Shown one piece after another: positions 1 through 64,000 of a DNA stretch of 64,000 nt. Where the stretch lies: the sequence record PP695294.1. The stretch is one strand, 5' to 3'. The translations under genes were made by a program, and so were the position numbers. The notes under the pieces were generated by a model that saw only the letters and a program-made list of their open reading frames with translations, had not been told where the DNA came from and made no database searches. The number at the start of each line of letters is the position of its first letter. Positions within the stretch are counted from its first letter, which is position 1.

Positions 1-234
1 GGACTTGATAGCCTGACGCCACATCTGCGGGTTCGGCATGTAATCCACCCAACGAGGGAATTCCATGACACGCGCAATGACGTTACGACGCAGACGAGAG
101 GCGTTAGTAACGAACTTGCCAACCTGTCCAACCGGGCCGTTTTGGCCCGAGGAGAACGCGTTGACCATATCGTACTGGCCGCCGTCGACGTGCAGACCCT
201 GATCAGGCAAAATGAGACGATCTTTGATTGCCAT
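1..234 (-). CDS. Tail tube protein, N-terminal 78 aa (runs off the window; not in the ORF track)
   Basis: ATG at 234-232 after GGAG, 4 nt past the sheath stop. Frame is open to position 1 (MAIKDRLILPDQGLHVDGGQYDMVNAF...). The tube gene follows the sheath gene in phiKZ-like phages (phiKZ gp30). Confidence 0.7.
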   Translation of the reverse strand, partial: MAIKDRLILPDQGLHVDGGQYDMVNAFSSGQNGPVGQVGKFVTNASRLRRNVIARVMEFPRWVDYMPNPQMWRQAIKS

Positions 235-237
235 CTA

Positions 238-2283
238 TTAGCTCTCCCGACGGTAAACTTTGATAGTGGTGTTGAACTGGGTGAGCAGCACACCGCCTTC
301 AGCGATCAGGTCCAGCGTCACAGAGTAACCATTGGATTTATCGTCTGCAGTGAAGTACGCCTTCGGAGTGACGACAGCAACGTTATCGAGACGGCCTTCC
401 AGACGTTCGATAATTTTGTTCTCAATCATCTTCGCACGTTCATCATCCGTCATGGCCGCTTCGCCAGACATGTCCGCCCATACACGGTCGGAAACACGAT
501 AGACGTAGGTCATCATGAAGTTGAACAGGGCGTTGTTCAGTACAGAACGATCTTCGCTGTAGATTGACTGAATCGCCGGAATGAACAAGCGATAGTAGTC
601 GTAGGAACGGGCAGTGATCAGCGACACATCCCAGTCAGACGCATACACTTCGTTGCCTTTCCACGGCATACTCAGGTCAGTCAGATCTTCGATAATCGTC
701 AGTTCGCCACGGCTGAAACGATAAGCCGGTTTTGCACGACCGTCGCCTGCACCCAGGTACTTCGAGAAGAAGTTCGCCAGGGAGTAGTTCATCGGAACAG
801 GCTTCTTGTAGGAAGAGTTCTTGATGAACGCCGATTGGCCGGTGACCATACCACGTGCAGCCGGAGTGCCGTAATAGGCAGATTCCGGTACCGCTGTGAT
901 CAATTCGATCAGGGCGATTTTTGCACTTTCTTCTGTCTGCTCATCGTTACGACCTTGGTTGTAAACGTGAGTCGCCAGCGTCAAGAAGGTGTTACGTGAA
1001 CGACCGATGAAGTTCACGAGCGCAGCTTTAGTATCGAAGCTAAAGCCAGAGTCCCAGAAACAACCCAGCGAGTATTTCAGCTCGTTGTCGTAACGGACTT
1101 TACCGCCATCCGGGAACAGCAGCATTTCACGGCGAACGAGTTCGTCGTAAACGTCGTTGTTCATGGTACCATCGCTACCACCTTGCAGGTAGTGGATGTT
1201 GGATGCGGAGAACACAACTTTACCGGTTTCAGTAGCCGGGTTTACCTGAAGACCATCGTAAGGCTGGCCCAGTAAATCATAGCCGCCAAAGATGTCAACC
1301 ATATACGGGTCAGCAGGCGCATCAGTTGTGATAGCGGCCTGAGCCAAGCCCAGTACAGTTTCCAGGTTCTCGCGATACAGATAGAACTGCTCGAAAGGAC
1401 CATAATCTGGCAGCTCGCCAATGTCAGGCATCGTCTGACGATATGCATCCGCAACAACAACTTCGAAGTCGAGTTGCGTTCTCATCGGCTGATAGTATGC
1501 ATCGGGCTTAAAGCTAAAATTGATGCTACTCATGCCAGTGAGAGTTTTCCACACTACCGGAGAAGTCACGCCTGCCAGGGTTTCGAACCATTGCAGGGTG
1601 TAAACACGACCACCGACTTCATTTTGATAGGAGGAGGTCAGAGCCGGGCTGGATTTCTCGCTGAGTGGGATCAGTTTGAAACCGAAACCGTTGACGTCAG
1701 CACCCGCATACGGGCCTGCGATATCGAACAACGGATACAGCTTCGATTTCGTGCCGCCTTCGCCAGTCATCGTCCCCTCGATAACCACACCTGCGCCGAT
1801 GGCCGGGGTAGTTTCGTCGATTACGACAGAACGGAAGACGATTACCAAACCGTCAACTTGTTCTTTGATCTTGGGCTTGCCCGAGTTGTCGTACTGAACG
1901 ATCCCGTTGCTGTCGCGTTCGTAGGACGGAACTTTCGTTTCGAGTACGTCGGCGAATACGCGAACACTTGCGGTTTTCGCATCTTCAGGGATCAAGCGCT
2001 GATACATACACTCGTTTGCGTTAGCGTTGAACATCGCCTGATAGGGCGTGTTGAACGTCGCGTAGGGGCCTCGCAAGTCAAAGACATTGCGACCAAGCAG
2101 AGACAGTGCATTATCCCCGGTTAACGGGAACGCCTCGTTGTCTACCCCGCGCGCGGCAAAGGTGAAGATCAGCGGCTTATGAATTGCGTCACCCGTAGGG
2201 GTACGCACAAGCTCGGGGACAGAGTTATCCTGCCAACCTTGCTTGTTATTCAACGGCGCGCCGTTTCGTGGAATAAAAGTCAT
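238..2283 (-). CDS. Contractile tail sheath protein (phiKZ gp29-like)
   Basis: 681 aa with a sheath-like C-terminal region (WDSGF..DTK..L.NF...R; IE.RL.GR). Divergent from the virion-terminase operon as in phiKZ-like phages. Confidence 0.82.
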   Translation of the reverse strand: MTFIPRNGAPLNNKQGWQDNSVPELVRTPTGDAIHKPLIFTFAARGVDNEAFPLTGDNALSLLGRNVFDLRGPYATFNTPYQAMFNANANECMYQRLIPEDAKTASVRVFADVLETKVPSYERDSNGIVQYDNSGKPKIKEQVDGLVIVFRSVVIDETTPAIGAGVVIEGTMTGEGGTKSKLYPLFDIAGPYAGADVNGFGFKLIPLSEKSSPALTSSYQNEVGGRVYTLQWFETLAGVTSPVVWKTLTGMSSINFSFKPDAYYQPMRTQLDFEVVVADAYRQTMPDIGELPDYGPFEQFYLYRENLETVLGLAQAAITTDAPADPYMVDIFGGYDLLGQPYDGLQVNPATETGKVVFSASNIHYLQGGSDGTMNNDVYDELVRREMLLFPDGGKVRYDNELKYSLGCFWDSGFSFDTKAALVNFIGRSRNTFLTLATHVYNQGRNDEQTEESAKIALIELITAVPESAYYGTPAARGMVTGQSAFIKNSSYKKPVPMNYSLANFFSKYLGAGDGRAKPAYRFSRGELTIIEDLTDLSMPWKGNEVYASDWDVSLITARSYDYYRLFIPAIQSIYSEDRSVLNNALFNFMMTYVYRVSDRVWADMSGEAAMTDDERAKMIENKIIERLEGRLDNVAVVTPKAYFTADDKSNGYSVTLDLIAEGGVLLTQFNTTIKVYRRES

Positions 2284-2320
2284 GGAACGTCTCCATATAT
2301 TCGTCTTAAAGACCTGATGG

Positions 2321-2339
2321 TCATACTAAGGATCATACT
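2321..2339 (-). promoter_or_regulatory. Tandem TATG late-promoter-like motifs ahead of the sheath gene
   Basis: Minus strand reads AGTATGATCCTTAGTATGA in the 57-nt divergent gap. TATG is the nvRNAP late promoter core in phiKZ. Confidence 0.45.
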
Positions 2340-2340
2340 C

Positions 2341-3246
2341 ATGGCACTCGAAAACGCTTACAGCGGTAATCCCTTTAATGCACTTGACCTTACTCGCACC
2401 AAGGCAGACCTGGAATTAGCCCGTAAACTTAACCAAACTGTCTCACAGTCCGATGAAGTTCATTACGTTGTTGAGACCGCTGATGTAAAACCGTTTCCTT
2501 TGCCGATTGTTATCGGCGACGACGTTTATGTATACGCAGCCACGTTTACCACGCTGGATAAGACCAACGAGCTAAAAATACGAAACCCAGTCGAACACGC
2601 ATTGCGTCTCGACCAGGCTCGCTGGGAATTGGTGTGGAAACGGAGTAATGGTAAGCTTGCTGCACTGATGGCACAGATGCCCTACCACCATGAGATTTTC
2701 AGCAAATGGGTGTCGGATGCGATTACCCACACGTTTGCACTTGCTCCATATCAAAGTGGGCAAATCAAAGCGTTGGCTGCATTGTTCTCTGTGGGACAGT
2801 TCTATAATCACGTCGAAGATGATGTGAAAGCTTTACGTTTGCAGCAGATGCTGGAGCAACAATTAGGCTTACCTGCGGAACTGTTTGAATCAGTGACAGG
2901 CCACACAGAATATCTTTTCCCGCGTAATATCGCAGAATTCGTCGAAATGGTGCAGGCTGCAGATATCACTCCGCGGGTGCGTGACCTGAGCATTCTGTCT
3001 CTGCAGCAGATGTTGAATACCAGCTTCTTCGGGGTGAGTTATGAAAAACAACTCGCTACTAGCGCCATCGAATATCCGCCTAGTCTCTTCGTTATGATTA
3101 AGGCTTGTCTGGATAATAACATGTTTAACCGCAGTCGGTTAGGTGGGATTGTGAAGAAGTCAGACACCGCTAAGAAACGCGATAAGTTTGAATTCACTTA
3201 CAACCTTCTGTTGAATCAAAACACCAAACCACTGAACATCAAGTAA
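2341..3246 (+). CDS. Conserved virion structural protein (start revised to 2341, 301 aa)
   Basis: AAGGA SD before ATG 2341. The track start at 2179 overlaps the sheath gene. Syntenic with phiKZ gp28. Confidence 0.65.
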   Translation: MALENAYSGNPFNALDLTRTKADLELARKLNQTVSQSDEVHYVVETADVKPFPLPIVIGDDVYVYAATFTTLDKTNELKIRNPVEHALRLDQARWELVWKRSNGKLAALMAQMPYHHEIFSKWVSDAITHTFALAPYQSGQIKALAALFSVGQFYNHVEDDVKALRLQQMLEQQLGLPAELFESVTGHTEYLFPRNIAEFVEMVQAADITPRVRDLSILSLQQMLNTSFFGVSYEKQLATSAIEYPPSLFVMIKACLDNNMFNRSRLGGIVKKSDTAKKRDKFEFTYNLLLNQNTKPLNIK

Positions 3247-3256
3247 GAGGCCCACT

Positions 3257-5770
3257 ATGGAGAACTGGCTGGTCGCTCACGCCGTTAAAAATGCGTGGCA
3301 GCGTCCGTACCTCGATGGGGTGTTGAACATTGCGCCTTTTCGATTAACTGAAAAGACCGGAGCGATCGGGTTTTTCAAGCACGGGCGTAATCCGATTCCT
3401 TTACCGGGCGAGGGGTGGTGGCACGCGTTTGTAATTGACAAGCTCCACCTCAACTACGGCAACTTGAGTATCCCTCCTGAGCGCTGGAAGAAACTTACTA
3501 CGTGTGTAAATAACTTCCATGCGTGGATGCAGGTGTACAACGAAGATGGGACAATTATCCCGTCGAACTCTGTGTATTTCTGGCGGACACTCTCTGGTCA
3601 GATTTACATGGCGATTCCGCAAACGGAACGCTACAAGTGGTTAGACGACACGCCGTGTTATCTGCGCATTTATGCTGGTAATGATGGCGGCGAAAACGCT
3701 CCTGTTGTTAAACCGACGTTCATCGAACCGTATAATCCGCCGAACCCACAACAGATCCAGATCGTCTTAGACCGTTATAATCTGTTGAAAGGCCAGAAAA
3801 TCGGCTATGTCGATTTCTGGGTAAACGGAAAGATGATTGCTGATCCTAAGCCCGCGGATATCAAAGCGTGGGACGATGTTGAAATCCGTGTCGATGGGCG
3901 TATTCGTCGTGTGATTGAATACCGTTGTGGGGATTTGCAAACGTTCTACTCAACGCTTGACCAAACACGAAAATACCTGCTGCACATTCCAAAAGGGGAT
4001 GGCATTTGGATTTTCAACAGCGATTGTGAAATTCAGTTGTTGTGGAAAGGCGAGGGACGTTACTACCATCGCCACCGCCATCTGGCCGTACGACAATTGA
4101 CGTGGAACGATCTATCGATTCCTTCGATGCGGATTTCGAAGTACCGCACCGCGTTCAACACCCCGATGAATGATATCGACGAACTAACGATTCGTTTATT
4201 GATACGCGACGATTTCCTTGACCTGAAGCCGCTGTATAATTCCACCCACACGCATGATCTCTATCGTCTTAGCGACGAGCAAATCATCGGTGCGATGGTG
4301 GGGGCAAACTCCAACGTACCAGAGTGGACCGCAGCAGCGCTCGAAGAATCGGCAGCGAATCGGTTAGCGGCGGCCAAACTCCGGAACATCACGCGCGATC
4401 TTTGCACTGATGCGTACGGCTACAACGCTGCTGCACGTTACAGCGCCGACACACCGCAGCGTCTGGAACTTACCTCTGGCGGTTATCGTGGTATTTTGCC
4501 TGACCTACTGGCAACATTGTCGACTGTATACGAATACGATGCCGATGGGTTGCTGTTAGAGCATCACCGTAATGCAGGCTACGATGTTTACATCCCTCGC
4601 AATCCGGAAGCACGAATCATTGAGGCAATTGCAGGTGAAGTCTCAGATGCGGTGAAGATTGTTGACAACGCTCCCGACTTTGAAATTGAGCCAGGTTCGA
4701 ACGTTGGACTGTGGATTCGAATGGTCATCGGGGAGGTTCCAACTAACGACTACTACAAAGCCGAGGAAGGAACGGATTATACCCGCGACGGAAATAAAAT
4801 CACCTGGACCGTAGATCGGACACGACGTCACCCGACAGTGATTTACGACGACTTCCATCTGTTCTTCGAAGTGGATGTTAAGGTGTCGGAAGGTCAGATA
4901 CGTATTCCGATTGTAGCACGTAACCAAGACGGGCAGCAGCGCACGCTGTGGCTACCGATGGAAACGGTTGAAGTGTGGTTGAACAACCACCCACTGGTGC
5001 ACGGTATCGATTACCACACCCGCTGGCCGGAAATTGTGGTGGTTTGTAAAGCATGGATGGCGGACGGGGATACAAATAAAATCTCAGTGCGTTGTCGTGG
5101 CGTGACCGGTGAACTCCGTATTCCTAAACACGGTTTCGTGTCAAGCGGACTGCTGTCTAATAACAGCCAGTTTGATTGCCGTGACGACAAAGTGATTCGT
5201 GTCGTGGGTGGTGGTTCACTGTTACTGCGTGACGAAGTCGTGTTCCGTGAAGACAACACTGTAGGTGTCGATATCGTACAAGACGGGTTCCCGTACTCAG
5301 TCGACGATCCGACTATTCCGTTACGGACGTTGGTAAGCGGCGATACTTACAAGTTGCGCGACACTGCCCGCGATTTGGACACACGCGTTGAGGCTTATTT
5401 GTCTAACTGGTTCCCAACACCACCGCCGGTTAACCCGGTACCGTTGCCGTATCTGTATCACCTCTATTCGCCAACCCTGAACAAGATCTTGTGGGACTAC
5501 TTACAAGGTATTCTGATTCTACGGGAAGACGATCCGGAGTATCGTATCTCGACGTCACAGCTGGATAACATCATGGAGCGTTATAAAGACCTCCTGCCGT
5601 TTGACCCGGCTTATATCGGTTACGATAAAGCGTTTGTGAAACTGCATCCGCATGTGAAGTACGAAACGGTAGAAATCAACGAACTTGGCTTTGCTTTCTT
5701 AGACCGCGTCAATGAACGTTATCTGAATGGCGAAGTGCAGCTTAATCAGTATCTGATAATCAAGGGTTAA
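3257..5770 (+). CDS. Large virion structural protein (tail/baseplate-associated, phiKZ gp27-like position)
   Basis: 837 aa, GAGG SD, tightly packed in the operon before the terminase. Confidence 0.6.
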   Translation: MENWLVAHAVKNAWQRPYLDGVLNIAPFRLTEKTGAIGFFKHGRNPIPLPGEGWWHAFVIDKLHLNYGNLSIPPERWKKLTTCVNNFHAWMQVYNEDGTIIPSNSVYFWRTLSGQIYMAIPQTERYKWLDDTPCYLRIYAGNDGGENAPVVKPTFIEPYNPPNPQQIQIVLDRYNLLKGQKIGYVDFWVNGKMIADPKPADIKAWDDVEIRVDGRIRRVIEYRCGDLQTFYSTLDQTRKYLLHIPKGDGIWIFNSDCEIQLLWKGEGRYYHRHRHLAVRQLTWNDLSIPSMRISKYRTAFNTPMNDIDELTIRLLIRDDFLDLKPLYNSTHTHDLYRLSDEQIIGAMVGANSNVPEWTAAALEESAANRLAAAKLRNITRDLCTDAYGYNAAARYSADTPQRLELTSGGYRGILPDLLATLSTVYEYDADGLLLEHHRNAGYDVYIPRNPEARIIEAIAGEVSDAVKIVDNAPDFEIEPGSNVGLWIRMVIGEVPTNDYYKAEEGTDYTRDGNKITWTVDRTRRHPTVIYDDFHLFFEVDVKVSEGQIRIPIVARNQDGQQRTLWLPMETVEVWLNNHPLVHGIDYHTRWPEIVVVCKAWMADGDTNKISVRCRGVTGELRIPKHGFVSSGLLSNNSQFDCRDDKVIRVVGGGSLLLRDEVVFREDNTVGVDIVQDGFPYSVDDPTIPLRTLVSGDTYKLRDTARDLDTRVEAYLSNWFPTPPPVNPVPLPYLYHLYSPTLNKILWDYLQGILILREDDPEYRISTSQLDNIMERYKDLLPFDPAYIGYDKAFVKLHPHVKYETVEINELGFAFLDRVNERYLNGEVQLNQYLIIKG

Positions 5771-5772
5771 TC

Positions 5773-7416
5773 ATGGCGAAGATTGCGTCCAAATTAATCG
5801 ACAAGGATCGCGGGTTCGAAGTCTGGGACCCGAGTGAATTGTACGAACCAAACAAACCAACAGGTTACGTACCTAACCCACGCGACCTCATCGTGAACGA
5901 CATGACCTCCGGCTTTGACCGTGTGGTTAGCGTGAACTATTCGGTACCGTCGTGGGAAACAGAACCGTTCGGTGGCGTTGGTGTGGCAAACCAAGACGGG
6001 CGTCTTAATGGTCACTACCCACTACGCTCTGACAGATATCGCGTCTACGTGGACAGCACCAAACTTCCACCGACGATGGTTATCGATGATGCCGTCACTT
6101 TCAACGGTCCCGATATCGACGGTGTGCGTATCCTGCGTGGGTCATCTGTAAACGATGATGCGGAAATCCTGTCTGGTTATTACAAAGACGGGGTTCTGAA
6201 AAAGAACTATCTGCCGGTGCAGACTATCAGTGCGGCTGACGCAGAAACCGTGGTGAAGCAAGCGATTCCTGGGAGCTGCCTGGCCGAAGTCAGTAACGGC
6301 GAAGAGTGTACTTTCCTGGTTTACTCTGACACCGGTAACGTTGTTCAGATCGCCCACGGTCACATCATCAAGACCAATCTGGTGATGGCGCAAGAGACTC
6401 CGTCTCGCACTGTGCTAGGTATTAAACTGGTTTCACCGTTCCTGGTAGACGACAATGGTACTACGCTAACGCTGCCGATTAACATCCCGCTGGAATCTAT
6501 TCCGCTGTGGTGTGACATCCAGTACAGCGACGGAACCAAACGCCTACCTATCGATGGTTCGCGTGTGAAGTTTAACGGTCTGCGTAACTCTGGTGCACAT
6601 GACACGTTTTACATCGCTTCAAATGCCGGTAATGAGTTACCTTGCCAGTTAAGCTATCAGTTGGCTCGCGGTGAAACCTACGGTGGTACTGACATTGTTA
6701 AAGATACAATTGTCAAAGACTACACCGCTGTAACCGAAACAGTCGATGGTGCTTATTCCATGAAGCTGTTTGTGGTTCCGCGTTGGTTGGATGCGAACCG
6801 TGGTTATCGTCTGTCGTTCCTGCTGTACAACCTGACACGCGGCCAAGTCTACGACGCGACCGCAAACATCCAGTACACCACAGGGACTACATTCGACCCA
6901 CTGTTGATGGGTGTGAAACAGCGTCTGAATGTGCAGGTGGATATCAGCAAAGTAAATCCACAATTCCGCGCATTCATCCAGGCGCAGTCTTTCGCCATCA
7001 CGTTAGTGAACCCAGGTAACGAGTTGAATACCAACTTCCTTATCGAATACCTGCCCGATGGGCTGGTCTACGGTAATGAAATTTGGGCGGAGTTCAAATA
7101 CTCTAACGTCAACTACTCCACGCTGAACCTTCGTTGTGGTTGTGCCTCTAAAGCCGAGTGGCTTAAAGCGTTGTACGAGCCGATTTATCCGCTCTACGAT
7201 CGTCGTAATGAATCTGAGGCTCCCGAGCCTACACACTTTGAGGTGCATGTCGGTGGTAAGGTTTACACCCACAGCATCGATGAGTGGTTAAATGAGCAAA
7301 CGGTAGATTATCGTATCGCTCTGGACGATTCGTTAGTTATTCGCTGGATTCGTCGCACTCCTACGGATACGCTTAACCTCGCGGCTACGCCAATGCTGGC
7401 GCACCACATCGAGTAA
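5773..7416 (+). CDS. Virion structural protein (phiKZ gp26-like position)
   Basis: 547-aa beta-rich ORF starting 2 nt after the previous stop; synteny. Confidence 0.6.
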   Translation: MAKIASKLIDKDRGFEVWDPSELYEPNKPTGYVPNPRDLIVNDMTSGFDRVVSVNYSVPSWETEPFGGVGVANQDGRLNGHYPLRSDRYRVYVDSTKLPPTMVIDDAVTFNGPDIDGVRILRGSSVNDDAEILSGYYKDGVLKKNYLPVQTISAADAETVVKQAIPGSCLAEVSNGEECTFLVYSDTGNVVQIAHGHIIKTNLVMAQETPSRTVLGIKLVSPFLVDDNGTTLTLPINIPLESIPLWCDIQYSDGTKRLPIDGSRVKFNGLRNSGAHDTFYIASNAGNELPCQLSYQLARGETYGGTDIVKDTIVKDYTAVTETVDGAYSMKLFVVPRWLDANRGYRLSFLLYNLTRGQVYDATANIQYTTGTTFDPLLMGVKQRLNVQVDISKVNPQFRAFIQAQSFAITLVNPGNELNTNFLIEYLPDGLVYGNEIWAEFKYSNVNYSTLNLRCGCASKAEWLKALYEPIYPLYDRRNESEAPEPTHFEVHVGGKVYTHSIDEWLNEQTVDYRIALDDSLVIRWIRRTPTDTLNLAATPMLAHHIE

Positions 7417-7424
7417 CAAACCTT

Positions 7425-7448
7425 CCTCCACCCCTTCGGGGGTGGAGG
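7425..7448 (+). other. 10-bp GC hairpin with cUUCGg loop and no U-tract, upstream of the terminase
   Basis: CCTCCACCCC-TTCG-GGGGTGGAGG, followed by TATGGAG and the terminase ATG. Confidence 0.7.
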
Positions 7449-7460
7449 TATGGAGATTGT

Positions 7461-9572
7461 ATGATACTGCGAAAAAACGATTGGCGACACTATCCGGGGG
7501 CGATTGTTGACGACGTCACACCAAACGTGCACTTCCTTCAATTCGCCACAACACTACAAGGATTAGGTGTCCAGCATTGGTACGTCCACCTGGCATTACA
7601 CAATCCCGAACTCCGTGGTGTTGATCCGTTTAGCCCGGATTTAACACTCGAACAAAAAGCGATGATTGTTACGGAGTGTGCGGAAAACCCATGGTACTTC
7701 TTCCGTGAATGTGTCCGTGTCCCTGCGGATGGTGTAAAGAACGGGATGCCGTTTCGTCTAGACCGCGGTAACTTTTCGATGTATTGGATTTTCTTCAACA
7801 ACATCGACGCCGCTATCGAGTTTCTCCGTCAGCATGGTAAAACTGTCGGGATGTCCGCATTGCTATTGTGGCTGATGCGCTTCCTGGAGAACTCACGTAC
7901 GATTCTTATCACGAAGGGTCCTGCCCTGCGTGAAGAAACTATCAACAAAATGAAACAACTGCGTAACGCGTTACCGGATTATCTCTGGCCACATCACCCG
8001 GACGATCCTGATAACCGTGAGACATTTGCATGTCTAGCGCAGGGTAACAAACTTATCACCGGCATCGGTCAAAACGATAAGGAAGCTGCGAACGGGGTAG
8101 GCCGTGGACTCACAGCCGGACGCCTGTTCTCGGATGAAGGACCGTTTACCAACAACATCCACCACATCCTCCCTGCTGCACTAGCATCGGGTACCGCGGC
8201 GCGTCGTATTAACGAAGCCGAAGGTGTTCCATACGGCAACGTCTTCGCAACAACGCCTGGGGATTTGGCGACAGAAGAAGGCGAGTACATGTACAGCCTG
8301 ATGACGTCGGGGATTTCGTGGGATGAACGGTATATCGACATTCCGACTCGTGCACAACTGATTGACATGATTCGCAAAGGCTCTACTGCGAAGATTCCAC
8401 GTATCATGTTCTACGTGAAATACAACCACCGCCAACTCGGTACCACGGACGAAGAACTCGCAGATATGATTGCGAACGCCCCAGGTACACCAGACCAAAT
8501 CCGCCGTGACTTCGGTGGTGAATGGACAACCGGTGGTTACAACAAACCGTTCTCAGGCGATGATGCAAGACGTATGAACGCCTCGCGTATTCGGGCAGCA
8601 CAGAAAATTATCTCTGCTTCCAACTACGTAACGGATTGGTATTACACCGAAGAACAGATGCTGGTTAAAATGCAAGACCGCCACATCATCGGTTTGGATA
8701 CTTCCGAAGCCGTGGGACGTGACGCCATTGCCATGTCAATCGTCAACTCTGTCACTGCCGAATATGCCGGCAAGCTCACCGTGAACGAAACAAACGTCAT
8801 CGGGTTTGCGATTCACTTAGCAGACTTCATGATCGAATATCCGAACACGGTACTCATTCTGGAACGACGGTCTACCGGCTCCTCGGTAGCAGATGCCATC
8901 ATACTGCAGCTGCAATCTAAGGTTCGCGATTTGCATCGTCGTTTGTACGTGAAAGTGACCCAGGATTACTCAAGGAACGATGAACTTTACAAAGAGTTCC
9001 ATCGTGGCCCTGTGGGCAGTCCAGAGCGCTTCTGGGACAAATTCCGTAAATACATCGGTTTCTCAACCGACCAGGATAAACGCCGTAAGTTGTATGGTGA
9101 AGTATTTACCACGGCGTTGCGTCTTTCTGCGGACTTACTGCGGTCAGGCGAATTGATCGACCAAATCCTCGGTCTCGTCGAACGAAACGGGCGCATAGAC
9201 CACCGTGCATCCGGTCACGATGACCTGGTAATATCCTGGCTTCTGGCAATGTGGTTACTTCTGTTCGGCAACAACTTAGGCCACTACGGTATAAGTAACA
9301 GCCGACTGATGATGCGCAACCGCAATATGCTCGGGGGCATGGCAGGTGAATTCGATGAAGAGGCTGCAGTCGAGGAAGAAGAAAAGCAACAACAACTGAT
9401 GGGGCAAATTGAAACGATGATTAGACAGAGTCAAGTTGTGGCCGACCCGGTACAACAGCTCATGTACAAGAATCGTATTCAAGCGCTCGTCTCTCAACTC
9501 AACACTGACGTTCGTAACGTCGCATCGATGGAAAGCTTGAAAGAGCTAATCCAACGACAGAGGATGAAGTGA
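7461..9572 (+). CDS. terL: Terminase large subunit
   Basis: 703 aa. Walker A-like RQHGKT, Walker B LFSDEG, RNase H-like nuclease IIGLDTS...GRD and HDDLVIS. Confidence 0.9.
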   Translation: MILRKNDWRHYPGAIVDDVTPNVHFLQFATTLQGLGVQHWYVHLALHNPELRGVDPFSPDLTLEQKAMIVTECAENPWYFFRECVRVPADGVKNGMPFRLDRGNFSMYWIFFNNIDAAIEFLRQHGKTVGMSALLLWLMRFLENSRTILITKGPALREETINKMKQLRNALPDYLWPHHPDDPDNRETFACLAQGNKLITGIGQNDKEAANGVGRGLTAGRLFSDEGPFTNNIHHILPAALASGTAARRINEAEGVPYGNVFATTPGDLATEEGEYMYSLMTSGISWDERYIDIPTRAQLIDMIRKGSTAKIPRIMFYVKYNHRQLGTTDEELADMIANAPGTPDQIRRDFGGEWTTGGYNKPFSGDDARRMNASRIRAAQKIISASNYVTDWYYTEEQMLVKMQDRHIIGLDTSEAVGRDAIAMSIVNSVTAEYAGKLTVNETNVIGFAIHLADFMIEYPNTVLILERRSTGSSVADAIILQLQSKVRDLHRRLYVKVTQDYSRNDELYKEFHRGPVGSPERFWDKFRKYIGFSTDQDKRRKLYGEVFTTALRLSADLLRSGELIDQILGLVERNGRIDHRASGHDDLVISWLLAMWLLLFGNNLGHYGISNSRLMMRNRNMLGGMAGEFDEEAAVEEEEKQQQLMGQIETMIRQSQVVADPVQQLMYKNRIQALVSQLNTDVRNVASMESLKELIQRQRMK

Positions 9573-9811
9573 TGACTCAACTCTACTATGCAATCGTGAT
9601 GGTAATGTGGATTTGTCTGTACTTTGGCTTACGCCACACCATCGAAGTAATACGCATCCACGCACAAAGCCACGATGTCTGCACACGCACAATGCGGCTC
9701 GGACAGATCACCTGTAGCTTTGGCGTATTGCTTATCGGTGGACTATCGACCGCGGGGCTACACGTTGTGTATACCCTACATCAAGTTGCCGTATCTGGAG
9801 CACTCGCCTGA
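9569..9811 (+). CDS. Small membrane protein with two predicted TM helices
   Basis: 80 aa, overlaps the terminase stop, two hydrophobic stretches. Confidence 0.5.
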   Translation: MMTQLYYAIVMVMWICLYFGLRHTIEVIRIHAQSHDVCTRTMRLGQITCSFGVLLIGGLSTAGLHVVYTLHQVAVSGALA

Positions 9812-9841
9812 ATCAACTTTAACTCGAAAAAATACGACGTA

Positions 9842-9880
9842 GCCACCTCTCCGAAACTGGAGAGGTGGCACTTTATTTTA
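9842..9880. terminator. Intrinsic terminator between convergent genes, probably bidirectional
   Basis: GCCACCTCTC/GAGAGGTGGC stem with a T-rich tail on the + strand. Confidence 0.75.
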
Positions 9881-11254
9881 TTTCTGCAAAGAGCGGATCA
9901 AGAAGTACAACAACAACGCATTACGCAAAGCGGCCAACGCGGCTTCATGGCGGATATGTGTTTCACGTGCAGCCAGTTTCTCAATACGTTCACGTAACGA
10001 TAACACGTACGGATTGGGGGACTTCGAAGCCTGGTACAACGAACGCATACGCAGTAGAACCGTACTCGCATCGTTAAAGTTCAGACGAGAAGTAACAATT
10101 TCGTCGAACGCGTGCGATAGCGTGTCCTCCATGATAGCGTTAATCTCATCACGCTTTTTGCCAAGTGGTAGACTTGCAATATACGCCAGCAAAGTTTTCA
10201 GTGCCGCGGGAGATGCTTTGGGTACTAGCTCCAACACCACTTTTGCTAATTGCTCTTTGTAAAGATTGTTGATATCGTAAGACGCATCGAACAGATTCTG
10301 CTTAGCGATATCCAGTGCACCCACTTTGTCACGGATAATCGACTCACCATCTAACTCAATTCGGGTTGACTGCGTAATCACACGACTGTTATCACGACGC
10401 ACTTTGTCCAGCACCGCGTAATAGTCCTTCACGGTTTGTTTGGTACGGGTGTTCAGGTCGGTGATAAAACGCAATACCAGGTCTGGCGTATCAAAACGTT
10501 TAACCGCGTCGTAGTTTGGGTACTCCGGAGAACAGAAGTATTCTGAACGCTCCTGCATGTGCAGACCCCAATTGCCTAAACGACGGATATCGAACTTTAA
10601 CGACAACATCGAGTATGCGGCGTCGGCAGCGGCCATGTCGACCGGCTTGGGGAAGAAGTGATAATATATACTGGAGTAGAATTTGAATTGCAGAAGCGTT
10701 ACTAACGATACCGCCGCGGCGTGGATTTCACGATCGGCGAATTTCGACATCATTCGATGTAGAGTATACACCGTAGAGAGGTTATACGGATCACCCGCCA
10801 CTGCCCAGTCGGTGTTAATCGTACCCGATTCTTTAATCATCTCGAACAGATAATCTTCATCCACTTTCAAGACATCTTCAAAAAAGCGGTTACGGTCAGA
10901 ATCGTAGAAACGAATGGTGTGGACGCCTAATAGATTAGACCCTAGCCACTCCACATTGCCTTCACGTTTAAGAATGTTATCCACGTGAAGTTGAATTTGC
11001 TTTGCAAAACGACGATCGATAACGACGTGTTTAAAACATTCGTCAAACACTTTACGTAATCGGTCATTCTTCATGGCTTCTGCAGCAACTACCAACCCCA
11101 TCGGAACGTAGCCGCCAAAACCGTAGTCGTAATACAAGCCCGTAGAATACGTGTCATCGTCGAAGAATGGGTCACGTCCGAATGATTCGACGGCAACCTT
11201 CACTCCGGTATCACGATAACAACCGGCACTGAAATCATAAACCAATTCAGACAT
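9878..11254 (-). CDS. Conserved hypothetical protein, helical (458 aa)
   Basis: GAGG SD. Minus-strand AGTATGA late-type motif near 11291-11297. Confidence 0.65.
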   Translation of the reverse strand: MSELVYDFSAGCYRDTGVKVAVESFGRDPFFDDDTYSTGLYYDYGFGGYVPMGLVVAAEAMKNDRLRKVFDECFKHVVIDRRFAKQIQLHVDNILKREGNVEWLGSNLLGVHTIRFYDSDRNRFFEDVLKVDEDYLFEMIKESGTINTDWAVAGDPYNLSTVYTLHRMMSKFADREIHAAAVSLVTLLQFKFYSSIYYHFFPKPVDMAAADAAYSMLSLKFDIRRLGNWGLHMQERSEYFCSPEYPNYDAVKRFDTPDLVLRFITDLNTRTKQTVKDYYAVLDKVRRDNSRVITQSTRIELDGESIIRDKVGALDIAKQNLFDASYDINNLYKEQLAKVVLELVPKASPAALKTLLAYIASLPLGKKRDEINAIMEDTLSHAFDEIVTSRLNFNDASTVLLRMRSLYQASKSPNPYVLSLRERIEKLAARETHIRHEAALAALRNALLLYFLIRSLQK

Positions 11255-11269
11255 GGCGCTAAACCTCTA

Positions 11270-11278
11270 AAAATTTAC
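11270..11278 (+). promoter_or_regulatory. AAAATTTAC middle-promoter-like motif
   Basis: Same 9-mer occurs in intergenic DNA at 14699 and 38089. Resembles the phiKZ middle promoter consensus AAanntTAC. Confidence 0.55.
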
Positions 11279-11326
11279 GGATATATGTTATCATACTGAG
11301 AGTATACCTGAAGGAGATTTTACCCA

Positions 11327-12460
11327 ATGATGAACTATGAACGTAAGCACGCGTGGCAAGAAAAGCTACGCACGGGACAGATACATTCTGCCCAACAAGT
11401 GAAGATGTGGGTGCTGCCACACGGCGTCATCTGCGAAATGGTCCAGGTCGGAGGATTACCTATTCTTCGAAATGGTAAATACGATTCGATGAACACGGTA
11501 CTCGCACGCTTGCTGGCCGATGCAGGCATAATGGGTACCGTGATTTTATATTCAACCGCAACGATTCCTCAGAACCTTTCTCGCTGGTTAACACATTGGC
11601 TTTCCAATGACCCTAGCGAGGACGATCCGTGGCTACGTTCGATGACAGTGACAACAATGGGTCAACGGCCGACGAAACCCCTCCCATTCCAGGTCAATGT
11701 AATTGAACCAGCCATTCTGGAAGCGGGTGAAGTGTTTGAAGCAATCAAACATCGATCTCGCGATGTTAGCATCAGTCAGTTTCTTATCGAAGCGAATGAT
11801 GTGACTTACCGGCTGGAGCCCGTACGACGTATGGACGCTCGTATCATCGACTGCACAGAGTTTGGGTATGTCTTGCGCACACAGGGCAACCACACGTTCC
11901 TGGCATCGATGCTTTCTCGCCGCGTGCAGGGACAATTAGCACACTACAAAGTGTCCCCTGCTGACCTCGTCGGTACCGACGTTAAGGTCGAATACACAAT
12001 GTTTACCGAAGGGAATCGACTGTGTAATTTTAAGTCTCCGGTAGTCTATCGGAGTAAGGCACTTGATGCCTTAGGCGACCAGAATGTCCCGACATACGAT
12101 GGCCCCTATCCGTTTAAATCGCAAGCATCTGCAAACCGTGCGCTCCTTACGGTAACTCGGTGTAAACGCGCAGCGATCACACGGACCGATGGGGAAATCT
12201 ATGGTAAGGACACTGAGTCTGACGCAAAACTCTTTTCGTTCCGGCGTGGTGTAAAACCTGGATTGTATGCCGCAACGTTTGAAAAGGGGGATGACGTCGA
12301 GTTCTGGCAGTTCGACAGTGATTTTGCGGTAGATGCAATAGACCCAGAAGCGTTAGTGAGTGTCATCACAGACCAAATCTTTTACGCGACGGGTATGAGC
12401 CTGCTGGAAATCTTTTTAATGTACGATGCCAGATTACCTTCACAGTCAGTCAAAACGTAA
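11327..12460 (+). CDS. Hypothetical protein with a degenerate ATP-dependent DNA ligase-like fold
   Basis: 377 aa, GGAG SD. Ligase-like spacing (LRNGK; YRLEPVRRMDARIID; LVGTDVKVEY...FKSPV) but no KxDG motif. Confidence 0.5.
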   Translation: MMNYERKHAWQEKLRTGQIHSAQQVKMWVLPHGVICEMVQVGGLPILRNGKYDSMNTVLARLLADAGIMGTVILYSTATIPQNLSRWLTHWLSNDPSEDDPWLRSMTVTTMGQRPTKPLPFQVNVIEPAILEAGEVFEAIKHRSRDVSISQFLIEANDVTYRLEPVRRMDARIIDCTEFGYVLRTQGNHTFLASMLSRRVQGQLAHYKVSPADLVGTDVKVEYTMFTEGNRLCNFKSPVVYRSKALDALGDQNVPTYDGPYPFKSQASANRALLTVTRCKRAAITRTDGEIYGKDTESDAKLFSFRRGVKPGLYAATFEKGDDVEFWQFDSDFAVDAIDPEALVSVITDQIFYATGMSLLEIFLMYDARLPSQSVKT

Positions 12461-12470
12461 GGAGCATCCT

Positions 12471-12980
12471 ATGTTTACTGCGCCAACCATGCGGGTGGGG
12501 CAAGGTCTTAACCTGGTGGTACACGACCAGCGGTTAATCGACCTCTGTGACACAAGCATAATTACTGCGATGATGGACCATAACCCTTTAGGTGACTACG
12601 GAAATACCAGCGAGATTTTGGCTGTTGCTGCCGTCCTCCGTCGTATTTACGGTCAAATAACCATCGTAGATCTCTGTAACTTCATTGACAACCACAGAGA
12701 TTTAACTAAAGGGTTGGTCGCACTTACTCAAGATGGTGTGTCAAGTTTTGACAGTTCTCTTGGTAATTTCTTAGACATCGGTTCCGGGTTCGACTCCGGG
12801 TTAATGTTCATCACACGTGAACGCTACGTCGCCGTCTGGGAATTTCTGCAACGCATGGGTGTGCATGTTCCTGCAAAGATCATGCATTACCAAACTTACG
12901 ACCTGAATATTTTCGGGGAGCCAGGGTTATGGATAAAACCAGTACACCTTGGCCTTGATGGCTATACCATCAAGTGTTAA
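12471..12980 (+). CDS. Hypothetical protein (start revised to 12471, 169 aa)
   Basis: AAGGAG SD before ATG 12471; followed by a terminator. Confidence 0.65.
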   Translation: MFTAPTMRVGQGLNLVVHDQRLIDLCDTSIITAMMDHNPLGDYGNTSEILAVAAVLRRIYGQITIVDLCNFIDNHRDLTKGLVALTQDGVSSFDSSLGNFLDIGSGFDSGLMFITRERYVAVWEFLQRMGVHVPAKIMHYQTYDLNIFGEPGLWIKPVHLGLDGYTIKC

Positions 12981-12987
12981 GTCACTA

Positions 12988-13030
12988 GGCGTACTCTCTT
13001 CGGGGAGTACGCCAATCTTATTTTTTTTAT
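12988..13030 (+). terminator. Intrinsic terminator
   Basis: GGCGTACTCTC-TTCG-GGGAGTACGCC plus a long T-tract. Confidence 0.85.
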
Positions 13031-13671
13031 TTTTTTGATTATTTTTTAACCGGCCGGTTAAAGGGGGTCTAGGAGACGTCAGAAAATGATTAAGTGGTCT
13101 GGATGTAGGGTAGCTCGTTTTTGGCAGTTTATCGTTTTCTAGGGTCGGTTACGTGCGTTTTAGAGGGGGTTATGCATCGAGACAGAGAATTTATTTTTGT
13201 CGGGGCGAGGAAATTCAGGGAATGGGGATTCAGGATTGTATGTTTTTTAACCAGTTATTAAAAACGCTCTAGAAAGCGCTAGAACGAGATTTATACCTGA
13301 CCCAGTACACTTGGGTTCCCCCTACCGGAAAATCGCGCCAGCGGGCCGTTGAGAGCGCGAGAGTGCCATTCCCGTTTCGGTTCCGAGGTGACGGTCGCGG
13401 CCGGCGACGACGATCACACGTTGGGTAGCACTTCGTGCCATGTCTGGGTGAAAACTGGATCGTTCTGTAACCGACACACACTGTCGGTTACTTACGAGTT
13501 CTTTGGGTTGTTTAACTCGCTCTAAAATCCCCCTTAGGGGATAATTTAATCTAATTCTCAAAATTTCTTTTTAAAACAATCACTTAGATTGTTTTTTAGA
13601 TTGATCCTGTGGATCGGGTCGAAGACCCTTTCCTTATACGCGTGCGCGTGCGCACACCCGTATCCTCCAGG

Positions 13672-13781
13672 ATCTTTTAAAAGATATATAATAATATTAA
13701 ATATAATAATACCTTTAGGTATTATATTTAATTATTATAATTATTTATATAAATAAATATATTAATATATTAAGATCTTAA
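13672..13781. other. Extremely AT-rich element built from chained palindromes (candidate replication origin / DNA unwinding element)
   Basis: Perfect palindromes at 13672-13685, 13741-13756, 13756-13771 and 13770-13781; hairpin 13706-13725; flanked by ACGCGTGC boxes. Confidence 0.6.
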
Positions 13782-13869
13782 AACGCGTGCAGGCGCGCGC
13801 GTGATCCTTATTAAGAGATCGTGATCGGACGGAAGTCCTAGTTTGGGTACCCTGTGTATTTTTTACGTG

Positions 13870-13997
13870 GTTTCCCTATCGTGTGTTCAGACCACCACAC
13901 GACGTCCAAAACCCATAGCTTCGGTGGCCGCCTCCCTGGACGGCAGACTCTGACAAGTCGACCCACACCACCAACCCGTCCGGGGACGGATTTTTAT
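13870..13997 (+). ncRNA. Putative small structured RNA ending in a terminator
   Basis: Hairpins CGTGTG/CACACG and GCCG/CGGC; terminator CCGTCC/GGACGG plus TTTTT; no credible ORF. Confidence 0.35.
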
Positions 13998-14017
13998 TCC
14001 AACGACAAGCTCCACGA

Positions 14018-14093
14018 AAATCCCCGCAGAGGGACTCACTGCTGTGTGACTCACCGGCTCCTGGACGCCTACGCCTCGAGCCGGTAATTTTTT
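14018..14093 (+). ncRNA. Putative small structured RNA or terminator
   Basis: ACCGGCTC (14053-14060)/GAGCCGGT (14078-14085) stem plus TTTTTT, with small upstream hairpins. Confidence 0.35.
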
Positions 14094-14109
14094 GATTACG
14101 TGAGTTTGT

Positions 14110-14690
14110 TGTTATATGCGAATAGCGATTGACCGCGCCAATGGTCCAATCACTTTTAAACCCTGCACGCTAGGGCTCCAAGTCCTGGGACTGATACCCA
14201 GGACGCTTTTTCGAAAATACCTACCGTGGTGTCTTCGACAAAGCGCAATCTAACACTGCGTGATTTATTATGTTCTGGAAAACTTTCGCCGTGGAACAGA
14301 ACCGGTGAGCGTCGGCGGGGATTCCGACAATCACCACCCATTCAGGTACTCGGTAAATAACCGACCTGCCGACGGTGCTACGTCGGGCGTAGTTCGGTTT
14401 GCGAGAGTGTCGAGAAAGTCGACTGCGCACCCATGACAAAATCCGAGTTGACCGTGGCAGCGCCAGAGGACTGGGCAGCGGAGAGACGTCGTTGAACTTA
14501 CCTCCGATAGTTATCGCTGATTCCGCTCTGGCGTCGGGCCAAAACTGATTCGAATTCGGCGTTGCGTCGAAAAGGGGTCTGCGTGTAGAACCGCAGACTT
14601 GGGGGATAACTCCAAAGTGGGGTGATCGGATCTTGACGGCTCGGAATAGACGAGAGGGGCGGGTACTCCCGTTGAGAAACGACGGTACCT
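14110..14690 (+). ncRNA. Putative large (~580 nt) multi-domain structured ncRNA
   Basis: No SD-supported ORF. Nested helices 14442-14449/14638-14645, 14461-14468/14526-14533, 14182-14189/14197-14204 and 14577-14583/14592-14598. Confidence 0.6.
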
Positions 14691-14698
14691 GGCTGATT

Positions 14699-14707
14699 AA
14701 AATTTAC
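14699..14707 (+). promoter_or_regulatory. AAAATTTAC middle-promoter-like motif
   Basis: 44 nt upstream of the ATG at 14751; recurrent motif. Confidence 0.55.
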
Positions 14708-14750
14708 AGATTCTGCGTGAGGTATGATAAACCAAACGGAGAATTAAACC

Positions 14751-15326
14751 ATGAACTTGTATCGCGTCGGGTTTTACCGAAACGAGATGCCTGAATCGGT
14801 TTTGGTTGTCTTAGCCGAAAACGAGGAGCAGGCCAAATCCTTCTGGCCGGTTAGCGCAGAGCGTCCAGCGGTTGCGTGCTGCTACGACGGCGCTGTGTCT
14901 ACCCCGATGGTTACGCCTGGGGTGGTTCTGAAGCAAGGCCGTTGGGATGATTATTCCCATCCCGGTTTGGAATTTGTTTCCGAATCCGCCAGACACACCT
15001 GGAATCTTACCACGGGTAAAACCAGAGTGTACTTCGGCTACCAAGCCAAGCAACCGTCGATCATCAAGCTGTACCTGGTTTACAGCGACGTCGCTACCGA
15101 AGACTATGTCGACGCCGGAATCATCGTCGGGGCAACAACCCCCGAGGCGGCATTCGCACATTGGGACGGTGATAAACCCGGAATCGTTTCGGTCTGTGAG
15201 CTACCACTTGAAGCCGGTTTGGTTACGAACATCAAGTGTGAGCAAGGCCAGGAGCTGACTTGGATGCGCCAGGATTACCTGACGGAAACGACATTCGAGT
15301 ACACACCGAGGAAGGTGGCCCAATGA
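14751..15326 (+). CDS. Hypothetical protein with two copies of a small domain also found in 16048-16290
   Basis: GGAG SD. Repeats NLYRV...VLVVLAENEEQA and KLYLV...GIIVGATTPEAA. Confidence 0.7.
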   Translation: MNLYRVGFYRNEMPESVLVVLAENEEQAKSFWPVSAERPAVACCYDGAVSTPMVTPGVVLKQGRWDDYSHPGLEFVSESARHTWNLTTGKTRVYFGYQAKQPSIIKLYLVYSDVATEDYVDAGIIVGATTPEAAFAHWDGDKPGIVSVCELPLEAGLVTNIKCEQGQELTWMRQDYLTETTFEYTPRKVAQ

Positions 15327-15814
15327 CGACGATAGCGTTCGATGGAAAAGTCTTAGCTGCTGACGGCCAGTTAACCCGTGGGTCGAATATCTGCAACCTG
15401 AATACCCAGAAGTTATTCGTCTGCCCTTCTGACGAGGAATGGTGGATTACTGGTGAACGGATTGTGGCGTTCGGAGTAAGCGGCGACATCACAGGACAAT
15501 TGGCCCTGCTGGAAACTATCCGCTTGAGACCTGGTTACAAGGGGTTAACGCAAAGCTCGCAGTTACCTGCGAAGATGGATTTTACTTTCCTGATGCTTTT
15601 GGCCTCAGGAAAAGCGATAGTCGGCGGAAAACGTGAAGACGACGTGACGTTGTGGTGGAGTGAAGCCACACCACCTCTGGCAACCGGAAGCGGTTACGAG
15701 TACGCGTTGGGTGCGATGAAGATGGGCGCGAATGCGGTTCGTGCTGTTGAGATTGCGTCCGAATGCGATATCTACACCGGTGGTGAGATTAGCACTTACG
15801 AACTACGGAGGTGA
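15323..15814 (+). CDS. Ntn-hydrolase, HslV/proteasome beta-type threonine peptidase (start revised to 15323, 163 aa)
   Basis: ATGA overlap with the upstream gene. N-terminus M-TTIAFDGKVLAADGQ.T; conserved K in QKL; ATGSG; DIYTGG. Confidence 0.8.
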   Translation: MTTIAFDGKVLAADGQLTRGSNICNLNTQKLFVCPSDEEWWITGERIVAFGVSGDITGQLALLETIRLRPGYKGLTQSSQLPAKMDFTFLMLLASGKAIVGGKREDDVTLWWSEATPPLATGSGYEYALGAMKMGANAVRAVEIASECDIYTGGEISTYELRR

Positions 15815-15907
15815 ATCATGCGGGAGTCAGAAGCACGCAAGCTTGACCCCATCAATCGCCTGCGATAACGGGGTAGCGCATCCGTATAAACACGTTTAAA
15901 GAATTCT

Positions 15908-15983
15908 GGGGGTATGGCGCAATTGGTAGCGCACCGGTCTCCAAAACCGAAGGTTCGAGGTTCGAAACCTCGTGCCCCCGCCA
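15908..15983 (+). tRNA. trnW: tRNA-Trp(CCA)
   Basis: 76-nt cloverleaf: acceptor GGGGGUA/UGCCCCC, anticodon loop CU-CCA-AA, T-loop UUCGAAA, encoded 3' CCA. Confidence 0.93.
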
Positions 15984-16047
15984 CATTTAGCCAACGAATT
16001 CAGGTTCAACACAGAAGACACAGATTTGTCAACTGTTGGAGAACAAC

Positions 16048-16290
16048 ATGAATTTGTACTTGCTAGAACGAACTGACGATATCGGGTATGATGAATTTGA
16101 TTCCATAATCGTGGCGGCTCCTACGGAGCAAGCCGCGTGTGCAATTCCTCCCGACCGTGGTTATTGGATGGACTGCCGCTGGTTACCGAAAGAGCGCTGG
16201 GATGAAGGGCTTACCCTGACCGTTACTCTTATCGGCACTACGCACTATCCTGCTGGGACCGTCGTTCATGAATCGTTCAATGCTGGCTAA
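16048..16290 (+). CDS. Small hypothetical protein (80 aa), paralog of the 14751 domains
   Basis: GGAG SD before ATG 16048; MNLYLL...SIIVAAPTEQAA. Confidence 0.7.
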   Translation: MNLYLLERTDDIGYDEFDSIIVAAPTEQAACAIPPDRGYWMDCRWLPKERWDEGLTLTVTLIGTTHYPAGTVVHESFNAG

Positions 16291-16292
16291 AC

Positions 16293-16310
16293 AGTGGGCT
16301 TCGGCCCACT
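16293..16310 (+). other. cUUCGg hairpin with no U-tract at the start of the ncRNA array
   Basis: AGTGGGC-TTCG-GCCCACT. Confidence 0.6.
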
Positions 16311-16321
16311 AACCCTATTCG

Positions 16322-16470
16322 AGCCATGATACTTACTCAGATTGTGCGGGTTGATGTCCCGCATGAGCCGGTAGCAGCTCAGACCTACGGTAAACCGATA
16401 AATCCGTAGCAGCCAGGTACACAAAGCACCAGGTCGCTTGTACAGGATGCTGGGTATCTGACCGGTCATA
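16322..16470 (+). ncRNA. Putative structured ncRNA A (~150 nt)
   Basis: Helices TGCGGG/CCCGCA, TCAGA/TCTGA (16379/16457), CTACGG/CCGTAG, CAGC/GCTG and CCGGT/ACCGG. Confidence 0.5.
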
Positions 16471-16565
16471 ACCTCATTCGATACGAGACACGTTTATGCA
16501 TGAAATACTCCAGTACATCAGGATGTTGATTTCCAACGTCCGGTTCTGGGTATTCAATCATGTTT

Positions 16566-16687
16566 GGTTTACAGGCGATGGGTTTTCCCGTAAGGGCCCC
16601 ACTTACAGACTGGCGTCTCCACGACAACCGTCCCTAGGGGACAGGCAAGCACCGGCCCATTAAGCCGCCATGCTACGCCTGTAAATC
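16566..16687 (+). ncRNA. Putative structured ncRNA B (~120 nt)
   Basis: Perfect 10-bp closing stem TTTACAGGCG (16568-16577)/CGCCTGTAAA (16676-16685) enclosing CCC-GTAA-GGG, TGGCG/CGCCA and GTCCC/GGGAC. Confidence 0.6.
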
Positions 16688-16691
16688 CACA

Positions 16692-16893
16692 ATCTGATAA
16701 CCGAATGGGATTGAGTTCCCAGTGTTAGGGTGACTGTGTGTCACCGTAGGCGCGGTACCTCATACGGCCGGTACGCCACGAATGTACGTGATAGCGGGTG
16801 GTGCTTGGAGACGCTAAGACCTGACCTTGCGGCCAGGCTCAGAAGAAGAAGTCCATCACCTGCAATCAGAAATGAATTTAGGTTAATTATCGG
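16692..16893 (+). ncRNA. Putative structured ncRNA C (~200 nt)
   Basis: Closing pairing 16694-16702/16881-16893; GGTGAC/GTCACC; 10-bp helix 16794-16803/16854-16863 with G-U pairs. Confidence 0.5.
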
Positions 16894-16934
16894 AAGCGGC
16901 GAAATCGCTTACGTGATAACTTAGTAGTATGCAA

Positions 16935-17320
16935 CGAACAATACCAGAGTGACTTTACGAGGTTACTGTGGTATATGTCGGTGCTCCGGGCAACGTGTTG
17001 CCGCAGATAGGCCCGAGGGAGCTGAGTGCACTAACACACGCCGGGATGCACCGGCACCTTACAATGGGAGCGCTGTCACCATCAGTGATGACAGGAGTGA
17101 AGGATTCGTACCTCACTCGACTGGGCGGAAGCCTGGGCGTTCCCCCATCTTCACATCATGGCCGGCTTGCCGGTTCAACGTTGACGTCTCGTAAGAGATT
17201 TCCAGTCAGGCAACTGATAACACACCTAAGCGTCGACCTTGGACGTATGGTGTCTGGTTAAGTCCCCCGAAACGGAAACCAGTAGGGGTGTGGTACGTTG
17301 AGTGTAACTATCATGATGCC
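16935..17320 (+). ncRNA. Putative structured ncRNA D (~380 nt) directly upstream of a tRNA-like element
   Basis: Back-to-back helices ATACCA/TGGTAT, GGCAAC/GTTGCC, GCCGG/CCGGC, CTGTCA/TGACAG, GAGTGA/TCACTC, GACTGG/CCAGTC, TCTC-GTAA-GAGA and CTGGTT/AACCAG. Confidence 0.6.
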
Positions 17321-17329
17321 ATGAACAAT

Positions 17330-17399
17330 GGCTTTGTAGCTCAGGTAGGTAGAGCAACCTCTTCGAGGAAGGTCGCCGGTTCGAGTCCGGTCAAAGCAA
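17330..17399 (+). ncRNA. tRNA-like RNA with a 13-nt anticodon arm (tRNA mimic or pseudo-tRNA)
   Basis: Canonical U8A9, GCUC/GAGC D-arm, AGGUC variable loop and GCCGG-UUCGAGU-CCGGU T-arm; anticodon arm 4 nt short; G1-A72 mismatch; no CCA. Confidence 0.75.
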
Positions 17400-17476
17400 G
17401 AGCAGCGAAGTTAGAGGAATTAACACCCGACTCATAATCGGATATTTCGCGGGTTCGAATCCCTGCCACTTGCTCG
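17400..17476 (+). tRNA. Degenerate tRNA with CAU anticodon (Met or Ile2; possible pseudogene)
   Basis: Anticodon arm CCCGA-CUCAUAA-UCGGA and T-loop UUCGAAU. T-stem bulged, acceptor stem imperfect, no CCA. Confidence 0.6.
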
Positions 17477-17486
17477 CCCTATGTAA

Positions 17487-17505
17487 ACTCAGATATATTT
17501 TACCT
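17487..17505 (+). promoter_or_regulatory. Variant early (vRNAP) promoter-like motif before the HNH gene
   Basis: CAGATATATTTTACCTAAG resembles AGATATTACCTAAG at 19434. Confidence 0.45.
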
Positions 17506-17538
17506 AAGAGAATAGGTAAACGTATTTGAGAGGTAATA

Positions 17539-18078
17539 ATGAAAGATTTAACCCTACCACCAGGCGACTGGGCACCGTGTCCGGATGCGCCCGATTACTT
17601 CATGGTTTCGAGAAAAGGTGAATTATATTCACTTCGTTCAAACCGTATTGTTTCTCAAAATGTGGTTGGAAATGGGTATTTAGCCCACGTTACAAAAATA
17701 GGCGGAAGGAAAGGTGTTAATGTGGTGCTTAAAACGCACATACAGGTCGCCAAAGCTTTCCACCCTAATCCTGAGAACAAGCCAGAAGTGAACCACAAAA
17801 ACGGTATTAAGTCCTGTAATGAGGACTGGAACGTTGAATGGTCGACGCGACGTGAAAATCACGAACATGCTGTCGAACATGGGCTTTTCTCTTGTATAAA
17901 TGACCATCGTGGTCAACGTTCTCCGAAGATGACTGGAATGGAGATTCGCGAACTCTTAGAAAACCCGAGCGGCAGCCTTAAGCAATGCGCGGAAGAGTAT
18001 AACGTGGATCGTAAAACTATCCAGAACATTCGGAGTAACCCAGCACGTTACTTGTCAATGACATTGACTAAAAAGTAA
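17539..18078 (+). CDS. Free-standing NUMOD4/HNH homing endonuclease
   Basis: Y.VS..G...S N-terminal motif; HIQVAKAF.PNPENKPEVNHKNGIK..N...NVEW.T..EN..HA; C-terminal HTH-like segment; GAGG SD. Confidence 0.9.
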   Translation: MKDLTLPPGDWAPCPDAPDYFMVSRKGELYSLRSNRIVSQNVVGNGYLAHVTKIGGRKGVNVVLKTHIQVAKAFHPNPENKPEVNHKNGIKSCNEDWNVEWSTRRENHEHAVEHGLFSCINDHRGQRSPKMTGMEIRELLENPSGSLKQCAEEYNVDRKTIQNIRSNPARYLSMTLTKK

Positions 18079-18084
18079 CCATCA

Positions 18085-18375
18085 ATTTGTGTTATCCTTA
18101 TCCCGAAGGCATTCGAAATAAGACGCGTATCCACACACGGGTCAAGGATAACACGAACCACTTCCGCGGTCACCGTGTCCATTGCCGCCTACCTGCATGG
18201 GCTGTCCTCCGACACGGTGACTTCGGGCCAACTTACAGGCCAGGGCCGTTTGGGTTTTTCTTACGCATCCATCCAGAGCCACCTCGCGCCCTAGTCTGTA
18301 TACCCCTTTTCTGTTCCTGGTTTGCCAACTAAATCAATTAAGCCTGGTGCGTTGCCCTGGGAACAGAAAACTTAT
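18085..18375 (+). ncRNA. Putative structured ncRNA E (~290 nt)
   Basis: Perfect 11-bp stems 18089-18099/18144-18154 and 18169-18179/18211-18221; 14-bp stem 18307-18320/18357-18370 with G-U pairs. Confidence 0.55.
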
Positions 18376-18458
18376 TCGGTTACACACCGAACCCACCCAC
18401 GAGGGATATGTCGTGGACTACCAATAGAAGCAGCAATAGTAGTAAGAAGGAAAGCAAC

Positions 18459-19280
18459 ATGTTTACAGTTAAACGTGTAATTGATGGTGACCGCATTATT
18501 ACCGAACATGAAAAAGTTCGTATCGGTGACCGTAAGTCTCGTGTATTCCGCGAGGCATTAAAAATGCTCGAGAACGAGCGCTTCGACATCGTTGTCGATG
18601 ATGAAAAGTTAGCCCTTAATCCGGGGTTAAAACGCATTGCCCCTGATGTGCCTGATCCGAACACCATGCTTTTGTCTGATTATTGTAGCTGGTCGCACAG
18701 ATTATATAAAAGTCAGGTTTATGCACACGCGTATTTGCGGCAGCTTTTCCCCAACCTTATTATCCCCGATTTGGAAACGGTCGAGGTGTTTAACTGCAAC
18801 GCACGCGAGTTTATTAGCTACGTGCTAGATAATAAGGGCAACGCTATCTTGGTACTGGCGACAAATTTATGTGAACCAGAAGCCATGGATAGTATCTGCG
18901 GCGAACTCGTTGGTTTCGGTACTCCCCCAGAGAAATTAGGCTGGTACAAACCATCTCCTGATAGCGACATGGCGATCATTGTCTACACTCAGGAAGAACT
19001 GCAACAAGTCGAATTAGAGCCTGGTCCATCTATCGAGTTCACTGGTGTCCAGGAGCAGTCGCAGTGGATTAACGGTGAGTCTGTTGTTACTGTTTTAAAA
19101 GGCGCTCGCCCTGGCGACCGGTCAGTCGATGAACTGATTGGCGCAATGTGCATCGAAGAAGAATCTGGATACGATCCTGATAACCAGATCAGTACCGGTG
19201 CGTTGTACGAACTGTTTTATAAAGGCGACGAAGTCTACGTGGTTAACTCTCACGGTAAGACTACCGACGTCCTTCGCTGA
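18459..19280 (+). CDS. Hypothetical protein (start revised to 18459, 273 aa)
   Basis: AAGGA SD; acidic ORF; followed by a terminator. Confidence 0.7.
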   Translation: MFTVKRVIDGDRIITEHEKVRIGDRKSRVFREALKMLENERFDIVVDDEKLALNPGLKRIAPDVPDPNTMLLSDYCSWSHRLYKSQVYAHAYLRQLFPNLIIPDLETVEVFNCNAREFISYVLDNKGNAILVLATNLCEPEAMDSICGELVGFGTPPEKLGWYKPSPDSDMAIIVYTQEELQQVELEPGPSIEFTGVQEQSQWINGESVVTVLKGARPGDRSVDELIGAMCIEEESGYDPDNQISTGALYELFYKGDEVYVVNSHGKTTDVLR

Positions 19281-19370
19281 ATTAGCTAACGCCCAGTAGC
19301 TATGTTCCTGACGATTAGCCCTCGTCTGACCTTGTAAGACCTTGTAGATTTACATGCCAACACCAGGGAA

Positions 19371-19412
19371 GTCCTCACTCTTCGGAGTGAGGACAACTCT
19401 TTTATTTTTTTT
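19371..19412 (+). terminator. Intrinsic terminator
   Basis: GTCCTCACTC-TTCG-GAGTGAGGAC plus T-tract. Confidence 0.85.
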
Positions 19413-19429
19413 GTATTCCAAATATTCAC

Positions 19430-19444
19430 AGATAGATATTACCT
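19430..19444 (+). promoter_or_regulatory. Early (vRNAP) promoter-like motif
   Basis: AGATAGATATTACCT; family motif related to the phiKZ early promoter TATATTAC. Confidence 0.65.
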
Positions 19445-19503
19445 AAGTGAGATGAGAAAGCCTCATCTGAATTCCCCCAACTCGACTATAAAAGGTAAGC
19501 ATC

Positions 19504-20451
19504 ATGTACAGACCAAGTAATCCTAGTGCTATTGAAGGATTAAACCAGGATGGCTTCAGCCTCGCAGAAGCAACCCGCATTCGACCTTTCTTACCTCGCA
19601 GATTCTTCCCTTTCGGTTCGTTATACAGAACGAATTTCGACGCTTGGGAAGCGATACGTGCTGTAAAAGATGCACTACAGTACAAGAACTTCGAATTCCG
19701 ATTTGTTTTCAAATGGGGCAACGGCGAATTGCTCCACCACTTCGGATTCCAACAGAACGAGTTCATTGAGTATACCTCACCTACGTACCACACCAGGTTC
19801 TTAAGTATCGAATTCGTTCGCCATTTCGGCGATGCACTCTTTACGGAACGGGCTACAGATGAAAACCACGGACGTAGGCTGATGTTAACGAACGGCGCAC
19901 TGCGCATCAAGATGAATCGTTTACGGGAAGCGTATAACCAGCTTATCAATCCTGAACCGGTAATGTTTCCAACTGTAGCTGATTTGAACATTACACCGCT
20001 CCAGTTACCTGTGGATGTGGATAGACCGATTCTGGCAATCCACGCTCTCCAGGCAGGCTATGCAAACTGGTATAAAGAGCACAGTCTCCCGAACACCAGA
20101 TTGAACATCGCACCGTTTGAGTTGTGCCTGTTCTTAACGTTACGCAAACAACTCGAGCCAGAAAACTTAGACTTACGTTATCTGGCTAAAACAGATAGCG
20201 GTAGTTACTACCCAACGACCTGGATGCTAGCGGCTGTACTACCCGGCGGTGAAATTATCGGTAACCCAGTCACCGATGTTCAACAGTTACCATCACCGTT
20301 AGCACCACCGAAAGATTCAATCTATCCGTACGCTTCGTGGTACGCGAGCAGTATTGGCGTGAGATGGTTAATGTTACACGTTCCTGAAGAGGTCTATAAT
20401 TTATTCCCGCATGAGCAATGGCTCCGTGCGTATGAAAATCGGTTTGGTTAG
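19504..20451 (+). CDS. Early hypothetical protein (315 aa)
   Basis: Own promoter and terminator; no recognisable motif. Confidence 0.7.
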   Translation: MYRPSNPSAIEGLNQDGFSLAEATRIRPFLPRRFFPFGSLYRTNFDAWEAIRAVKDALQYKNFEFRFVFKWGNGELLHHFGFQQNEFIEYTSPTYHTRFLSIEFVRHFGDALFTERATDENHGRRLMLTNGALRIKMNRLREAYNQLINPEPVMFPTVADLNITPLQLPVDVDRPILAIHALQAGYANWYKEHSLPNTRLNIAPFELCLFLTLRKQLEPENLDLRYLAKTDSGSYYPTTWMLAAVLPGGEIIGNPVTDVQQLPSPLAPPKDSIYPYASWYASSIGVRWLMLHVPEEVYNLFPHEQWLRAYENRFG

Positions 20452-20465
20452 TAGTCGATGCTTTT

Positions 20466-20500
20466 GAGGGAACTTCGGTTCCCTCTTTTTTTTTCTTTTT
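20466..20500 (+). terminator. Intrinsic terminator
   Basis: GAGGGAAC-TTCG-GTTCCCTC plus a T9 tract. Confidence 0.85.
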
Positions 20501-20537
20501 TCACGACTGCCTCAGAATCTTATAGGAGGAAGTTACC

Positions 20538-20954
20538 ATGATTACGCAGTGCTACTACCAGACGCAAGATTTATTTAAAGCATTGGAAGAAAATAAGCTA
20601 CCCACGACTTTAAGACCGCAGTGCAGTTATTCAAGAATGCTTGCAAGTGAGGTCTTTCCGGTGCTAATGCAGTTACCTCAATTCCAACCGTGGCTCGACT
20701 CGCTAGATGTGGTAGATGTTGTGGCTATCTACACTGGGTCAGACACACCAACAATAAATACAAGCGAGTGTTTATCCCGTAGCGAATCGTCGGCGATAAA
20801 TGAAATGCCGCAGCTAATGCCTTCTTTATTCGATTCGATGTGCGCTGCTGTTATGCAGAAACGACTACCTTATGAGGAAGTATTCGCCATTGTGTTAGAC
20901 AGCATCCACGCAATGAATTATAAACACTATAAAACCCTCGGAACCTTACACTGA
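20538..20954 (+). CDS. Hypothetical protein (138 aa)
   Basis: GGAGG-like SD upstream. Confidence 0.6.
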   Translation: MITQCYYQTQDLFKALEENKLPTTLRPQCSYSRMLASEVFPVLMQLPQFQPWLDSLDVVDVVAIYTGSDTPTINTSECLSRSESSAINEMPQLMPSLFDSMCAAVMQKRLPYEEVFAIVLDSIHAMNYKHYKTLGTLH

Positions 20955-21021
20955 CTTTTTTACGGCAGGCACCTATCTTGTAGGGAGTCTGTGCTGTAAT
21001 AGATTCCAAAGGAGATGCTCG

Positions 21022-21411
21022 ATGAAAAACAAACTGCGTCCGCTGGACGTGATTATGGCGCATCCGGATACCCTCAAGAAAATTAAAGTGGTCAATGAAC
21101 TTGACCGTGGTCTCCTGGATACTATTCAATGGGGTTTTACTTTCCACCCCGATGAAGAGAACAACACGCGTCAATTAGATGTCTGCGACGGCGTAGAAAT
21201 TGATTGGTCTTCTAACGAAGGCTTCAACGATGTCGTCGATTATGTCAAACAAGCCACCGTTCCACCTGTGTTTCCCGTAGCTGGTTTAGCGGAACACACA
21301 ATTTCTCTCCGCCGACTGGTTAACGCTCAACCAGAAATCGTGCGTGAAGGCGAGGCGTGGACGTCAGGCATTACCCATCATCTTAAGGATGTGCTGGGTG
21401 TTGCCGGTTAA
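21022..21411 (+). CDS. Hypothetical protein (129 aa)
   Basis: AAGGAG SD. Confidence 0.65.
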   Translation: MKNKLRPLDVIMAHPDTLKKIKVVNELDRGLLDTIQWGFTFHPDEENNTRQLDVCDGVEIDWSSNEGFNDVVDYVKQATVPPVFPVAGLAEHTISLRRLVNAQPEIVREGEAWTSGITHHLKDVLGVAG

Positions 21412-21461
21412 AAAAGAAGAAGTACCTCTACTCACGTAGAGGTACTGAATCTTTCTTTTTT
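21410..21461. terminator. Bidirectional terminator
   Basis: AGTACCTCTA/TAGAGGTACT stem with an A-tract before and a T-tract after, between convergent genes. Confidence 0.8.
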
Positions 21462-21462
21462 G

Positions 21463-22275
21463 TTACGACTTGAAGCGTCCACCGTTCATGTAGTTCCAAC
21501 GGTTTCCGATGTTGTCGTTGTGGACCAGACAACGTTGCATTTTCGGTAAGGTGTCTTCGAACATTTGACCCGCGTCCGAGTAACCTTCAATAACGTTTCT
21601 GAAGGCACCGAACTCCATACCATTTTCCAGTTTACCGGAGTCCATGTCGAAGATCATGGTGTTGTAAATATATTGCTTAACAGCCATGACTGCCAGCTCA
21701 CCTACAACCGGATAGAATGCTGGTTTGATTTCGTTCATCTCCTGGGATAGTTCGTACTTCACCACGAGTTTGGTAGAGTAAACGAACATGCCTGGGTCTT
21801 TGATACGGATGGTATTCGGGCCGAGTACCTCGACCTCTGGTGAGGCGATACGTGGCATCGCCGACTGACTATCAACCACTTGCTGGGTGGATGCTAATAC
21901 GCCAGAGGTGGCACCGTCCAGATATGAACCTGCGGGAGGCATGGTGTACGCCTGTCCGGCAACGGGTGTTACAGAAATGTGGGCATCCAGAATAGGACGA
22001 CCGCCTGTTTTGATGTCGTCGAGATAATACACGCGACTGAAATAATCTTGCGTGTCGTTATCCCAAGGGACACCTTGCAAATCTACTTCTTGATACTGCC
22101 CCATTCTGGAGATTTCAGGGACCAGAATCTCACGAATAACACGTTGTTGGATTTCGTTATCTACAGAGCTTGCAATTCCCAGTAACTTGAGGTTTTCTGG
22201 AACAAAAGCCGCCTGTAGAATCGGGGCAGGAATATGCTGTCTGATTTTACGCAGACAGTAGTCGATAACATTCAT
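21463..22275 (-). CDS. Conserved protein, probably virion-associated (start revised to 22275, 270 aa)
   Basis: GGAG SD before MNVIDYCLRKI. The longer track start crosses a promoter region and overlaps the + strand gene. Confidence 0.6.
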   Translation of the reverse strand: MNVIDYCLRKIRQHIPAPILQAAFVPENLKLLGIASSVDNEIQQRVIREILVPEISRMGQYQEVDLQGVPWDNDTQDYFSRVYYLDDIKTGGRPILDAHISVTPVAGQAYTMPPAGSYLDGATSGVLASTQQVVDSQSAMPRIASPEVEVLGPNTIRIKDPGMFVYSTKLVVKYELSQEMNEIKPAFYPVVGELAVMAVKQYIYNTMIFDMDSGKLENGMEFGAFRNVIEGYSDAGQMFEDTLPKMQRCLVHNDNIGNRWNYMNGGRFKS

Positions 22276-22393
22276 TCTAAGGCTCCTATGAAGCTCGTAG
22301 GACAACTCATACCATCGGGTAATGCTATCCCATTGCCTGACATTAAAATACGTTTTACGACCTTTATGTGCGCACCATACTCGAAGAAATTTT

Positions 22394-22408
22394 GCATAGA
22401 TATTATCT
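22394..22408 (+). promoter_or_regulatory. Early (vRNAP) promoter-like motif
   Basis: GCATAGATATTATCT heads the 22439-26457 operon. Confidence 0.65.
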
Positions 22409-22438
22409 TCGTGAATTATCCTTAAGGAGCATTTCTCG

Positions 22439-22759
22439 ATGACGCGCATGTTCTTTAATTTCTCTCCAGGGACAAATGAACAGATTGTGCCTGCGGACAT
22501 GTTACTGTGCGCGATACAAGAAGTCATTTATCCCGGCACGCATGAGTTTCCACGCGAGTGGACACGCATTGCCGAAAGTTATTTTGGCACGGAAGCGTGG
22601 TTTGTTATTTCGGCGTTGGGCCGAAACCATAGCTATCCCTTTCATTACAAAAATGGAGTTGTGCAAACGTGGTCAGAATATACCTCGAACCAGCTGCGGT
22701 TCATTCTAGCTTCTGGGGGCCTGTCGATGCTTCCCAGTACGCTACCGCTCTGCGGATGA
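22439..22759 (+). CDS. Hypothetical protein (106 aa)
   Basis: AAGGAG SD. Confidence 0.6.
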   Translation: MTRMFFNFSPGTNEQIVPADMLLCAIQEVIYPGTHEFPREWTRIAESYFGTEAWFVISALGRNHSYPFHYKNGVVQTWSEYTSNQLRFILASGGLSMLPSTLPLCG

Positions 22760-23319
22760 GCCAAAAAGAACGCGAGATGTTAACTGTACAACTGTTACAC
22801 ACTGCGCTCGAAGATATCTTTTACTCCGTTCCGGAAATGCCTAATGCACGTATGGAACCTTTGCTGGAACCTTATACTGACGCTTTTAATCTCACGATGA
22901 TGTTGGTGGCTGACCAGATCATACTTCCACCGAAAACAGTTCCTGTGGAACGTACACACGTTTCCAGTGGCGGTTTGGGTACTCCGGTTAATAAGACGAA
23001 AGAGACCGTAGCGATTTTACGTTCTACCGAATATCTTATCGGATTAGCATTCGAAGACTGTTACAACAGTTTCCTGGACAGTATCCATGCGCTTGTGGAG
23101 AATGCTGTGAAAGCCGCCAAACACCCGTTTAATCGTTATGCGACGATTAAACTGGAACCACACATAACCCGTCGTGGGCAGGTGCAATCTCTGGAGTTAC
23201 AAATTGGAGAAGACATCAGATTCATCCACTACCGCCAATGCTTCCCAAACAAACGATATCGTCCGTCTGGTACTGATCGATCACATTGCCTCGACGGCAT
23301 ACGTCAGGATATTGAATGA
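22756..23319 (+). CDS. Hypothetical protein (start revised to 22756)
   Basis: ATGA overlap with the preceding stop. Confidence 0.6.
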   Translation: MSQKEREMLTVQLLHTALEDIFYSVPEMPNARMEPLLEPYTDAFNLTMMLVADQIILPPKTVPVERTHVSSGGLGTPVNKTKETVAILRSTEYLIGLAFEDCYNSFLDSIHALVENAVKAAKHPFNRYATIKLEPHITRRGQVQSLELQIGEDIRFIHYRQCFPNKRYRPSGTDRSHCLDGIRQDIE

Positions 23320-23641
23320 CCCCAGCGACATCATGTTCAGCATGTATGATGTTAACACGGGGTTGAAGCATATCATTCTCTGTATGCTCGAATACATGAT
23401 TCCGACATTTACAGAACACGGTGCGTGGGACACAGAAACAGTCTCACTGATTGTTAGGTGTTATCGTCCCAGAAGTCATTCGCGGGAAATCCACACCATC
23501 GCGTCACACGTTCATCGTGCTATCTGTGAGGAAATGGGCATTCCTCCGAAAGGGTATCGGTATCATTATAATCAAGCAGACAGAATTCTCCGTTTCATTC
23601 CACGTAAGGTAACAGATGTCTATGATGACGGTTTATACTGA
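23312..23641 (+). CDS. Hypothetical protein (start uncertain: TTG 23312 or ATG 23333)
   Basis: Fills the gap in a tightly packed operon. Confidence 0.45.
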   Translation: MNDPSDIMFSMYDVNTGLKHIILCMLEYMIPTFTEHGAWDTETVSLIVRCYRPRSHSREIHTIASHVHRAICEEMGIPPKGYRYHYNQADRILRFIPRKVTDVYDDGLY

Positions 23642-24023
23642 GTTCGTGCGATTGACTTGCCGACTCACCGCACTCGTCAAAGAGAATCTCGGCATCGATT
23701 ACCAGGATGCTGCGGTAGAGCTTGACGACTATATCGAGCAAATTGTTCGGTTGCATGTTCTGCGGAAAAAATATGGCGTTATCGATAGCATGATACGCCA
23801 GTTCTTTATGGAGTATGTTCACGATAACCCAATCATTACTCCAACCACGTCGGCAAAATACTGGGCTCTTTGTCGATTTGAGTTGTTGATACGGGACACC
23901 GATTGCATCTGGCAAGCAATCGACGAGGACATGACTTATTTACCACAATCCGACTTTCTCCTCTGGCATGTAGGAGACGGTGTCTGGAAAATGTTAACTA
24001 CAGGGGTTACTTACAATGATTGA
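23616..24023 (+). CDS. Hypothetical protein (135 aa)
   Basis: AAGG SD; overlapping operon gene. Confidence 0.6.
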   Translation: MSMMTVYTEFVRLTCRLTALVKENLGIDYQDAAVELDDYIEQIVRLHVLRKKYGVIDSMIRQFFMEYVHDNPIITPTTSAKYWALCRFELLIRDTDCIWQAIDEDMTYLPQSDFLLWHVGDGVWKMLTTGVTYND

Positions 24024-24525
24024 GCGATCTCATTTTTATATCCCCGGCTATCAGTTATTGGCTGGGCCGTTAACGGAGTTTTCGCCAAACGATGTGCTCC
24101 GCGAAGTGAATGACGATTTGAACTCGATAATCAATACCGCCATGAGCTTCGTGGAACGTGGAACCATTGGTAGTGAGTTAAAGTTTATGATGAACAATAC
24201 CTTTGGGTTTGTTTCTCGTACACTGAACGCCCATGGTGTTGTGTTGGAAAATGAGCAAGTAATCACCTACGGCACCGCAATTCAAAACATCGGTCGTGCG
24301 TATATGACCGCCGTATCGCAGTCTCCTTATTGGTTTACTCACTACGGTCGTTGGGTCGGTGCACAATACACAACGCGCAATCCGGCGGATGTCGAATTCT
24401 TATTAGACTATAATGGTGGTGATAAATTCCCACAGTTTGCCAGCCAGGAAGCGTACGAGCGCATTACCCCACAGCTTCTGCCTGTTATCGATTTGCTTAT
24501 CGGTAATCTCGGAGGCCGTGTATGA
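24016..24525 (+). CDS. Hypothetical protein (169 aa)
   Basis: Overlapping operon gene. Confidence 0.6.
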   Translation: MIERSHFYIPGYQLLAGPLTEFSPNDVLREVNDDLNSIINTAMSFVERGTIGSELKFMMNNTFGFVSRTLNAHGVVLENEQVITYGTAIQNIGRAYMTAVSQSPYWFTHYGRWVGAQYTTRNPADVEFLLDYNGGDKFPQFASQEAYERITPQLLPVIDLLIGNLGGRV

Positions 24526-25010
24526 GTGTTCTGTTTGATGTGGCGGATATTGCGAACCAATATAGCGCGACTCGGTTTTACGAGCACGTTCGCGAAGCAG
24601 CATTGCGTGTATTGGAAGCCAGTAACCTGGAGATTGATGAAACGCAGATACGTGATTTTTATCAACGTTTTGCGTTTGCGTATATCATCGGTGTGAAAAC
24701 TCGTGACCCATCGACAATGGTTGATTTGTTACAGGAAGACACGCTTGAACCTCTGGGCAATTGGGAGTTGGTGACCGATGGTCTGTCCGTTGACCAGTTC
24801 GCTAAAGAAACGTCTGTCGATACGACGTTTCTGGCAGCACAAGGTTCGCCCGAACAACATCAAGCTGCCTTCGGCGCTGCGGTAAGTTTGTTGGTCGAAG
24901 AGTTAACAAACTTAACTGGTTTCGCTGGATTGATAGAGTCGCTGTATCCGGGTCGATATCAAACGTATGTAGGTGATAGTTTTAACGATGTGGTGTTAAT
25001 CTGCGAATGA
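24522..25010 (+). CDS. Hypothetical protein (162 aa)
   Basis: GGAGG SD; ATGA coupling. Confidence 0.65.
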   Translation: MSVLFDVADIANQYSATRFYEHVREAALRVLEASNLEIDETQIRDFYQRFAFAYIIGVKTRDPSTMVDLLQEDTLEPLGNWELVTDGLSVDQFAKETSVDTTFLAAQGSPEQHQAAFGAAVSLLVEELTNLTGFAGLIESLYPGRYQTYVGDSFNDVVLICE

Positions 25011-25438
25011 AACTGTACATGACCATAGGCGAAGTCTTCAAATATGAGTCGTTGTTGGCACGGGCCGAGATTGCTGATACTAGCGAGATCGAGCCCGCTG
25101 TCGCTTATTTGTTTCTGGCCAGTTACGCCGAATTAACGGTACGTTCTATTGTTAATGGGCTAGGTAAGGGTAAGAACTTTCTTACTTTTATTCCCCCAGA
25201 CCCTGCGTTGATACTGGAACAGTTGCGCGGGATGTGGGGTACTGAAAAGGTGCTGCCTCTAAACTGCTACAGCATGAGCAGTGGGATTAAGGATGATGTT
25301 CGGTTCTATGAAATCCTTTCCGTGATAGAACGTGTGTGGGGCATGGCTGGCTTGACTCCAGAAGACGGAGCAAAAAAGACAAAGGTTTCACTCCTTATGA
25401 ATGAAATTGGCAACGCACTCATCTGTGTTGAATGTTAA
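25007..25438 (+). CDS. Hypothetical protein (143 aa)
   Basis: ATGA coupling. Confidence 0.6.
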   Translation: MKLYMTIGEVFKYESLLARAEIADTSEIEPAVAYLFLASYAELTVRSIVNGLGKGKNFLTFIPPDPALILEQLRGMWGTEKVLPLNCYSMSSGIKDDVRFYEILSVIERVWGMAGLTPEDGAKKTKVSLLMNEIGNALICVEC

Positions 25439-25447
25439 GGAGTACGA

Positions 25448-26047
25448 ATGATCTACAAGGTGATCGCCAACCACTTGATTAATGTGGACTTGGGGGTCGT
25501 GGGGTATCTTCCGGACGGTATGCGGTTTTTGGATTTGGTGGTTGACACCGTGGTCCGCCTACCGCGTATCACCGTGGAGATACCCGTAAAAGAATTGGAC
25601 CAGGACGAGATACACGAACTTATACGTGAAACGCTGACTAGCTATACGTACGAGTTTCGTTGCATGTTGCCTCGCACCGACCTTACGTTCTTGCACGACT
25701 TCTTTACGTTACTGACTGACGAGTACCGTCGGTGGAAGTTTAATGTTGCAATGGAAGCCAGCACTGAGTCACATTTTAACGGGCTGACACCATTGTTAGA
25801 TTTAGCGTTGGTGTACAAAGAGCAAGACAGTTCACACTGGGCTACGCTCAAGCACTACACGTTGGATCTAATGGCGACCGCCGTAACGGAGGCAGTTATG
25901 GCGCATTATGTTGAGCCGGTGAAGATGTTCTTAGAGGCGCATAATGGCGCTATCCGTACGTTGGTTCTCAAGGTGGACTTCCCGAAAACACCAGTGACCA
26001 ATGCTTTGGATATGAGGCTGCTTATTGATGTTCCTGAGGAGGAATAA
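25448..26047 (+). CDS. Hypothetical protein (199 aa)
   Basis: AAGGAG SD. Confidence 0.65.
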   Translation: MIYKVIANHLINVDLGVVGYLPDGMRFLDLVVDTVVRLPRITVEIPVKELDQDEIHELIRETLTSYTYEFRCMLPRTDLTFLHDFFTLLTDEYRRWKFNVAMEASTESHFNGLTPLLDLALVYKEQDSSHWATLKHYTLDLMATAVTEAVMAHYVEPVKMFLEAHNGAIRTLVLKVDFPKTPVTNALDMRLLIDVPEEE

Positions 26048-26457
26048 TGTTCGATTTACGCACACTGGTCGCTGGGCAAAAAGTTAACATTGTTTACGAC
26101 ACCCCTTTGAAAGGGCAAGAGACGCGTGTAATTATTCTGGCAACCGGCGTTGGCTATGAAATGGCCAAAAGCTATATGGATGTGATGGCGGAGCAGAAGA
26201 ATATCTACTCTTCCATTGTTTCTCAGCCGGAAGATAATGTGAACAAATACACGTATCTGATTTTCAAAGGTGTTGACGGCAAACCAAAAGTCGCTGCCGA
26301 TGCCTGGATTCGTGATGTTCAGATTATCGAAAACACGAAGGTGCGCTTCACCGTCACCCTGGATAACAAACAGGAGATTGACGACCTTAAACGCGCCCTG
26401 GCTGCCAATGGTTTCAATGACGTCGATTTTGAAATCGTTGAGAGTATTGCCGGTTAA
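26047..26457 (+). CDS. Conserved hypothetical protein preceding the DNA polymerase (136 aa)
   Basis: GAGGAGG SD, TAATG coupling, codon usage typical of highly expressed genes. Confidence 0.7.
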   Translation: MFDLRTLVAGQKVNIVYDTPLKGQETRVIILATGVGYEMAKSYMDVMAEQKNIYSSIVSQPEDNVNKYTYLIFKGVDGKPKVAADAWIRDVQIIENTKVRFTVTLDNKQEIDDLKRALAANGFNDVDFEIVESIAG

Positions 26458-26461
26458 AGTA

Positions 26462-26500
26462 AGCCCACTCTTCGGAGTGGGTTATTTTTTTTTCTTTTTT
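26462..26500 (+). terminator. Intrinsic terminator
   Basis: AGCCCACTC-TTCG-GAGTGGGTT plus T-tract. Confidence 0.85.
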
Positions 26501-26549
26501 CACGTATCCCGCAAGTCTTATAGCTGAGTAAAAAACCAAGGGGCCAGAC

Positions 26550-28829
26550 GTGGACTACAATTCACCATTTCGTCTTAGTCAAGACGAGTATCATCGCGAC
26601 ATTGACGTTATCGATGCGTACTACGAACAACTGGCGCTCTACATTCATACCGTCACCAACGGGAAATATTCTTTGGAGTTCTGTCGACAGCAGGTCGAAG
26701 AAATGTTCCAACCTGGTGGTGAGTTAGTACACGAATTCCCCGTGTGTAAGATGTGGGTGCGCAATCAAAAGACCGGCGATCGCGAAGAAAAATACACCAC
26801 GGTAGATAAACTGTTCCGTACAGTGATTGATAAGCAGATTATCTCTGCGCCGTCGCTGACCTTTTATCTGCCTGAGCACGTCAAGCGCTCTAAGCTTGCT
26901 GAATTTACCGCAGAGAACGTGCGTAAGCGTGCGGTTGTTAAGAAAGAGATGTACGCAGCAGGTGCTGCGGGTAATGAAGTTCTGCGTATTAACAAAAAGA
27001 ACGAACAGAACGCTGTTAAGACGTTGAACAACGGGATGTCGGGTGCATTCTCATCACCGTACACGGTAATCTTTAACCAGTCTTCGCACTCTGTATTGAC
27101 GTCAACCTGCCGTACGGCTACATCGTTCGGTAACGCGGGCAACGAACGTCTACTGGGCGGTAATCGTCACTACGACACGCCGTCCCGTGTTATCGACCAC
27201 TTACTGTCTATTGGTACACTGACTAACTTTGCGGAGTTCAAGAAGTGTATGGAACTCTATAACCTCCACTACCCAACAGTGGACGAGGTTATGGAAGTGG
27301 TTATGTACTCTGCAGAGTTTTACTTCCGTAACGACGAAGGGCTGGAGTTCATTCGTCACTACGTCGGTAATTGTAGCCCGCTGGTACGTGCAGCGTTTGT
27401 CTATATGGGTGACTTCTACCACCTGGCGAAATACAACGATGAATTCATGCGCGGATTTATCGGTGCGCTGATTGCCGAGGAGATGGAAGACGAGATCACC
27501 GATTGGGATGCTGCTGAGCGCTCTATCGATGGTGACATGCAGATCATTATCTCGCAGTTCCGTACTGATATCGTGCCGTTAGGTAAGTCGTTCTCTGACG
27601 TTAAACTCAAAGACGAAAACACGAACAAAGCGGAACCGTGGGATAAGCAGGAAAAATACAAAGAGCTGATTCGCTCAGCTGTGTATCTGCAGAAAACCAT
27701 CGGTAAGTACGCGTGCTTGATTCGTAATATCCTGACTACCAAAAACCTGCCGATTAACATTGCCAGGATGCCTGACGTGGTTCGTCGTGTCGGTGTGGTA
27801 TCTGATACCGACTCCACGATGATGACTGCACAGTGGTGGGCACAGTGGTATACCGGTCAACATTACGGTCGTGAAGCTACGCGCGTATCGGATGCGATAA
27901 TTTATATTGCAACCCAGCACTTACGTCATCTGATGGCGAGCATGTCGGCGAACATCGGTGTGGCGAAAGAGCGTCTGTTTTTGTACGCAATGAAGAACGA
28001 ATTTAAGTTCGACTCCTTTGCGTTAACCACGAAAGCAAAACACTATTTCTCCATCATCACTGGCCAGGAAGGACAATTGAAGTCCGACCCTGAGTTAGAA
28101 GTTAAAGGTGTGTCTCTACGTACGTCAAACATACCGCCTGTGGTCATGAAAGAGTTCAAACGCACGATTAAAGAACTCTGTGAGATTGTAGCGCGCGGCG
28201 ATAAGATTAAGATTCTGCCTCTGCTGGAAAAGGTTGCTGCAATTGAGCACGTTGTGGTGGACTCTATTCGTGCTGGTAAAGCAGGCTACCTGAAAACAAC
28301 CAACGTCAAAGACCGTAGTGCGTACTCTGAAGATGATGAAAAGAGCTACCACTACCACCGCATGTACAACGCCATCTTTGGACCGAAGTACGGCTACCTG
28401 GACGAACCGCCTTATGACGCCGTGAAGCTTCCGGTAAACCTGGAGAACAAAACAGCCGTTAAAGAGTGGCTGGAAAACATTAAAGACCCGATGATTAAGA
28501 CCACTGCAACACGGTGGTTCGAAGAAAACAACTATCGTACCTATCGTACTCTGATACTGCCAGAGTTCTTGGTGGAAAACTTCGGTATTCCGCCGGAGCT
28601 GATTGATGCTGCAGACACACGTCGAAGCGCATTCTCCACAGTAGAACCTTACTATCACATCCTGGAATGTCTGGGTGTGTTCATGATGGACAAGAATAGA
28701 ACTCGTCTGCTTTCGGATTACTACGGCGAATCTGTAGACTCGGTCAAGGAAGAATTAGGTAGCGGTGAGTACGTTAAGAAATCTGAACGTGATGGAGAGG
28801 AAGAAGATGGGGAAGAGGCGGAAGAATAA
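26550..28829 (+). CDS. Family B DNA polymerase, fingers/palm/thumb subunit (phiKZ gp50-like)
   Basis: Motif B KTLNNGMSG; motif C VSDTDS; TTKAKHY and KGV thumb motifs; acidic C-tail. Confidence 0.88.
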   Translation: MDYNSPFRLSQDEYHRDIDVIDAYYEQLALYIHTVTNGKYSLEFCRQQVEEMFQPGGELVHEFPVCKMWVRNQKTGDREEKYTTVDKLFRTVIDKQIISAPSLTFYLPEHVKRSKLAEFTAENVRKRAVVKKEMYAAGAAGNEVLRINKKNEQNAVKTLNNGMSGAFSSPYTVIFNQSSHSVLTSTCRTATSFGNAGNERLLGGNRHYDTPSRVIDHLLSIGTLTNFAEFKKCMELYNLHYPTVDEVMEVVMYSAEFYFRNDEGLEFIRHYVGNCSPLVRAAFVYMGDFYHLAKYNDEFMRGFIGALIAEEMEDEITDWDAAERSIDGDMQIIISQFRTDIVPLGKSFSDVKLKDENTNKAEPWDKQEKYKELIRSAVYLQKTIGKYACLIRNILTTKNLPINIARMPDVVRRVGVVSDTDSTMMTAQWWAQWYTGQHYGREATRVSDAIIYIATQHLRHLMASMSANIGVAKERLFLYAMKNEFKFDSFALTTKAKHYFSIITGQEGQLKSDPELEVKGVSLRTSNIPPVVMKEFKRTIKELCEIVARGDKIKILPLLEKVAAIEHVVVDSIRAGKAGYLKTTNVKDRSAYSEDDEKSYHYHRMYNAIFGPKYGYLDEPPYDAVKLPVNLENKTAVKEWLENIKDPMIKTTATRWFEENNYRTYRTLILPEFLVENFGIPPELIDAADTRRSAFSTVEPYYHILECLGVFMMDKNRTRLLSDYYGESVDSVKEELGSGEYVKKSERDGEEEDGEEAEE

Positions 28830-28921
28830 ATCTGTTCCACGGAAGCCAGAGCCGCAAGCGATAACCTTTATGTTTGAAGATCGGACTTTAGTGGGCGGGA
28901 TGAACATTCGGGTGGAAGGGT

Positions 28922-29122
28922 ATGTATCGCAATAGCGGGAAATCCACAGAGATGATAACCACAATCCGTCGCGACCTCGAAGAACGGGGTTGTGTGGATA
29001 TTGAGTTACATCAAGCAGGCGAAACAGTGCACATCACGGCATTGGACGCCAAACGTAAACGCAAAATCACCGTGTGGGGTAAACCATACGCAAGTGACTT
29101 CACGGAGACGATAAAATACTAG
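28922..29122 (+). CDS. Small hypothetical protein (66 aa)
   Basis: Purine-rich SD-like sequence; ends just before a terminator. Confidence 0.5.
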   Translation: MYRNSGKSTEMITTIRRDLEERGCVDIELHQAGETVHITALDAKRKRKITVWGKPYASDFTETIKY

Positions 29123-29127
29123 ACAGA

Positions 29128-29171
29128 CAAAAAATAAAAAAAAGAACTACACACCGAAGTGTGTAGTTTTT
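29128..29171. terminator. Bidirectional terminator
   Basis: AACTACACAC-CGAA-GTGTGTAGTT (UUCG loop on the - strand) with flanking A- and T-tracts. Confidence 0.8.
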
Positions 29172-29220
29172 GTATATAGTATGAATACTCGAAAGAGTGT
29201 TCGCGAGGAGAGAGTAAGTC

Positions 29221-30288
29221 TTATTTTTCTTCTAGCTCTGTCGTCAACGGGATAATCAAATCCCGTTGGATAAAGTTATAGAAGGATTTGGTCAAACGTG
29301 TGAGGACTTTAGAGTCCACATAACGCGCCAAATCAACCAACATCGTACGTTTATGCTTTTCCATATTCCCCTGGTTGTATTGAAGACAAAACAGTGCCCA
29401 GTACCAGTTCACCATGTTCTGGTGCCAGGTGTTCTGCAGCGTTTGACCTGGTTCTCGAAAGACAATCAGTTCCAGTGCTGTGTGGCCTTCTTCATCAGGG
29501 TGTTGGAAGAACAATGGGATGTTGTTTAAGACTTGTCCCGGTAACGGGTTGGCAGCCAGTAGTTTACTACGGATGCCTTTTGCGTGCTTCACAGCTAAAG
29601 CTTGAAGCGGCGGAACAGGAATGACACGTAATGTTTCATCCGGTTCAATCTCTTTCCCGAAGGCTATCGCACGATGTATATTTACAAAGGCGATATCCAT
29701 GTAGCTCGGCAACATGCGAGAGATCACATGTCGTTGGAGATACACAGGTGTGGCAATAGGTTCGGTACCGCGACTGTAGTGCTGCTGACCTTTGACATAT
29801 TGCCAAAGCAAAGCAACCAGGTTGATTTCGATCACCGTAACACCTCGGGGCCGTCCGTCACCGAACTTCCAATTGAGGTTGGTATACTCATGGTAGAGGT
29901 AACGGGCGGGGGTGTAGTCGCGGAACGAAAGGTCTGGATTTACTGGGCGGGCTACGAGAGAGATTACCTCATCTTGGCCCTGGATAAACTTGCTATTAAA
30001 GATTTGACCGTACTCACCAACAGACGTCAAGCGTAAGGCGTTACCGATCTGAACAAGTTTGCGACGGCAAGCCCATTCGATGTCTTCGTACTCTGGTTCA
30101 CCGGCATAGCCGATGGCAGACAACACCTCTTGCAACAAATGGCCATTACCAGCACTGCGATTAAGCTGTTCGTAGTAGTTGCGTATACGCTGGCTGTTGT
30201 TTTTTACGTGAGCCGCTAATGTTATAGCGGAGGGGTCCGTGTTGTGACCCTTTATGGCCACTTGGTTTAACTCGGCTTGGCTGAACAT
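29221..30288 (-). CDS. Conserved protein, probably virion-associated (start revised to 30288, 355 aa)
   Basis: AAGGAG SD before MFSQAELNQ; divergent from chimallin as in the phiKZ-like core block. Confidence 0.6.
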   Translation of the reverse strand: MFSQAELNQVAIKGHNTDPSAITLAAHVKNNSQRIRNYYEQLNRSAGNGHLLQEVLSAIGYAGEPEYEDIEWACRRKLVQIGNALRLTSVGEYGQIFNSKFIQGQDEVISLVARPVNPDLSFRDYTPARYLYHEYTNLNWKFGDGRPRGVTVIEINLVALLWQYVKGQQHYSRGTEPIATPVYLQRHVISRMLPSYMDIAFVNIHRAIAFGKEIEPDETLRVIPVPPLQALAVKHAKGIRSKLLAANPLPGQVLNNIPLFFQHPDEEGHTALELIVFREPGQTLQNTWHQNMVNWYWALFCLQYNQGNMEKHKRTMLVDLARYVDSKVLTRLTKSFYNFIQRDLIIPLTTELEEK

Positions 30289-30340
30289 GGCAGACTCCTT
30301 AGATTCCACATAGGAAGTCAGTCACAGTCAAAAATATCTC

Positions 30341-30355
30341 AGATTGATATTATCT
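30341..30355 (+). promoter_or_regulatory. Early promoter-like motif (distal, chimallin)
   Basis: AGATTGATATTATCT. Confidence 0.55.
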
Positions 30356-30433
30356 ATGTGACAGTTCCTGAGAAATGTCTGGACTATGTGCCTTGTAAGT
30401 AAGCGACGGCGTACTTGCATTCCATGAAATTAC

Positions 30434-30448
30434 AGGCAGATATTATCT
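30434..30448 (+). promoter_or_regulatory. Early promoter-like motif (proximal, chimallin)
   Basis: AGGCAGATATTATCT. Confidence 0.6.
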
Positions 30449-30494
30449 CTGCGAACCGAACTATGATTGCAATCACTATTAAGGAATATTTAAA

Positions 30495-32348
30495 ATGGTA
30501 AAAATCGTTGACTCTAACAACAACGCTCAGCAGAACAACACTCAGACTCAAGACACCGCACCACTGGGCGGTCTGGGCAACGAGACTGTAAAAGTGCAAA
30601 CTGCTGTGCCGGGTACTTCTACTGTCAGCCAATTCGATAACGCATTTGGCATCCGCAACATCAGCACCTATGCAATGCACTTCGTCAACCTCCTGGACGA
30701 GCTGAAGAAAAGCAACGAATACCTCAACGCGTTCCGCTGGGGCACCATCGCCGGCGTGGGTAACGAAATGGGTTCCGCGGCGTATGTCGCAGGCCAATGG
30801 CAGGGCCACTGGCTGTACGGTATTATCTTCTTTGAACGCGGTCAGTCTCTGCGTCTGAAAGAAACTACCAACAACGGCCAGGAAGACTACTACACCATCA
30901 CTGAACTGTTCAACAAAGACGTGCTGGCAGTAGTACAGAAAAACATCATGGAAGCGCATGGTCTGACCAATGCGAACTTCATGATCATCAACTCCGTACC
31001 AGACCTGGGTAAAGTTCTGGATGCTGAGTGGGCACGTACTCTGATGGGTCAGATGATGATGGGCATCTTCGGTCGTATCGCAGGCTACCTGGGTACGCTG
31101 AACCTGCGTAAGCATGACCGTTATCAGGCTGCAGTAATGCCGCTGGAAGATGGTGCGGTTGTGGATGCTAACGGCCACGCACAACGTGCTGATTTCGCAA
31201 TCACCGTTGAGCACAGCCCAAGCAACGTATCCGACGCCACTCCGACTCTGCTGGACACCAATCAGGTACAGGTGTATCCGCGTGTATCCGGTACTGGTTT
31301 CGTCAACATGCGTTTCACCGGTCAGAAGCCTGTCGTTAACGGCGTCTACGACCTGAAACAGCTGCAGGCTGAAATCGTAGTAAGTCTGGTCGATTCTCAA
31401 ACTGAAGGTGCAATGGCACCGTATGAACGTCAACTGCTGCTGCTGGCTGCATTTGCAGAAATCGCGGCAATCGGTGGCTGGCGTGACCTGTTTGTGAAAC
31501 GTCTGAACAAACAAGATCGCAAGTTCTCCCGTGTGGCAGAATACCTGTCCTGGGGTGCTGACGCTCGTCCTGATGTATCCAAAATCGACGGTAGCCGTGA
31601 AGCTATCGAAGGTTGCCTGGATATGTTCGCACCGCGTGAAGCAGCACTGGTAGTTAGCCATCGTGCCGGTAACGGTCTGGGTGGTCTGTCTACTATGCTG
31701 TCTGAAATTGCGGTCGGTTACGACAACTCTCTGAAACAGCTGCTCGCTATTCTGAATTCCATGTCCCCGCGTGATCAGAACGGCGAAGTTGTTGCAGCGA
31801 CCAGCTTCACTGCAGTATTTGCTTCTGCACTGAAAGCACAGCTGGGCGATGCCTTCAATGGTACCATCCATTGCAGCCACATCGTGAAAGCAGCCGTACC
31901 GACTGTTTCCGGTGTTTACACCGGTACTGCACAGAAACGTAGCTTCCAGGATATGGACCTGATTTCCGTTGTTACCAAACTGGGTGATAACGCGAACGAC
32001 GTCTATAGCTACCTGAACGCACAGTCCTACAGCCACCGTGAACTGAACGAGCGTCAACAGCGTATCTACATGCTGAAACTGGCCGCTTCTCTGTTCGCAT
32101 CCAAAGCACCGCAAGCTACCGGTGAATCTCTGGATATGGCTATCAACCCGATCTTCGGTAAATGCCTGCTGGACTTCGTCCGTAACAATTGCACCTGGTC
32201 TATGACTGGTGTAAATGCCTACAACACGATGGCGACCTCTCTGTTCTTCAACAACGGTGGGGAAGACTTCACGCTGTCTGGCAACGGCCTGTCTGCAAGC
32301 GGTTCCGATTTCGGTCTGGGCGTGTCTCTGAGCAACTTCAAACTGTAA
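30495..32348 (+). CDS. chmA: Chimallin, phage nuclear shell protein (phiKZ gp54-like)
   Basis: 617 aa with extended N/Q-rich N-arm and low-complexity C-tail. Extreme high-expression codon bias, tandem early promoters, own terminator, and position directly before the nvRNAP gp55-like gene. Assigned by size and synteny. Confidence 0.78.
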   Translation: MVKIVDSNNNAQQNNTQTQDTAPLGGLGNETVKVQTAVPGTSTVSQFDNAFGIRNISTYAMHFVNLLDELKKSNEYLNAFRWGTIAGVGNEMGSAAYVAGQWQGHWLYGIIFFERGQSLRLKETTNNGQEDYYTITELFNKDVLAVVQKNIMEAHGLTNANFMIINSVPDLGKVLDAEWARTLMGQMMMGIFGRIAGYLGTLNLRKHDRYQAAVMPLEDGAVVDANGHAQRADFAITVEHSPSNVSDATPTLLDTNQVQVYPRVSGTGFVNMRFTGQKPVVNGVYDLKQLQAEIVVSLVDSQTEGAMAPYERQLLLLAAFAEIAAIGGWRDLFVKRLNKQDRKFSRVAEYLSWGADARPDVSKIDGSREAIEGCLDMFAPREAALVVSHRAGNGLGGLSTMLSEIAVGYDNSLKQLLAILNSMSPRDQNGEVVAATSFTAVFASALKAQLGDAFNGTIHCSHIVKAAVPTVSGVYTGTAQKRSFQDMDLISVVTKLGDNANDVYSYLNAQSYSHRELNERQQRIYMLKLAASLFASKAPQATGESLDMAINPIFGKCLLDFVRNNCTWSMTGVNAYNTMATSLFFNNGGEDFTLSGNGLSASGSDFGLGVSLSNFKL

Positions 32349-32377
32349 TCGAATCGGTTACTGAGTAGTTAGGAAAC

Positions 32378-32414
32378 GGACGGGGGCTAACGCCTCCGTC
32401 CTTCCCTCTTTTTT
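32378..32414 (+). terminator. Intrinsic terminator
   Basis: GGACGGGGGC-TAAC-GCCTCCGTCC plus T-tract. Confidence 0.75.
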
Positions 32415-32430
32415 TGTTGAGGTTGACAGA

Positions 32431-33798
32431 GTGAGAAAGGTACCAAAATTCTACGGAATATCCGGCCGGTTGGTTAGTCAGGATAACTATTTGTCCGATT
32501 TGCAAATAGAAGCTGCAGCCAAAGGTATTAAACCACCCACTATTATTAACGATGTCGCCGTTAACGGGGATGCGATCGAGGTTGCTGAACTTATCGATCG
32601 CATGGTACAGAACAGAATCGTTGACGAAGAACTGAACTCTGCACCGATTTGTAGTTTGGATTGTCCGGCACCGATCGCGCATCGTTACAATCTCGGTTGT
32701 AAGTGTCCGACGTGTGGCTATGTTGTAACTGAACATCGAATTGAATCCGATGTCTGGTTACGTGCACCTGATGAAATGGGTAACTTCGTCAACCCACGAT
32801 TCTGGGCAATGTTCAATGCTTTCTTTAATAGCAAGTTGAAGAAGTTTGAACGTAACAAGGTCACTATCGAACGTGGTAATGACTTGATGATGTGGATGAT
32901 TGACCCGTATTACCGTATAGAAGAACCAGACGGTAAACGCGCACATGCTGTGAAACGTGTATTGGAAGAACATGGTTTCGTTCGTGGCTTGCGCAATCTG
33001 GTTGATAACCACGTTAGTATCTTTAACATCCTTACCACGCCAGAAGCCTGGAAGGAAATCTTCGCACCTAATCGGCATAACGCCGCTGAAGGTGAACGCT
33101 TACGTTTACAATGGAAGGAGCTATTCGAAACGCAACGTCACGCATTCTTCCCAAGACATTTACCGCTAATCTCCTCTAAACTTATCGTTACTGAGGAAGG
33201 TCGTCGTGGTGTCATGGTAGACCCAGTGTTCACGGGTGCTATTGACGCGGTGAAAAATATCGCGTTGCTCTATACGCGGCGTAAAGCGATCGAACCACGT
33301 TTTCTGATTAGTCGTGCTTTGAAAGCGAACCGTCAGTTAACGTACTTCCACATGGACTTCCGTCGTGAGTCTATGGAAGGTAAACCGGGTGACTATCGTG
33401 CGAAATTGGGTTCTACCCATATCCCGTTCGGTGGTCGTGCAACCATCTCACCTATCTCAGAACCACACGATGCCTGGAAGTTAAAAGCACCATGGCGTTG
33501 GATGGTTGGGTTGATGTCGACCCACATCGAGAACAAACTGCTACGACGGGGTTATTCGTCACGGCAATGTGAGCGTATCGTTGCAAAAGCGGCAATGCAG
33601 TATGACCCGCTTGTAGACGAAATCTTTAAAGAACTGATTCGTGAATCCCCAGGCGGTCTTGGGATCATGGTCATACCGTTACGTAACCCAACGCTGGTAC
33701 AGTTGTCTATTCAAACGCTGTACATCGATGAAGTTGTTACCGATGTTAACCAGTGTTCGCTGCGTATCTCTGACCGTGTGATCAAGATGGCTAACGGT
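32431..33798 (+). CDS. nvRNAP beta-prime N-terminal subunit, exon 1 (phiKZ gp55-like)
   Basis: Zn-ribbon CSLDC...CKCPTC; GKPGDYRAKLG; GGRATISP; LRNPTL; ends ...KMANG at the predicted 5' splice site. Confidence 0.88.
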
Positions 33799-34154
33799 TC
33801 GAAAAGAGCCCCATCGGACGGGAAACCTCTGATGCGTATTCTCCTGAAATGCTGGGAAACCCTAAAGCGTATCTACCAGAAATGGGGACGAAAGTCTGAA
33901 ACAACAGATACGATGGCCTACGCTAAACAATACTGCTAACGGTTGTGATAATGGGTAATCAGCAGCGAAGCCTCGTGAGAGGAACGTTCAACGACTATCG
34001 CTGAAATGCGAGTAGGGGTCCCAGTGGACTTCGAAGTGGGAGAACACCTAAGGCGATAGCTATGGTGAAGATATAGTCTGTGCCTTATCGAGAGATAAGG
34101 AGGGTGTCTTAGCACACCTGCTGTATACGGAAACGGTATACGGTGGACAAACAG
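33799..34154 (+). mobile_element. Group I self-splicing intron, 356 nt, no internal ORF
   Basis: P1 GGUUC-GAAAA-GAGCC with a U-G wobble at 33798; P AAAUGCUGGGAA (33847); Q AAUCAGCAGC (33957); R GUUCAACGACUA (33986); S AAGAUAUAGUC (34068); P3 UUCUCC/GGAGAA; terminal G 34154. Splicing restores MANG-DFDGD in frame. Confidence 0.93.
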
Positions 34155-34382
34155 GATTTCGATGGCGACCAGTTCCAGGTACGTTTGCCAGTCGATGAAA
34201 CTGAGATGAAGTTGGCGCTCCAATTCCGTCCAGATAACGGCTTTATGTCTTCTACTGATGTGGACCGCGTAGAACACGGCATGGTTTTACATAACGAGCT
34301 AATCAGTATGCAGAACCAGTTCCTTATTGAAGCAGATGAGGATGATGAAGAAGGCATTCCGTTGGAAGCGGTGATGGGCTAA
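34155..34382 (+). CDS. nvRNAP beta-prime N-terminal subunit, exon 2 (catalytic DFDGD); spliced product 531 aa
   Basis: Begins GAT TTC GAT GGC GAC (DFDGD), in frame with exon 1 after splicing. Confidence 0.9.
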   Translation, partial: DFDGDQFQVRLPVDETEMKLALQFRPDNGFMSSTDVDRVEHGMVLHNELISMQNQFLIEADEDDEEGIPLEAVMG

Positions 34383-34395
34383 TAGGAGTATTGTA

Positions 34396-34977
34396 ATGTG
34401 GCTACAAGGTAGCACGGTGTGGACGAAACAGACCGAAGGTAGCGGGGCACTCAGCGTATTCAAAGAATCGTTTTCGCTGTCTAGCCTGGCACCCGATCTC
34501 GTTGACCGTGTAAAAGAACATTGTCAGGACTTAATCTCACTGGAGCGTTTCCGTGAAACATTCAGTACCGCACGTAAATTACGTTATAGCGATGCGGTAG
34601 AGATGGTAAGACAGATCGAAGAGTTGGGTGAATTCCAGTTCGCCAATGCTGCTTTACAGCCATTCCTCGTTGCCATGCCGGAATATCGTAAGTTGTATAA
34701 TGACGGTATGGCGACTGGTTATGAGAACGGCTTTTCTCGGTTGGATGTGTTCAAAGGCAATGCGTATATGCGTACCGATGACCACTTCCGCGAAGCAACA
34801 TCGGGCATTTCGACGAAGTACGATGAAGATAAGATTTGGCAATGGGCTACCAATGAAGATCGTGCAGTACGACTGAGTCGAATCGATAAAGTGGATATTC
34901 AACTTAACTGGGCACGCATGTCAGCTTTCGACTGGGAAGATGGTGATCCCTGTTCGGAACTTGGCGCGACGTGTTAA
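34396..34977 (+). CDS. Conserved hypothetical protein (193 aa)
   Basis: AGGAG SD; core-block gene. Confidence 0.7.
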   Translation: MWLQGSTVWTKQTEGSGALSVFKESFSLSSLAPDLVDRVKEHCQDLISLERFRETFSTARKLRYSDAVEMVRQIEELGEFQFANAALQPFLVAMPEYRKLYNDGMATGYENGFSRLDVFKGNAYMRTDDHFREATSGISTKYDEDKIWQWATNEDRAVRLSRIDKVDIQLNWARMSAFDWEDGDPCSELGATC

Positions 34978-34984
34978 AAAAGAT

Positions 34985-35010
34985 GGGGCTTCGGCCCCTC
35001 TTTTTTTCTT
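34985..35010 (+). terminator. Intrinsic terminator
   Basis: GGGGC-TTCG-GCCCC plus T-tract. Confidence 0.8.
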
Positions 35011-35059
35011 CACTGGGGGCTGTATGCAGCATCCTACCTTGAATTTGACAGGAGCTAAC

Positions 35060-35446
35060 ATGATTGCGGTAGGAACCTTATCCACACGTGGCTGGGCACG
35101 TACACCCCAGGAAAAGGCGCGTGAGTTGATGAACCATTACACCGAGTCTGGCTATAGCCAATCGGTGGTTTATCGTGGGAACATTAAATCACTTGCGTAT
35201 ACGCAAGCTGTGTTTGCACAAGATCCCGACGGGATGGTTGCCCAGATTAAAATGGATTTGGAGAACCTCTACGGGAACGTATTTCCTGCTGGCGTTGAAG
35301 TTGAAACCAGCTGGGAGTTTTTAAAAGATTCAGATGTGCGTTACCGCATCTTCATTAGTGTCCGTGTGCAAGAAGTTGTAGACGGTGAATGGTACGATGT
35401 TGAGCGGTACGTGGATACCGAGTCGAGTGCGATTGAGGATATGTAA
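35060..35446 (+). CDS. Probable baseplate protein, possibly T4 gp25-like fold (start revised to 35060, 128 aa)
   Basis: AGGAG SD; TGTATG late-type motif at 35021-35026. A helix pair followed by beta strands resembles gp25 (inference). Confidence 0.5.
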   Translation: MIAVGTLSTRGWARTPQEKARELMNHYTESGYSQSVVYRGNIKSLAYTQAVFAQDPDGMVAQIKMDLENLYGNVFPAGVEVETSWEFLKDSDVRYRIFISVRVQEVVDGEWYDVERYVDTESSAIEDM

Positions 35447-36120
35447 TGAGCCAGGAACCTACATTTAACGGTGTACCGTTAAGTCAGATGAATGAGCAGA
35501 TGCGCTTTGAGTATAACAAACTCAAAGAGATTGAAAACGATTTGGCGGAAAGCCAGAACGTCTGTAGTGTCTTCACCGAAGCACAGTTCCGTCGACAGGG
35601 CTTACCACTGCTGTCCGGGATGCTGGATGGTACTTTTAACGAAGAGACCTGGACGGCTTACGTAGGAAGTCCATTTGTACCCCTACAGATTGTGGACGAT
35701 GCTGATAACAGCAAACTGCTATTTACCATCCCTGCTCTGTTGAACACCGGTCGCTCGTTAATCACCGTTGACGGCGAACCCTCCCTCTCCGATGAGACTG
35801 AGTACATCCGTCGTCAGGTTGATGTGATTGCAACCGTCGGTGAAACCCAGATGTACAAGATGATCGATTACACCTTAACCGGGATCGAAAATATGTCTCT
35901 GGCTGAAAATTCAGTTCGTGCGAAGTACATTATTGACTTGCTGAACTGGATTTTCCGACGCTACGGTGTGGGTGGTCAATTGCCATATCCGGAAGGGTTG
36001 GTTGAATACGTCGATAAAATTACCGGCGGTAAAAACACGGCGACAGCTGCAGAGACTTCGGTGCAAGCCCCAGCTCAAACGCAGCCAATCGTAGGGATCG
36101 GTGATGGAGAAGATTACTAA
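35446..36120 (+). CDS. Conserved hypothetical protein (224 aa)
   Basis: TAATG coupling; GAGG SD. Confidence 0.65.
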   Translation: MSQEPTFNGVPLSQMNEQMRFEYNKLKEIENDLAESQNVCSVFTEAQFRRQGLPLLSGMLDGTFNEETWTAYVGSPFVPLQIVDDADNSKLLFTIPALLNTGRSLITVDGEPSLSDETEYIRRQVDVIATVGETQMYKMIDYTLTGIENMSLAENSVRAKYIIDLLNWIFRRYGVGGQLPYPEGLVEYVDKITGGKNTATAAETSVQAPAQTQPIVGIGDGEDY

Positions 36121-37252
36121 ACCTCCTAAGAAACCAGAAGGTGTTAAGCGCCTTTTGAACACTAACGATATCCATTTGTTGCATAAGCGTGTGCCTACTT
36201 GGCACATCGTGGATGTGATACGTGAGGTACTCATTAGCTGCGAAAATACGCTTGATGCCTTTTATATAGCAGGGGATTTATTTGATGATTCCCGACATCT
36301 TCGCCAGGAAGATTCTCAAGAAGCTGTGGGCTTCTTGACGTGGTTGCTCCAGTGGTCTAAGGCCACTAATACCGCAGTTCGCATCGTTGAGGGAACACCG
36401 TCCCATGACCATGGCCAGTCCAAAATAGTTGAGTCGCTGAACATCAGTATAGGCGCAGACTGTTTGTATTTGGCAGGGATCGGGATATTTTACGATCCGG
36501 CTCTCGATGCGATGGTAGGTTGGGTGCAGGACGAATATAAAGCTGCTGGCGTCGATGAAATTAATGCTGCTGCCACTGAGGCAGAAATGGCAGAACTGAT
36601 GGCGACACGAGGCTTGGAGAAGTTAGACTTTATCTTCATGCACGGCTGCTTCCAGTTTCAACTCCCTGTCGAGTCCCCTCGTTCTTTCCACGAGGAGTTC
36701 TGGTTGCCGAGAGTCAAGCACCTGATATTTATCGGACATGACCATCGACCCAAGGAATTAGACAAGATAAGAGTTGTAGGTAGTCCTGAGCGACTATCTC
36801 AAGGTGAAGAGGAGGACAAAGGCGTAGCTCTTGTCGATTTCACCGATACGGTTGCCAGGGATTATTTCCTGGTTAATCCACGCGCGTGCCCGCAGAAAAA
36901 GATTCGGGCACAGGAAGACTTTGATGCGCAGTTAGCAGCTTGTCTTTCTGCATTAGAATACATCGACAATCATCCCTCGTCCGCTATTGGGCGATTTGAG
37001 GTCGAGTATTACGCAGGCTCACCGATGGCCGAATACGTCAGTCGGTGGAAAAAAGAATACACGTTCCACATATCTGGAGAACGTGTGCGCTCCTCTGAAG
37101 AGGAGGAGTTGTTAGTGAAGAGTTTTTCGAACGAAGCCCCAGTGTACGAAAAACCTACTCCTGAGAACTTCGAACGGTTGGTTCTCGAAGAGCTAACATC
37201 AGTGAAGTACGACCCTGATGTTGTTACTGCAATCATTAGGAAAATAGAATGA
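36101..37252 (+). CDS. sbcD: SbcD/Mre11-like metallophosphoesterase nuclease
   Basis: Motifs NDIH, AGDLFD, GTPSHD, MHG and GHDH. Confidence 0.85.
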   Translation: MMEKITKPPKKPEGVKRLLNTNDIHLLHKRVPTWHIVDVIREVLISCENTLDAFYIAGDLFDDSRHLRQEDSQEAVGFLTWLLQWSKATNTAVRIVEGTPSHDHGQSKIVESLNISIGADCLYLAGIGIFYDPALDAMVGWVQDEYKAAGVDEINAAATEAEMAELMATRGLEKLDFIFMHGCFQFQLPVESPRSFHEEFWLPRVKHLIFIGHDHRPKELDKIRVVGSPERLSQGEEEDKGVALVDFTDTVARDYFLVNPRACPQKKIRAQEDFDAQLAACLSALEYIDNHPSSAIGRFEVEYYAGSPMAEYVSRWKKEYTFHISGERVRSSEEEELLVKSFSNEAPVYEKPTPENFERLVLEELTSVKYDPDVVTAIIRKIE

Positions 37253-38085
37253 ATCCAATCAGTGTTGATCGCACTTTCGGGTTCTATTCAGTGTCAATCG
37301 CCAGTTCGCTGGCGTTTGAAGGTCTGCTGCATACCGGCGAATACGCCGACTGGAAAGGCGAATTGCCTATCCATTCCTATCAGGAAATATACCTGAATCT
37401 CCGGACATTGTTCCGTAACGCCTTCTATGCGTTTGAAGAGAATAGAGAACGGTTAACACCCGACGTGATGCTAACATCGATTGAAGAAGATATTAATAAT
37501 CTTACGGCTACCGCGAGAGCGGTAGCCCCTTCGGTGTTATGCGTTCCGTACCTTTGTAGCTATCGTAGCGCTAACAAAGTGTTTCCCGAAGCCTCGTTCA
37601 AAAACATTGCAGGCGGTCAGGATAAGATGACGCCAAACCAGCTGCACTATAATGCACTGGAACACGACACCTTAAAAATGTACGGTGAGAAACACGAAAA
37701 TGACTTCCGTCAATTCGATGTTTTCCCAGAGGGTAGCCGCGACACACTGTTACTGACCCACATGCCAGCTGATCTCCTGGCACGTAAAGATTTCCCTAAA
37801 CTGGGTTTGTTGGAATCGCACACCGGTAAAGTGAAAACACAACTGGAGTGGTACACCAAACTTAACGGGAAACCCCAACATATTCCGTTTAACAAAGCGT
37901 TCCTGACGTTGTTTGGCGACGGGATAATGTTTTCACCCCTCGATCGCAAAACGCGTGGAGTGGTGTTAAAAACCGCAGAGAAGTACAGCTGGAAACAGGA
38001 TACCACAATGGACCGTATTTATAACTGTCTAAAACTGGTGAATGAGCCATTTGTAATTGAACTGCTCCGCAGGCTTATGAAGTAA
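37249..38085 (+). CDS. Conserved hypothetical protein, weak PIN/FEN 5'-nuclease-like pattern
   Basis: 278 aa, ATGA coupling; YLNLRTLFRN and LLTHMPADLL segments. Confidence 0.5.
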   Translation: MNPISVDRTFGFYSVSIASSLAFEGLLHTGEYADWKGELPIHSYQEIYLNLRTLFRNAFYAFEENRERLTPDVMLTSIEEDINNLTATARAVAPSVLCVPYLCSYRSANKVFPEASFKNIAGGQDKMTPNQLHYNALEHDTLKMYGEKHENDFRQFDVFPEGSRDTLLLTHMPADLLARKDFPKLGLLESHTGKVKTQLEWYTKLNGKPQHIPFNKAFLTLFGDGIMFSPLDRKTRGVVLKTAEKYSWKQDTTMDRIYNCLKLVNEPFVIELLRRLMK

Positions 38086-38088
38086 GTT

Positions 38089-38097
38089 AAAATTTAC
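38089..38097 (+). promoter_or_regulatory. AAAATTTAC middle-promoter-like motif
   Basis: Recurrent intergenic 9-mer. Confidence 0.55.
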
Positions 38098-38150
38098 GTT
38101 AGTGGGACATCATGTGTGAACCACTAGACTGCTTTTCCGAAAAGGATGAA

Positions 38151-38810
38151 ATGATGATTAACCAAGAAATTTTCAAAGACAAATGGCTTTACCCGCAGAC
38201 CGAACCGGATCAGCAAAACCGTACGCGTAAACTCAACATCGAACCGAATGATTTCAACGGTGATGTTGAAACTATGAAATTTAGCTACTCCTTTGGTAAG
38301 GGCGAAGGTCTCTATTTCTCTGCGCCGATTACGGTTTGCCGTACCATTATCGAAGCTCTGCAGGATTGTCTGCGTAAGAGCGAAAAGAGTATGCTGAAGT
38401 TTACTAACGAAAACGGCAACAAACCGCCCGTTAGTCTGATTGTTGGCCGTGAAGACAACCTGGTACCGTTCATCGCTATTGCCGGTGAAATCCAGGGCGT
38501 TGGTGCCCGCCAGAAGAAGTTCTACTTCTCCTACCCGAAAGGTTTCCGTATTTTCCGCGACGGCCAGCAGGTTTCTGATTTAGAACTTGCCGAGCGCTGC
38601 GCACGTGCGTTTATCACTAACTTCGAGAAGTTCTTACAGAACCTGGAAGAGAAATATAAGCCGCGTGAATTCCAGCAAGGTGGCGGTAGCTTCGGTCGTG
38701 GTGGATACGGCGGTGGCCAGGGTGGTGGTCAGCGTAGCGGCGGCGGTTATCAACAGCAGCAACAATCTGCACCTCCAGCAACCACTGATTCTTACGACGA
38801 ATTCCTCTAA
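38151..38810 (+). CDS. Single-stranded nucleic-acid binding protein, ChmC-like (start revised to 38151, 219 aa)
   Basis: AAGGA SD; beta-rich core, G/Q-rich disordered tail and acidic end (SYDEFL). Lies just before the gp68-like and PicA-like genes. Assigned by synteny. Confidence 0.55.
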   Translation: MMINQEIFKDKWLYPQTEPDQQNRTRKLNIEPNDFNGDVETMKFSYSFGKGEGLYFSAPITVCRTIIEALQDCLRKSEKSMLKFTNENGNKPPVSLIVGREDNLVPFIAIAGEIQGVGARQKKFYFSYPKGFRIFRDGQQVSDLELAERCARAFITNFEKFLQNLEEKYKPREFQQGGGSFGRGGYGGGQGGGQRSGGGYQQQQQSAPPATTDSYDEFL

Positions 38811-38829
38811 GAAACAAAATAAAAAATAC

Positions 38830-38849
38830 GCCCAAGGGAAACCTTGGGC
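38830..38849. terminator. Terminator-like hairpin
   Basis: GCCCAAGG-GAAA-CCTTGGGC preceded by an A-tract. Confidence 0.55.
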
Positions 38850-38896
38850 TATTAACGCTTATGCGTGGTCCTGCAACACACACTGTAAGAAGATTG

Positions 38897-38911
38897 AGAT
38901 AGATATTATCT
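38897..38911 (+). promoter_or_regulatory. Early promoter-like motif
   Basis: AGATAGATATTATCT. Confidence 0.7.
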
Positions 38912-38945
38912 CAGTGCAATCGACTATTCGCGGAGTTCAACTATA

Positions 38946-40580
38946 ATGAAAATTATGAAGATTAAAGACCGGATGACAATCGAGCATCATGGTCAAGAGG
39001 TCACATTTATTGGCTTACGTTATCGGAAGGATAACAACGCACCTGACTACATCACTGTTAAAGGTAAACAGATTGCACGCGACAACATTCTCTTCATGGA
39101 ATTACAACGCGTGTGGGATTATTTAACGCCAGACGAACAAGATGAACTGTTCATGGCGTATCTGATGCTGGACGAGCTGGCAAACGAATCGACGGAAACG
39201 CAGCGTAAGCACATGCCGAAGATTGTGCAGACGATTGCGAAGTTCCACAAGGCCGAAGTGTATCGTAAGCTGTATCCCATCGATAAGCTGTGGATTCCGC
39301 AGAACATGGAAGATACGCACGATGAAATGAACAGTAATTATCCGGAAGCGATGACGTACATTCGTCCGGACTATTACGAGTTGTTGATACTGGTCCTGAT
39401 GATTAAACCGTATATTCCGGTGTTCCTCACCATGGGGACGTTCCCGATAGGTAAGAACTTGCCAATCGAAACACATCGGAAAATGGTGTACAATCTGACA
39501 TACTGTCTGGAGATGCTTCAAGACACAGAAGTCATGTCTTTACCTGCTATTCCGAAACTGCGTGGGTTCCTACAGACAGTGATGGAAAAGGTAGAAAAAG
39601 AACTGGCAAACAAAGGTACGAACAGCACCAGTTTGTCGGTACTAGCTACGGTACGGGGCTATGGCACGGATATGATGGAAGATTATATCCTGGCGTATGC
39701 TATTATTAAATTGTTGGCTGTCCGTGAAGTCGGTGGTGAATTACCGGTTGAAATCATGGTTAACAACAATATCGTCACCGGCATGTATTTTCTGGTTAAA
39801 CAAGAGATTGAAACAGGTTTTGCAAACAAAATCTCTAACCAGCCGGTGCTGTTAAAAGCGCATCCGGAAAGTGTGGTATTCAATGGCGAAAAGGGTAAGA
39901 TAAACGCCATGGATTTGGTGCAGGCACGTTCTCCTGCACAGATGAAAGAATACGTCCGTACCGAGTACGTATTTAAAGAATACCGCTCTTTCTTGAAAAC
40001 AATGCGTCTGGATAATGCCGCTCCAGCAGATGTTAAGTTATTGATTGATTCGCAACTGGCAACACATGACGGTCCTGTCTATACGTTGCACGAATGGTTA
40101 GTCGCATTAGCACTCCATCGTAGCGCGCATTATAAGACGTATACTGAATGTGGACCAGAAGCGTTTCGCTACGGTATGGCGTTGGCACAGGCAACTTATC
40201 TCAATTATGGAATGTATGACGTTGCGCAACTGTTAAGTTGCAATATGGTGCGTTCTGAGATGTCTGCCGGTTATGCAGCCGACCCAATTCGATCTGAACT
40301 CAAAGCAGATTTAGATAGATATTATCTTCAGGAGTATCGCAACCCGCGTAATCTCGAACCGCAATCTACACCACGGGAATCACTGACCTTGTTACACAAG
40401 GATCACATCAACCCGTATCTGTTCCATCTCAGGGCTACACCAGAAGCAGCTGCGCTGCTGAAGTGTGAGACGGATCAGCCAAACTATATACCTCACTTGT
40501 CACTGCACAATAGCCTGGCGGAGTTTATGGTGTTGAATGCACGTCGCAAGTTAGAAGAAGTTGAATGGTTTAATTCTTAA
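38946..40580 (+). CDS. nvRNAP promoter-specificity (sigma-like) subunit, phiKZ gp68-like
   Basis: 544 aa helical protein with an early promoter; position two genes before the nvRNAP beta block. Assigned by synteny only. Confidence 0.6.
   Translation: MKIMKIKDRMTIEHHGQEVTFIGLRYRKDNNAPDYITVKGKQIARDNILFMELQRVWDYLTPDEQDELFMAYLMLDELANESTETQRKHMPKIVQTIAKFHKAEVYRKLYPIDKLWIPQNMEDTHDEMNSNYPEAMTYIRPDYYELLILVLMIKPYIPVFLTMGTFPIGKNLPIETHRKMVYNLTYCLEMLQDTEVMSLPAIPKLRGFLQTVMEKVEKELANKGTNSTSLSVLATVRGYGTDMMEDYILAYAIIKLLAVREVGGELPVEIMVNNNIVTGMYFLVKQEIETGFANKISNQPVLLKAHPESVVFNGEKGKINAMDLVQARSPAQMKEYVRTEYVFKEYRSFLKTMRLDNAAPADVKLLIDSQLATHDGPVYTLHEWLVALALHRSAHYKTYTECGPEAFRYGMALAQATYLNYGMYDVAQLLSCNMVRSEMSAGYAADPIRSELKADLDRYYLQEYRNPRNLEPQSTPRESLTLLHKDHINPYLFHLRATPEAAALLKCETDQPNYIPHLSLHNSLAEFMVLNARRKLEEVEWFNS
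40313..40327 (+). promoter_or_regulatory. Early promoter-like motif inside the gp68-like CDS, 265 nt before the PicA-like gene
   Basis: AGATAGATATTATCT, identical to the intergenic copies at 38897 and 44056. Confidence 0.5.
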
Positions 40581-40592
40581 GGAGTATTTAAA

Positions 40593-42293
40593 ATGCAGCT
40601 TGTAAATCTACTGATGTATCCGGTCTACGATGTTCCAGAGCAAGTTCGTCGCCGCATCGGCTTTAACGCATCGACGGGTGCACTGGATGACTTAGCAGCA
40701 GCGGTTGAACTGGGCGGGGAAAAAGCTGTGGGAACACAGCAGTATCAAGAAGCATTATCTGCCATCGTGGGCTTCGATGGCACCCAGAATGGTTTTGAGC
40801 GTCCATTCATCAACGTGTCCGATGATGACAATCGTCCTGTACAGTTCCAATGGGAATCACGTGATACCGGTATCTTTAACTTCGTGGCGGTGTTTATTGC
40901 TAAACCTCTGAATGCAACACGCACTCAGGAAACGCAATACATCGTATCCGGTTATACCAGTCAGGCAGAAACCAGCCTGGGTAGCTTGCTGCCGGACGAT
41001 ATGGTGTTGTACATTAACGACATCTACGGCTTACAGGCAACGTATACACACGATGCCTTGGGCGGCAAAACATTGAACCCAGACTCATTCCGTCTACTGG
41101 ATAACTACGTTTTATCGAAAGCGTTGTCTGTTGAAGGTCAAACAGAAAGTACGGTAGATATCATTTCGATCGCGAAAGCGGCGGACATGGTAAAACGTAT
41201 TGAAATGAACAGCGGTGAGAAGTTCGTTCCAACGAGCGACTCTGTACTGTCCGCAACCAGTAGCTCTGCACCACAGTTGATGGTATCCCAACTCCAGCGT
41301 CCAGAAAACTACGTATCTGCCATCAGTAATGCGTATCTGGCAAGCTCTGGGGTAGATACCGAACTCGGTAGCGTGGAAAGCTTCTTTGCAGGTAATAACT
41401 CCATCGGCGTTGAATCTGAATTGAAGCAACGTGGTGTTATCCGTAACTACAGCAACCACGAACTGATTGCTGCGATGCGTCAAGCACTCCAGAACGGGAT
41501 GTCTGATGTATCTGGCGGCTGGAAAGCAACCAGTAAGGCGACGTTCCGTTTGGCTGATTTGCGTAATGCGATTGTCAACCCAATGCGGTTGGATGAATGT
41601 ATCCGTGAATCGCTGGCGCTGGCAAGTCGCCGTGGGTTGGGTGCAGGGCTGGTTAACCAAACCGACCACTGGATTGGACGTAATGGCTTCTCCACGCAGG
41701 GTAGTCTAGTTGCGTATGATCTGGCTATGTCTATCGGGCCGATTATGTCACGTAACCTGATTGGTGAAGTGAGCTTTGTCTTTGATAACCGCAACACAGA
41801 TATCATGATAGAGCCTACGCTGGAAGTTATTCCTAACTCAGTCAGCAGCATCACGCACCATCAGTTACCTGCTGCGTTAGGTCGTCGTTTCTTGCAGAAC
41901 ATGAAAGAAGCGATGGTTCAGGTTACTAAACATAACCATATTCGCTGCCACATGCTGGTCACCGCATTGTTGGGGACCGTTACTCGTATTGAAATCCGTG
42001 TCGACGACGAACCGCTGGAATATTACACCTACGCGTCGTTTATGCAATTCCGTCTCCATACCGGCAACACCACCGATCTCAAATACGTTGGTGAGCTGGC
42101 ACAGAACACCGCAACGCTGTTGAAAGCCGTGGAAGAAGGTTATACAGAATTCGAGAAAGGCCAAGGCCGGGGTCGAATGCTATCTAACATTCCAACTAAC
42201 ACAGGTGGCTTAGATCCTCTTGGAGGTCTTGACCTGGGTGGTGGCTTAGGCGGTATAGGCGGAAACGGACTCGGCAACGGTCTCATTGATTAA
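40593..42293 (+). CDS. Nuclear import factor PicA/Imp1-like (phiKZ gp69 position)
   Basis: 566 aa, AAGGAG SD; synteny only; Gly/Leu-rich C-tail. Confidence 0.55.
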   Translation: MQLVNLLMYPVYDVPEQVRRRIGFNASTGALDDLAAAVELGGEKAVGTQQYQEALSAIVGFDGTQNGFERPFINVSDDDNRPVQFQWESRDTGIFNFVAVFIAKPLNATRTQETQYIVSGYTSQAETSLGSLLPDDMVLYINDIYGLQATYTHDALGGKTLNPDSFRLLDNYVLSKALSVEGQTESTVDIISIAKAADMVKRIEMNSGEKFVPTSDSVLSATSSSAPQLMVSQLQRPENYVSAISNAYLASSGVDTELGSVESFFAGNNSIGVESELKQRGVIRNYSNHELIAAMRQALQNGMSDVSGGWKATSKATFRLADLRNAIVNPMRLDECIRESLALASRRGLGAGLVNQTDHWIGRNGFSTQGSLVAYDLAMSIGPIMSRNLIGEVSFVFDNRNTDIMIEPTLEVIPNSVSSITHHQLPAALGRRFLQNMKEAMVQVTKHNHIRCHMLVTALLGTVTRIEIRVDDEPLEYYTYASFMQFRLHTGNTTDLKYVGELAQNTATLLKAVEEGYTEFEKGQGRGRMLSNIPTNTGGLDPLGGLDLGGGLGGIGGNGLGNGLID

Positions 42294-42305
42294 GGATTAT
42301 TAACC

Positions 42306-43673
42306 ATGAAATTGATTGAATTCTACCGTTCGTTTCTGACCTCGCTCGGATACGGATTCGAAGGTGACATGCTGACTATCGATGATGGTCATCCGGCAAT
42401 GTTCACCTACAACAAAGTGAAGCGCCGCTTGGTGCTTCCAACTGCAGCGATGATTAAGCGTGGGTTGGAAGATGACGAAGGTAGTGAATGTCATGCGTTC
42501 CACCCACTGTGTGAATCGGTACTGGCTGGCGAATCTGGAACGATTCGTTTCCTGAAGAAAGCCATCAACGCGAACCTCTTCCTGAAAAGCTTCGAGTTAA
42601 TCGATGCGATTTTGGAAACAGCAGCCGAAGGAAAAAATATCCGTCTGGCAGCGTACAAGAAGTTTTTAAGCGATGTGGTTTGTGCTGACCTGAAAGATCC
42701 AACGATGGATAAGAAACTGGTTCAGAGCTGGCACGCAGTGAAGAACTACGTTTACGGGTTGCTGGAAGAAGATAAAAAGACAAAGATCACCAGTATCTTC
42801 ATCTCCAGCGATATGACCATTGAAGGTATCAAATATATCCGTGTGGCGAACTACAAACACATGTTTGAAGAAGAGTCACTGGATGGTACGGCAACATTCT
42901 TCGGTGCCAAGCTCCAGCGTAAGCAGGATAAGGTCATTATCTTTAACCTGCTAACTGCAGTGTTTGGTTGGTATCCTTCGGTTACGGGTTCTAACGATCC
43001 GCGTCCGTACTTCGGTTCTTTGGCACGCGGTTGGGCACAATACGTGACCAACTACAATCAAGTGGTTCGTGGTCTGCGTGACCACACTCCACTGCGTCCG
43101 TTAGAAGAAGAATGGATTGGCCAACTGGATAACATGAGCGTTTATGATAACGTTATCCAAACTCTGCCGTATAATACCGGCCCACGCACCGATCAGGCAA
43201 CAGACACCACCGCAACGGATTTCCGTATCGGGCGTACACCTGCCGGCACAAAGCCGGTCGTTGCTTTAGCTTCTCAACAAGCTCCGCAGGAAAATCTTGA
43301 TCTCAACGATCCGGTAAACTATTTCCGCGCGAAGAAAGCGCAACAGGCGTCTTCAGCTAATAGCTTCAATGCGTTAGCACCGAAGATTCAGGAAGCGCTG
43401 CGTGAGAACAACGGCCATTTACCGAAAGGGACAATTAAAGAACTGTCTCTCGGTGAAGCGCTGCGTGGTAATGCGGTGACGAAAGAAAGTGGTCTGGGTT
43501 CTGGTTTGCTGGGAAGTAGTAATAATCTCTTGGGGGGTAGCACGCAGTTGGGCGGCGGTAGCACCAACCTCTTAGGAGGGAGTAGTGACGTGTTAGGTGG
43601 TCTGGGTGGTTTAGGTGGCGGAAGTAGCAGCAGTTTAGGCAACCTACCATTCTCATCAGCTAATTTACGTTAA
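42306..43673 (+). CDS. Conserved core protein (phiKZ gp70 position) with a long LGG-repeat tail
   Basis: 455 aa, AAGGA SD; followed by a terminator. Confidence 0.65.
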   Translation: MKLIEFYRSFLTSLGYGFEGDMLTIDDGHPAMFTYNKVKRRLVLPTAAMIKRGLEDDEGSECHAFHPLCESVLAGESGTIRFLKKAINANLFLKSFELIDAILETAAEGKNIRLAAYKKFLSDVVCADLKDPTMDKKLVQSWHAVKNYVYGLLEEDKKTKITSIFISSDMTIEGIKYIRVANYKHMFEEESLDGTATFFGAKLQRKQDKVIIFNLLTAVFGWYPSVTGSNDPRPYFGSLARGWAQYVTNYNQVVRGLRDHTPLRPLEEEWIGQLDNMSVYDNVIQTLPYNTGPRTDQATDTTATDFRIGRTPAGTKPVVALASQQAPQENLDLNDPVNYFRAKKAQQASSANSFNALAPKIQEALRENNGHLPKGTIKELSLGEALRGNAVTKESGLGSGLLGSSNNLLGGSTQLGGGSTNLLGGSSDVLGGLGGLGGGSSSSLGNLPFSSANLR

Positions 43674-43679
43674 GCGTTA

Positions 43680-43711
43680 GAAAGAAGGGACTGGGCGTCC
43701 CTTCTTTTTTT
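43680..43711. terminator. Bidirectional terminator
   Basis: AGAAGGGAC/GTCCCTTCT plus T-tract, between convergent genes. Confidence 0.8.
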
Positions 43712-44034
43712 CAAGATTCTACGATAGTCGATAAGATGTTACTTACCACACCGACACTAGGAACCAATAAGGTTCTTATCTCTGGCGTGAAATCAAACGG
43801 AGTAGAAATTCCGTTCATTAACATCATCGGATAAATAATACTATTATCGTACTGTTTGAGACGACAGTACGCGTAGAAACTGTGTACCTCTGGGTAGGCA
43901 TATTTTGGGTCAACAACTTCTTCTGTAGTATCTGGGTGTTTGCGAAGGAAGTCTGTATAGTCATGCAACACCTTATACTTGGTCGAATCAGGCGAAGGTA
44001 TTATTTCGGATAAGGTAGCAAATTTATCTAGCAT
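43711..44034 (-). CDS. Small LysM-like / T4 gp53-like baseplate wedge protein
   Basis: AAGGAGGA SD; YPMMLMNGISTPFDF...LLVP resembles the I...N.I.dP...L.IP LysM/gp53 pattern. Confidence 0.5.
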   Translation of the reverse strand: MLDKFATLSEIIPSPDSTKYKVLHDYTDFLRKHPDTTEEVVDPKYAYPEVHSFYAYCRLKQYDNSIIYPMMLMNGISTPFDFTPEIRTLLVPSVGVVSNILSTIVES

Positions 44035-44055
44035 CGTCTCTCCTTAAAATAAAAC

Positions 44056-44070
44056 AGATAGATATTATCT
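44056..44070 (+). promoter_or_regulatory. Early promoter-like motif
   Basis: AGATAGATATTATCT, 30 nt before the nvRNAP beta gene. Confidence 0.7.
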
Positions 44071-44100
44071 TACCGAGGTAACCAAAAGGAGCATTTACGA

Positions 44101-46338
44101 ATGAAAACACCAGTCGAACTCATGTCAAGCGTTGCTGACCGTGAGGTGAATATCACTGGCGTATCTGGGGCACGTGCCTCAATGGTGGGTGGACATATGA
44201 AGTCGGCGGTACCACTGGACAATCCAGATCCGACTATCCATTTTACCGGCGCTGATGTGAACTACCACGATTATTGTTTTAACGATATCGTGGAAGACAG
44301 TGGTACCGTGTGCAGTTACACAACCAAAGAAGGTGTTACTCGTGCAGCTGTTTTTGCACGCTATGGTCGTGAAGGGGATCACGATCCGCTCCAACATGTT
44401 ATCTTCTTCACGCGCGCAGATTTAACCAACCAGCGCAAAGTGATGATTGATGTAATCGATATCAAGTATTACACCAACCACGATAACATTTTCTCGTCTA
44501 AGAAAGAGGCTACTGGGAAACTTCAGGCGTTGCTGCGCGGGCAGACTCAGCACCTGGAAAAAGATGAAATGCTTACCGTGCTGCCGGCACAGAAAGACGG
44601 TGAGTTTGTCGATGGGGTCAACCTGCACACCGTGACAATGTCGCACCCGGACATTATCGAGGACTCGTACACCATCTCCGAAACTGCAGCGAAGGCGATG
44701 CACGCTTATGGTTTGCGTGCAATTGACTTTACCCTGCGCGACGACGAGTACCTGCTTGACACGTATGGGACAACGGGTATTGATGGCGTTCGTCGACCAC
44801 AGTACCTGCCCAATAAAGGACAGGCAATTCGTGATGATGGGTTGGTTATTGCCGCGCGCCGTTTCGATAAGCTATGGGCAGCCATTGACTCGCACGTAGG
44901 TGAAACACAACATATCTCTCCGCACTTCGACCGTTGTGAGTATGTTGATGCTGACCCTGAGCATTACAAAGCGCGTCAGGCTGGCGACTTTGAAAAGATG
45001 GAACGTACTGGTTCTCGTGTCGTTGATATTCAGGTATGGCGGGACGAAACCAAATGCGATCGTGGTGTTAACAATATCGCATGTACCGAAGAGAACAAAC
45101 GCGAGTTAGATCACTACGCGAACGCTTTGAAACGTTTTTACAATGATATCGTGCGATTCTATTTTGCGATGTCCAAGGACAAGAATATTGTCTGGTCACC
45201 GAAAGCGTTTGAGATTCTTGACAAGGCGTTCTGTTCTGAGACGTATGAAGTCTATAACGACTTCCGTGAAGAGATTGGTCGTGAATACGATGAAGCCATG
45301 CGTAAAGGTGAGTATAACCGTTCTGCTGATAAGAACGTGTTGAACAAACTGGCGCAGCCGGTTCAGCGTGGTCTCTGGGACCCAATTGGTAGCTACACGA
45401 TACGCATCGTGGTACGTTATCCAATCCCAGTTACCGTCTCATCGAAAATCACCGACCGTTCAGGTACAAAAGGTATCGTGGGCGCAGTGCGGCCTGATGA
45501 AGAAATGCCGATTAACGAGTTCGGAGAACGTGTGCATGTCATTCGTTCCATGAACGCCGTAATTCGTCGTTCGACTTATGCTGCGCTGTTCCACATGTAT
45601 TGGTCTGCTGCATCCGAGCAGTTGAAGATGCGGTTGAAACCATTACTTGCTGCCAACCAGGTTGATGAAGCCTGGGAAATCCTGATGGACTATATCGATC
45701 GCTATAACCCACGCTGGACATTCTATCTCAATGCCAGTCACCCAGATACTGAGTCACGTCTGGAACTCTTTAAAGAGATTTACGACTTCACGATTCGTAT
45801 CTGGCTTCCCCACGAATTGAATGCCACCCAGGTAGAAATCTGCCGTGCTCTAGGCGAGTATGCACCACGCAAGTCTAAGCTACTGATTACTAACTATCAG
45901 GGTGAGAAAGAGTGGACGAAGAACCAGTTCTACGTCGGCATGGTAGAGACTCTGCGCCTGGATAAAACCGGTCGTGAGTTCTCCAGTATCTCGTCGATGT
46001 ACACGAACTATTTGGGTTGTATTGATGCATCCAACCAAGGACGTGGTTCATATCCGATTAACCTGAAAGGGTTGAAGTGGGGTGGTCCTTCCGAGCAGCG
46101 TCTTACCGACGGCTTTGGTCCGGGCAACTTCCCCGAAACTCATGACCGCGCTAATAACCCTGCGGTACACCGTGCGATCGTAACGGGGTTGTATAACTCG
46201 CCAACACCAACCAATCCGGGGGTGCTGGTCGATCGTAAGAAACTGCCAATGGGAGATTCGCAGATTGACAGGATGATACGTAACATCCATCGCTGTGAAG
46301 GTTTTGAATTAGTGCGTCCAATTCGGGAGGATAAATAA
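44101..46338 (+). CDS. nvRNAP beta subunit, C-terminal part (phiKZ gp71-73-like), uninterrupted
   Basis: RASM...HMKSAVPL; IIEDSYTISE; SKITDRSGTKGIV; NAVIRR; GLKWGGPSE. Confidence 0.88.
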   Translation: MKTPVELMSSVADREVNITGVSGARASMVGGHMKSAVPLDNPDPTIHFTGADVNYHDYCFNDIVEDSGTVCSYTTKEGVTRAAVFARYGREGDHDPLQHVIFFTRADLTNQRKVMIDVIDIKYYTNHDNIFSSKKEATGKLQALLRGQTQHLEKDEMLTVLPAQKDGEFVDGVNLHTVTMSHPDIIEDSYTISETAAKAMHAYGLRAIDFTLRDDEYLLDTYGTTGIDGVRRPQYLPNKGQAIRDDGLVIAARRFDKLWAAIDSHVGETQHISPHFDRCEYVDADPEHYKARQAGDFEKMERTGSRVVDIQVWRDETKCDRGVNNIACTEENKRELDHYANALKRFYNDIVRFYFAMSKDKNIVWSPKAFEILDKAFCSETYEVYNDFREEIGREYDEAMRKGEYNRSADKNVLNKLAQPVQRGLWDPIGSYTIRIVVRYPIPVTVSSKITDRSGTKGIVGAVRPDEEMPINEFGERVHVIRSMNAVIRRSTYAALFHMYWSAASEQLKMRLKPLLAANQVDEAWEILMDYIDRYNPRWTFYLNASHPDTESRLELFKEIYDFTIRIWLPHELNATQVEICRALGEYAPRKSKLLITNYQGEKEWTKNQFYVGMVETLRLDKTGREFSSISSMYTNYLGCIDASNQGRGSYPINLKGLKWGGPSEQRLTDGFGPGNFPETHDRANNPAVHRAIVTGLYNSPTPTNPGVLVDRKKLPMGDSQIDRMIRNIHRCEGFELVRPIREDK

Positions 46339-48443
46339 TGGCGGGTCGTTCTGTACACGTGCGTGATTTGCGTATGCTTAACTCTGATCAGGTGTGGAAA
46401 CTACGCGGGCGTTATTACGTGACATTCGACGATGGTAAGTCGTTGGAAATGTCTAGTCGCCACATCAAACTCAGCTGGCCGTATTGGGGTGTGTCGCGTC
46501 TGTATCCGCAGGTGCCCACTCCATCGACCATGGCGTATCGTCCAGGTCAGGTAGCAACAGATGACTTGCATCTGGACTTTATGTCGGAAGCAGCGGTACT
46601 GGCCCGTAAAGCAGGTGTCGACCTTGCTGAAACGCGTTATATCCTGAGTCAACATGTCTACGCCGATGCGTTCAACATGACAGTGAAGAACTTGCTGTCG
46701 TATTGTACGACAATCGACTTTGATACGATGATGGAGATCTACGACCACCCGAACTTCGAACTCATCCGTCAGTGGGAAGTGCAATACCCTACTGGCTACG
46801 ATGAAGATGGTCAGGATATGGTTGAAGAAGCGTACAAGCTTATCGAGAAAATCTTCAAAGACCCTGCGCTACGGTATAACCCGGTCGTGATGTCGGTACT
46901 GGACGGTACTGTGAAGATGAACCAGGTACTGCAAGCCTTCGTGCGTGGTAAAACGTCAGAAATTGACTCACGTGTATACACCAATCAGGTGTGGGAAGGC
47001 TTCTTTACCGGAATGCACTCGGTTATTTCGCGTTTGAAAGAATCCGGTGCAACATCACGTTCCCACTTGTACAACACTGACAAGATTGCCGAAGCAGAAT
47101 ACGCCTCACGTAAACTGCAGCTGGCAGCAAACGTACTGATGTATTTCACGTACGACGACTGCGGTACAACTCACGCACACCGCTACACGTTTAAGGATAC
47201 GCAGCTGGATGAGCGTGCCTATAAAGCGATGGTGGGGATGCGTTATCGTTTAGAAGGCGATAATGGTCCGTGGTTGAGATTTGAGAAAGGTGGATACGCA
47301 GACCTGGTTGGTAAACCGCTGGTCTTCCGTAGTGCAATGACCTGTAAAGAGATGGCGAATCAGTCCATCTGTGCGACCTGCATGGGGGATTTGATTTATA
47401 ACCTCTCTGAAGGCACGTCACCGGGTCACCTGGCATCCACGTCCATCTCAGAAAAGGGTACACAGGGAATTCTCTCCACCAAGCACCTTGACTTCTTGCG
47501 TTATCTGCTCAACCTGGTACTCACGCCGAGAATGCGTGAGTACATGACCGAATACAAACATAACTCTCTGAAAGGGTTGTGCTTGCTACCAAAACCACAG
47601 CGTGGTAATTGGTCAGAATACGAGTTGGTCGTTACCGACAAAGTTTATTCGGAGCTGAGCCAGATTGCGTATCATGAAGATCTCGATGCAATCGATGAAA
47701 CAGCATTGCCGGAAATCACCGACTTGACATTCCAGCGTCGTTTAGAAGATGGGCAAATCATCGCTGCAGATTCTATCGATGTGCGAATGGGTGTTTGTGG
47801 GAACTTCTCTAAACCGTTCTTGCATTACTTCTTGAAACAACGTGCGAACATTCGTATCGAGAAGAAGACGGTTCAGATTCCTTTGAAAGGATGGAACCCG
47901 AAACACCCGGTACTGGTCTACACCAACCGTTCTGAATCGATGGCAGAATTCGTGGCAGGGTTAGAAACCAAGCTACGTTCAATCGCAGCCGATAAGAACG
48001 AAGACATTGTGGAAATCATCAACACAGCCTCGACTGTGAAGTTGAACAAGAAACAAGGTCGTGTGAAACCGGTAACGTTGGTTGAAATGGGTGGTGCTAC
48101 AGAGAAACAGTGTACTTATGCGTTGATGGATACGTTTAAGTACATCCAGCGTAAGCTGAGCGGTATACCGATGACGCACATTGCGATTATGTTGGCGATA
48201 TCTCGTGTAGAGTCACCAACCAATCCGTTCCCGGCAGTAGGATTTGACAGTGAGGATTCTACTAATGCCACCGGGAAACGGTTTGTCGATCACAACACGC
48301 TCATTAGTTTGCGCTCGGCAATTCCGATGTTGTTGTTTGAAGGACAGCAGGGGAATATCGATCGCGTTGGTTTTTATACCGAGTACAAAATCCCGGCATC
48401 GTTGTACGATGACCTAGGAGCCGCTGTGGTAATTGAGTTGTAA
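46338..48443 (+). CDS. nvRNAP beta-prime C-terminal subunit (phiKZ gp74-like)
   Basis: EYASRKLQ; DDCGT; RSAMTC......ICATC; GHLASTSISEKGTQGILSTKH. Confidence 0.88.
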   Translation: MAGRSVHVRDLRMLNSDQVWKLRGRYYVTFDDGKSLEMSSRHIKLSWPYWGVSRLYPQVPTPSTMAYRPGQVATDDLHLDFMSEAAVLARKAGVDLAETRYILSQHVYADAFNMTVKNLLSYCTTIDFDTMMEIYDHPNFELIRQWEVQYPTGYDEDGQDMVEEAYKLIEKIFKDPALRYNPVVMSVLDGTVKMNQVLQAFVRGKTSEIDSRVYTNQVWEGFFTGMHSVISRLKESGATSRSHLYNTDKIAEAEYASRKLQLAANVLMYFTYDDCGTTHAHRYTFKDTQLDERAYKAMVGMRYRLEGDNGPWLRFEKGGYADLVGKPLVFRSAMTCKEMANQSICATCMGDLIYNLSEGTSPGHLASTSISEKGTQGILSTKHLDFLRYLLNLVLTPRMREYMTEYKHNSLKGLCLLPKPQRGNWSEYELVVTDKVYSELSQIAYHEDLDAIDETALPEITDLTFQRRLEDGQIIAADSIDVRMGVCGNFSKPFLHYFLKQRANIRIEKKTVQIPLKGWNPKHPVLVYTNRSESMAEFVAGLETKLRSIAADKNEDIVEIINTASTVKLNKKQGRVKPVTLVEMGGATEKQCTYALMDTFKYIQRKLSGIPMTHIAIMLAISRVESPTNPFPAVGFDSEDSTNATGKRFVDHNTLISLRSAIPMLLFEGQQGNIDRVGFYTEYKIPASLYDDLGAAVVIEL

Positions 48444-48446
48444 ACC

Positions 48447-48472
48447 GAGGGGCCTTGCGCCCCTCTTTTTTT
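48447..48472 (+). terminator. Intrinsic terminator
   Basis: GAGGGGC/GCCCCTC plus T7. Confidence 0.8.
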
Positions 48473-48489
48473 GTGCGAAGAGGGGCAGC

Positions 48490-50196
48490 ATGGTAGAAAT
48501 TCAAATGACTTACACGAGTATGGGGGTACGGGTTGAAGTCCCCATCCGCCAGGCTGAAAGGGCCATACTCGCGTGGGCCGAAGAGAATATGCACGCCCCA
48601 AAGATGGGCAAGCAACATGGACGAATAACCACGGAACGCGGCGATGCGTACTACGCCCACATTCCGTCTTTAAGGACATTCATTTTCCATAAAGTGTTCG
48701 CTGAGAAGATTAAACATATCCTCCAACGGGCAGCAATTGAATACGCTTTTCAGTACAAGCTTACAGAGCACCATCCTGAACGAGGAACACCTTACAGCTG
48801 TACATTTGATAACTACGGTTTCTCGATGGTAGAAAGCGATCCGGAGTCGCGGTTCTATTATCAGAACGAGGTTGTGGATGCAGCATCCGATCCAAACCGA
48901 CCACAGACAATCTTTGCCATTCAGACAGGTCGTGGGAAGACGAAATCGTGTATGAAGTCGATGGTTAAACGGGGAACCCGTACCGCATTGATTCACCGTC
49001 CGTCATACGTTCCCAAATGGCTGTTTGACGTCTGTGATGATGAAACAGGACTTCGTATACTTCGTGACGAGGTGTTAGTTTGTACAGGCGTACAGGCGAT
49101 TTACGACGCGCTGGAGATGGGTAAGTCGGGAGAGCTAGATAGACGCGGTATTAAGGTAATAATCCTCCCCACGGTCTCTCTACAGCGTTTCCTGAAGGAG
49201 TACATTAACACTGCTGCGACTAACCCTGTAGACCTGGATACGTTTTATGATGTTCTGGGTGTGGGTCTGGTGGCGATGGATGAGGTGCACGAGCATTTTC
49301 ACCTCGTTTACATGGCTGGTATAATGTTGAACCCGCCAGCATCGATAGAGATGTCTGCAACTCTTAAACCGGGTAGCAGTAAAGCCTTTATCGCGGAGCG
49401 GTATTTAGAACGTTTCCCAATGGAGTACCGAATCAGTATTCCAATCATTCCGGTGGTTGACGTGAAAGCGTTGTACTATCGACTGGATGATAAGAAGTTC
49501 GCGTGGTGGGCGTCGAAGATGACGCCGTATAACCACAAACTCTTCGAAGGGAAGCTGATTAAAGAGAACTTGCATTTAGAATACGCGAACATGATCTGGG
49601 ATGTGGTTGAGAAATCGTTCCTTAAACGGTATCAACCCGGCCAGAAGTGTTTGCTGCTATTTGCCACGGTTGCAATGTGTGAGTTCTTTACCGAGTATGT
49701 GAAAGATAAGTTATCGCGTGACCCTGTATTCCATCCACTGATGGTGGCGAAATATAATGCAGGCGATTCGTATGACGACTTTATCCAAGCAGACTTCTCT
49801 ATCTCCACACCGGGGAAAGCGGGGACTGCGGTCGATAAACCTGGGTTGGTGCACATGTACATTTCAACCCCGGTAGAAGACCAGCAACTGAACGAACAGA
49901 TGGCCGGTCGTCCACGTAAGATTCTCCACAACGAGTGGGGTGAAATAGACCCAACGGTGTGGTTATTCCATGCGTATAACGTACCGAAGCATTGCAATTA
50001 CTTGAATGCCCGCCAGAAATCACTCAAGGATGTCGTATTGTCGTTCCGTATCGCGACATCCCCCTACGTTGTAAGGAAATCACATGCTCACTCCGCCGCG
50101 TCCAGCAGAGCCACTGCCGCCCTACATCGGAATGACTTTAGCAAGTTTTCTCGAAAACATTCTAAAGGCGTATCCCGGCGTAGAAGACGTCGCTAA
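48490..50196 (+). CDS. SF2 DExH helicase (phiKZ gp75-like; start revised to 48490)
   Basis: Walker A QTGRGKT; DEVH; MSATL; STPGKAGTAVD; QMAGR. The track start lies inside the terminator. Confidence 0.85.
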   Translation: MVEIQMTYTSMGVRVEVPIRQAERAILAWAEENMHAPKMGKQHGRITTERGDAYYAHIPSLRTFIFHKVFAEKIKHILQRAAIEYAFQYKLTEHHPERGTPYSCTFDNYGFSMVESDPESRFYYQNEVVDAASDPNRPQTIFAIQTGRGKTKSCMKSMVKRGTRTALIHRPSYVPKWLFDVCDDETGLRILRDEVLVCTGVQAIYDALEMGKSGELDRRGIKVIILPTVSLQRFLKEYINTAATNPVDLDTFYDVLGVGLVAMDEVHEHFHLVYMAGIMLNPPASIEMSATLKPGSSKAFIAERYLERFPMEYRISIPIIPVVDVKALYYRLDDKKFAWWASKMTPYNHKLFEGKLIKENLHLEYANMIWDVVEKSFLKRYQPGQKCLLLFATVAMCEFFTEYVKDKLSRDPVFHPLMVAKYNAGDSYDDFIQADFSISTPGKAGTAVDKPGLVHMYISTPVEDQQLNEQMAGRPRKILHNEWGEIDPTVWLFHAYNVPKHCNYLNARQKSLKDVVLSFRIATSPYVVRKSHAHSAASSRATAALHRNDFSKFSRKHSKGVSRRRRRR

Positions 50197-50467
50197 GAAA
50201 CTCTGCACCGACGCCACTATCAACCAGGCGTTTCATTACTACATGGTCACTGAACATTACAGCGGCCTGTTCCTTAACCAACGCGGGTTGACGTATTACG
50301 TCACCCGCACGTCAAGTATCCGTAACACTTCGTCGTACGAGTTATATACGTACGTGTTGTGGAATGAGAACCCGGCCGGTAGTGTCGATCAGAATCCAAA
50401 GATGGCTTATCGTCTTTACTCTGAAAAATGGCACGATTGGGTGACTGTTCCACACGATGCAAGTTAA
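50084..50467 (+). CDS. Hypothetical protein overlapping the helicase 3' end
   Basis: AAGGA SD before ATG 50084 (alternative ATG 50132); fills the gap to 50528. Confidence 0.5.
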   Translation: MLTPPRPAEPLPPYIGMTLASFLENILKAYPGVEDVAKKLCTDATINQAFHYYMVTEHYSGLFLNQRGLTYYVTRTSSIRNTSSYELYTYVLWNENPAGSVDQNPKMAYRLYSEKWHDWVTVPHDAS

Positions 50468-50527
50468 TCACGTTTTGGGTGTATATTGTGTATACACCCA
50501 ACCCCTAATTGCAAAAGGATTATTACG

Positions 50528-51148
50528 ATGAGTCGTCGCAAAAAGAAACCCGCTTATAACCCACGTAAAGACGCACGCGATTTCGTCAAGGCGATGATGC
50601 AGTCTGTGTTGAAAAAACAAGCTGTGTTTATCGAAAGTACCGAATTCCTGTCAGGCAAAATTGATCGGGAGCGTGAAGTAACTGAAGCCATTGCGCACGA
50701 AGAGCTGAAAGCTTTCACGTTGAAAGCGCTGGATGAAGCACAAGCGGCATTCCTCGGCATGTGCCAACAAGGCAAAGAGCTGTTCGGTAAACTGATTGTT
50801 GAGGCAGATGCTAAGGCTGTGCCGGTGTTTGACATGCTGAACGATAGCAGCAAAACCTGGAAAGAGGTTAAAGACCAGTTCCACGTCGACCACACCGAGC
50901 TGTCTTTGATTGACCAGCGGGCGAATATGCTCGCGATGGATATCCAGGGCACCAGTATCGAAATCTTCTCTACGTATAACGCGAAAGTGAAGTTCGTGAA
51001 GCAGGCGCTGAATAACGGGCATACCGTGGAACAAGCCGAAGTTCTGTTGGCCGAAGCTCTGGCTAATAATTCGAAAGAACTCCCTAAAAACGCCATCGTC
51101 GATCACAACGACGTTGTAGTAGAAACCGAGGAAGCGGCACATGTCTGA
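50528..51148 (+). CDS. Coiled-coil hypothetical protein with a basic N-terminus (start revised to 50528)
   Basis: AAGGA SD; MSRRKKKP start. Confidence 0.65.
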   Translation: MSRRKKKPAYNPRKDARDFVKAMMQSVLKKQAVFIESTEFLSGKIDREREVTEAIAHEELKAFTLKALDEAQAAFLGMCQQGKELFGKLIVEADAKAVPVFDMLNDSSKTWKEVKDQFHVDHTELSLIDQRANMLAMDIQGTSIEIFSTYNAKVKFVKQALNNGHTVEQAEVLLAEALANNSKELPKNAIVDHNDVVVETEEAAHV

Positions 51149-53108
51149 GATCCAAGATCAGCGTCCGGGTAATGCCCGTCGCCCTAATCCCGATCAGCCA
51201 GCCCCTGTGGCGGCTGCTACCCAACAAGAGATGATTCTTCCGACCGTGCCTGATGACGCGAATCCGGATGCAATCATCATGGCTATTAAACAAGCCAACC
51301 CCGATTTTTCTTTTGCCCGTGCAGAAGAAGTTTATCACCAACATTATCATCAGCCGGAGCCTAAGCTCGAGCGTCCGACGTTTGTAGAAGAAGCTTTGCC
51401 CGAACCGGCACCGGTACAGCCTGTAGCCCAGACCTTCTCTGAACAGGTGCACGAGCATATTCATCACGCCCCAGAACCGGTGGTAGAGAAAGCGCCTGCG
51501 GTAGAACCTGCTCCGCAGCCAAAAGCTCCGGAAGCGGTTGCACCGGCACAGCCGGCTGTAAAAGAAATGGAAGACGCAGCACCGAAGGTTCCGGAACAAC
51601 AACAGGTCCGTGAGATTGACTTCGGTAATACCCATTTAGCTGAAACCGCCGAAATGGGTGAAGATGAAGCTGATCGTATCCTGACACAGTCGAAGATGTT
51701 GATTGGTCTGAAACAAGACCCTAACATCATTGCAGACTCTCTGCAAAAGTTCCTCGGTAACATTAAACGTTCACCGAAAGACGGTCGGCTGCTGTTCGAA
51801 AGCCCTGAACAACAACAGGTTTACGACGACATCTATCGTGCTTTGAACATGACACCGCCACGTCTACAGGACGGCGTACCGGCATTCGCTGGTGCACTGG
51901 ACCGTGGTGACACCGCTTGGGAACAGCGTGTGATGTTGCCGGACGGTAAGGCATCTGGTGCTATTGCACCGCGTGACAATATGCACACTGGCGCGCTGGC
52001 TGCTTTGCGTCGTGTACGTAAGTCGGGTATTCCGAACATGGTTTGGTTGCCGGCCACAGGTATCTACGTGGGCTTCCGCGCACCGCATGAACGCGACCTT
52101 TGTGATTTCGACATGCGTCTAACGCTGGAAACTGCGACCATCGGTATGCAGACCTACGGATTGATGCTGTCGTCGTCTTCTGGCGTGTACATGCGTCACA
52201 TGGTTGAATTCGCACTTCAGTTTGTTACCGAAGCAACCATCGATTGTGCAGGTAACGATCTGCGTACGGTGCTGTTGGATACCATTGATCTGGCTGACTA
52301 CTGGCTGGTTATTCTGGGTCCGTTGCAGGCGAAGTGGCCGTCTGGTATTCCATGGACGCTGATGTGTGGCGAAGACGGTTGCACTCAGCAGGAAGATGTG
52401 AAGCTGAATATCGCACGTTGTATCCGTTTTGGTTCCGGTCTGTTTAGCGACCTGCAGAAACAACTGTGGGCACGTCAGCGCGGTACTGAGCGTCCAGTGA
52501 TTTCTATTGCTGAACAGCGCGAATATATCGCGGCGCATCAGGTTGACCCATCCTCGGTATTTGAATACCACGACGTGCGTGTTGAATTTGGCCGTTCTAC
52601 CCTGGGTAGCTTCTTTGACTCCACTGAGAAGTGGATTGAAGACGTTAACGCGTCAACTACGGCAGCGCTGTCTGAATTTGCTACCGAGCGTGAACGTGAA
52701 TCCCATATGCGTTTAACTGCGGAAGCCCGTCGCTTAACGCGCTATGCTCACATGGTGAAATCTATCACTGTTAACGAGCAACGTGAAGTAAACGGTGAAA
52801 TGCAGGTTATCCCACAAACTGAAACCGACACAGCGAAAATCGTTGAGATGCTAGAAGAGCTGTCTTCCGACCGTATCTACGTTGGCCAGTTTGAAAACGC
52901 AATTGCTGAATACAACGAACGTACACGTTTAGCGGTATTCGGTTACATGGGTAAACGCTGCCCGGCGTGCGGTAAAACACACGGCGAGAAAGACGGTCTG
53001 TATCGTGGTATTGTTACCATCTCACCGGACAGGGTTTTTTTCGTGCTCTCTCGAGTGGTGTCCGAGATTCAGAAATTCTTGCTGGATCAATACGCCGATA
53101 TTGGCTAG
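51141..53108 (+). CDS. Probable tail/baseplate-hub assembly chaperone (T4 gp26-like region) with a P/A/E-rich N-terminal linker
   Basis: 655 aa; LMCGEDGC and KRCPACG cysteine motifs; ends just after a slippery heptamer. Confidence 0.55.
   Translation: MSEIQDQRPGNARRPNPDQPAPVAAATQQEMILPTVPDDANPDAIIMAIKQANPDFSFARAEEVYHQHYHQPEPKLERPTFVEEALPEPAPVQPVAQTFSEQVHEHIHHAPEPVVEKAPAVEPAPQPKAPEAVAPAQPAVKEMEDAAPKVPEQQQVREIDFGNTHLAETAEMGEDEADRILTQSKMLIGLKQDPNIIADSLQKFLGNIKRSPKDGRLLFESPEQQQVYDDIYRALNMTPPRLQDGVPAFAGALDRGDTAWEQRVMLPDGKASGAIAPRDNMHTGALAALRRVRKSGIPNMVWLPATGIYVGFRAPHERDLCDFDMRLTLETATIGMQTYGLMLSSSSGVYMRHMVEFALQFVTEATIDCAGNDLRTVLLDTIDLADYWLVILGPLQAKWPSGIPWTLMCGEDGCTQQEDVKLNIARCIRFGSGLFSDLQKQLWARQRGTERPVISIAEQREYIAAHQVDPSSVFEYHDVRVEFGRSTLGSFFDSTEKWIEDVNASTTAALSEFATERERESHMRLTAEARRLTRYAHMVKSITVNEQREVNGEMQVIPQTETDTAKIVEMLEELSSDRIYVGQFENAIAEYNERTRLAVFGYMGKRCPACGKTHGEKDGLYRGIVTISPDRVFFVLSRVVSEIQKFLLDQYADIG
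53036..53042 (+). other. -1 ribosomal frameshift slippery site T-TTT-TTC
   Basis: In-phase X-XXY-YYZ heptamer; the -1 frame is open from 52976 to 53524. Confidence 0.7.
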
Positions 53109-53524
53109 ACCAGGAAGACGTTCCGTCCGAGCAAATCATTACAACGCTCAAGATGGATACCACCTCTCTCTTCAAGCAGCGTAGCACACGTCCTATTACG
53201 TATCAGGAAGCCCATAACGAGCTTCTGGAAGCGTATGACCGTACACTGGCTCTTAATACCGGCGACCATCAGGTAGGGTTGTCGGATTTTGAAAACCCGG
53301 TATACGGTAGTCTTTACGATATCTGGTACGCCACTTACTTACGTGAAGAGGTCGGTGAAAACTACCGGATGTCGATAGACGAGTTCCTCGACCGTCCCCG
53401 CTGGCAGATACTGCTGATGCTCGACAATATCCGTCGACGCAAAGCGATTATCGCCAAAGCCGGCGAACAGGTGGCAGGTGAACGTGCGCTAAAGGAGCTG
53501 GAGAAAGATCTGACGGGACATTAA
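53039..53524 (+). CDS. -1 frame extension of the 51141 gene (track ORF 53153-53524; T4 gp51/lambda T-like)
   Basis: No SD before ATG 53153. 38 sense codons link the slip site to that ATG. YRMSIDEFLDRPRWQ..LML resembles T/gp51-type chaperone tails. Confidence 0.65.
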   Translation, partial: FRALSSGVRDSEILAGSIRRYWLDQEDVPSEQIITTLKMDTTSLFKQRSTRPITYQEAHNELLEAYDRTLALNTGDHQVGLSDFENPVYGSLYDIWYATYLREEVGENYRMSIDEFLDRPRWQILLMLDNIRRRKAIIAKAGEQVAGERALKELEKDLTGH

Positions 53525-53532
53525 TAGAAATT

Positions 53533-53562
53533 CGGGGCTTCGGCCCCGTTTTCTTTTTTTTT
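53533..53562 (+). terminator. Intrinsic terminator
   Basis: CGGGGC-TTCG-GCCCCG plus T-tract. Confidence 0.85.
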
Positions 53563-53605
53563 ATTCGCCTTGGTATGAATGCCCTTTTCACTATGGAACA
53601 GAGCC

Positions 53606-54463
53606 ATGATTGATATTTATACCGACTATGCGGCTGTATTGACAGTCAACCGTCACGAAGGTCGTGCAGCACCGATGCTAGATTTAGTGACGCTCGGTAT
53701 GGATTACGGTTACGATGTGGCGTTATCCGATGTTTATAGCAACCCGTTGTCTGACCCCGCGGACGAAACTGTCCGTCTGGAATCCATTATCGTGAAGGTA
53801 GCGGTTGGATTAGGCAACCGCCTCGGTATCGGACTTAATCCACAAATCGTCTTCCAGAAACCGAAAGAAACCGTACGTATCCTTCACGGTGTGTTGGAAG
53901 CCTTCGAAGAGTTCGAAGACAGTGATGCCCTTTACGGGATTGTCTCCTCTGGTGAGACACCAGAGTATATCCTGGAGAACATGTGTCGTTATGTTTACGG
54001 CGACGAAAACCTGCACTTCGAAGACCTGATTACTGTTGTCAGCCCACGCGTGCTTACCGTGATGGAAAACTTCTTAGCGGCAGAGTCGTTGGAAAGCCAG
54101 AAAAGAAATGGCGATGATGAGCGCCAAGAGCGTATCGTCACTTACTTGCGGTTGTTCCCTGAGAACCCGTCAGCGTTTGTCTTTATGAATCTGCCTGCTG
54201 AACCAGACTTAACAGTGGTGCAACAATCGTTAGAATTTCGCGTAGAGGACATTAGCGAAATTGATTTGCTGACGATGTATGCGGTAGGTTTATCGATTAT
54301 TCCTCATGCGGAGTTTGACGGGGCTTACGGTGACTTAGAAAAGAACCTTGCCTTGTTGAACGTCGACAACGTCCCGCCTGGAGAAATCTTGCGGAAAGGA
54401 TTGGAAGCGTTGAAAGTCATATACGCTAGTGGGGACGCGGAGGTAGATGATGAACAAGATTGA
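53606..54463 (+). CDS. Conserved acidic protein, probably virion-associated (start revised to 53606)
   Basis: GGTATG late-type motif near 53572; precedes the vRNAP subunit gene. Confidence 0.6.
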   Translation: MIDIYTDYAAVLTVNRHEGRAAPMLDLVTLGMDYGYDVALSDVYSNPLSDPADETVRLESIIVKVAVGLGNRLGIGLNPQIVFQKPKETVRILHGVLEAFEEFEDSDALYGIVSSGETPEYILENMCRYVYGDENLHFEDLITVVSPRVLTVMENFLAAESLESQKRNGDDERQERIVTYLRLFPENPSAFVFMNLPAEPDLTVVQQSLEFRVEDISEIDLLTMYAVGLSIIPHAEFDGAYGDLEKNLALLNVDNVPPGEILRKGLEALKVIYASGDAEVDDEQD

Positions 54464-55745
54464 TTATCTGGTTGCTGCGTGTAAAGCAGAAGCTTGGCGT
54501 AGACTGGTGTGGCGTATTGCGGTTTTCAACGTGGCTATCTTTAATGAAAAAGGTGAGCCGCCTGAGCAATACGACCTGAACTATATTGACGGCTTACCCC
54601 ACTACTGGGAAAACGAAGAAACCAAGTGGGTGCCGATTGAAGGGTGCAAAAAAGATGAAGAGCTGTTCGTGCCGGAAGAGCAGTTTGAATTGCGTCCTGA
54701 GATGTACCCAGGTTTAGCTGGTCCCATTCCGACTACCGTGGGTCGCTATGTCTTTAACTGGATTGCTATCTACTACGCTTTCGGTACCCGTCTCCCGTAT
54801 CTGGCAGAGTCTCGTGACCCGCTAGCCTACCGTAAAGAGATGTATGAGCGTTGTGTGGAATATAATGACACCGATCCAGACAACGAAGACGCGATTCGAC
54901 CGTACATGATAGGACGCTTTGTAGGGGGTCTACACGAGCTTGCTCCGTTGTGTCGTGGGATTGCCCCAACAGGAACTATTAGAAGCCTTACAACGCATCC
55001 TGACGCGTATAAGGTACGAGATGCGTTGCTGTTGAAGCACAAAGACGAACTGGATAACCCTGCGGTTATCGTTATGATTGAAAAAGCTCTCGACGAACTT
55101 GATAAAGAGTGGTTGAGTGGCGACCAGTCCGTTGAGTTCTACAGCTCTCCTAAAGCGCGTATGCGTCGCCGTAAGCTGATGCTGATGTATGGTATTCAGA
55201 CCGCTTTTAAAGAAGGTGCAGATTTTACCTTAATCCCAACGAGTCTGATGGAAGTTGATCAGACCGGGATGAAGTATCTGGTAGAGAAGTTCAATGATAC
55301 GCGAGAAGGTTCCTTCATGCGTGGTGCAGAAACTGCCAAGGGCGGGGAGCAAGTACGTATCATCCAGATGATCTTCCAGAACCACAAAATCGTACCTGGT
55401 GATTGCGGGACAAAACTGACACATGCACTTGTAATTAACCAGTATAACTACAAGCGTTATGTTGGCATGAACGCGATGATTAACGGTAAAGTTACCCAAC
55501 TCACCGAAGAGTATTTGAAAACACAATTTGGTAAAGTTGTTCGACTCCGCCGACCCATCTTATGTCAGCAAGGTCACGTAGACTGTTGTGCGGCGTGCGC
55601 CTCTGCACACAAAGCAGAAGAGCCACGGGCAATCGCTGCGGATATCTCTTCCGGCTTCTCGAACGTTATGACCACTGCAATGGGTGCGATGCACGGTCGT
55701 GAAACCGTGGTTAAAGAGTACATCCCTAAATTCCACATCACCTAA
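54447..55745 (+). CDS. Virion RNA polymerase beta-prime middle subunit (phiKZ gp80-like)
   Basis: REGSFMRGAETAKGG; GDCGT; LRRPILC......CCAAC; TAMGAMH. Confidence 0.85.
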   Translation: MMNKIDYLVAACKAEAWRRLVWRIAVFNVAIFNEKGEPPEQYDLNYIDGLPHYWENEETKWVPIEGCKKDEELFVPEEQFELRPEMYPGLAGPIPTTVGRYVFNWIAIYYAFGTRLPYLAESRDPLAYRKEMYERCVEYNDTDPDNEDAIRPYMIGRFVGGLHELAPLCRGIAPTGTIRSLTTHPDAYKVRDALLLKHKDELDNPAVIVMIEKALDELDKEWLSGDQSVEFYSSPKARMRRRKLMLMYGIQTAFKEGADFTLIPTSLMEVDQTGMKYLVEKFNDTREGSFMRGAETAKGGEQVRIIQMIFQNHKIVPGDCGTKLTHALVINQYNYKRYVGMNAMINGKVTQLTEEYLKTQFGKVVRLRRPILCQQGHVDCCAACASAHKAEEPRAIAADISSGFSNVMTTAMGAMHGRETVVKEYIPKFHIT

Positions 55746-55758
55746 GGATTGTTTCCTC

Positions 55759-56259
55759 ATGACTAAGAAAGACACTACTACCCTTGACCCGCGTACAGAA
55801 GGCGTGGTCCGTGATAGCGCTTCTTACAGCAACGACGACCAATATCGTGTTAAACTGATCACCACGATGCTCGATGAAGCAGGTAACAATGCCGGCCCAC
55901 GTAAAGCATCTGGTACCCAGGCTGAGAAAGATGCGTATAATAAGCTGCATCACTCTTTCCGTGAGCTGTTTAAACTGCGCGGCCAGGCATTCCTGGACGG
56001 TTTCTACGCCTTTGTAGAAGCGGCTAATAAGCACCGTAACGGTATTTTCTACGCACCGGCTGCTAATAACCGTATCAGTGAGAACTTCCCGAATCGCGAC
56101 GAGCGTGAAGTCTTCGTTATCTTTATTAACATGCTGATTCGTTACGCACGTTGCGCCGACAAAGGCCGTTTCCGCGATACCAACGATGTTGACCGTCTGG
56201 CTCGTCGCTTGAACGACCCGGACCTGCGTTCGCTGGTTATGCACGCCTTTGGCGGTTAA
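55759..56259 (+). CDS. Conserved hypothetical protein (start revised to 55759, 166 aa)
   Basis: AAGGA SD. Confidence 0.65.
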   Translation: MTKKDTTTLDPRTEGVVRDSASYSNDDQYRVKLITTMLDEAGNNAGPRKASGTQAEKDAYNKLHHSFRELFKLRGQAFLDGFYAFVEAANKHRNGIFYAPAANNRISENFPNRDEREVFVIFINMLIRYARCADKGRFRDTNDVDRLARRLNDPDLRSLVMHAFGG

Positions 56260-56308
56260 ATAAAAGTACCTCTCTACCCTAGGGTAGAGAGGCCTTTCTT
56301 TTTTTTGT
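56260..56308. terminator. Bidirectional terminator
   Basis: CCTCTCTACC-CTAG-GGTAGAGAGG with flanking A- and T-tracts. Confidence 0.8.
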
Positions 56309-56309
56309 T

Positions 56310-58094
56310 TTAGAACCCGCAGATGTACTCCATAGGCTCTGTCACTACTTCCCCTTGCTTACGTAAGAACGTGGACAGGACAGTGTCTTTGTCCGGTAAG
56401 CAGAAGAAGTCTGTCGCTATTTCCATGGCATTAACTCGCCCAGCAGTTAAGTTGACGCCCGTGCGACGTCGAATCTCTTCACTAACCCCATTGATGGACA
56501 GTAGTTCGATGAGTGTGGTCTCACGAGACTGGTTCATCATGTTTGTGGCCGAAGGGTAGGCCTGGGTTAAGTCCGCATCCGCAGTTTGTCCACGGAACGC
56601 AGAGTAATATTCGTCAATCTCCTCCAGAATGTTGTTCAGACCGTTCTCAGCATTCATACATGCTGTCAGGGTAACAATCCAACCGTCCGTACCGATAACT
56701 TCTTCATCGTAATCGTTACGCATTGCAGACCCTACGGAACCGATGACGTATCCTTTGTCATACAGATAATAGGTAAAGGCCACGCAGATACGTTTTGGTA
56801 GCGACGGGAAGATATCGTACATCGAGAAACCTGCCAGAATGGATATTGCCGAAGACAAGTCGTTCGTCTTCTTATCCAACAACACGATTAACAAGTTATC
56901 CATCATGTTGTATACGGCATATTCGGCAGGGTAGTCCCGTTGTGCTTTTATGTGCCATTGCAGGTTATCTTCATACGGCAGTCCGGGAATGTCGAGTTTG
57001 TGTAAACCGAGTTCGGTGTACAGTATGGCAGATAACTTGTACGAAGGACGTTGCCCTTCGTGGACACGCAACGAACGGAATAACACCATGGCATCCACAC
57101 AGTAGAAAGACGCAGTACAGTAGAGTACGTGCCACTGTTGTGACGGTGCTTTGGTGAGTGACTTGGATTCCGTCTTTTTGTTCGCCTGGTCTTCTTTAAA
57201 CCACAGACGACGGTATTTCTCCGGCACATCCGGATGGTTAAAGACGCCCAGTGGATCGATACCTTCTTTCTGCAAGGTTTCCAACATGCGTGAAATATCG
57301 AACTGGTGGTTCCATGCGACCAGCAAATCAGGAAGACGCGGATGAATCTCTTCGAACATTCTGACGATGCACTGCCCTGCCGTAGCGCAGGTATAGGTGA
57401 AGATTTTATAACCACTGATAATGTCTTTGGTCTTTGTCACCTTTTCGCCAGTCTTTTTGTCTTTCTCATCGAATTCGATTTTGCTTAAGAGTTCCTGCGC
57501 TTTTTTGAGAATGACTTCTTCCGCGTTTTTACCGATGCGGTCCATGTAGTTCTTAGCACCAAAGAAATGGATTTCGTCGTCTAAGATAAATGACACGATC
57601 CACGGTTCCTTCGTGCCGTCCATTTCGTTAGTCTCCACGTCGTATACGCAAAGACGGTTAGGACTGATATTGTTCGGCCAGCGCTTTAAGTATTTCTGTT
57701 TAATCCAGCTGGTAATCGGTAAGTCGGCCCAATAAACGTACGGGCTAGTACAGACACGACGCAGGTTCTTTTTCGGGTCAGGGAAACGTGCACCTAAACC
57801 CATCTGCAACGTCTTCGCCATTTGTGCATCGGTGGTCCAGAGTTCTTGACATTTTCCTTTTTCTTCGAACTCTTTTTTCTCCTGGTGGTTACGATATTCT
57901 TCACGGGTAACGTACACCGGACGCTTTAAATTCTCACGCATTACCAAGCGCGGGATAAGCCTGCCATCCTTAGTATGGATGACCTCTTTGATGAGGACAA
58001 AGTCATTTTCTTTTTCTTCGTCCGTCGCATAAGCGACGTGTTTGCACTCTTTAGCGATGACATCCTCGGGTGCGTAATAGGTATTGATTTCCAT
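56310..58094 (-). CDS. Family B DNA polymerase, 3'-5' exonuclease subunit plus motif A (phiKZ gp82-like)
   Basis: ExoI YDVETNE; ExoII WNHQFD; ExoIII YNMMD; polymerase motif A DADLTQAYPS. Confidence 0.87.
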   Translation of the reverse strand: MEINTYYAPEDVIAKECKHVAYATDEEKENDFVLIKEVIHTKDGRLIPRLVMRENLKRPVYVTREEYRNHQEKKEFEEKGKCQELWTTDAQMAKTLQMGLGARFPDPKKNLRRVCTSPYVYWADLPITSWIKQKYLKRWPNNISPNRLCVYDVETNEMDGTKEPWIVSFILDDEIHFFGAKNYMDRIGKNAEEVILKKAQELLSKIEFDEKDKKTGEKVTKTKDIISGYKIFTYTCATAGQCIVRMFEEIHPRLPDLLVAWNHQFDISRMLETLQKEGIDPLGVFNHPDVPEKYRRLWFKEDQANKKTESKSLTKAPSQQWHVLYCTASFYCVDAMVLFRSLRVHEGQRPSYKLSAILYTELGLHKLDIPGLPYEDNLQWHIKAQRDYPAEYAVYNMMDNLLIVLLDKKTNDLSSAISILAGFSMYDIFPSLPKRICVAFTYYLYDKGYVIGSVGSAMRNDYDEEVIGTDGWIVTLTACMNAENGLNNILEEIDEYYSAFRGQTADADLTQAYPSATNMMNQSRETTLIELLSINGVSEEIRRRTGVNLTAGRVNAMEIATDFFCLPDKDTVLSTFLRKQGEVVTEPMEYICGF

Positions 58095-58164
58095 GGTCTA
58101 CTCTCAAATATGGTGTCTGCTATACTGATTTGTGGGTAACGTATTTTCTAAAAGGAACGTCTAA

Positions 58165-59517
58165 ATGGGACACTGGCAAAAGCACATAACCTCGTTGGCC
58201 GACGCGAAAGCCGTGGCCTCGGAGTCCATCGGATTCCAAGATAAAAAGAAACTCGCCTCTTTGGCGGAAGTGGTACGTAAGTTCCGTGATGCGGGCGACT
58301 TCTCGCCAGCGGGTTATCAGAGTTCTGGTATTGCTGCCTGGGTCTTTGACAACAACGGTATTACGGTCCTGCCTCGTAACGGGTCCGACTTAGGTGTGGC
58401 GGACGTTGTGTTTGCGGGTGTGGAGCCACCGAAGCTCGACGCGAACAACCCAATTATCGCCGACCTGCAACGCAAAATGGTGCAGGGTAACACCGACCTG
58501 GATGTCTACAGTAAGTTCTTAAAAGAGAACGAACTGAACGGCGAGTTCGACGATAAAAATGCGAAGCTTTCAGGCGAACTCAGCAAGGTGCCGTCCCCAC
58601 TTTGGCTGACCCCGAAACTACTGACCAGTATCGACTTAACGGATTTAGAAGTCGCGGCGATTATTCTACATGAAGTCGGCCACGTCTATTACTATTTCCG
58701 TACCTTGATGCGTACGGTGGTAACGAACCTGATTGCGGATGCTGCAGCGAACCGCATGATGCAAACCGAAGACCCGACAGTGCGTTTGAAAGTCGTAAAA
58801 GACGTTGAACGTATGCTGAACACCAAAGTGAATCAGCCGGAAACTATCTGCAAAGAGATGTCTAAAGAGAACATCTACATGCATCTGGTGACGGACATTC
58901 TGCTTGAGCGTCCGTTTGTTACCGGTTCGGAAGGGTTCGCTAACCGTACCTGGGAACGTGCTGCAGATGACTTCGCAGCTCGTTTTGGTGCAGCCCCGTA
59001 CCTGGCGTCAGCCCTGTACAAAATCGAAACGTCCCAATTCTATCTCTGCCGGAACGCGTCGTACATGAACTACGGTGTGCATCTGATGCTGGAAATGCTT
59101 AACGTTTCGCTGCTGATTGTGGCTTCGACTAATCCAGTTGGCCTGTTCTTCACGACTATCTCGGTGGCGTTCGGTCTGATTGTGAACGACCCACGCAACA
59201 CCATCTACGATCCGCCGCAGGAACGTTTTGAGACGATGCGTCGTAACTTAGTGGAGGAGCTGAACACCTTAAAAGGCAGTACCACGAAAGAAGCGAACGA
59301 ACATCGTAAACGTATTCTGCAGGGCATTGCGTCTATCGACGAACTACTGAAAACCGTGAAAGACAAAGACAACGTCTTTAGCTTCATCATGAAAACGCTG
59401 ACCCCTGGCGGTCGCCGTGAGCGTGCTGGGGTGGATTATCAGCGTACGATGGAGCGCTATCTTTCTAATGACCTGCGTGTGGCTTCTGCGAAGCTTAGTC
59501 AGGCGACTTCTTCCTAA
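58165..59517 (+). CDS. Head/ejection protein with a zincin HExxH motif
   Basis: 450 aa; A-S-E at residues 18-20 (prohead-protease-type site); LHEVGH and ERAAD motifs. Confidence 0.6.
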   Translation: MGHWQKHITSLADAKAVASESIGFQDKKKLASLAEVVRKFRDAGDFSPAGYQSSGIAAWVFDNNGITVLPRNGSDLGVADVVFAGVEPPKLDANNPIIADLQRKMVQGNTDLDVYSKFLKENELNGEFDDKNAKLSGELSKVPSPLWLTPKLLTSIDLTDLEVAAIILHEVGHVYYYFRTLMRTVVTNLIADAAANRMMQTEDPTVRLKVVKDVERMLNTKVNQPETICKEMSKENIYMHLVTDILLERPFVTGSEGFANRTWERAADDFAARFGAAPYLASALYKIETSQFYLCRNASYMNYGVHLMLEMLNVSLLIVASTNPVGLFFTTISVAFGLIVNDPRNTIYDPPQERFETMRRNLVEELNTLKGSTTKEANEHRKRILQGIASIDELLKTVKDKDNVFSFIMKTLTPGGRRERAGVDYQRTMERYLSNDLRVASAKLSQATSS

Positions 59518-59532
59518 GTAAGGGTACTTAAC

Positions 59533-59976
59533 ATGACGCATAAAGTTTCTTTAAATAACCTGGTACTGGATTTCAAACGTACCAACGAAGGGAAAGGCGT
59601 ACACGCCCAGCGTGCTTTGACCGGCCTGGTTGCTTTCTCACTGGCGTATAACGCGGTACTGGCTGATAATGGCCAATATGGCGCTGCAGAGGCCGCTGGG
59701 ACGTTTTTACGTCCGGTAATGCGTAATATCGTCTCTGACGTTAACGAGCTGTACTGTGTTGATTTGGGCGTGATTGAGGACATGACCGTGGGTCTGTACT
59801 GCAATCGTTACTGCAACGTGTATGGCGGCGCTAAAGCCCTGGAAAGTTTCTCTGTTCGTGAAATCTTCAACCAGGCGCTCGGTGAAGATATCTGGGAAAC
59901 CGTCGGTCTGTGGATTAGCCGCTTTATGGAGGTGGTTGGTTTCTACATGGCAGAACTGAAAGGGCAAATTTCATGA
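59533..59976 (+). CDS. Probable head protein (147 aa)
   Basis: Packed between two head-protein genes. Confidence 0.55.
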   Translation: MTHKVSLNNLVLDFKRTNEGKGVHAQRALTGLVAFSLAYNAVLADNGQYGAAEAAGTFLRPVMRNIVSDVNELYCVDLGVIEDMTVGLYCNRYCNVYGGAKALESFSVREIFNQALGEDIWETVGLWISRFMEVVGFYMAELKGQIS

Positions 59977-61706
59977 GCATGGAAATGACAGGTAACGCCA
60001 CCCACCCCAAATGGCGTTTGGGGGAGATCGGTGAAGTCCTGCGTTCACGTATGGCCGAGCGTATTGATTCTGTCAACCAGCTCAATCTGTACATGCAACG
60101 CAACGAAGCTGACTTAATCTACGGCTCTCGACTGATTCTGCAAATTGACGCGATTCTTGACGAAGTGCGTCGCGCAGGTCTGTCGAAAGATGTCGCTGTC
60201 GCTGTTGAATCTTCTCGCCCAGGTACAATTCCCGAAGCCGTTCGCAAAATCCTGACTTCGAACTATACCCGCACGCACCAGAAAGAGACTATTGTTGCGC
60301 TCGAATCCTGGGCAAATGCAGGTAAAGTGGGATTGGTTGTGCTGATCATGACCGCGATTATCAAAATCATCGGTTGGATTATCAGCAACGGTAACGGGTT
60401 TGCTGGTAATGGCGAATTCGACGGCGAAGGTTACGCTGAGAAAGTCGGCGAAAAAGCAGAGAGTTTCTCCCAGACCGAAAATACCATCATCGGTCAGCTG
60501 AAAATCAGCGCAGTGAAAGATGCATACATCGAAGCCTCTAAGGGTCTGAAAGGTCGTGACCTGGAAAACCTGAACTTGGCTATCGCGATGGCCGACGAAG
60601 TGTTTACGAACATGAACGCGGAAGAGTATCTGAACGACTTGAGCAGCGCGCTGGGTCGTTCGCCGTTCACTGAGTTGTTCAAAGGCTACACTAAGAAACG
60701 TCAGTCAAGCCAGCAGGTTATTCACGATCTGTTAGACACCCTGTTACAACACAACGTGACGTACGGTATCTACCCGATTGAAGTGGGTAAGAAAGCCTGG
60801 CAGGCGTTACCGAAGTCTGCTCGCGAAGCCGGTGTGCGTATTCCGAACCTGTTGAACTTCCAACAGATGTCGAATGTTGCCAGCGAACTTATCGGCTACT
60901 TTGGCTCCCTCCAAAGTGCCTTTAAAGCAATGATCGACCCAAGCGTCGCCGAAGGTTTTAAGAACCAGCAAGGTTCAACCACCACGCACAACGGTAAGCA
61001 AGTTAACAAAGCAGCACACGACACCGCGCTTATTTTCGGTCAGGCGTTAGCGCAGCTGAACACCACGATGAACTTCATCATCAGCGACGTTTCCCGCAAA
61101 GGATTCGAATACGCTACTGCACCTTTGGTCGTTATCCCAGAAAACAAAGTTCGTGGTTTGGTGGGTCATGACGATGGTGTGGACTTCGTGCCTGGTAAGG
61201 TATTGGTCAACGCACAAGCATCTGCGTTCTTGGGACGCGAGTGCTTAGAGCAAATGCGTCAGGCAGGCACGTTATCGGTTGGTGACGAACGTGAGTTGCT
61301 GGCTGTAGTGGTAACGTTAGGTAAACAAGGCTTTACCAACGACACCGCTGCGACTAACCTGAATCGTTACAGTGCACTGGATAAGGCGGTTAACAACACG
61401 ATTAAAGTGTTGGAGCAGTTCCAGAAAGCAACCAAGGATAACGTTGAATACGTTAACCTGATTAGCGAAGTCATCATGAATGAGCTTAATCAGCCTTCTG
61501 GCCTGCGTACCGACGGTCGTGAACTCTCGATGGTGTTATTCTCCCCAGACGGGGATGAAGACCTCTTCGTCGGCTTGCGACGTAACCTGTCTTTGGTGCG
61601 CCGTTGTTGCGGTGCTGCCGCTACACTGCAGACGATACTGAACCTGGCCAAACGTAACCCGTTGGTGAAAGGTAATAATCGCAAAAACATGCTTGACGGC
61701 GAATAA
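59973..61706 (+). CDS. Head/ejection protein (577 aa) with AxE propeptide sites
   Basis: AVE ending at residue 79 and ALE at 111, followed by a hydrophobic segment; ATGA coupling. Confidence 0.6.
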   Translation: MSMEMTGNATHPKWRLGEIGEVLRSRMAERIDSVNQLNLYMQRNEADLIYGSRLILQIDAILDEVRRAGLSKDVAVAVESSRPGTIPEAVRKILTSNYTRTHQKETIVALESWANAGKVGLVVLIMTAIIKIIGWIISNGNGFAGNGEFDGEGYAEKVGEKAESFSQTENTIIGQLKISAVKDAYIEASKGLKGRDLENLNLAIAMADEVFTNMNAEEYLNDLSSALGRSPFTELFKGYTKKRQSSQQVIHDLLDTLLQHNVTYGIYPIEVGKKAWQALPKSAREAGVRIPNLLNFQQMSNVASELIGYFGSLQSAFKAMIDPSVAEGFKNQQGSTTTHNGKQVNKAAHDTALIFGQALAQLNTTMNFIISDVSRKGFEYATAPLVVIPENKVRGLVGHDDGVDFVPGKVLVNAQASAFLGRECLEQMRQAGTLSVGDERELLAVVVTLGKQGFTNDTAATNLNRYSALDKAVNNTIKVLEQFQKATKDNVEYVNLISEVIMNELNQPSGLRTDGRELSMVLFSPDGDEDLFVGLRRNLSLVRRCCGAAATLQTILNLAKRNPLVKGNNRKNMLDGE

Positions 61707-61750
61707 AATAAAAGGCTACCCTCTCCTTCGGGAGAGGGTAGTGCTTTTTA
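61707..61750. terminator. Bidirectional terminator
   Basis: CTACCCTCTCC-TTCG-GGAGAGGGTAG with flanking A- and T-tracts. Confidence 0.85.
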
Positions 61751-64000
61751 TTCTTTTTCGGTATCGTGACGGTTGTACGACAGTACGATGTCATCTTTCA
61801 AACCGATGTCGCCATTGGCTTCGATATCGAGCTTCTTACCAATCGTGGCACGTGCCGCTTCGGTAATGACAGTGAACAGTCGTAGGTCTTTATCTGGCCC
61901 CATGTCGTCGAGTTCAACACCGATAATGGCATCGTTAAGCGTGGTGCGTAGCGCATTACCAATCTCGGTTGCTGAAACGGTCAGATGTGTTGACAGATAA
62001 TCGTTAATGACTTGCGAAGTCCGTTTCCGGATTTGTGCCAGAAGCTCGCTGTTTGCGCGGTTCGCTGCCGTGAGGTAATATTTGACAGTGAACTGGTTTT
62101 CAGCAGGCAGTGGTGACACAACCCCGTCTTCGGTACGTACGTCGATATAACCCATCGTAGTGATAGGAACAAAGAAGCCTTCAGTTTGCTCCAACAGCAG
62201 CGGTTTCAGATTAGGCAGTACCACCGTAACATAGTTGATGATGTTGTCAATTACGCTATCAAGGTACGTTTTAACCGCTTTCGAGGTTGCGAACTTATAA
62301 CGGGCATCAAAGACAGCCATTTCACTACGGAACTTAATACTGCGCGGTTTCGCAATAATAGGCTGACCGTTCCCGTCGAAGATTTGTTCCCCAACGTGGT
62401 GTGCGATTTCTTGTTCACCGGTGACCGGGTCTATTTTCGGATCGCCTTTGCGATGCAGGTACGTGATTTGCAACGGTGGAACAGCATTAGGGTCGTACGT
62501 ATACTCAGGCGTTACACCATCTTCTTTGGTTTTAATAACATCCTTTTCCCAATACGCCAGAACGTCCTTCTGGTAGTATTCGTAGTTGATGCTGTCCGTT
62601 ACTGCACGTGCTTTTCGCCAGTAATAGGACATGGCTTTACCCAGCTCGATTTTGAAAATCTCATGAGTAATCCCAATACCATCGCGCGCAGGCGGTACAA
62701 TCATTGTATCCATTTCAGCGCGTTCGTAATTACCGGGGTAGTAACCCGTACAGCCGTAGAACACGTTATACTCGGTTAACAACGGTGCAGGTGTGTCCAC
62801 ATCCACTTCGGTGGTGATTCGGGTGTTGTTGATAATCAGCTCATCGTTACGGTCAACATCGAGATTGGTTTTCAACAAGAATTCCCATACACGCTCCGAA
62901 CCTTGACGACCCACTAAGGTGCCGTTGATGTACGCCAACTTACCGTCTGCGTTGCGTGGTGAGAAGGAAATCTGCGCAAAGACTTGGTCATCACTTAACG
63001 CCTGGTACGGCGGTTCTGACTTAGTCACAGTGCGCAGGATATAACCTTCGCTCGTTTTCTCAATCTGATAATCTGCAGTGACAACACTCAGCTCCGTTGT
63101 CACGTTGGTGCTAACGAAACGTTTTGAGTTCAACTGCGGTTTATCGAGTTGGTAAATACGAACATCGCAAGATTTGTTGTTAATGTCCACCACGTAATGG
63201 AACGGCGTGAACAGGTAACGGTTAGTGTTACCCGCGTTAACCAAATCTTCTTTACGCATGGTCTTCGCAAGAATGGTCATCTCCGCATCGATTTGCAGAC
63301 TGGTATCCGTAAAGCGATACAGCGTATCCGGCTCAATCGTCAAACGGTTGCCGTTAATACGGACCGTCGGCAGTTTCACCAGTTCATCCCAGCTAAAGTA
63401 CAGCGGGGCGGTGATGGTCCCGATAGGGGAACTCACTTTAGATAACGTGGACTCCGGCATCGGCGCAGTCAGGAAGTAAGTACGCCCAGTTACGTAATCG
63501 TTCGGCTTGGACAAGGTCAGGCCGTAATCCGATACTGTGGCTTCTAACTGTTTCTCTGTTACTGGCAGTTTGCGAATCCCCACTGCATTGTTTACCACAC
63601 GGTCACGCAACTCATCAAACGAAAGTTGTGTACGCCCCCCAGTGGCGTAACTGCCTTCTTCCGCAACCAACATTTTGATGGAGAATGATTTCAACGGGTT
63701 GATGTATCCCGCATCGTATTCACCGTTCAAGTCGCGCAATGAGAAGGTGTACTCGTCCGCCGGAAATGCAGAAACGTCGAGGTCGAGTGGCCCGATGGTC
63801 GTATATACGTCCATGCGGATTTCACCACTTACCAGGTTCTTCGCCATGTAGATAGACGGTATCGTACAGCGAATGGACTGGTTAACGACTTGAATCAGCG
63901 CCGTAGGCGTGTTTGGATCGTAAACGTCACGACTGTGCGTGTGGTGGATTTCTGTCCAGGTGTTTGAATTGGACGGTTTATTCCACACCCGTGCGTAGAA
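61748..64000 (-). CDS. Large baseplate/virion structural protein, C-terminal part (starts beyond the window)
   Basis: Frame is open to position 64000 (FYARVWNK...). ATGG......LRDR..NN pattern resembles baseplate J/gp6-type wedge proteins (inference). Confidence 0.6.
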   Translation of the reverse strand, partial: FYARVWNKPSNSNTWTEIHHTHSRDVYDPNTPTALIQVVNQSIRCTIPSIYMAKNLVSGEIRMDVYTTIGPLDLDVSAFPADEYTFSLRDLNGEYDAGYINPLKSFSIKMLVAEEGSYATGGRTQLSFDELRDRVVNNAVGIRKLPVTEKQLEATVSDYGLTLSKPNDYVTGRTYFLTAPMPESTLSKVSSPIGTITAPLYFSWDELVKLPTVRINGNRLTIEPDTLYRFTDTSLQIDAEMTILAKTMRKEDLVNAGNTNRYLFTPFHYVVDINNKSCDVRIYQLDKPQLNSKRFVSTNVTTELSVVTADYQIEKTSEGYILRTVTKSEPPYQALSDDQVFAQISFSPRNADGKLAYINGTLVGRQGSERVWEFLLKTNLDVDRNDELIINNTRITTEVDVDTPAPLLTEYNVFYGCTGYYPGNYERAEMDTMIVPPARDGIGITHEIFKIELGKAMSYYWRKARAVTDSINYEYYQKDVLAYWEKDVIKTKEDGVTPEYTYDPNAVPPLQITYLHRKGDPKIDPVTGEQEIAHHVGEQIFDGNGQPIIAKPRSIKFRSEMAVFDARYKFATSKAVKTYLDSVIDNIINYVTVVLPNLKPLLLEQTEGFFVPITTMGYIDVRTEDGVVSPLPAENQFTVKYYLTAANRANSELLAQIRKRTSQVINDYLSTHLTVSATEIGNALRTTLNDAIIGVELDDMGPDKDLRLFTVITEAARATIGKKLDIEANGDIGLKDDIVLSYNRHDTEKE

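Follow-up and report, generated by a model that had tools for sequence, protein, structure and literature searches.

The window analysed here comprises 64,000 nucleotides, the final 64 kb of the 243,229-bp genome of Salmonella phage 1252 (PP695294.1), an SPN3US-like Seoulvirus of the Chimalliviridae. The subject of this report is a module that sits within a 1.77-kb gap free of open reading frames; to its left is a late operon made up of the terminase gene and its neighbours. The features of the locus are as follows, with the strand given where one applies.

7461–9572, large terminase gene (SPN3US gp260), ~4 kb upstream of the module
13560–13830, the whole module, ~270 nt, non-coding
13560–13587, plus strand, upstream conserved motif AAAATTTCTTTTTAAAACAATCACTTAG, an A-rich run followed by nACTTA, conserved in 10/10 aligned phages
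13575–13628, variable spacer with two hairpins and the left GATC pair (13603, 13612)
13630–13657, left clamp, a TTCCTTAT repeat half followed by a 23-nt alternating purine/pyrimidine GC box, TATACGCGTGCGCGTGCGCACAC
13657–13685, left anchor CCCGTATCCTCCAGGATCTTTTAAAAGAT, with a GATC at 13671 and the palindrome ATCTTTTAAAAGAT
13672–13781, A/T core, the proposed DNA unwinding element (DUE) and the stability minimum of the genome
13672–13685, palindrome ATCTTTTAAAAGAT, within the left anchor
13706–13725, dyad element 1, ATAATACCT-tt-AGGTATTAT, its offset kept and its stems covarying in relatives
13741–13771, position of dyad element 2, TTATTTATATAAATAA plus AATATATTAATATATT, where relatives have a second hairpin
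13741–13756, palindrome TTATTTATATAAATAA, all A/T, at the dyad element 2 position
13756–13771, palindrome AATATATTAATATATT, all A/T, at the dyad element 2 position
13770–13781, palindrome TTAAGATCTTAA, with a GATC at 13774, at the right edge of the core
13783–13803, right clamp, GC box ACGCGTGCAGGCGCGCGCGTG, with two alternating purine/pyrimidine runs
13801–13828, right conserved box GTGATCCTTATTAAGAGATCGTGATCGG, with GATC at 13803, 13817 and 13823 and the second ATCCTTATTA repeat half
13857–13890, plus strand, noncoding-RNA promoter-like TATTTTTTAC-N15-GTGTG, a neighbour outside the module

The module is a cis-acting structural DNA element and not a gene. An open reading frame laid over the A/T core (13589–13756, 55 aa, TTG start) was rejected as mechanical: it is unannotated, and indels break the frame in relatives. 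In assembled RNA-seq contigs from three runs, made from libraries of unspecified time point, the depth over 13570–13766 is 166, 1.9 and 0 against thousands in the flanks, so that the module lies 100- to 10,000-fold under its surroundings. It forms a boundary at which a very highly expressed upstream operon gives way to a silent zone and then to the next expressed block. A structured RNA gene or a known RNA family was considered and discarded, because the module is barely transcribed and matches no Rfam family; no match over it reaches the gathering score, the best E-value being 0.11.

The first-pass annotation described 13672–13781 as nearly pure A/T in a genome of roughly balanced GC, and both descriptions hold: the segment has 8 G/C in 110 nt (92.7% A/T), in a genome of 48.5% GC and a window of 48.7%. 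The core is the most A/T-rich site of the whole genome, with 94 of 100 positions A or T against 75 of 100 in the runner-up, and contains the two longest pure-A/T runs, of 54 and 28 nt, the next being 19 nt. The least stable 100-bp duplex genome-wide is likewise found here (94% A/T, z = 8.5). The longest alternating purine/pyrimidine, and hence Z-DNA-prone, tract of the genome is at the module as well (23 nt; the next has 16), as is the densest GATC cluster, with seven sites in 250 nt where 0.5–0.6 are expected and the next cluster has four; the genome as a whole is depleted in GATC (observed/expected 0.52). These three genome-wide extremes, of stability, purine/pyrimidine alternation and GATC density, coincide within ~200 nt (13602–13828), and the single strand of 13630–13835 folds with z = −4.4. 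The module is single-copy, with no copies elsewhere in the genome, and the upstream motif AAAATTTCTTTTTAAAACAATCACTTAG and the right conserved box each occur once. The earlier picture of an easily melted core with GC-rich clamps is thus borne out. Of the bracketing ACGCGTGC boxes, the right one begins at 13783 as reported, and the left one begins at 13638 and not at 13639, one base off. The apparent inverted repeat of the two boxes arises because they are (CG)n-like, and a MITE-like mobile element defined by the flanking repeats was rejected, since the module is single-copy.

All five palindromes that the annotation had named are present at the positions it gave. It is their number that is unusual: perfect palindromes with arms of at least 6 nt amount to 5, against 0.94 ± 1.0 in dinucleotide-preserving shuffles (121 nt; p ~0.008), and the longest single arm (8–9) is ordinary for A/T-only sequence (p 0.15–0.2). 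In 11 of 12 phages dyad element 1 is offset from the CAGGATC anchor by +36 to +41, and its stems change in sequence (ATACCT/AGGTAT, ATATCT/AGATAT, TATCCC/GGGATA) with all pairs remaining Watson–Crick. A second hairpin occurs in relatives at +75 to +80 from the same anchor, with stems that are unrelated to one another (ACTACTAC/GTAGTAGT, AAACCC/GGGTTT, AACTC/GAGTT, ATATCT/AGATAT). Covariation of the stems at fixed offsets points to selection on structure rather than on sequence. GC-containing hairpins are absent from Wellington and Kwan, which counts against the origin reading given below.

Absence of the element from related phages had been set as one of the observations that would count against the proposal, and it proves to be conserved in four genera. 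Seoulvirus, Erskinevirus, Machinavirus and Wellingtonvirus all carry the module in a syntenic position, with the order of its parts kept, and it is present in 63 phage records. When the 2-kb region is searched, only ~200 nt match Erwinia phages at the DNA level. The core in relatives is 73–138 nt long and 77–94% A/T. The flanking boxes vary little or not at all: in the left anchor GGATCTTTT is invariant in 10/10 phages, CAGGATCTTTT is kept in 9/10 and TCTTTTAAAAGA in most, and in the right box Seoulvirus, Erskinevirus and Huxley-type Machinavirus share GCGTGATCCTTATTAmGAGATC almost without change. The left clamp behaves differently, in that alternation over 15–25 nt, as read by eye, is retained in most relatives despite a changed sequence. 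The spacer holds the hairpins AACAATC/GATTGTT (13575–13593) and GGGTC-gaa-GACCC (13616–13628), and its GC-rich hairpin differs in each relative. An exact-pattern scan of viral contigs returned one new homologue, L025, among 56 matches, the rest being nearly all chance; a metagenome scan gave only chance matches among those listed, and a protein-guided search for the locus recovered SPN3US itself only.

The disposition of the GATC sites recalls a packaging signal. In phage P1, pac spans 161 bp and carries seven GATC-containing hexamers in groups of four and three, placed around an IHF site and the position that is cut; Dam methylation regulates it (PMC10028697). The module of phage 1252 also has seven GATC sites in two clusters, three on the left and four on the right, flanking a centre of ~100 bp in an otherwise GATC-depleted genome. 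The phage encodes a D12/Dam-family methylase, as do all the related genera in which the module was found; its large terminase gene is only ~4 kb upstream, and this synteny also holds in Derbicusvirus. Moreover, these phages are regarded as headful packagers, a mode that is assumed for phage 1252, and several GenBank records start inside the core. A headful pac site gated by adenine methylation in the manner of P1, with the first terminase cut falling between the GATC clusters, would accommodate these observations, as would control by the phage methylase of when cutting is allowed. The former seems to us improbable all the same, and the latter no less so. The P1 hexamer TGATC(A/G) fits only one of the seven sites (at 13822), no IHF consensus was found in the module, and the element is intergenic, whereas P1 pac lies in a terminase-subunit gene; no recognisable small-terminase (pacA) gene was found to contain or adjoin it. 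Its centre, at 93% A/T with hairpins, also differs from that of P1, and known pac sites do not, to our knowledge, typically show covarying hairpins or so extreme an A/T content.

The record starts are better explained as assembly artefacts, with breaks at palindromes. They coincide with such sequences (13706 is the first base of dyad element 1, and 13776 the centre of TTAAGA|TCTTAA), the SPFM records that have these starts are NexteraXT/SPAdes assemblies, and SPFM16, and probably also SPFM17, is missing part of the core. One DNA assembly crosses the module unbroken. Methylation itself cannot be essential, because the sublineage of Caitlin, ChrisDB and SNUABM4/9 has kept the module and lost most of its GATC sites. 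Enrichment of GATC is significant in 8 of 12 relatives; the idea that the clustering tracks presence of the methylase was rejected, since the GATC-poor sublineage also has the enzyme.

Transcription on the right flank raises another possibility. An abundant, conserved noncoding RNA begins ~100 nt downstream of the module; RNA depth climbs within 13767–13963, with contig 5' ends at 13900–13908, and the promoter-like motif ahead of it has an invariant TTAC and a conserved T(A/G)TG block. The module could therefore serve the neighbouring transcription units in a topological or regulatory capacity, storing or absorbing supercoiling, which we consider rather unlikely; its action as an upstream activator of the strong promoter of the noncoding-RNA/tRNA region to the right, or as an insulator from the late operon, is doubtful to the same degree. 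Unwinding elements, Z-prone tracts and cruciform-prone dyads all respond to supercoiling. The E. coli ilvPG promoter, which is activated by a destabilised site upstream of it, offers a precedent, and at both loci an active promoter has an A/T-rich, strongly destabilised site ~100 bp ahead of it. A distance of ~20–60 nt (positions read by eye) always separates the module from the conserved promoter-like motif TTTTTTAC...T(A/G)TG, it is this TTTTTTAC motif that heads the abundant noncoding RNA, and the module sits exactly at the boundary between expressed, silent and expressed DNA.

On the other hand, the distance to that motif differs between phages (22 to 62 nt) and the DNA in between is not conserved, which argues against a phased activator. 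The module is not needed as a terminator, because the upstream operon terminates ~650 nt before it, at the hairpin at 12988–13013. The genome's repeated promoter tcAGATAGATATTATCTnagtGAg (~25 copies) does not occur in the module; a match with two mismatches at 13716 was dismissed, as it has no flanking consensus and is not conserved. None of these ~25 canonical promoters has such a module. Finally, a regulatory role leaves the GATC clustering and the invariant flanking boxes unexplained; these, the unconserved spacing, and the occurrence of the module as a unique element rather than one general to promoters distinguish it from ilvPG.

Still less can be said for an attachment or positioning site, whether for the chimallin shell, a capsid-docking site or a segregation-like protein, or for a recombination hot spot, both of which we regard as very improbable. 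What speaks for it is generic, namely that the element is unique, conserved and untranscribed and that its invariant flanking boxes could bind protein. No parS-like repeat array was found in the repeat and k-mer scans, no precedent was found in the literature searched, and the property of being the weakest duplex is left unaccounted for. A partner protein was not found either. Neither Pfam nor the PDB contains a match to the adjacent proteins of 169, 377 and 458 aa, and searches of the neighbours against Pfam, PHROGs, PDB sequences and three atlases gave nothing significant. For the 169-aa protein, an AlphaFold model (pLDDT 73) compared by Foldseek with the PDB and AFDB has no significant fold match, and a language model alone suggests a resemblance, to the DNA-binding domain of DUF772 transposases. 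For the nuclear-shell (chimallin) anchor that had been suggested at the outset there is no evidence.

The interpretation that we tentatively prefer, as a possibility held at less than even confidence, is that the module belongs to a replication origin of the phage and is the part that unwinds in response to supercoiling; such an origin may be of the promoter-plus-DUE type known from T4. The first-pass annotation held that origins of the Chimalliviridae are not defined, and indeed none is defined in the literature searched; for jumbo phages that form a nucleus, the module is the best candidate so far for an origin (or packaging site). Of the annotation's own proposal of an origin, the part that describes a special cis-acting melting element stands, the element being also unique and conserved, and origin function is demonstrated by none of the results. 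In its design the module follows the standard layout of an origin, exemplified by T4 oriF/oriG, the T7 primary origin, lambda ori and RK2 oriV, which includes an AT-rich DUE, a GC-rich neighbour, hairpins, a long intergenic gap and adjoining active promoters. As a site that unwinds readily, an AT-rich element fits a topological or regulatory role equally well.

Sites for host-type initiators are absent. DnaA boxes (TTATCCACA or TTWTNCACA) have no match in 12981–14750, also when one mismatch to the strict box is allowed, and the oriC 13-mer GATCTnTTnTTTT has none with up to one mismatch; in a manual comparison GATCTTTTAAAAG agrees with the 13-mer consensus at 7 of 11 specified positions. A search for iterons, taken as at least three direct repeats of ~17–22 bp beside the A/T region, yielded only low-identity A/T repeats, and in a k-mer scan of the gap only GTCGGTTAC recurs, three times, with 8 copies genome-wide. 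In these respects the module differs from E. coli oriC, P1 oriR and RK2 oriV. It resembles them in having an A/T-rich DUE bracketed by GC-rich DNA and a GATC cluster in a Dam-positive host, and in being intergenic and single-copy; GATC clustering above background, a trait of oriC-type origins, is here the strongest of the genome. The phage nucleus probably shuts out host initiators, and any initiator would accordingly have to be phage-encoded. Among the genes adjacent to the module, none was recognisable as encoding an initiator, a helicase loader or a primase.

Another parallel is afforded by T4 oriF (uvsY) and oriG, where an unwinding element lies downstream of a middle-mode promoter and an R-loop primer is formed. 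The module likewise has a strongly A/T-rich unwinding element (z = 8.5) with a promoter-like motif ~50–110 nt upstream. Both phages are large and virulent, with their own replication and transcription machinery, both lack DnaA boxes and iterons at these sites, and a headful, circularly permuted genome is assumed for phage 1252. The middle promoters of phiKZ consist of an A-rich repeat and TACT at about −22 (PMC8244752), and the upstream motif at 13560–13587 may, judging by its sequence, be a promoter of this "middle" type pointing into the module. The RNA contigs, from libraries of unspecified time point, contain no distinct transcript from this motif, so that its promoter activity is only inferred. 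This putative status of the promoter and the lack of an R-loop RNA in the contigs set the module apart from the T4 origins, as do a core about twice as long and the covarying dyads, GC/Z-prone clamps and GATC clusters, which T4 origins do not have.

If the module is an origin, initiation might proceed as follows. Negative supercoiling would melt the A/T core of ~110 bp, where the duplex is at its weakest genome-wide, and RNA polymerases departing from the strong noncoding-RNA promoter ~100 bp to the right would add to this supercoiling in their wake. The alternating purine/pyrimidine GC boxes could keep the bubble from spreading, as clamps or as Z-DNA sinks. On the opened strands the two dyads would fold as hairpins, which might provide a structure-specific entry for the phage's own helicase/primase loading machinery. 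From the promoter-like motif upstream, a short transcript may run into the core, where it could persist as an R-loop primer, and the GATC clusters on both flanks, if methylated by the phage Dam-family enzyme, could tune opening or timing. This full scheme, a host-factor-independent origin with a promoter, a supercoil-melted core, Z-prone clamps, two hairpins and Dam-timed firing or packaging, seems to us somewhat doubtful. Were it true, it would be the first pinpointed cis-acting origin in a nucleus-forming jumbo phage, and a fragment of ~300 bp would be enough for replication or packaging of foreign DNA inside the phage nucleus. A point against the origin reading is that phiKZ-like phages may initiate replication mainly through recombination, as T4 does late in infection.

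The question on which the module bears is how the Chimalliviridae initiate DNA replication within their protein nucleus and at which site packaging by their terminase sets in. In a 2026 review of jumbo-phage biology the terms origin of replication, replication origin, pac site, headful and concatemer do not occur, and a genome-wide transposon study of phiKZ notes that core aspects of packaging remain unexplained. With the module, this question narrows to a defined, conserved fragment of ~270 bp that occurs once in the genome and is extreme in its physical properties. As an origin or pac site it would provide, in the SPN3US genetic system, a handle for replicons resident in the phage nucleus or for transducible cargo, as well as a template for searching other jumbo phages, consisting of the weakest duplex, purine/pyrimidine clamps and paired dyads. 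If it is neither, a conserved supercoil-sensitive switch beside an abundant, unannotated noncoding RNA cluster would still be of value.

Gene orientation and composition around the module deserve brief mention. About 85% of genes, as estimated from the gene listing, are directed rightward from it, so rightward replication from the module would be co-directional with transcription. GC and AT skew across the whole genome follow the gene strand, with no switch at the module; because skew tracks gene orientation, it is uninformative on the origin. In Derbicusvirus, the stretch at the corresponding place was rejected as the same element, being without sequence homology and without a GATC cluster; in CR5, Phobos and Derbicus this syntenic gap is occupied by purine-rich DNA of 78% A/T with a central palindrome and a G-rich box.

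The window corresponds, at 100% identity, to the final 64 kb of PP695294.1 (243,229 bp), the record of Salmonella phage 1252, with record positions equal to window positions plus 179,229. Phage 1252 belongs to the SPN3US group, which is handled as Chimalliviridae in the literature; its nearest classified relatives are placed in Seoulvirus. The noncoding element (about 13560-13830) sits in a 1.77-kb gap (12981-14750) that holds neither ORFs of noteworthy size nor any gene in the depositors' annotation. Upstream lie the large terminase gene (7461-9572; PHROG terminase large subunit, E = 5e-63; gp260 in SPN3US) and four genes without known function; downstream are small genes and two tRNAs. ARAGORN reports only the tRNA-Trp at 15908-15983, missing a tRNA-like gene at 17330-17399 that scores 40.9 bits with the Rfam tRNA model.

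The first-pass annotation described the core of the element as nearly pure A/T, built of perfect palindromes and flanked by ACGCGTGC boxes. All of the palindromes were found where it had placed them, only 8 G or C occur in the 110 nt of 13672-13781, and both boxes are present, at 13783 and at 13638 rather than 13639. Because long palindromes come cheaply in A/T-only sequence, the longest arms (8-9; p 0.15-0.2) are unremarkable by themselves. The palindrome count is remarkable: five perfect palindromes have arms of at least 6, where shuffles that preserve dinucleotides give 0.94 +/- 1.0 (p about 0.008). As single-stranded DNA, a 206-nt stretch folds much better than its own shuffles (z = -4.4). 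The initial observation is confirmed and strengthened.

The whole genome was rebuilt from the record and scanned for extremes. The element contains the A/T maximum per 100 nt (94; runner-up 75), the two longest pure-A/T runs (54 and 28 nt; next 19), and the least stable 100-bp duplex (nearest-neighbour energy, z = 8.5). Nowhere in the genome do purines and pyrimidines alternate for longer than in its left GC box, TATACGCGTGCGCGTGCGCACAC (23 nt; next 16), and alternating tracts of this kind are prone to form Z-DNA. GATC is depleted about two-fold genome-wide (497 observed vs 948 expected), and its densest cluster, seven sites in 250 nt (next densest window, four), is again the element:

13603, 13612, 13671: three GATC sites left of the core
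13774, 13803, 13817, 13823: four GATC sites at or right of the core edge

The remaining A/T-rich spots coincide with copies of a repeated phage promoter, so the module has no counterpart in the genome.

The element is conserved in related phages; its absence from them was one of the outcomes that the first-pass annotation had listed as refuting its reading. Comparison of the 2-kb region with phage genomes gave DNA-level similarity to three Erwinia phages (Stratton, phiEaH2 and Asesino; about 80% identity) over only some 200 nt around the element. A search of higher sensitivity recovered the element from 63 records, among them Wellington and Kwan (Wellingtonvirus), Huxley, Machina, Caitlin and ChrisDB (Machinavirus), and several Korean isolates. 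Synteny is constant, with homologues of a 377-aa and a 169-aa protein followed by the element and the tRNA-Trp region, and the parts keep the same order in all relatives compared:

Parts of the element, left to right
1: upstream motif AAAAATTCTTTTTAAAACAGnnACTTA
2: GC-rich hairpin, variable
3: ATCCTTnnATTAnACGCG, then alternating GC box
4: anchor CAGGATCTTTT(AAAAGA), within which GGATCTTTT is invariant
5: A/T core, 73-138 nt
6: second GC box
7: GCGTGATCCTTATTAmGAGATC
8: variable stretch
9: TTTTTTAC motif, within which TTAC is invariant

The conserved boxes have no further copy anywhere in the phage 1252 genome. The neighbouring proteins are uninformative. The 169-aa protein, directly upstream, shows only a language-model resemblance to the DUF772 transposase DNA-binding domain (score 0.94), and nothing in PDB or AFDB significantly resembles its AlphaFold model (pLDDT 73, pTM 0.71). 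The 377-aa protein is labelled "putative DNA ligase" in two records; neither it nor a 458-aa protein has a Pfam or PDB match or a useful atlas match.

In Derbicusvirus (CR5, Phobos and Derbicus), the syntenic place is taken by another stretch, rich in A/T and in purines, that has a palindrome at its centre. It was not counted as the element because it has no homology to it and no GATC cluster:

L074 (CR5), 4930-5080: syntenic stretch
L075 (Phobos), 4940-5080: syntenic stretch
L076 (Derbicus), 4990-5130: syntenic stretch

These stretches comprise GGGGGGATCAAGGGGGGATGG and then about 110 nt of purine-rich, 78% A/T sequence, carry short repeats (ATGGATAA, GAATGAATG) and the central palindrome AATTGAT...ATCAATT, and terminate at a canonical promoter. 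They may be functional analogues of the element without sequence homology.

Within the core, exactly two hairpin-forming dyads with G:C pairs occur in 11 of 12 phages, starting at +36 to +41 and +75 to +80 relative to the anchor. The stems vary by lineage, and complementarity is always kept:

Dyad 1 (13706-13725 in phage 1252): ATACCT/AGGTAT, ATATCT/AGATAT, TATCCC/GGGATA
Dyad 2 (position 13741-13771): ACTACTAC/GTAGTAGT, AAACCC/GGGTTT, AACTC/GAGTT, ATATCT/AGATAT
Dyad 2 in phage 1252: TTATTTAT/ATAAATAA, A/T only

At least two Watson-Crick pair types, with no broken pair, are seen at seven of eight stem positions of dyad 1 and at all of dyad 2, a count biased by the selection of perfect hairpins. 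The fixed positions of the dyads are independent of that selection, and shuffled cores seldom yield a pair of hairpins of this kind (p 0.001-0.13 per phage). Within the inner core, almost every G and C belongs to a dyad stem. This pattern points to selection that would act on secondary structure, either a cruciform or hairpins on unwound strands, and not on a fixed protein-binding sequence. The dyads are not indispensable, since Wellington and Kwan lack dyads with G:C pairs.

The element contains no DnaA box, oriC-type 13-mer or IHF consensus, a repeat and k-mer search revealed no iterons, and the P1 pac hexamer TGATC(A/G) fits one of its seven GATC sites; it is therefore not of the oriC, iteron or P1-pac type. 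The lack of host-type sites is no surprise in a phage believed to exclude host proteins from its nucleus. Elsewhere in the gap, GTCGGTTAC or its complement occurs in three to four copies (13144, 13467-13491, 14357) vs eight exact copies genome-wide, and two of these form a 10-bp hairpin, GTAACCGACA-cacac-TGTCGGTTAC; so slight an enrichment does not qualify the repeats as iterons.

Phage 1252 has its own adenine methylase of the D12 class (Dam family; PP695294.1 48199-49017, beyond the window), whose nearest non-jumbo relatives carry Dam annotation, and the enzyme is present in every related genus where the element was found. Of 12 relatives, 8 show a significant excess of GATC in the element. 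The Caitlin/ChrisDB/SNUABM4/9 sublineage has lost the enrichment and keeps both methylase and element; methylation could therefore modulate the element but cannot be essential. Packaging from a pac site gated by Dam methylation, with the terminase gene close by, would draw on the methylase and the GATC cluster and is improbable.

Several GenBank records start inside the core of the element, and SPN3US starts to the left of it:

13567: SPN3US, at the upstream motif, 71 nt left of the GC box
13704: SPFM2
13706: Proteus phage 7
13767: SPFM17
13768: SEGD1, EC001, Lh1B and JN03
13776: SPFM16

That these starts are real DNA ends is disfavoured. The starts in the core land on palindromes: dyad 1 begins at base 13706, and TTAAGA|TCTTAA is centred exactly on 13776. 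The SPFM genomes come from NexteraXT libraries assembled with SPAdes; SPFM16 is without 13713-13775, and the left part of the core is apparently missing from SPFM17. The starts are therefore treated as effects of assembly or convention, not as evidence for termini. One DNA assembly (X1) crosses the element unbroken, in a single piece. In LR535901, LR535903-LR535908, LR535911-LR535913 and LR535917, also SPFM records, the region is matched only as 18-27 short pieces (98-99% identity) inside the first few kb, which suggests that local assembly there is scrambled or of low quality.

Rfam gave nothing at gathering score on the element; the best E-value, 0.11, is an A/T-composition match. The repeated promoter, tcAGATAGATATTATCTnagtGAg or GATATATATTACCT (also the variant GATATATATTACCTaggtGAG), has about 25 copies, nearly all intergenic and on the + strand (in the window, for example, at 17492, 19431, 22397, 30344, 38900, 40316 and 44059), none of them in the element. 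It probably represents the early-promoter motif, conserved and rich in A/T, that a review of jumbo-phage RNA polymerases predicts for each jumbo phage. Transcription over 11600-17500 was assessed from contigs of two infected-culture RNA-seq libraries with unstated time points and one metatranscriptome; assembled contigs are better at showing presence than absence. RNA depth over the upstream genes (27,000-111,000 and 8,000-46,000 in the two culture libraries) drops at a terminator hairpin (12988-13013) to 166-321 in one library and 0.2-4 in the other across 12979-13766, and climbs again within 13767-13963, a 100- to 10,000-fold contrast between silent zone and expressed flanks. The element is neither an RNA nor a canonical promoter.

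The element is thus a unique, conserved, untranscribed structural DNA module. Its weakest duplex, Z-prone clamps and cruciform-prone dyads are all responsive to negative supercoiling, which a strong promoter to the right, firing away, would add behind the polymerase. A topological or regulatory role serving that neighbouring RNA promoter is conceivable but rather unlikely. An anchoring role, such as the chimallin-shell attachment that the first-pass annotation gave as an alternative, is unsupported and seems very improbable. Among known designs, the unwinding element of a candidate replication origin fits best, by analogy and tentatively, and the origin reading of the first-pass annotation is a plausible hypothesis. 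Middle promoters of phiKZ have an A-rich repeat and TACT about 22 nt before the start (PMC8244752), and the conserved upstream motif agrees with that verbal description. This resemblance makes T4 oriF/oriG, which combine a promoter with a DUE, an attractive specific model: here a putative upstream promoter motif would be paired with a melted A/T core. In the literature searched, neither an origin nor a pac site is defined for Chimalliviridae or for phages like SPN3US, and the element makes this long-standing gap, where replication or packaging starts in such phages, directly testable.

The ORF-free region 13885-14750 is abundant in RNA-seq contigs (depth 3,000-45,000), with adapter-marked ends at 13900 and 14176; an independent metatranscriptome contig spans 13908-14176. 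It holds a series of hairpin and T-run terminators and blocks conserved across genera, including CTGCTGTGTG, CACCACCCATTCAGGTA and GCTTTTTCGAGArT..CCGTGG..TCGACAAAGCGAAA..CTAACACT..TTTGTTTAGTATGTTC, matches no Rfam family, and has an RNA fold z of -3.8. The region appears to be a cluster of noncoding RNAs, strongly expressed and so far undescribed, in the SPN3US-like phages. The adjoining 191-aa ORF (14751-15326), beside an HslV-like gene, is an indel polymorphism among close relatives: it is absent from the related phage of sequencing run X16, where a contig joins 14750 to 15323, and RNA depth over it is about 0 in runs X15 and X16. Farther downstream, a group I intron (33779-34100; Rfam RF00028, 69 bits) overlaps the end of a 502-aa ORF (32431-33939) and runs beyond it.

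Follow-up and report, generated by a model that had tools for sequence, protein, structure and literature searches.

A putative large structured non-coding RNA gene of SPN3US-like nucleus-forming jumbo phages

On balance, we interpret positions 14118-14694 (plus strand) of the DNA analyzed here as a gene whose product would be a large structured non-coding RNA, not described before, of nucleus-forming jumbo phages of the SPN3US type, a discrete RNA being predicted from sequence comparison. It probably represents a new phage non-coding RNA family, with no known RNA family matching. The window, i.e., the whole stretch of 64,000 nucleotides from record PP695294.1, is 100% identical to Salmonella jumbo phage 1252, an SPN3US-like Seoulvirus that shares the candidate RNA with related Erwinia phages.

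A non-coding stretch under purifying selection

An earlier note on this DNA had flagged positions 14110-14690 as free of open reading frames. They are part of a 1.77-kb gap (12981-14750), which is non-coding and occupies a syntenic position throughout Seoulvirus, Erskinevirus, Machinavirus and Wellingtonvirus. The claim holds in comparison with relatives: no open frame is kept throughout in the candidate RNA region among the 15 relatives compared, and mismatches against SPAsTU and pEa_SNUABM_29 show gap substitutions without 3-base periodicity, whereas the same comparison detects codon periodicity in the upstream flanking genes (p 1e-6 to 1e-13). Searching every stop-to-stop frame with tblastn gave weak matches, alike in all frames, which is what nucleotide similarity alone would give. 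The candidate RNA is 72-77% identical to SPAsTU versus 43-59% for the stretch downstream, and the gap is conserved better than the downstream genes. The candidate RNA stretch is thus non-coding yet under purifying selection. Its length is ~577 nt in phage 1252, ~555 nt in Wellingtonvirus and ~400-410 nt in Machinavirus.

It is extremely unlikely that this conservation stems from a decayed gene or a small-protein gene. Phage 1252 does contain a stop-free minus-strand stretch of 157 codons, and 11 of 18 sequences have a 20-codon UUG frame, MAAR(K/E)DERG..., with an upstream Shine-Dalgarno-like sequence. The minus-strand frame, however, is broken in the close relative SPFM4 and in pEa_SNUABM_29, and codon periodicity is absent. 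The mini-frame is shifted by a 1-nt insertion in all SPN3US-type Salmonella phages and cut to 13 codons by a stop in Kwan-type phages. Across the four genera, just one synonymous change occurs in the first nine codons of this frame, and its second half changes radically while RNA pairing is kept. A micropeptide gene composed of the Shine-Dalgarno-like motif and the frame was rejected.

Compensatory changes and the structured strand

Folding energy, which the earlier note had proposed to compare with shuffled controls, was better than in the controls for the plus strand (z = -3.45, matched by none of 100 shuffles). The minus strand folds equally well, however (z = -3.48), so that energy alone is uninformative on the strand. 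Nor are the helices read from the single sequence significant by themselves, since by our own arithmetic a 580-nt sequence should contain ~2-3 perfect 8-bp Watson-Crick matches by chance.

Covariation was measured on sequence-only alignments from Seoulvirus, Erskinevirus, Machinavirus and Wellingtonvirus. These provide ~6-8 independent lineages, all of one phage clade, which limits the covariation power for the 5' domain. Most helices showed strong compensatory changes, with 91-93% of cells paired versus 37-57% in slid controls, and 28 of the 121 pairs in the consensus fold of alignment A4 have changed on both sides. For the 51 pairs of the 3' domain, 92.6% of cells in the sequence-only alignment were paired (37-46% when slid), 24 pairs were changed on both sides (6-11 in slid controls), and the covariation score was 0.358 versus about 0.09, with none of 500 shuffles as high. 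The multi-branched RNA claimed earlier thus is borne out as a conserved structure, with compensatory changes at many pairs across four phage genera.

The plus strand is the structured strand. Consensus pairings comprise 156 G-U cells versus 23 A-C cells, and the consensus fold reaches -46.8 kcal/mol in forward versus -21.2 kcal/mol in reverse orientation, in agreement with the strand assignment that had been argued from G-U pairs.

Individual helices proposed from the single sequence fared differently. The pair CGCCAGAG/CTCTGGCG (14461-14468/14526-14533) is real and contained in Pb (Table 1), where 6 of the 8 inner pairs show compensatory changes on both sides and 96% of cells are paired. All 16 sequences have a hairpin of 6-10 pairs at GTCCTGGG/CCCAGGAC (14182-14189/14197-14204), the position of Ha, and its sequence differs from lineage to lineage. 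GTCTGCG/CGCAGAC (14577-14583/14592-14598) covaries, as does GGTAC/GTACC, which is part of the hairpin at 14657-14694. The outer helix TCCGAGTT/GGCTCGGA is not real, because its CCGAG pairs with CUCGG at 14349-14353 instead and covaries there in all four genera. TCGGT/ACCGA and GTCGA/TCGAC fall within the insert at 14355-14440, which is variable and lineage-specific, and lack conservation; GCGGA/TCCGC is conserved in the closest relatives only.

Architecture of the candidate RNA

Table 1. Elements of the candidate RNA and flanking promoter-like motifs (window coordinates)
Feature	Position	Strand	Description
P2, promoter-like motif, 5' boundary	14090-14118	+	T-run, TACG 14097-14100, 14-nt spacer, TATG 14115-14118
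Candidate RNA, whole	14118-14694	+	Non-coding, conserved, consensus fold, strand preference
Leader hairpin CCCUG/UAGGG	14161-14175	+	A4 consensus fold; leader in Seoulvirus and Erskinevirus only
Ha, G+C-rich hairpin directly before U-run	14182-14204	+	Terminator-like; flagged by terminator scan
Hb, long hairpin	14204-14245	+	U-run 14207-14211 in 5' strand, paired with UCGACAAAGC
CUAACAC, unpaired, conserved	14250-14256	+	Seoulvirus, Erskinevirus, Machinavirus
Hairpins GUUCUG/CAGAAC (14272-14277/14297-14302) and GUCGG/CCGAC (14311-14315/14324-14328)	14272-14328	+	Covarying, consensus fold; segment in Seoulvirus and Erskinevirus only, absent from Machinavirus
Conserved CCACCCAUUCAGGUA	14334-14348	+	UUCAGGU part in all four genera
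Pj	14345-14453	+	GGUACUCGGU (14345-14354) with AUCCGAGUUGACC (14441-14453), around variable insert 14355-14440
Pb	14455-14541	+	UGGC + GCGCCAGA (14455-14467) with UCUGGCGU + GCCA (14527-14541); closes sub-domain
Hairpin with 7-nt loop AACUUAC (14495-14501)	14488-14510	+	Seoulvirus, Erskinevirus, Machinavirus; not Wellingtonvirus
H1, hairpin UUCGGCG-UUG-CGUCGAA	14555-14571	+	100% of cells paired, one pair changed on both sides
H2, hairpin around GUCUGCG/CGCAGAC	14575-14600	+	Conserved loop UGUAGAAC; both partners changed in 5 of 8 pairs
H3 (CUCC/GGGG) and linker GGUGAUC..AUCUUG	14610-14635	+	Linker Shine-Dalgarno-like
Invariant core GGCUCGGAA(N)AGACGAGAGGGG	14636-14659	+	21 nt; possible small hairpin CUCG/CGAG (14640-14643/14651-14654)
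Pd, 14-pair terminal hairpin	14657-14694	+	GNRA loop GAGA 14674-14677, then conserved GCUGA
P3, promoter-like motif for next gene	14701-14726	+	TTTAC 14703-14707, TATG 14723-14726; strict motif match

The leader hairpin contains one covarying pair (7 sequences with C-G, 3 with U-A). Hb has 16 pairs, 8 of them changed on both sides, and 90.6% of its cells are paired versus 40-57% when slid. The Pj duplex, which covaries in alignment A4, forms in 16 of 16 sequences with differing sequences, at -9.8 to -17.0 kcal/mol versus -4 to -7.6 for shuffled partners; the insert-bearing stretch that it encloses is 82-88% identical to SPFM4, the flanks 99-100%. In Pb, U14455-A14541 is U-A in 17 sequences, C-G in 3 and broken in none. 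The stem below the AACUUAC loop covaries, with seven pairs differing in sequence in Machinavirus. Targets complementary to this loop or to CUAACAC were not enriched over shuffles within the window.

In the 3' domain, the lower paired share of H2 (73.8%) results from a register shift in the sequence-only alignment. The linker after H3 has 6-10-nt matches to the complement of the 16S rRNA 3' tail. The core that follows is invariant in every true homologue recovered from the four genera, the extra loci having been retrieved with the same 21-nt pattern, and carries a 1-nt insertion in the Salmonella phages; it shows no covariation because nothing varies. In Pd, both partners have changed in 9 of the 14 pairs, 97.5% of cells are paired, and at its base C/U/G 14660 with G/A/C 14691 accounts for 12 changes on both sides.

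Three pairings from consensus folding were rejected. Helix Pa (CCGU 14452-14455 with ACGG 14636-14639), from the first fold of the 3' domain, was dropped: U14455 has A14541 as its perfectly covarying partner, and C14452-C14453 are part of Pj. From the full-length fold, GCCA (14138-14141)/UGGC (14690-14693) and CACCC (14335-14339)/GGGGC (14657-14661) both clash with the base of Pd, and their 5' partners are missing in Machinavirus.

Without Pa, no covarying long-range pair joins the core to the upstream part, and the 3' core is far more conserved than the rest. The locus might hence comprise two or more modules, a 5' RNA from Ha to H3 and a separate 3' element of ~70-95 nt with core and GNRA hairpin, for example a protein-binding site, a small ribozyme or a processing element. 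In agreement with this, an HNH cassette sits exactly between H3 and core in Kwan, Wellington and two metagenomic relatives, with core and Pd intact. In Kwan-type phages, this cassette is 634 nt long and the phages are viable with the RNA split, so that a single contiguous RNA may be dispensable. However, the flanks of the Kwan insertion are 99% identical to an uninterrupted relative; the insertion thus is very recent and says little on long-term tolerance. Moreover, the two parts are always adjacent and in constant order in all four genera, a promoter-like motif between them is absent, and no known ribozyme family was matched. We therefore consider separate modules quite unlikely and treat the stretch as one RNA gene.

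Boundaries and neighboring genes

The ends of the candidate RNA were placed by promoter-like motifs and the last conserved hairpin. The 14110-14690 flagged earlier nearly match a promoter-like +1 at G14118 and the hairpin end at 14694. P2 is of the type TTAC-N14-TATG (14097-14118), with G14118 as predicted +1. Both P2 and P3, for which TTAC is placed at -22 to -19 and TATG at the predicted start, resemble the middle-promoter motif of phiKZ, in which AAanTTACc is centred near -24 and the G of TATG is +1 (PMC4666361); their promoter role is a prediction from this resemblance. The strict motif form has 6 matches in the window, all on the plus strand, versus 0.54 in shuffles; the motif is enriched, co-oriented with genes, and also precedes the DNA polymerase gene. 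P2, a relaxed form, is kept together with the sequence TATATG followed by CGAA in SPAsTU, pEa_SNUABM_29 and Erskinevirus. P3 marks the 3' limit and is found at +61 to +75 from the core start (alignment anchor, 14638) in most relatives, P2 and P3 thus bracketing a unit of ~577 nt from G14118 to ~14694.

A canonical terminator was found neither at the 3' end of the candidate RNA nor elsewhere on the plus strand from 14690 to 18500, so the RNA could simply be a long leader. It would then be the cis-acting 5' untranslated head or spacer of a middle operon of RNA, small gene, HslV-like gene and tRNA-Trp, and would control read-through, stability, processing or translation of the downstream genes. 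The HslV-like gene and tRNA-Trp are indeed conserved further downstream; the tRNA-Trp at 15908-15983, the sole ARAGORN match in the window, lies 1.2 kb from the candidate RNA. In the pEa9 and pEa10 groups, which lack a P3-type motif, the ribosome-binding site of the next gene directly abuts the last hairpin with no promoter between, and in 11 of 18 sequences the Shine-Dalgarno-like GGAGGUGAUC and the UUG mini-frame overlap the core. Ha and the U-run (14182-14212) fit the pattern of an intrinsic terminator ~90 nt after the predicted start and could be an attenuator, but the same U-run forms the 5' strand of Hb, which covaries, and a promoter-like motif of the pEa10 group lies only ~20 nt upstream of Ha.

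A riboswitch or cis-leader would precede one constant gene with no intervening promoter. The gene immediately 3' of the candidate RNA, however, comes from at least four unrelated families across the genera, and in most relatives it is preceded by a promoter-like motif of its own, which together argues against a leader for one particular gene, although not decisively, given the pEa9 and pEa10 groups. A covarying structure of 400-580 nt also far exceeds known leaders. A cis-acting role hence seems unlikely to us, and we continue to favor a separate RNA gene.

Upstream, the candidate RNA is preceded at a distance of 340 nt by an origin-like island rich in AT and GATC. The AT content of the window peaks, over 100 nt, at positions 13671-13780 (93%), and 13576-13850 has its top GATC density (7 in 250 nt), GATC being under-represented window-wide. 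The island is kept in all four genera, always a short way ahead of the RNA; in the pEa10 group, it precedes the RNA's promoter-like motif by only ~100 nt. The transcript, or single-stranded DNA of the same strand, might thus prime replication at the island, form an R-loop or provide a priming signal, loosely as in ColE1 RNA II or the T4/T7 origin transcripts; the purine-rich run in the 3' core would, we infer, favor RNA-DNA hybrids. But the predicted promoters all fire away from the AT-rich island, itself only a candidate origin, and priming leaves ~50 covarying pairs over many hairpins unexplained. We regard such a link to replication as very improbable.

Family searches and distribution

At the gathering score, Rfam models found tRNAs and the known intron only in the whole window. 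No family matched 12950-14800 at E up to 10, nor six homologous loci at E up to 0.1, and the covariance models of ROOL (RF03087) and GOLLD (RF01998) had no match in the window, in 12950-14800 at E up to 10 or in the six loci. RNase P RNA, tmRNA, SRP RNA and 6S RNA were not detected by cmscan, and ARAGORN found no tmRNA or hidden tRNA in the gap. The group I model detected the window's true intron (33779-34100) and nothing in the gap, which sits between genes. The earlier impression that RNase P, tmRNA, SRP and group I signatures are missing thus is confirmed, and so far the data also fit its assignment to the size and complexity of ornate RNAs or a new class: ~577 nt with 121 consensus pairs, supported by covariation, match neither GOLLD, ROOL nor any other Rfam family.

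With a covariance model of the core, no second copy was found in the window, in which the RNA is single-copy, and the syntenic Derbicusvirus loci (CR5, Derbicus, Phobos) gave no match with filters off. Among viral and metagenome contigs, the exact core pattern occurred in the same phage clade only, apart from two chance matches (L029, L037), and it had no occurrence in 185,579 bacterial and archaeal species genomes. Targeted literature searches returned neither a description of the candidate RNA region nor an RNA-seq or transcriptome study of any SPN3US-like phage.

Discussion

The arrangement of motifs suggests how the RNA could be made. Transcription would run rightward from a phiKZ-middle-type promoter with G14118 as +1, presumably by the phage's non-virion RNA polymerase, and synthesis would therefore fall into mid-infection. 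Since the plus strand has no terminator before 18500, the RNA probably would be the head of a longer transcript, also carrying the HslV-like gene and tRNA-Trp, and then be processed free. It may act in trans, either as folded RNA alone or as a particle with protein, in which the invariant core and conserved loops could offer a contact surface for a partner, be it a protein, the ribosome, a tRNA or the RNA's own copies, while the peripheral 5' part and the insert would be free to vary.

If we had to guess its task, we would choose a ROOL/GOLLD-like particle that serves as a scaffold or for sequestration and is tied to the phage tRNA and translation genes. More tentatively, and with considerable doubt, the RNA may be the first large RNA of the "ornate" sort in nucleus-forming jumbo phages, a new class folding into a defined particle, perhaps self-assembling or with a phage protein at its center, that would act in trans in mid-infection on translation, tRNA handling or host defence. 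The sole hint regarding a cage is the linker tetranucleotide, which varies among self-complementary forms only (GAUC, GGUC, GAUU).

To our knowledge, no function has been found for GOLLD and ROOL, known for more than a decade; most of the phages and prophages that carry them are difficult to handle in the laboratory. SPN3US-like phages grow on laboratory Salmonella and E. coli, and amber mutants of SPN3US exist. A new family with clear covariation, an invariant core and a natural insertion variant would hence offer a workable system for large-RNA function. Antisense-oligomer knock-down is in use for other jumbo phages (PMC12571901). If our interpretation is true, the role of giant phage RNAs would be directly testable in these genetically tractable hosts, and an RNA component would be added to the biology of nucleus-building phages with their own RNA polymerases. 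In addition, useful annotation for the SPN3US-like phage group comes from the origin-like island and the promoter motifs.

Among known systems, the stable RNAs C and D of T4, of unassigned function, stem from the same transcription region as the phage tRNAs. Like them, the candidate RNA is phage-encoded and near a tRNA; unlike it, the T4 species are small, ~120-140 nt. With ColE1 RNA II and the T4/T7 origin transcripts, it shares a structured transcript of ~550 nt beside an origin-like element, a resemblance only, since predicted transcription runs away from the AT-rich island. The small RNAs of phiKZ and 201phi2-1 likewise are non-coding and come from jumbo phages carrying their own RNA polymerases, and in 201phi2-1 a tRNA is driven by a middle promoter (PMC11512511); in our case the transcript is only predicted. 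Those small RNAs, from Pseudomonas phages, were chosen as units of <250 nt and mostly derive from 5' untranslated regions, no multi-domain RNA of 400-580 nt is described among them, and a sequence relation is not expected. ROOL and GOLLD differ in that neither covariance model matches, even at E up to 10, and in that our candidate is hosted by lytic nucleus-forming jumbo phages of Enterobacterales, with a narrow range of four genera. Yet the likeness to ROOL and GOLLD is broad: the candidate RNA of phage 1252 exceeds 500 nt, has many covarying helices and no open reading frame, is phage-encoded and lies near tRNA genes.

Conservation and non-coding character of the gap

The window shows 100% identity to PP695294, Salmonella phage 1252, which is an SPN3US-like jumbo phage (genus Seoulvirus) of 243 kb. 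Positions 14110-14690 fall within the longest gap between genes in the window. A matching gap, practically without annotation, is found in Seoulvirus SPN3US, SPFM4, SPAsTU and pEa_SNUABM_29, and the Erwinia phage genera Erskinevirus, Machinavirus and Wellingtonvirus also carry a corresponding one. Its context is constant among relatives: upstream genes, then the gap, then an HslV-like gene and tRNA-Trp.

In alignments with SPAsTU and pEa_SNUABM_29, third-position changes were in excess in the upstream flanking genes (p 1e-6 to 1e-13); this excess was absent from every 300-nt window fully within the gap (p 0.3-0.97). tblastn of all stop-to-stop frames gave weak matches of similar level in every frame, a pattern that plain nucleotide similarity yields, and no frame stood out. 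We found no frame open throughout 15 relatives, and a minus-strand stretch of phage 1252 that stays open for 157 codons is interrupted in its close relative SPFM4. With codon periodicity absent and this frame broken, a decayed or tiny protein gene is extremely improbable; judging from these comparisons, the gap is non-coding, in agreement with the ORF-free region of the earlier note. The RNA portion of the gap shares 72-77% identity with SPAsTU, similar to the conserved upstream genes, whereas the downstream stretch reaches only 43-59%. Conserved like genes yet non-coding, the RNA portion is thus selected for something other than protein.

The gap also contains an island that resembles a replication origin. 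It includes the most AT-rich 100 nt of the window (93%, 13671-13780), with a small palindrome at the centre and G+C-rich inverted repeats of the GCGTGCGCG type on either side, and its GATC density is the window's highest (7 in 250 nt; whole window 152 found versus 250 expected). Across all four genera the island is 73-83% conserved. The starts of several GenBank records from the phage group fall in or beside it, SPN3US position 1 corresponding to 13567.

Features of the window and of one inserted cassette
Feature	Position	Strand	Remark
Gene-free gap	12981-14750		Conserved 184-aa gene on one side, 191-aa orphan gene on the other
Left half of gap	12981-13560		Likewise conserved, non-coding
Terminator-like hairpin	13286-13265	-	In left half of gap
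Block around ACCCAGTACACTTGGGTTCCCCC	13295-13326		25-30 nt; 92-97% identity in Machinavirus phages amid diverged surroundings
Origin-like island	13576-13850
P1, promoter-like motif	13860-13885	+	Middle type
Variable insert	14355-14440		Enclosed by helix Pj
Core covariance model match	14602-14694		Single copy, 96 bits
P3, promoter-like motif	14701-14726	+	Strict copy
tRNA-Trp	15908-15983		With an HslV-like peptidase gene, downstream of gap and 191-aa orphan
tRNA-like sequence	17330-17399		Second in window; found by Rfam (40.9 bits), missed by ARAGORN; 'tRNA-OTHER' in SPN3US annotation
HNH endonuclease gene	17539-18078		Follows tRNA-like sequence
Group I intron	33779-34100		Rfam 69.4 bits; overlaps end of RNA-polymerase-beta-like frame 32431-33939
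Strict T-run-TTAC-N14-TATG motif	13860, 14701, 20957, 26497, 30201, 38091	+	Looks like middle class
AT-rich motif	19432, 22398, 30438, 38901, 40317, 44060	+	Recurring
HNH cassette	1882-2515 of L009 (Erwinia phage Kwan); ~ window 14614-14634		Inside RNA gene

Promoter-like motifs and predicted RNA boundaries

The window contains a motif of a T-run, [T/C]AC[G/A], 14 nt and T[A/G]T[A/G]. Six strict copies were found versus 0.54 in shuffles, always on the plus strand and mostly right before genes, that of DNA polymerase included. The motif resembles the phiKZ middle promoter, which consists of AAanTTACc near -24 and TATG with the G as start site (PMC4666361). A relaxed middle-type copy, P2, ends in TATG at 14115-14118. 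P2 and the following CGAA are kept in Seoulvirus and Erskinevirus, the sequence immediately upstream being variable, and Machinavirus and Wellingtonvirus have equivalent motifs at the 5' edge of the conserved block. In most relatives P3 comes next after the final conserved hairpin. The unit that P2 and P3 would define, G14118 to about 14694, agrees within a few bases with the limits proposed earlier, 14110-14690.

P1 keeps the same distance in Seoulvirus and Erskinevirus, and two short units follow it, each closed by a terminator-like hairpin and a T-run (13976-13998, 14055-14093). These units (13860-14093) are possibly further small RNAs; in their consensus fold neither strand was clearly preferred. 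Another motif, which is AT-rich, consists of ATAGATATTATCT and a G about 5 nt further on (also written (A)GATAGATATTATCT with G at that distance), and precedes an RNA-polymerase-subunit-like gene (44101) and several function-unknown genes. It agrees with the 'extended AT-rich' early promoters reported from these phages (PMC5312081) and probably represents the early class read by the group's virion polymerase.

Homologues and consensus structure

All homologues recovered share an invariant core of 21 nt, GGCUCGGAA(N)AGACGAGAGGGG, further loci having been gathered from viral and metagenome contigs with the core itself as search pattern. This search returned 25 distinct true homologues and two chance matches, which scored 16-17 bits in a later covariance-model search as compared with 90-96 bits for real homologues. 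The core model, of 93 positions, had no match in syntenic loci of Derbicusvirus, the next-nearest genus, and the core pattern was absent from 185,579 bacterial and archaeal species (one genome each).

The 3' domain was tested on a sequence-only MAFFT alignment of 20 sequences (window 14433-14699), using an RNAalifold fold plus three hairpins added by eye. Across its 51 pairs, 92.6% of the cells were standard-paired, compared with 37-46% when the 3' partners were slid by 1-3 columns. Changes on both sides occurred in 24 pairs (6-11 in slid controls), with a covariation score of 0.358 versus about 0.09; none of 500 column shuffles reached the observed score or paired percentage. Helix Pb, which includes the previously noticed CGCCAGAG/CTCTGGCG and is compensated in six of its eight inner pairs, and Pd, a terminal hairpin with a GNRA loop (9/14 pairs), are best supported in this alignment, and hairpins H1, H2 and H3 are supported too. 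A small hairpin within the core gives no covariation signal, since none of its positions varies.

The full-length consensus fold of Seoulvirus and Erskinevirus comprises 121 pairs, 28 of them with both sides changed. In the 5' domain, the terminator-like hairpin Ha is found in 16/16 sequences of four genera with differing stem sequences, and the U-run after it is the 5' strand of Hb, a 16-pair helix (90.6% paired versus 40-57% slid; eight pairs compensated). In Pj, a conserved UUCAGGU runs on into a helix with the sequence just 5' of a conserved GUGG(C/U)AGC. All 16 homologues retain the duplex with differing base sequences, at -9.8 to -17.0 versus -4 to -7.6 kcal/mol for shuffled partners. 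Pj takes up the CCGAG that had been paired with the invariant GGCUCGGA in an outer long-range helix, which is hence unsupported. The hairpins TCGGT/ACCGA and GTCGA/TCGAC, also listed earlier, lie within the variable insert and are lineage-specific. The insert-bearing stretch is a divergence hot spot among Salmonella phages that are otherwise 99-100% identical. Against SPFM4-type Salmonella phages, 14177-14700 shows 82-91% identity with indels in the insert, and both flanks 99-100%, which suggests recombination with another lineage or a fast-evolving insert. In Machinavirus the RNA has about 400 nt, and about 170 nt of the 5' domain are missing.

Taken from a single sequence, the original observation was hardly beyond chance, as we calculate that 580 nt should contain two or three perfect 8-bp matches at random; comparative evidence decides. 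Shuffles do have a higher minimum free energy than the plus strand (z = -3.45), yet the minus strand performs equally well (z = -3.48), and energy leaves the strand undecided. G-U versus A-C cells in the model pairs number 156 versus 23 (3' domain) and 41 versus 3 (5' domain), a count biased to the plus strand, on which the structure was derived. We hence refolded these alignments de novo as reverse complements, and obtained consensus energies of -46.8 versus -21.2, -129.2 versus -82.0 and -34.2 versus -12.8 kcal/mol for plus strand and reverse complement, respectively. Judged by these folds, the structured molecule is the plus strand, as argued earlier from G-U pairs; it shares this strand with the promoter-like motifs and neighbouring genes.

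An HNH insertion and a mini-frame

Homing endonucleases typically insert within or next to highly conserved sequences. In Kwan, Wellington and two metagenomic relatives, H3 is separated from the invariant core by an inserted cassette of 634 nt that contains an HNH endonuclease gene, and the flanks are 99% identical in a relative without it. In these genomes, this placement shows that the H3-core linker can tolerate a large insertion, transiently at least. Mainly for this reason we still consider that the 3' core may be a module separable from the rest; that several modules make up the region, and not one RNA, is unlikely.

The first 66 nt of the cassette match the int-alpA RNA motif just below threshold (RF02996, 31 bits versus a gathering score of 35.8). 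In the 14633-14697 region, a Shine-Dalgarno-like sequence, with complementarity to the 16S rRNA 3' tail over 6-10 nt, stands 10-14 nt before a UUG, from which a 20-codon frame, MAAR(K/E)DERG..., runs to the UGA of a conserved GCUGA in 11/18 sequences. In Salmonella phages this frame is shifted by one extra nucleotide at 14647 (T or C), and a stop shortens it to 13 codons in Kwan-type phages. We judge the mini-frame a by-product of RNA constraints, though an odd one.

Possible role and relation to known RNAs

What the alignments show at 14118-14694 is a conserved, plus-strand, multi-domain, single-copy, non-coding RNA structure with an invariant core. The finding is thus real, and the earlier interpretation of an about 580-nt multi-branched RNA essentially right apart from its outer helix; RNA expression we infer. 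Going by the motifs, the phage non-virion polymerase would transcribe from G14118 in mid-infection. No plus-strand terminator was found downstream of the RNA before 18500, and the primary transcript hence probably runs on into the HslV-like gene and tRNA-Trp; the RNA might be freed by processing, as tRNAs are. The same lack of a terminator would suit a cis leader or processing element. However, the family of the gene directly 3' of the RNA changes from genus to genus, and this gene mostly comes with a promoter-like motif of its own, so that a regulator of one particular gene is unlikely, and we regard a cis role as conceivable rather than probable. An origin-linked transcript or single-stranded DNA structure is very unlikely. 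As single-gene regulation is disfavoured, we lean slightly towards a trans-acting folded RNA or RNA-protein particle, in which the core and conserved loops may form the contact surface.

We found no description of this region in the literature, and jumbo-phage small RNAs reported so far are <250 nt and come from Pseudomonas phages. No Rfam family matches the candidate RNA or six homologous loci, which bears out the absence of known-family signatures suspected earlier and to be checked by cmscan. Like ROOL and GOLLD, the candidate is phage-encoded, several hundred nucleotides long, heavily structured and near tRNA genes, and like GOLLD it combines a constant 3' with a variable 5' part. In contrast, neither covariance model matches it, and it is hence not a member of either family. 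From the previous suggestion, GOLLD/ROOL class or a new class, the likeness in size and complexity is retained and membership is not. By this comparison, the candidate RNA forms a new family within a known kind of object, with ROOL and GOLLD nearest in appearance.

Follow-up and report, generated by a model that had tools for sequence, protein, structure and literature searches.

Large, intricately folded RNAs are rare in bacteria and phages. Two of them, GOLLD and ROOL, are companions of tRNA islands, and their structures have been solved. Bacteria also possess dual-function RNAs (SgrS/SgrT, RNAIII/hld, and tmRNA), in which one transcript is both a folded RNA and the template for a short peptide. 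GOLLD is a large, many-helix RNA of phages and prophages that often lies beside tRNA islands, with tRNAs sometimes linked to the GOLLD RNA itself (PMC5737381; bioRxiv 10.1101/2024.12.08.627333). ROOL (Rumen-Originating, Ornate, Large) averages 581 nt, has several multistem junctions, occurs in phage and prophage contexts near tRNAs and is possibly co-transcribed with them (PMC5737381). In the case of MALAT1-mascRNA, a downstream tRNA-like fold can define the 3′ end of a structured RNA via RNase P (PMC13408128).

The locus described here lies in a window of 64,000 nt (sequence record PP695294.1) that is 100% identical to Salmonella phage 1252. This phage is one of the SPN3US-like jumbo phages and belongs to the genus Seoulvirus in the nucleus-forming family Chimalliviridae. 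Public records name its 1.2 kb (16293-17476) "none", "hypothetical protein" or various tRNA names, an annotation that can now be corrected. The original prediction, made from the nucleotide sequence, was partly borne out. It proposed an undescribed structured-RNA locus tied to tRNA-like elements in a nucleus-forming phage, which agrees with the family assignment and with the absence of an Rfam match; positions 16340-16871 (hereafter, the core RNA) are a real, new RNA family with no counterpart in Rfam 15. It also proposed an array of independent noncoding RNAs, in place of which we found one tripartite RNA together with what is left of a tRNA array still present in relatives. The explanation that we favor, with slightly better than even confidence in it as a whole, is that the region represents the head and eroded remainder of a phage tRNA operon, comprising a tripartite core RNA that contains an ORF and would be excised by tRNA-processing enzymes.

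Relation to described RNAs

The core RNA resembles GOLLD in being a large, many-helix phage RNA located next to tRNA genes, since it lies upstream of tRNA arrays in relatives. It differs in size (~530 nt vs. >800 nt), in its occurrence in enterobacterial Chimalliviridae and in its conserved, translated-looking ORF, none having been reported for GOLLD. Moreover, the GOLLD covariance model had no match in 15500-18500 at E ≤ 10, nor in five relatives at E ≤ 0.1. ROOL is of similar size and shares the phage context near tRNAs, the multistem junctions and the possible co-transcription with tRNAs, but its host range and sequence are unrelated, the core RNA has an embedded ORF and far more invariant nucleotides than reported for ROOL, and the ROOL covariance model (Rfam) matched neither the window nor the five relatives. 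ROOL and GOLLD form RNA-only, homo-oligomeric cages. By context, and not by homology, the core RNA may be placed with these large tRNA-island RNAs of phages.

As a folded RNA that bears an ORF and putatively also encodes a short peptide, the core RNA is comparable to the dual-function RNAs, and the end of its reading frame falls within a hairpin, as it does in tmRNA. In contrast to tmRNA, the core ORF has its own ATG and Shine-Dalgarno (SD)-like motif, and the ends of the core RNA form no tRNA-like domain. Identity with tmRNA itself was rejected on the basis of ARAGORN, which made neither a tmRNA nor a tRNA call in the region, and of Rfam, which gave no match. In 15500-18500 at E ≤ 10, Rfam returned only tRNA and sub-threshold matches to unrelated families, none of them within the core RNA, and at E ≤ 0.1 nothing but tRNAs was found in the element at the loci of five relatives. 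RNase P RNA and riboswitches were thus rejected at the same thresholds.

Table 1. Positions of the features at the locus in the window
Feature	Position	Strand	Evidence or remark
tRNA-Trp(CCA)	15908-15983	+	ARAGORN; Rfam tRNA model 65.6 bits; syntenic tRNA-Trp in relatives
Small protein gene, 84 aa, PHROG 5444	16036-16290	+	Upstream neighbor of core RNA in Seoulviruses
UUCG-loop hairpin without U-tract	16293-16310	+	Directly 3′ of stop codon of PHROG 5444 gene
Core RNA, ~530 nt	16340-16871	+	Three folded domains (D1, D2, D3)
Domain D1	16340-16469	+	Model R1 114.6 bits; covariation across 21 distinct sequences
Small ORF, 55 aa, PHROG 26199	16496-16663	+	Frame and stop kept in 17/17 relatives
Domain D2	16568-16685	+	MFE z -3.0; RNAalifold by lineage group
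Domain D3	16686-16871	+	Model R2 172.1 bits; covariation across 19 distinct sequences
A+T-rich linker, weak hairpin	16872-16934	+	Fold z -1.1, no better than shuffles
Domain D4, two-hairpin pre-tRNA leader	16941-17056	+	MFE -58.4 kcal/mol, z -5.4
Non-canonical cloverleaf, 85 nt	17066-17144	+	MFE -37.1 kcal/mol, z -2.9
Orphan spacer, 176 nt	17149-17324	+	Fold z -1.2, no better than shuffles
tRNA-like element 1	17330-17399	+	Rfam tRNA (RF00005) 40.9 bits, above 29-bit threshold
tRNA-like element 2, CAU anticodon, Met/Ile2 type	17402-17474	+	Rfam 18.7 bits, below 29-bit threshold
Inserted HNH cassette	17483-18084	+	HNH homing-endonuclease ORF 17539-18078; PHROG 59 at 5e-33, Pfam HNH_3

Distribution and fold of the core RNA

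A core of 500-565 nt is common to at least five lineages (Seoul-, Machina-, Erskine-, and Wellingtonvirus), whose hosts are Salmonella, Escherichia, Proteus, and Erwinia. It was also found in metagenome contigs, several of which are of jumbo-phage size, and at three loci reached via the small ORF. Searches with the D1 and D3 models showed one copy per genome, at one syntenic locus. Since G-U pairs are frequent in D1 and D3, the RNA strand could be fixed as the + strand. RNAalifold predicted 79 pairs across the whole core, 39 of them with compensatory changes, on a shallow sample of five to six lineages (effective sequence number of 2-2.7 in the covariance models); two of the alignments, A8 and A9, had been adjusted to fit the structure of the model. 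Beyond these lineages, the loci of the more distant phage OBP and Pantoea phage Survivor matched neither the D1 (R1) nor the D3 (R2) model. In a metagenome scan, 54 of 63 matches were not significant against the element profile and were treated as chance matches of a DNA pattern, as were all 40 hits in bacterial or archaeal genomes, none of which matched the D3 model; the nine true metagenome matches contributed little extra diversity.

Three of the folded units in the original prediction (16322-16470, 16566-16687, and 16692-16893) correspond to D1, D2, and D3 and fold far beyond chance. D1 consists of a hairpin, P1 (16342-16366), and a closing helix, P2 (16368-16372 with 16461-16465; also checked by hand), which encloses P3 (16385-16409) and P4 (16415-16459), and its loops are highly conserved. 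Compensatory changes occurred in 21 of its 26 pairs, and 96.1% of cells were paired, vs. 35-44% in a control with slid partners; the covariation score was 0.690, as compared to 0.228 for shuffles and 0.08-0.10 for the slid controls. D3 contains an invariant hairpin, P6 (16706-16721), a second hairpin, P7 (16730-16744), and a long closing helix, P8 (16790-16806 with 16849-16867), around P9 (16814-16842). Here 97.9% of cells were paired, 17 of 37 pairs had compensatory changes and the covariation score was 0.391 against 0.148. An exchangeable module at ~16749-16777 of D3 has a distribution that does not follow phylogeny. A helix closing the whole of D3 in the single-sequence fold was rejected, as it is not conserved among relatives.

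D2 is closed by helix P5 (16568-16577 with 16676-16685), inside of which are several hairpins, some with GNRA-type loops; one of these (16652-16668) holds the stop codon of the small ORF in its loop. None of 200 shuffles folded equally well. RNAalifold gave 28 pairs per lineage group, four of them compensatory in each group, and pairs were kept in 67-94% of cells, a weaker support than that for D1 and D3. A three-pair, long-range helix between D1 and D2 (columns 71-73 with 405-407 of alignment A1) had one covarying pair only and was omitted from the model. In SA002-like phages D1 stands alone, with D2, D3, and the ORF all missing, so that what is treated here as a single RNA may be composed of separate modules.

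SPN3US, a member of the family, is already in use as a laboratory model phage (PMC5105663), so that the making of the core RNA, its binding partners and the timing of its expression are addressable in a well-studied host.

The embedded reading frame

The interval from 16290, where the upstream ORF ends, to the HNH ORF at 17539 contains no long ORF. The claim that the region has no SD-supported ORF was wrong: a 55-codon ORF (Table 1) starts 7 nt after a weak, SD-like GAGA motif; relatives have AGGTG-type motifs, and in the lineages inspected an SD-like motif precedes the ATG by 5-10 nt. Across the 17 relatives there are no stops in the ORF's own frame, compared to 33-53 in each other frame. Differences at the three codon positions (Wellington group) were 0.166/0.048/0.341 in the first half of the ORF and 0.176/0.105/0.133 in the second. 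Thus, protein-level selection acts on the first ~27 codons; it is not seen in the second half, which overlaps the folded D2. A fourth folded unit of the original prediction, the hairpin at 16503-16545, folds moderately well (z -2.4) but lies within the protein-selected half and has no covariation, and it was dropped.

The predicted product is a small, basic peptide that matches PHROG 26199 at an E-value of 1.1e-4 (1e-49 for the Machina ortholog). Only seven clusters of it occur in a set of 5.8 billion proteins, and the longer of their contigs are of jumbo-phage size. It has no Pfam domain, no nuclease domain and no relative with a solved structure. A conserved frame inside a fold is unusual, and it offers a direct handle on the interplay between translation and RNA folding.

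The translated-looking ORF and its SD-like motif make an mRNA with structured UTRs a fair alternative to consider, namely an ordinary small-protein gene whose functional product is the peptide, with D1 as a cis-acting sensor or stabilizer of ORF translation and D2 plus D3 as a protective 3′ structure. The intact frame in all relatives, the protein-like evolution of its first half and the location of D1 27 nt upstream of the start codon are in keeping with such a gene. We regard it as unlikely: SA002-like phages have D1 but not the ORF, protein-level selection is not seen in the ORF's second half, and alternative pairing of D1 with the ribosome-binding site was not found. In addition, D3 (186 nt) exceeds the selected part of the peptide in size, contains long invariant stretches and has a mean column identity of 71%, as opposed to 49% in the peptide alignment.

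tRNA context and proposed processing

In annotated relatives, the homologous stretch is followed by a tRNA array, with 5-15 true tRNA genes directly downstream. The tRNA region begins at tRNA-Trp in all relatives, and in phage 1252 this is the sole canonical tRNA remaining at the locus. The adjacent PHROG 5444 gene had tblastn matches in 67 phage records. As originally described, a UUCG hairpin without a U-tract heads the region (MFE -12.9 kcal/mol, z -4.8; 0/200 shuffles fold equally well); it is limited to Seoulviruses and is kept in SPAsTU and pEa_SNUABM_29.

The 3′ boundary of D3 coincides with a tRNA in several relatives. The D3 model match ends at 3405 in locus L105 and at 2737 in Asesino, the very positions at which tRNA-Gly starts, and in L023 it ends at 1372, where tRNA-Leu begins; in Erskine- and Wellingtonviruses as a group, a tRNA starts 0-14 nt past D3. 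At the other end of the element, D1 of SA002 begins 20 nt after tRNA-Tyr. These boundaries lend indirect support to the suggestion of tRNA punctuation in the original prediction, as in MALAT1-mascRNA and bacterial tRNA operons, and cleavage would follow the same principle. Phage 1252 itself fits less well: the nearest tRNA-like fold is ~200 nt past D3 and does not adjoin it, which counts against the processing model, and the core RNA differs from MALAT1-mascRNA in having no triple-helix 3′ end.

Because the closing helix of D3 abuts a tRNA in relatives, excision of the core RNA by tRNA-processing enzymes is plausible. Regarding its transcription, ends and stability, we infer the following. The core RNA would be transcribed together with tRNAs or tRNA-like elements and cut out by host tRNA-processing nucleases; its 3′ end would be set by RNase P, cutting at the 5′ boundary of whichever tRNA or tRNA-like element comes next, and its 5′ end by trimming of the upstream transcript. 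It would then be more than a leader, functioning as a stable, folded RNA, probably together with the basic peptide that it encodes. Ribosomes translating the ORF would have to unfold D2, so folding of D2 and translation would presumably be mutually exclusive.

At least six tRNAs present in SPAsTU are missing from the SPN3US lineage, and the core RNA is retained even in phages that have lost most tRNAs of the cluster. This suggests that its role is independent of the phage's own tRNA supply. More tentatively, and as a possibility that we consider less probable than its opposite, the core RNA could represent a new class of large, "ornate" phage RNA that doubles as a messenger: a compact particle of ~530 nt, derived from a tRNA operon, maybe oligomeric or peptide-bound and kept despite tRNA loss, in which translation as far as the stop codon in the hairpin loop would unfold the central domain and so switch the RNA between two states.

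Remains of the tRNA operon

Downstream of D3, the A+T-rich linker is conserved among Seoulviruses only. It may hold an internal promoter, which, if real, would set D4 and the tRNA-like elements of these phages apart from D1-D3. A scan for sigma-70 promoters and intrinsic terminators remained at chance level, with none on the + strand of the region. TATATG was considered as a phage promoter motif and rejected, being under-represented (10 copies in the window vs. 23 expected) and without a consensus.

The stretch at 16935-17320 had been taken for one folded unit but instead consists of D4, a cloverleaf and a spacer (Table 1). D4 is located upstream of tRNA-Tyr in SPAsTU, pEa_SNUABM_29, and Machinavirus group A, directly so in the latter two. 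In an RNAalifold analysis of seven sequences, it had 24 pairs, four of them compensatory, and 166 of 167 cells were paired. One copy of TATATG sits between its two hairpins.

The cloverleaf has a 7-bp acceptor stem and a 7-nt "anticodon" loop, lacks canonical D and T loops and is predicted to have a four-base loop in the T position; it received no tRNA call by ARAGORN and no Rfam tRNA match at E ≤ 10. It was found in 30 phage records. Between genera its sequence is 83-95% identical, and both the acceptor stem and the anticodon stem contain compensatory changes. It sits between true tRNAs in SPAsTU and Asesino, and ~80 nt before a CAU tRNA-like element in pEa_SNUABM_29.

Two abutting, aberrant tRNAs close the region, as had been noted, and both were missed by ARAGORN. 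tRNA-like element 1 has intact acceptor, D, and T arms, but the loop at the tip of its anticodon arm is very short, and it therefore cannot decode. The Rfam model skips the anticodon loop, and a 7-nt loop with a readable anticodon is absent. Among relatives, the body of the element is conserved and the anticodon arm is hypervariable, a pattern in keeping with the proposed processing. tRNA-like element 2 has a weakened acceptor stem and is the ortholog of tRNAs called in relatives; the orthologs score 31-34 bits with Rfam, and those of pSal-SNUABM-04 and Asesino are tRNA-Met calls by ARAGORN.

The original prediction offered, as a plausible function of the region, a cassette of anti-defense RNAs, i.e., decoys or antitoxin-like RNAs directed against RNA-targeting host immunity. 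A nucleus-forming phage family and tRNA-like elements that are unable to decode provide a compatible context, the hypervariable anticodon arm of element 1 could reflect an arms race, and D3 has an exchangeable module with a distribution that does not follow phylogeny. Even so, we consider such a cassette quite improbable. Genera with different hosts share strongly conserved helices and loops in the core RNA, which is more in line with a housekeeping role than with an arms race. There was no sequence or structural link to a known antitoxin or decoy RNA and no Rfam match, and an RNA of the ToxI-like, type III antitoxin kind was rejected, as TRF found no tandem repeats in 16000-17700, where only two short, two-copy direct repeats occur. 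An anticodon nuclease would find no bait in element 1, which lacks an anticodon loop. Nothing was found in favor of the decoy, antitoxin, Cas13, PARIS or nuclear-export roles.

That the region is non-functional debris of a decaying tRNA array is, as an account of the whole, very improbable, since it is inapplicable to D1-D4, which have compensatory changes across genera, and to the reading frame. For individual parts the case is different. At least six tRNA genes of SPAsTU are absent here, SPN3US is without most of the cloverleaf and spacer, and the spacer, apart from its lack of a significant fold, matches only phages that are at least 95% identical here, with no match elsewhere in the window or loci and none in Rfam. 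Thus, debris may well be the true reading for the spacer, and perhaps also for tRNA-like element 2, which is below the Rfam threshold.

We give equally little credence to a ribozyme-type or intron-like mobile element in which the ORF runs into a catalytic fold linked to nearby HNH endonucleases: D2 contains GNRA-type loops, and many of its helices are short and arranged around junctions, the 3′ half of the ORF is inside the fold, HNH ORFs occur 3′ of the core RNA in three lineages (the window, ~0.7 kb past D3; pEa_SNUABM_29; and L102) and the same genome has a group I intron at 33779-34100, but the group I model (RF00028) that detects this intron (69.4 bits in a whole-window, gathering-threshold Rfam search) had no match in 15500-18500 at E ≤ 10, the flanks vary between lineages with no split host gene, the locus is fixed and single and the small ORF has no nuclease domain. 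The HNH cassette neighbors the core RNA and is not part of it. It is absent from Proteus phage 7 and SPN3US, and in SPAsTU a tRNA-Asn is found at the same site.

A conserved, structured RNA

The flagged stretch (16293-17476) matched Salmonella phage 1252 (PP695294.1) at 100% identity; against the SPN3US-type phages that infect Salmonella, Escherichia, and Proteus, identity was 97-99%. The relatives used here belong to Seoulvirus, Machinavirus, Erskinevirus, and Wellingtonvirus, genera of the nucleus-forming jumbo phages (Chimalliviridae). An anchored search recovered from each lineage a core 500-565 nt long, and an alignment of 17 sequences that was not fitted to any model structure showed a mean column identity of 64% with long invariant runs. 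RNAalifold predicted 79 pairs in the element, 39 of them with compensatory changes. By our own count on the unfitted alignment, 89% of cells were paired, compared to 33-46% when partners were slid, and 46 pairs were compensatory, compared to 10-18 for slid partners. The RNA was assigned to the + strand, which is also the strand of the tRNAs, because many of its pairs were G-U.

Features of the conserved RNA and its downstream region
Feature	Position	Strand	Description
D1	16340-16469	+	Conserved RNA domain, covariance model
ORF	16496-16663		55-codon embedded reading frame
D2	16568-16685	+	Conserved RNA domain
D3	16686-16871	+	Conserved RNA domain, covariance model
D4	16941-17056		Two-hairpin leader
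Cloverleaf	17066-17144		85-nt tRNA-like fold
Element 1	17330-17399		tRNA-like element
Element 2	17402-17474		tRNA-like element

The covariance models of D1 and D3 each had a single hit in the window and a single hit per relative. When sequences were aligned to the D1 model, 96.1% of cells were paired and both sides had changed in 21 of 26 pairs, with a covariation score of 0.690 (shuffles, 0.228; slid partners, 0.08-0.10). Corresponding values for D3 were 97.9% and 17 of 37 pairs, with a score of 0.391 (shuffles, 0.148; slid partners, 0.05-0.10). D2, a 10-bp closing helix around hairpins with GNRA-type loops, was more weakly supported. D4 also occurs in Machinavirus group A, and in these phages and pEa_SNUABM_29 it ends within ~10 nt of tRNA-Tyr; SPAsTU has a short annotated ORF in between. 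The hexamer TATATG is rare in the window (10 copies vs. 23 ± 5 expected), and one copy (16972-16977) separates the two D4 hairpins and is kept in Machinavirus group A. The hexamer may be a phage promoter element; no consensus emerged.

An embedded reading frame

The original prediction held that the region contained no SD-supported ORF. This proved incorrect, since the 55-codon ORF was open in the same frame and ended at the same TAA in 17 of 17 sequences, with an ATG and a Shine-Dalgarno-like motif 5-10 nt upstream in every lineage of the unfitted alignment. No sequence had a stop in this frame; the other five frames each had 33-53 stops in total. Codon periodicity was seen within lineages in the first half of the ORF, where the Wellington group had differences of 0.166, 0.048, and 0.341 per codon position and 68 synonymous vs. 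54 non-synonymous codon differences. No periodicity was seen in the second half (0.176, 0.105, and 0.133; 19 synonymous vs. 84 non-synonymous). As periodicity is confined to the first half, the first 25-35 codons are kept as protein; the remainder is shaped by the D2 fold with the frame still open, and a conserved hairpin (16652-16668) carries the stop codon in its loop. The product was assigned to PHROG 26199 and has no Pfam domain and no relative of solved structure. A profile search of 5.8 billion proteins returned only seven clusters, the longer contigs being of jumbo-phage size, and three new loci fetched through these proteins had D1 before the ORF and D3 after it.

Locus organization and loss of tRNA genes

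There is no long ORF from the end of a small gene (16290) to the start of an HNH ORF (17539). ARAGORN called only tRNA-Trp (15908-15983), which Rfam also found together with a tRNA-model match at element 1 (40.9 bits) and a sub-threshold match at element 2 (18.7 bits). Other than three weak sub-threshold matches taken as chance, no non-tRNA Rfam family was found at E<=10 in 15500-18500. The homologous locus in relatives is a tRNA array, ordered as tRNA-Trp, a PHROG 5444 gene, a gap that is unannotated or holds only short hypothetical ORFs, and then 2 to 15 tRNA genes; Machina-, Erskine-, and Wellingtonviruses have a few additional genes ahead of the gap. Most gaps measure ~580-810 nt, extending to ~1.0-1.1 kb if another gene follows D3. 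In Machinavirus group B only (L009, L011, L012, and L013), a small ParB-like gene (~2776-3111) lies between D3 and tRNA-Tyr.

The segment 16343-17058 was 73-77% identical to the gap in SPAsTU and pEa_SNUABM_29, and its core was ~70% identical to ~25 Erwinia phage records. In SPAsTU, tRNA-Tyr, Glu, Asp, Ile, and Gln separate the counterparts of D4 and the cloverleaf, and tRNA-Asn occupies exactly the site of the window's HNH cassette. Because these tRNAs are absent here, at least six tRNA genes have disappeared from the SPN3US lineage, which retains the stretch ahead of them. The RNA heads a tRNA operon that is largely decayed in this lineage.

The HNH homing-endonuclease cassette (17483-18084; ORF 17539-18078) is an insertion relative to Proteus phage 7 and SPN3US. 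Further HNH ORFs follow the RNA in L102 (3535-4056) and, immediately behind tRNA-Tyr, in pEa_SNUABM_29 (L005, 3367-3903); the locus thus resembles a hotspot for insertions.

tRNA-like elements and possible processing

The hairpin predicted to open the region (16293-16310) is real and stable, and the two aberrant tRNAs predicted to close it are also real. Element 1 has intact acceptor, D, and T arms, the ones recognized by RNase P, RNase Z, and the CCA-adding enzyme, but a very short loop caps its anticodon arm. That arm varies freely among relatives, from the very short loop to an insertion of ~40 nt, a pattern that fits decay and a role as a processing handle or tRNA mimic equally well. Element 2 carries CAU as its anticodon, and its acceptor stem is weakened. 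RNase P acts on tRNA precursors, and in Erskine- and Wellingtonviruses a true tRNA begins 0-14 nt after the D3 closing helix; a cut there by this enzyme would generate the RNA's 3′ end.

The cloverleaf was 83-95% identical across genera, with compensatory changes in two stems, and has no canonical D or T loop. True tRNAs flank it in SPAsTU and Asesino, and in pEa_SNUABM_29 it lies ~80 nt before the CAU tRNA-like element; SPN3US itself lacks most of it. A 7-base leader, ACAATGG, stands before the cloverleaf (leader at 17058-17067) and again before element 1 (leader at 17322-17331) and is conserved there in relatives, and the stretch between the two copies is missing from SPN3US. The 176-nt segment 17149-17324, found in near-identical phages only and without a significant fold, was treated as spacer. 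No tandem repeats were found in the region.

Modularity of the RNA

Salmonella phage SA002 has D1 alone (91 bits), starting 20 nt after tRNA-Tyr and without the ORF or D3, and uncultivated relatives as well as Erwinia phages pEa_SNUABM_48 and _37 likewise have only D1. The ~200 nt following D1 in this clade were 87% conserved between two phages (SA002, 7792-7990; L098, 2151-2350) and had compensatory changes in at least one hairpin, so the place of D2 and D3 may be taken in these phages by another structured tail. Within D3, a module at ~16749-16777 takes three unrelated forms at one position. These cut across phylogeny: among close relatives, pSal-SNUABM-04 differs from Machina and Asesino from phiEaH2, and distant phages can have nearly identical forms, which suggests recombination or strong selection. 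Near the D1-only copy of SA002 are two sub-threshold Rfam matches, to the Y RNA-like YrlA (5769-5886; 32.3 bits vs. a 69-bit threshold) and a type III hammerhead ribozyme (9077-9129; 30.5 vs. 48.5 bits). In two more distant jumbo phages, Pseudomonas phage OBP (9883-10921) and Pantoea phage Survivor (9902-10672), a small tRNA cluster is closely followed by an unannotated gap of 0.8-1.0 kb; neither gap matched the D1 or D3 model.

Comparison with known RNAs

Phages and prophages also encode GOLLD and ROOL, two large RNAs of unknown function that are often found near tRNA islands (PMC5737381; bioRxiv 10.1101/2024.12.08.627333). Our RNA shares their context and scale, and the Rfam GOLLD and ROOL models had no match in 15500-18500 or in five relatives. 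We found no description of it in the literature, and a search of 185,579 bacterial and archaeal species genomes did not find the D3 motif; the RNA may overlap one of 10,006 unnamed candidates (PMC10690425). Taken as a whole, the structured RNA with its embedded small gene is real and conserved, and it is apparently undescribed. Its anatomy is well supported; how it is processed and any role in trans are inferred. The functions originally proposed (decoy, antitoxin, export) found no support.

Elsewhere in the window, a group I intron (33779-34100; full-length Rfam match, 69.4 bits) breaks a long + strand ORF starting at 32431, the flanking pieces of which had no Pfam match. The ~1.8-kb stretch 12981-14750 had no ORF of >=80 aa and no Rfam match at the gathering threshold. 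It contains an A+T-rich dip (GC 0.31 at 13500-13800), and the records of SPN3US and Proteus phage 7 both start within this stretch.
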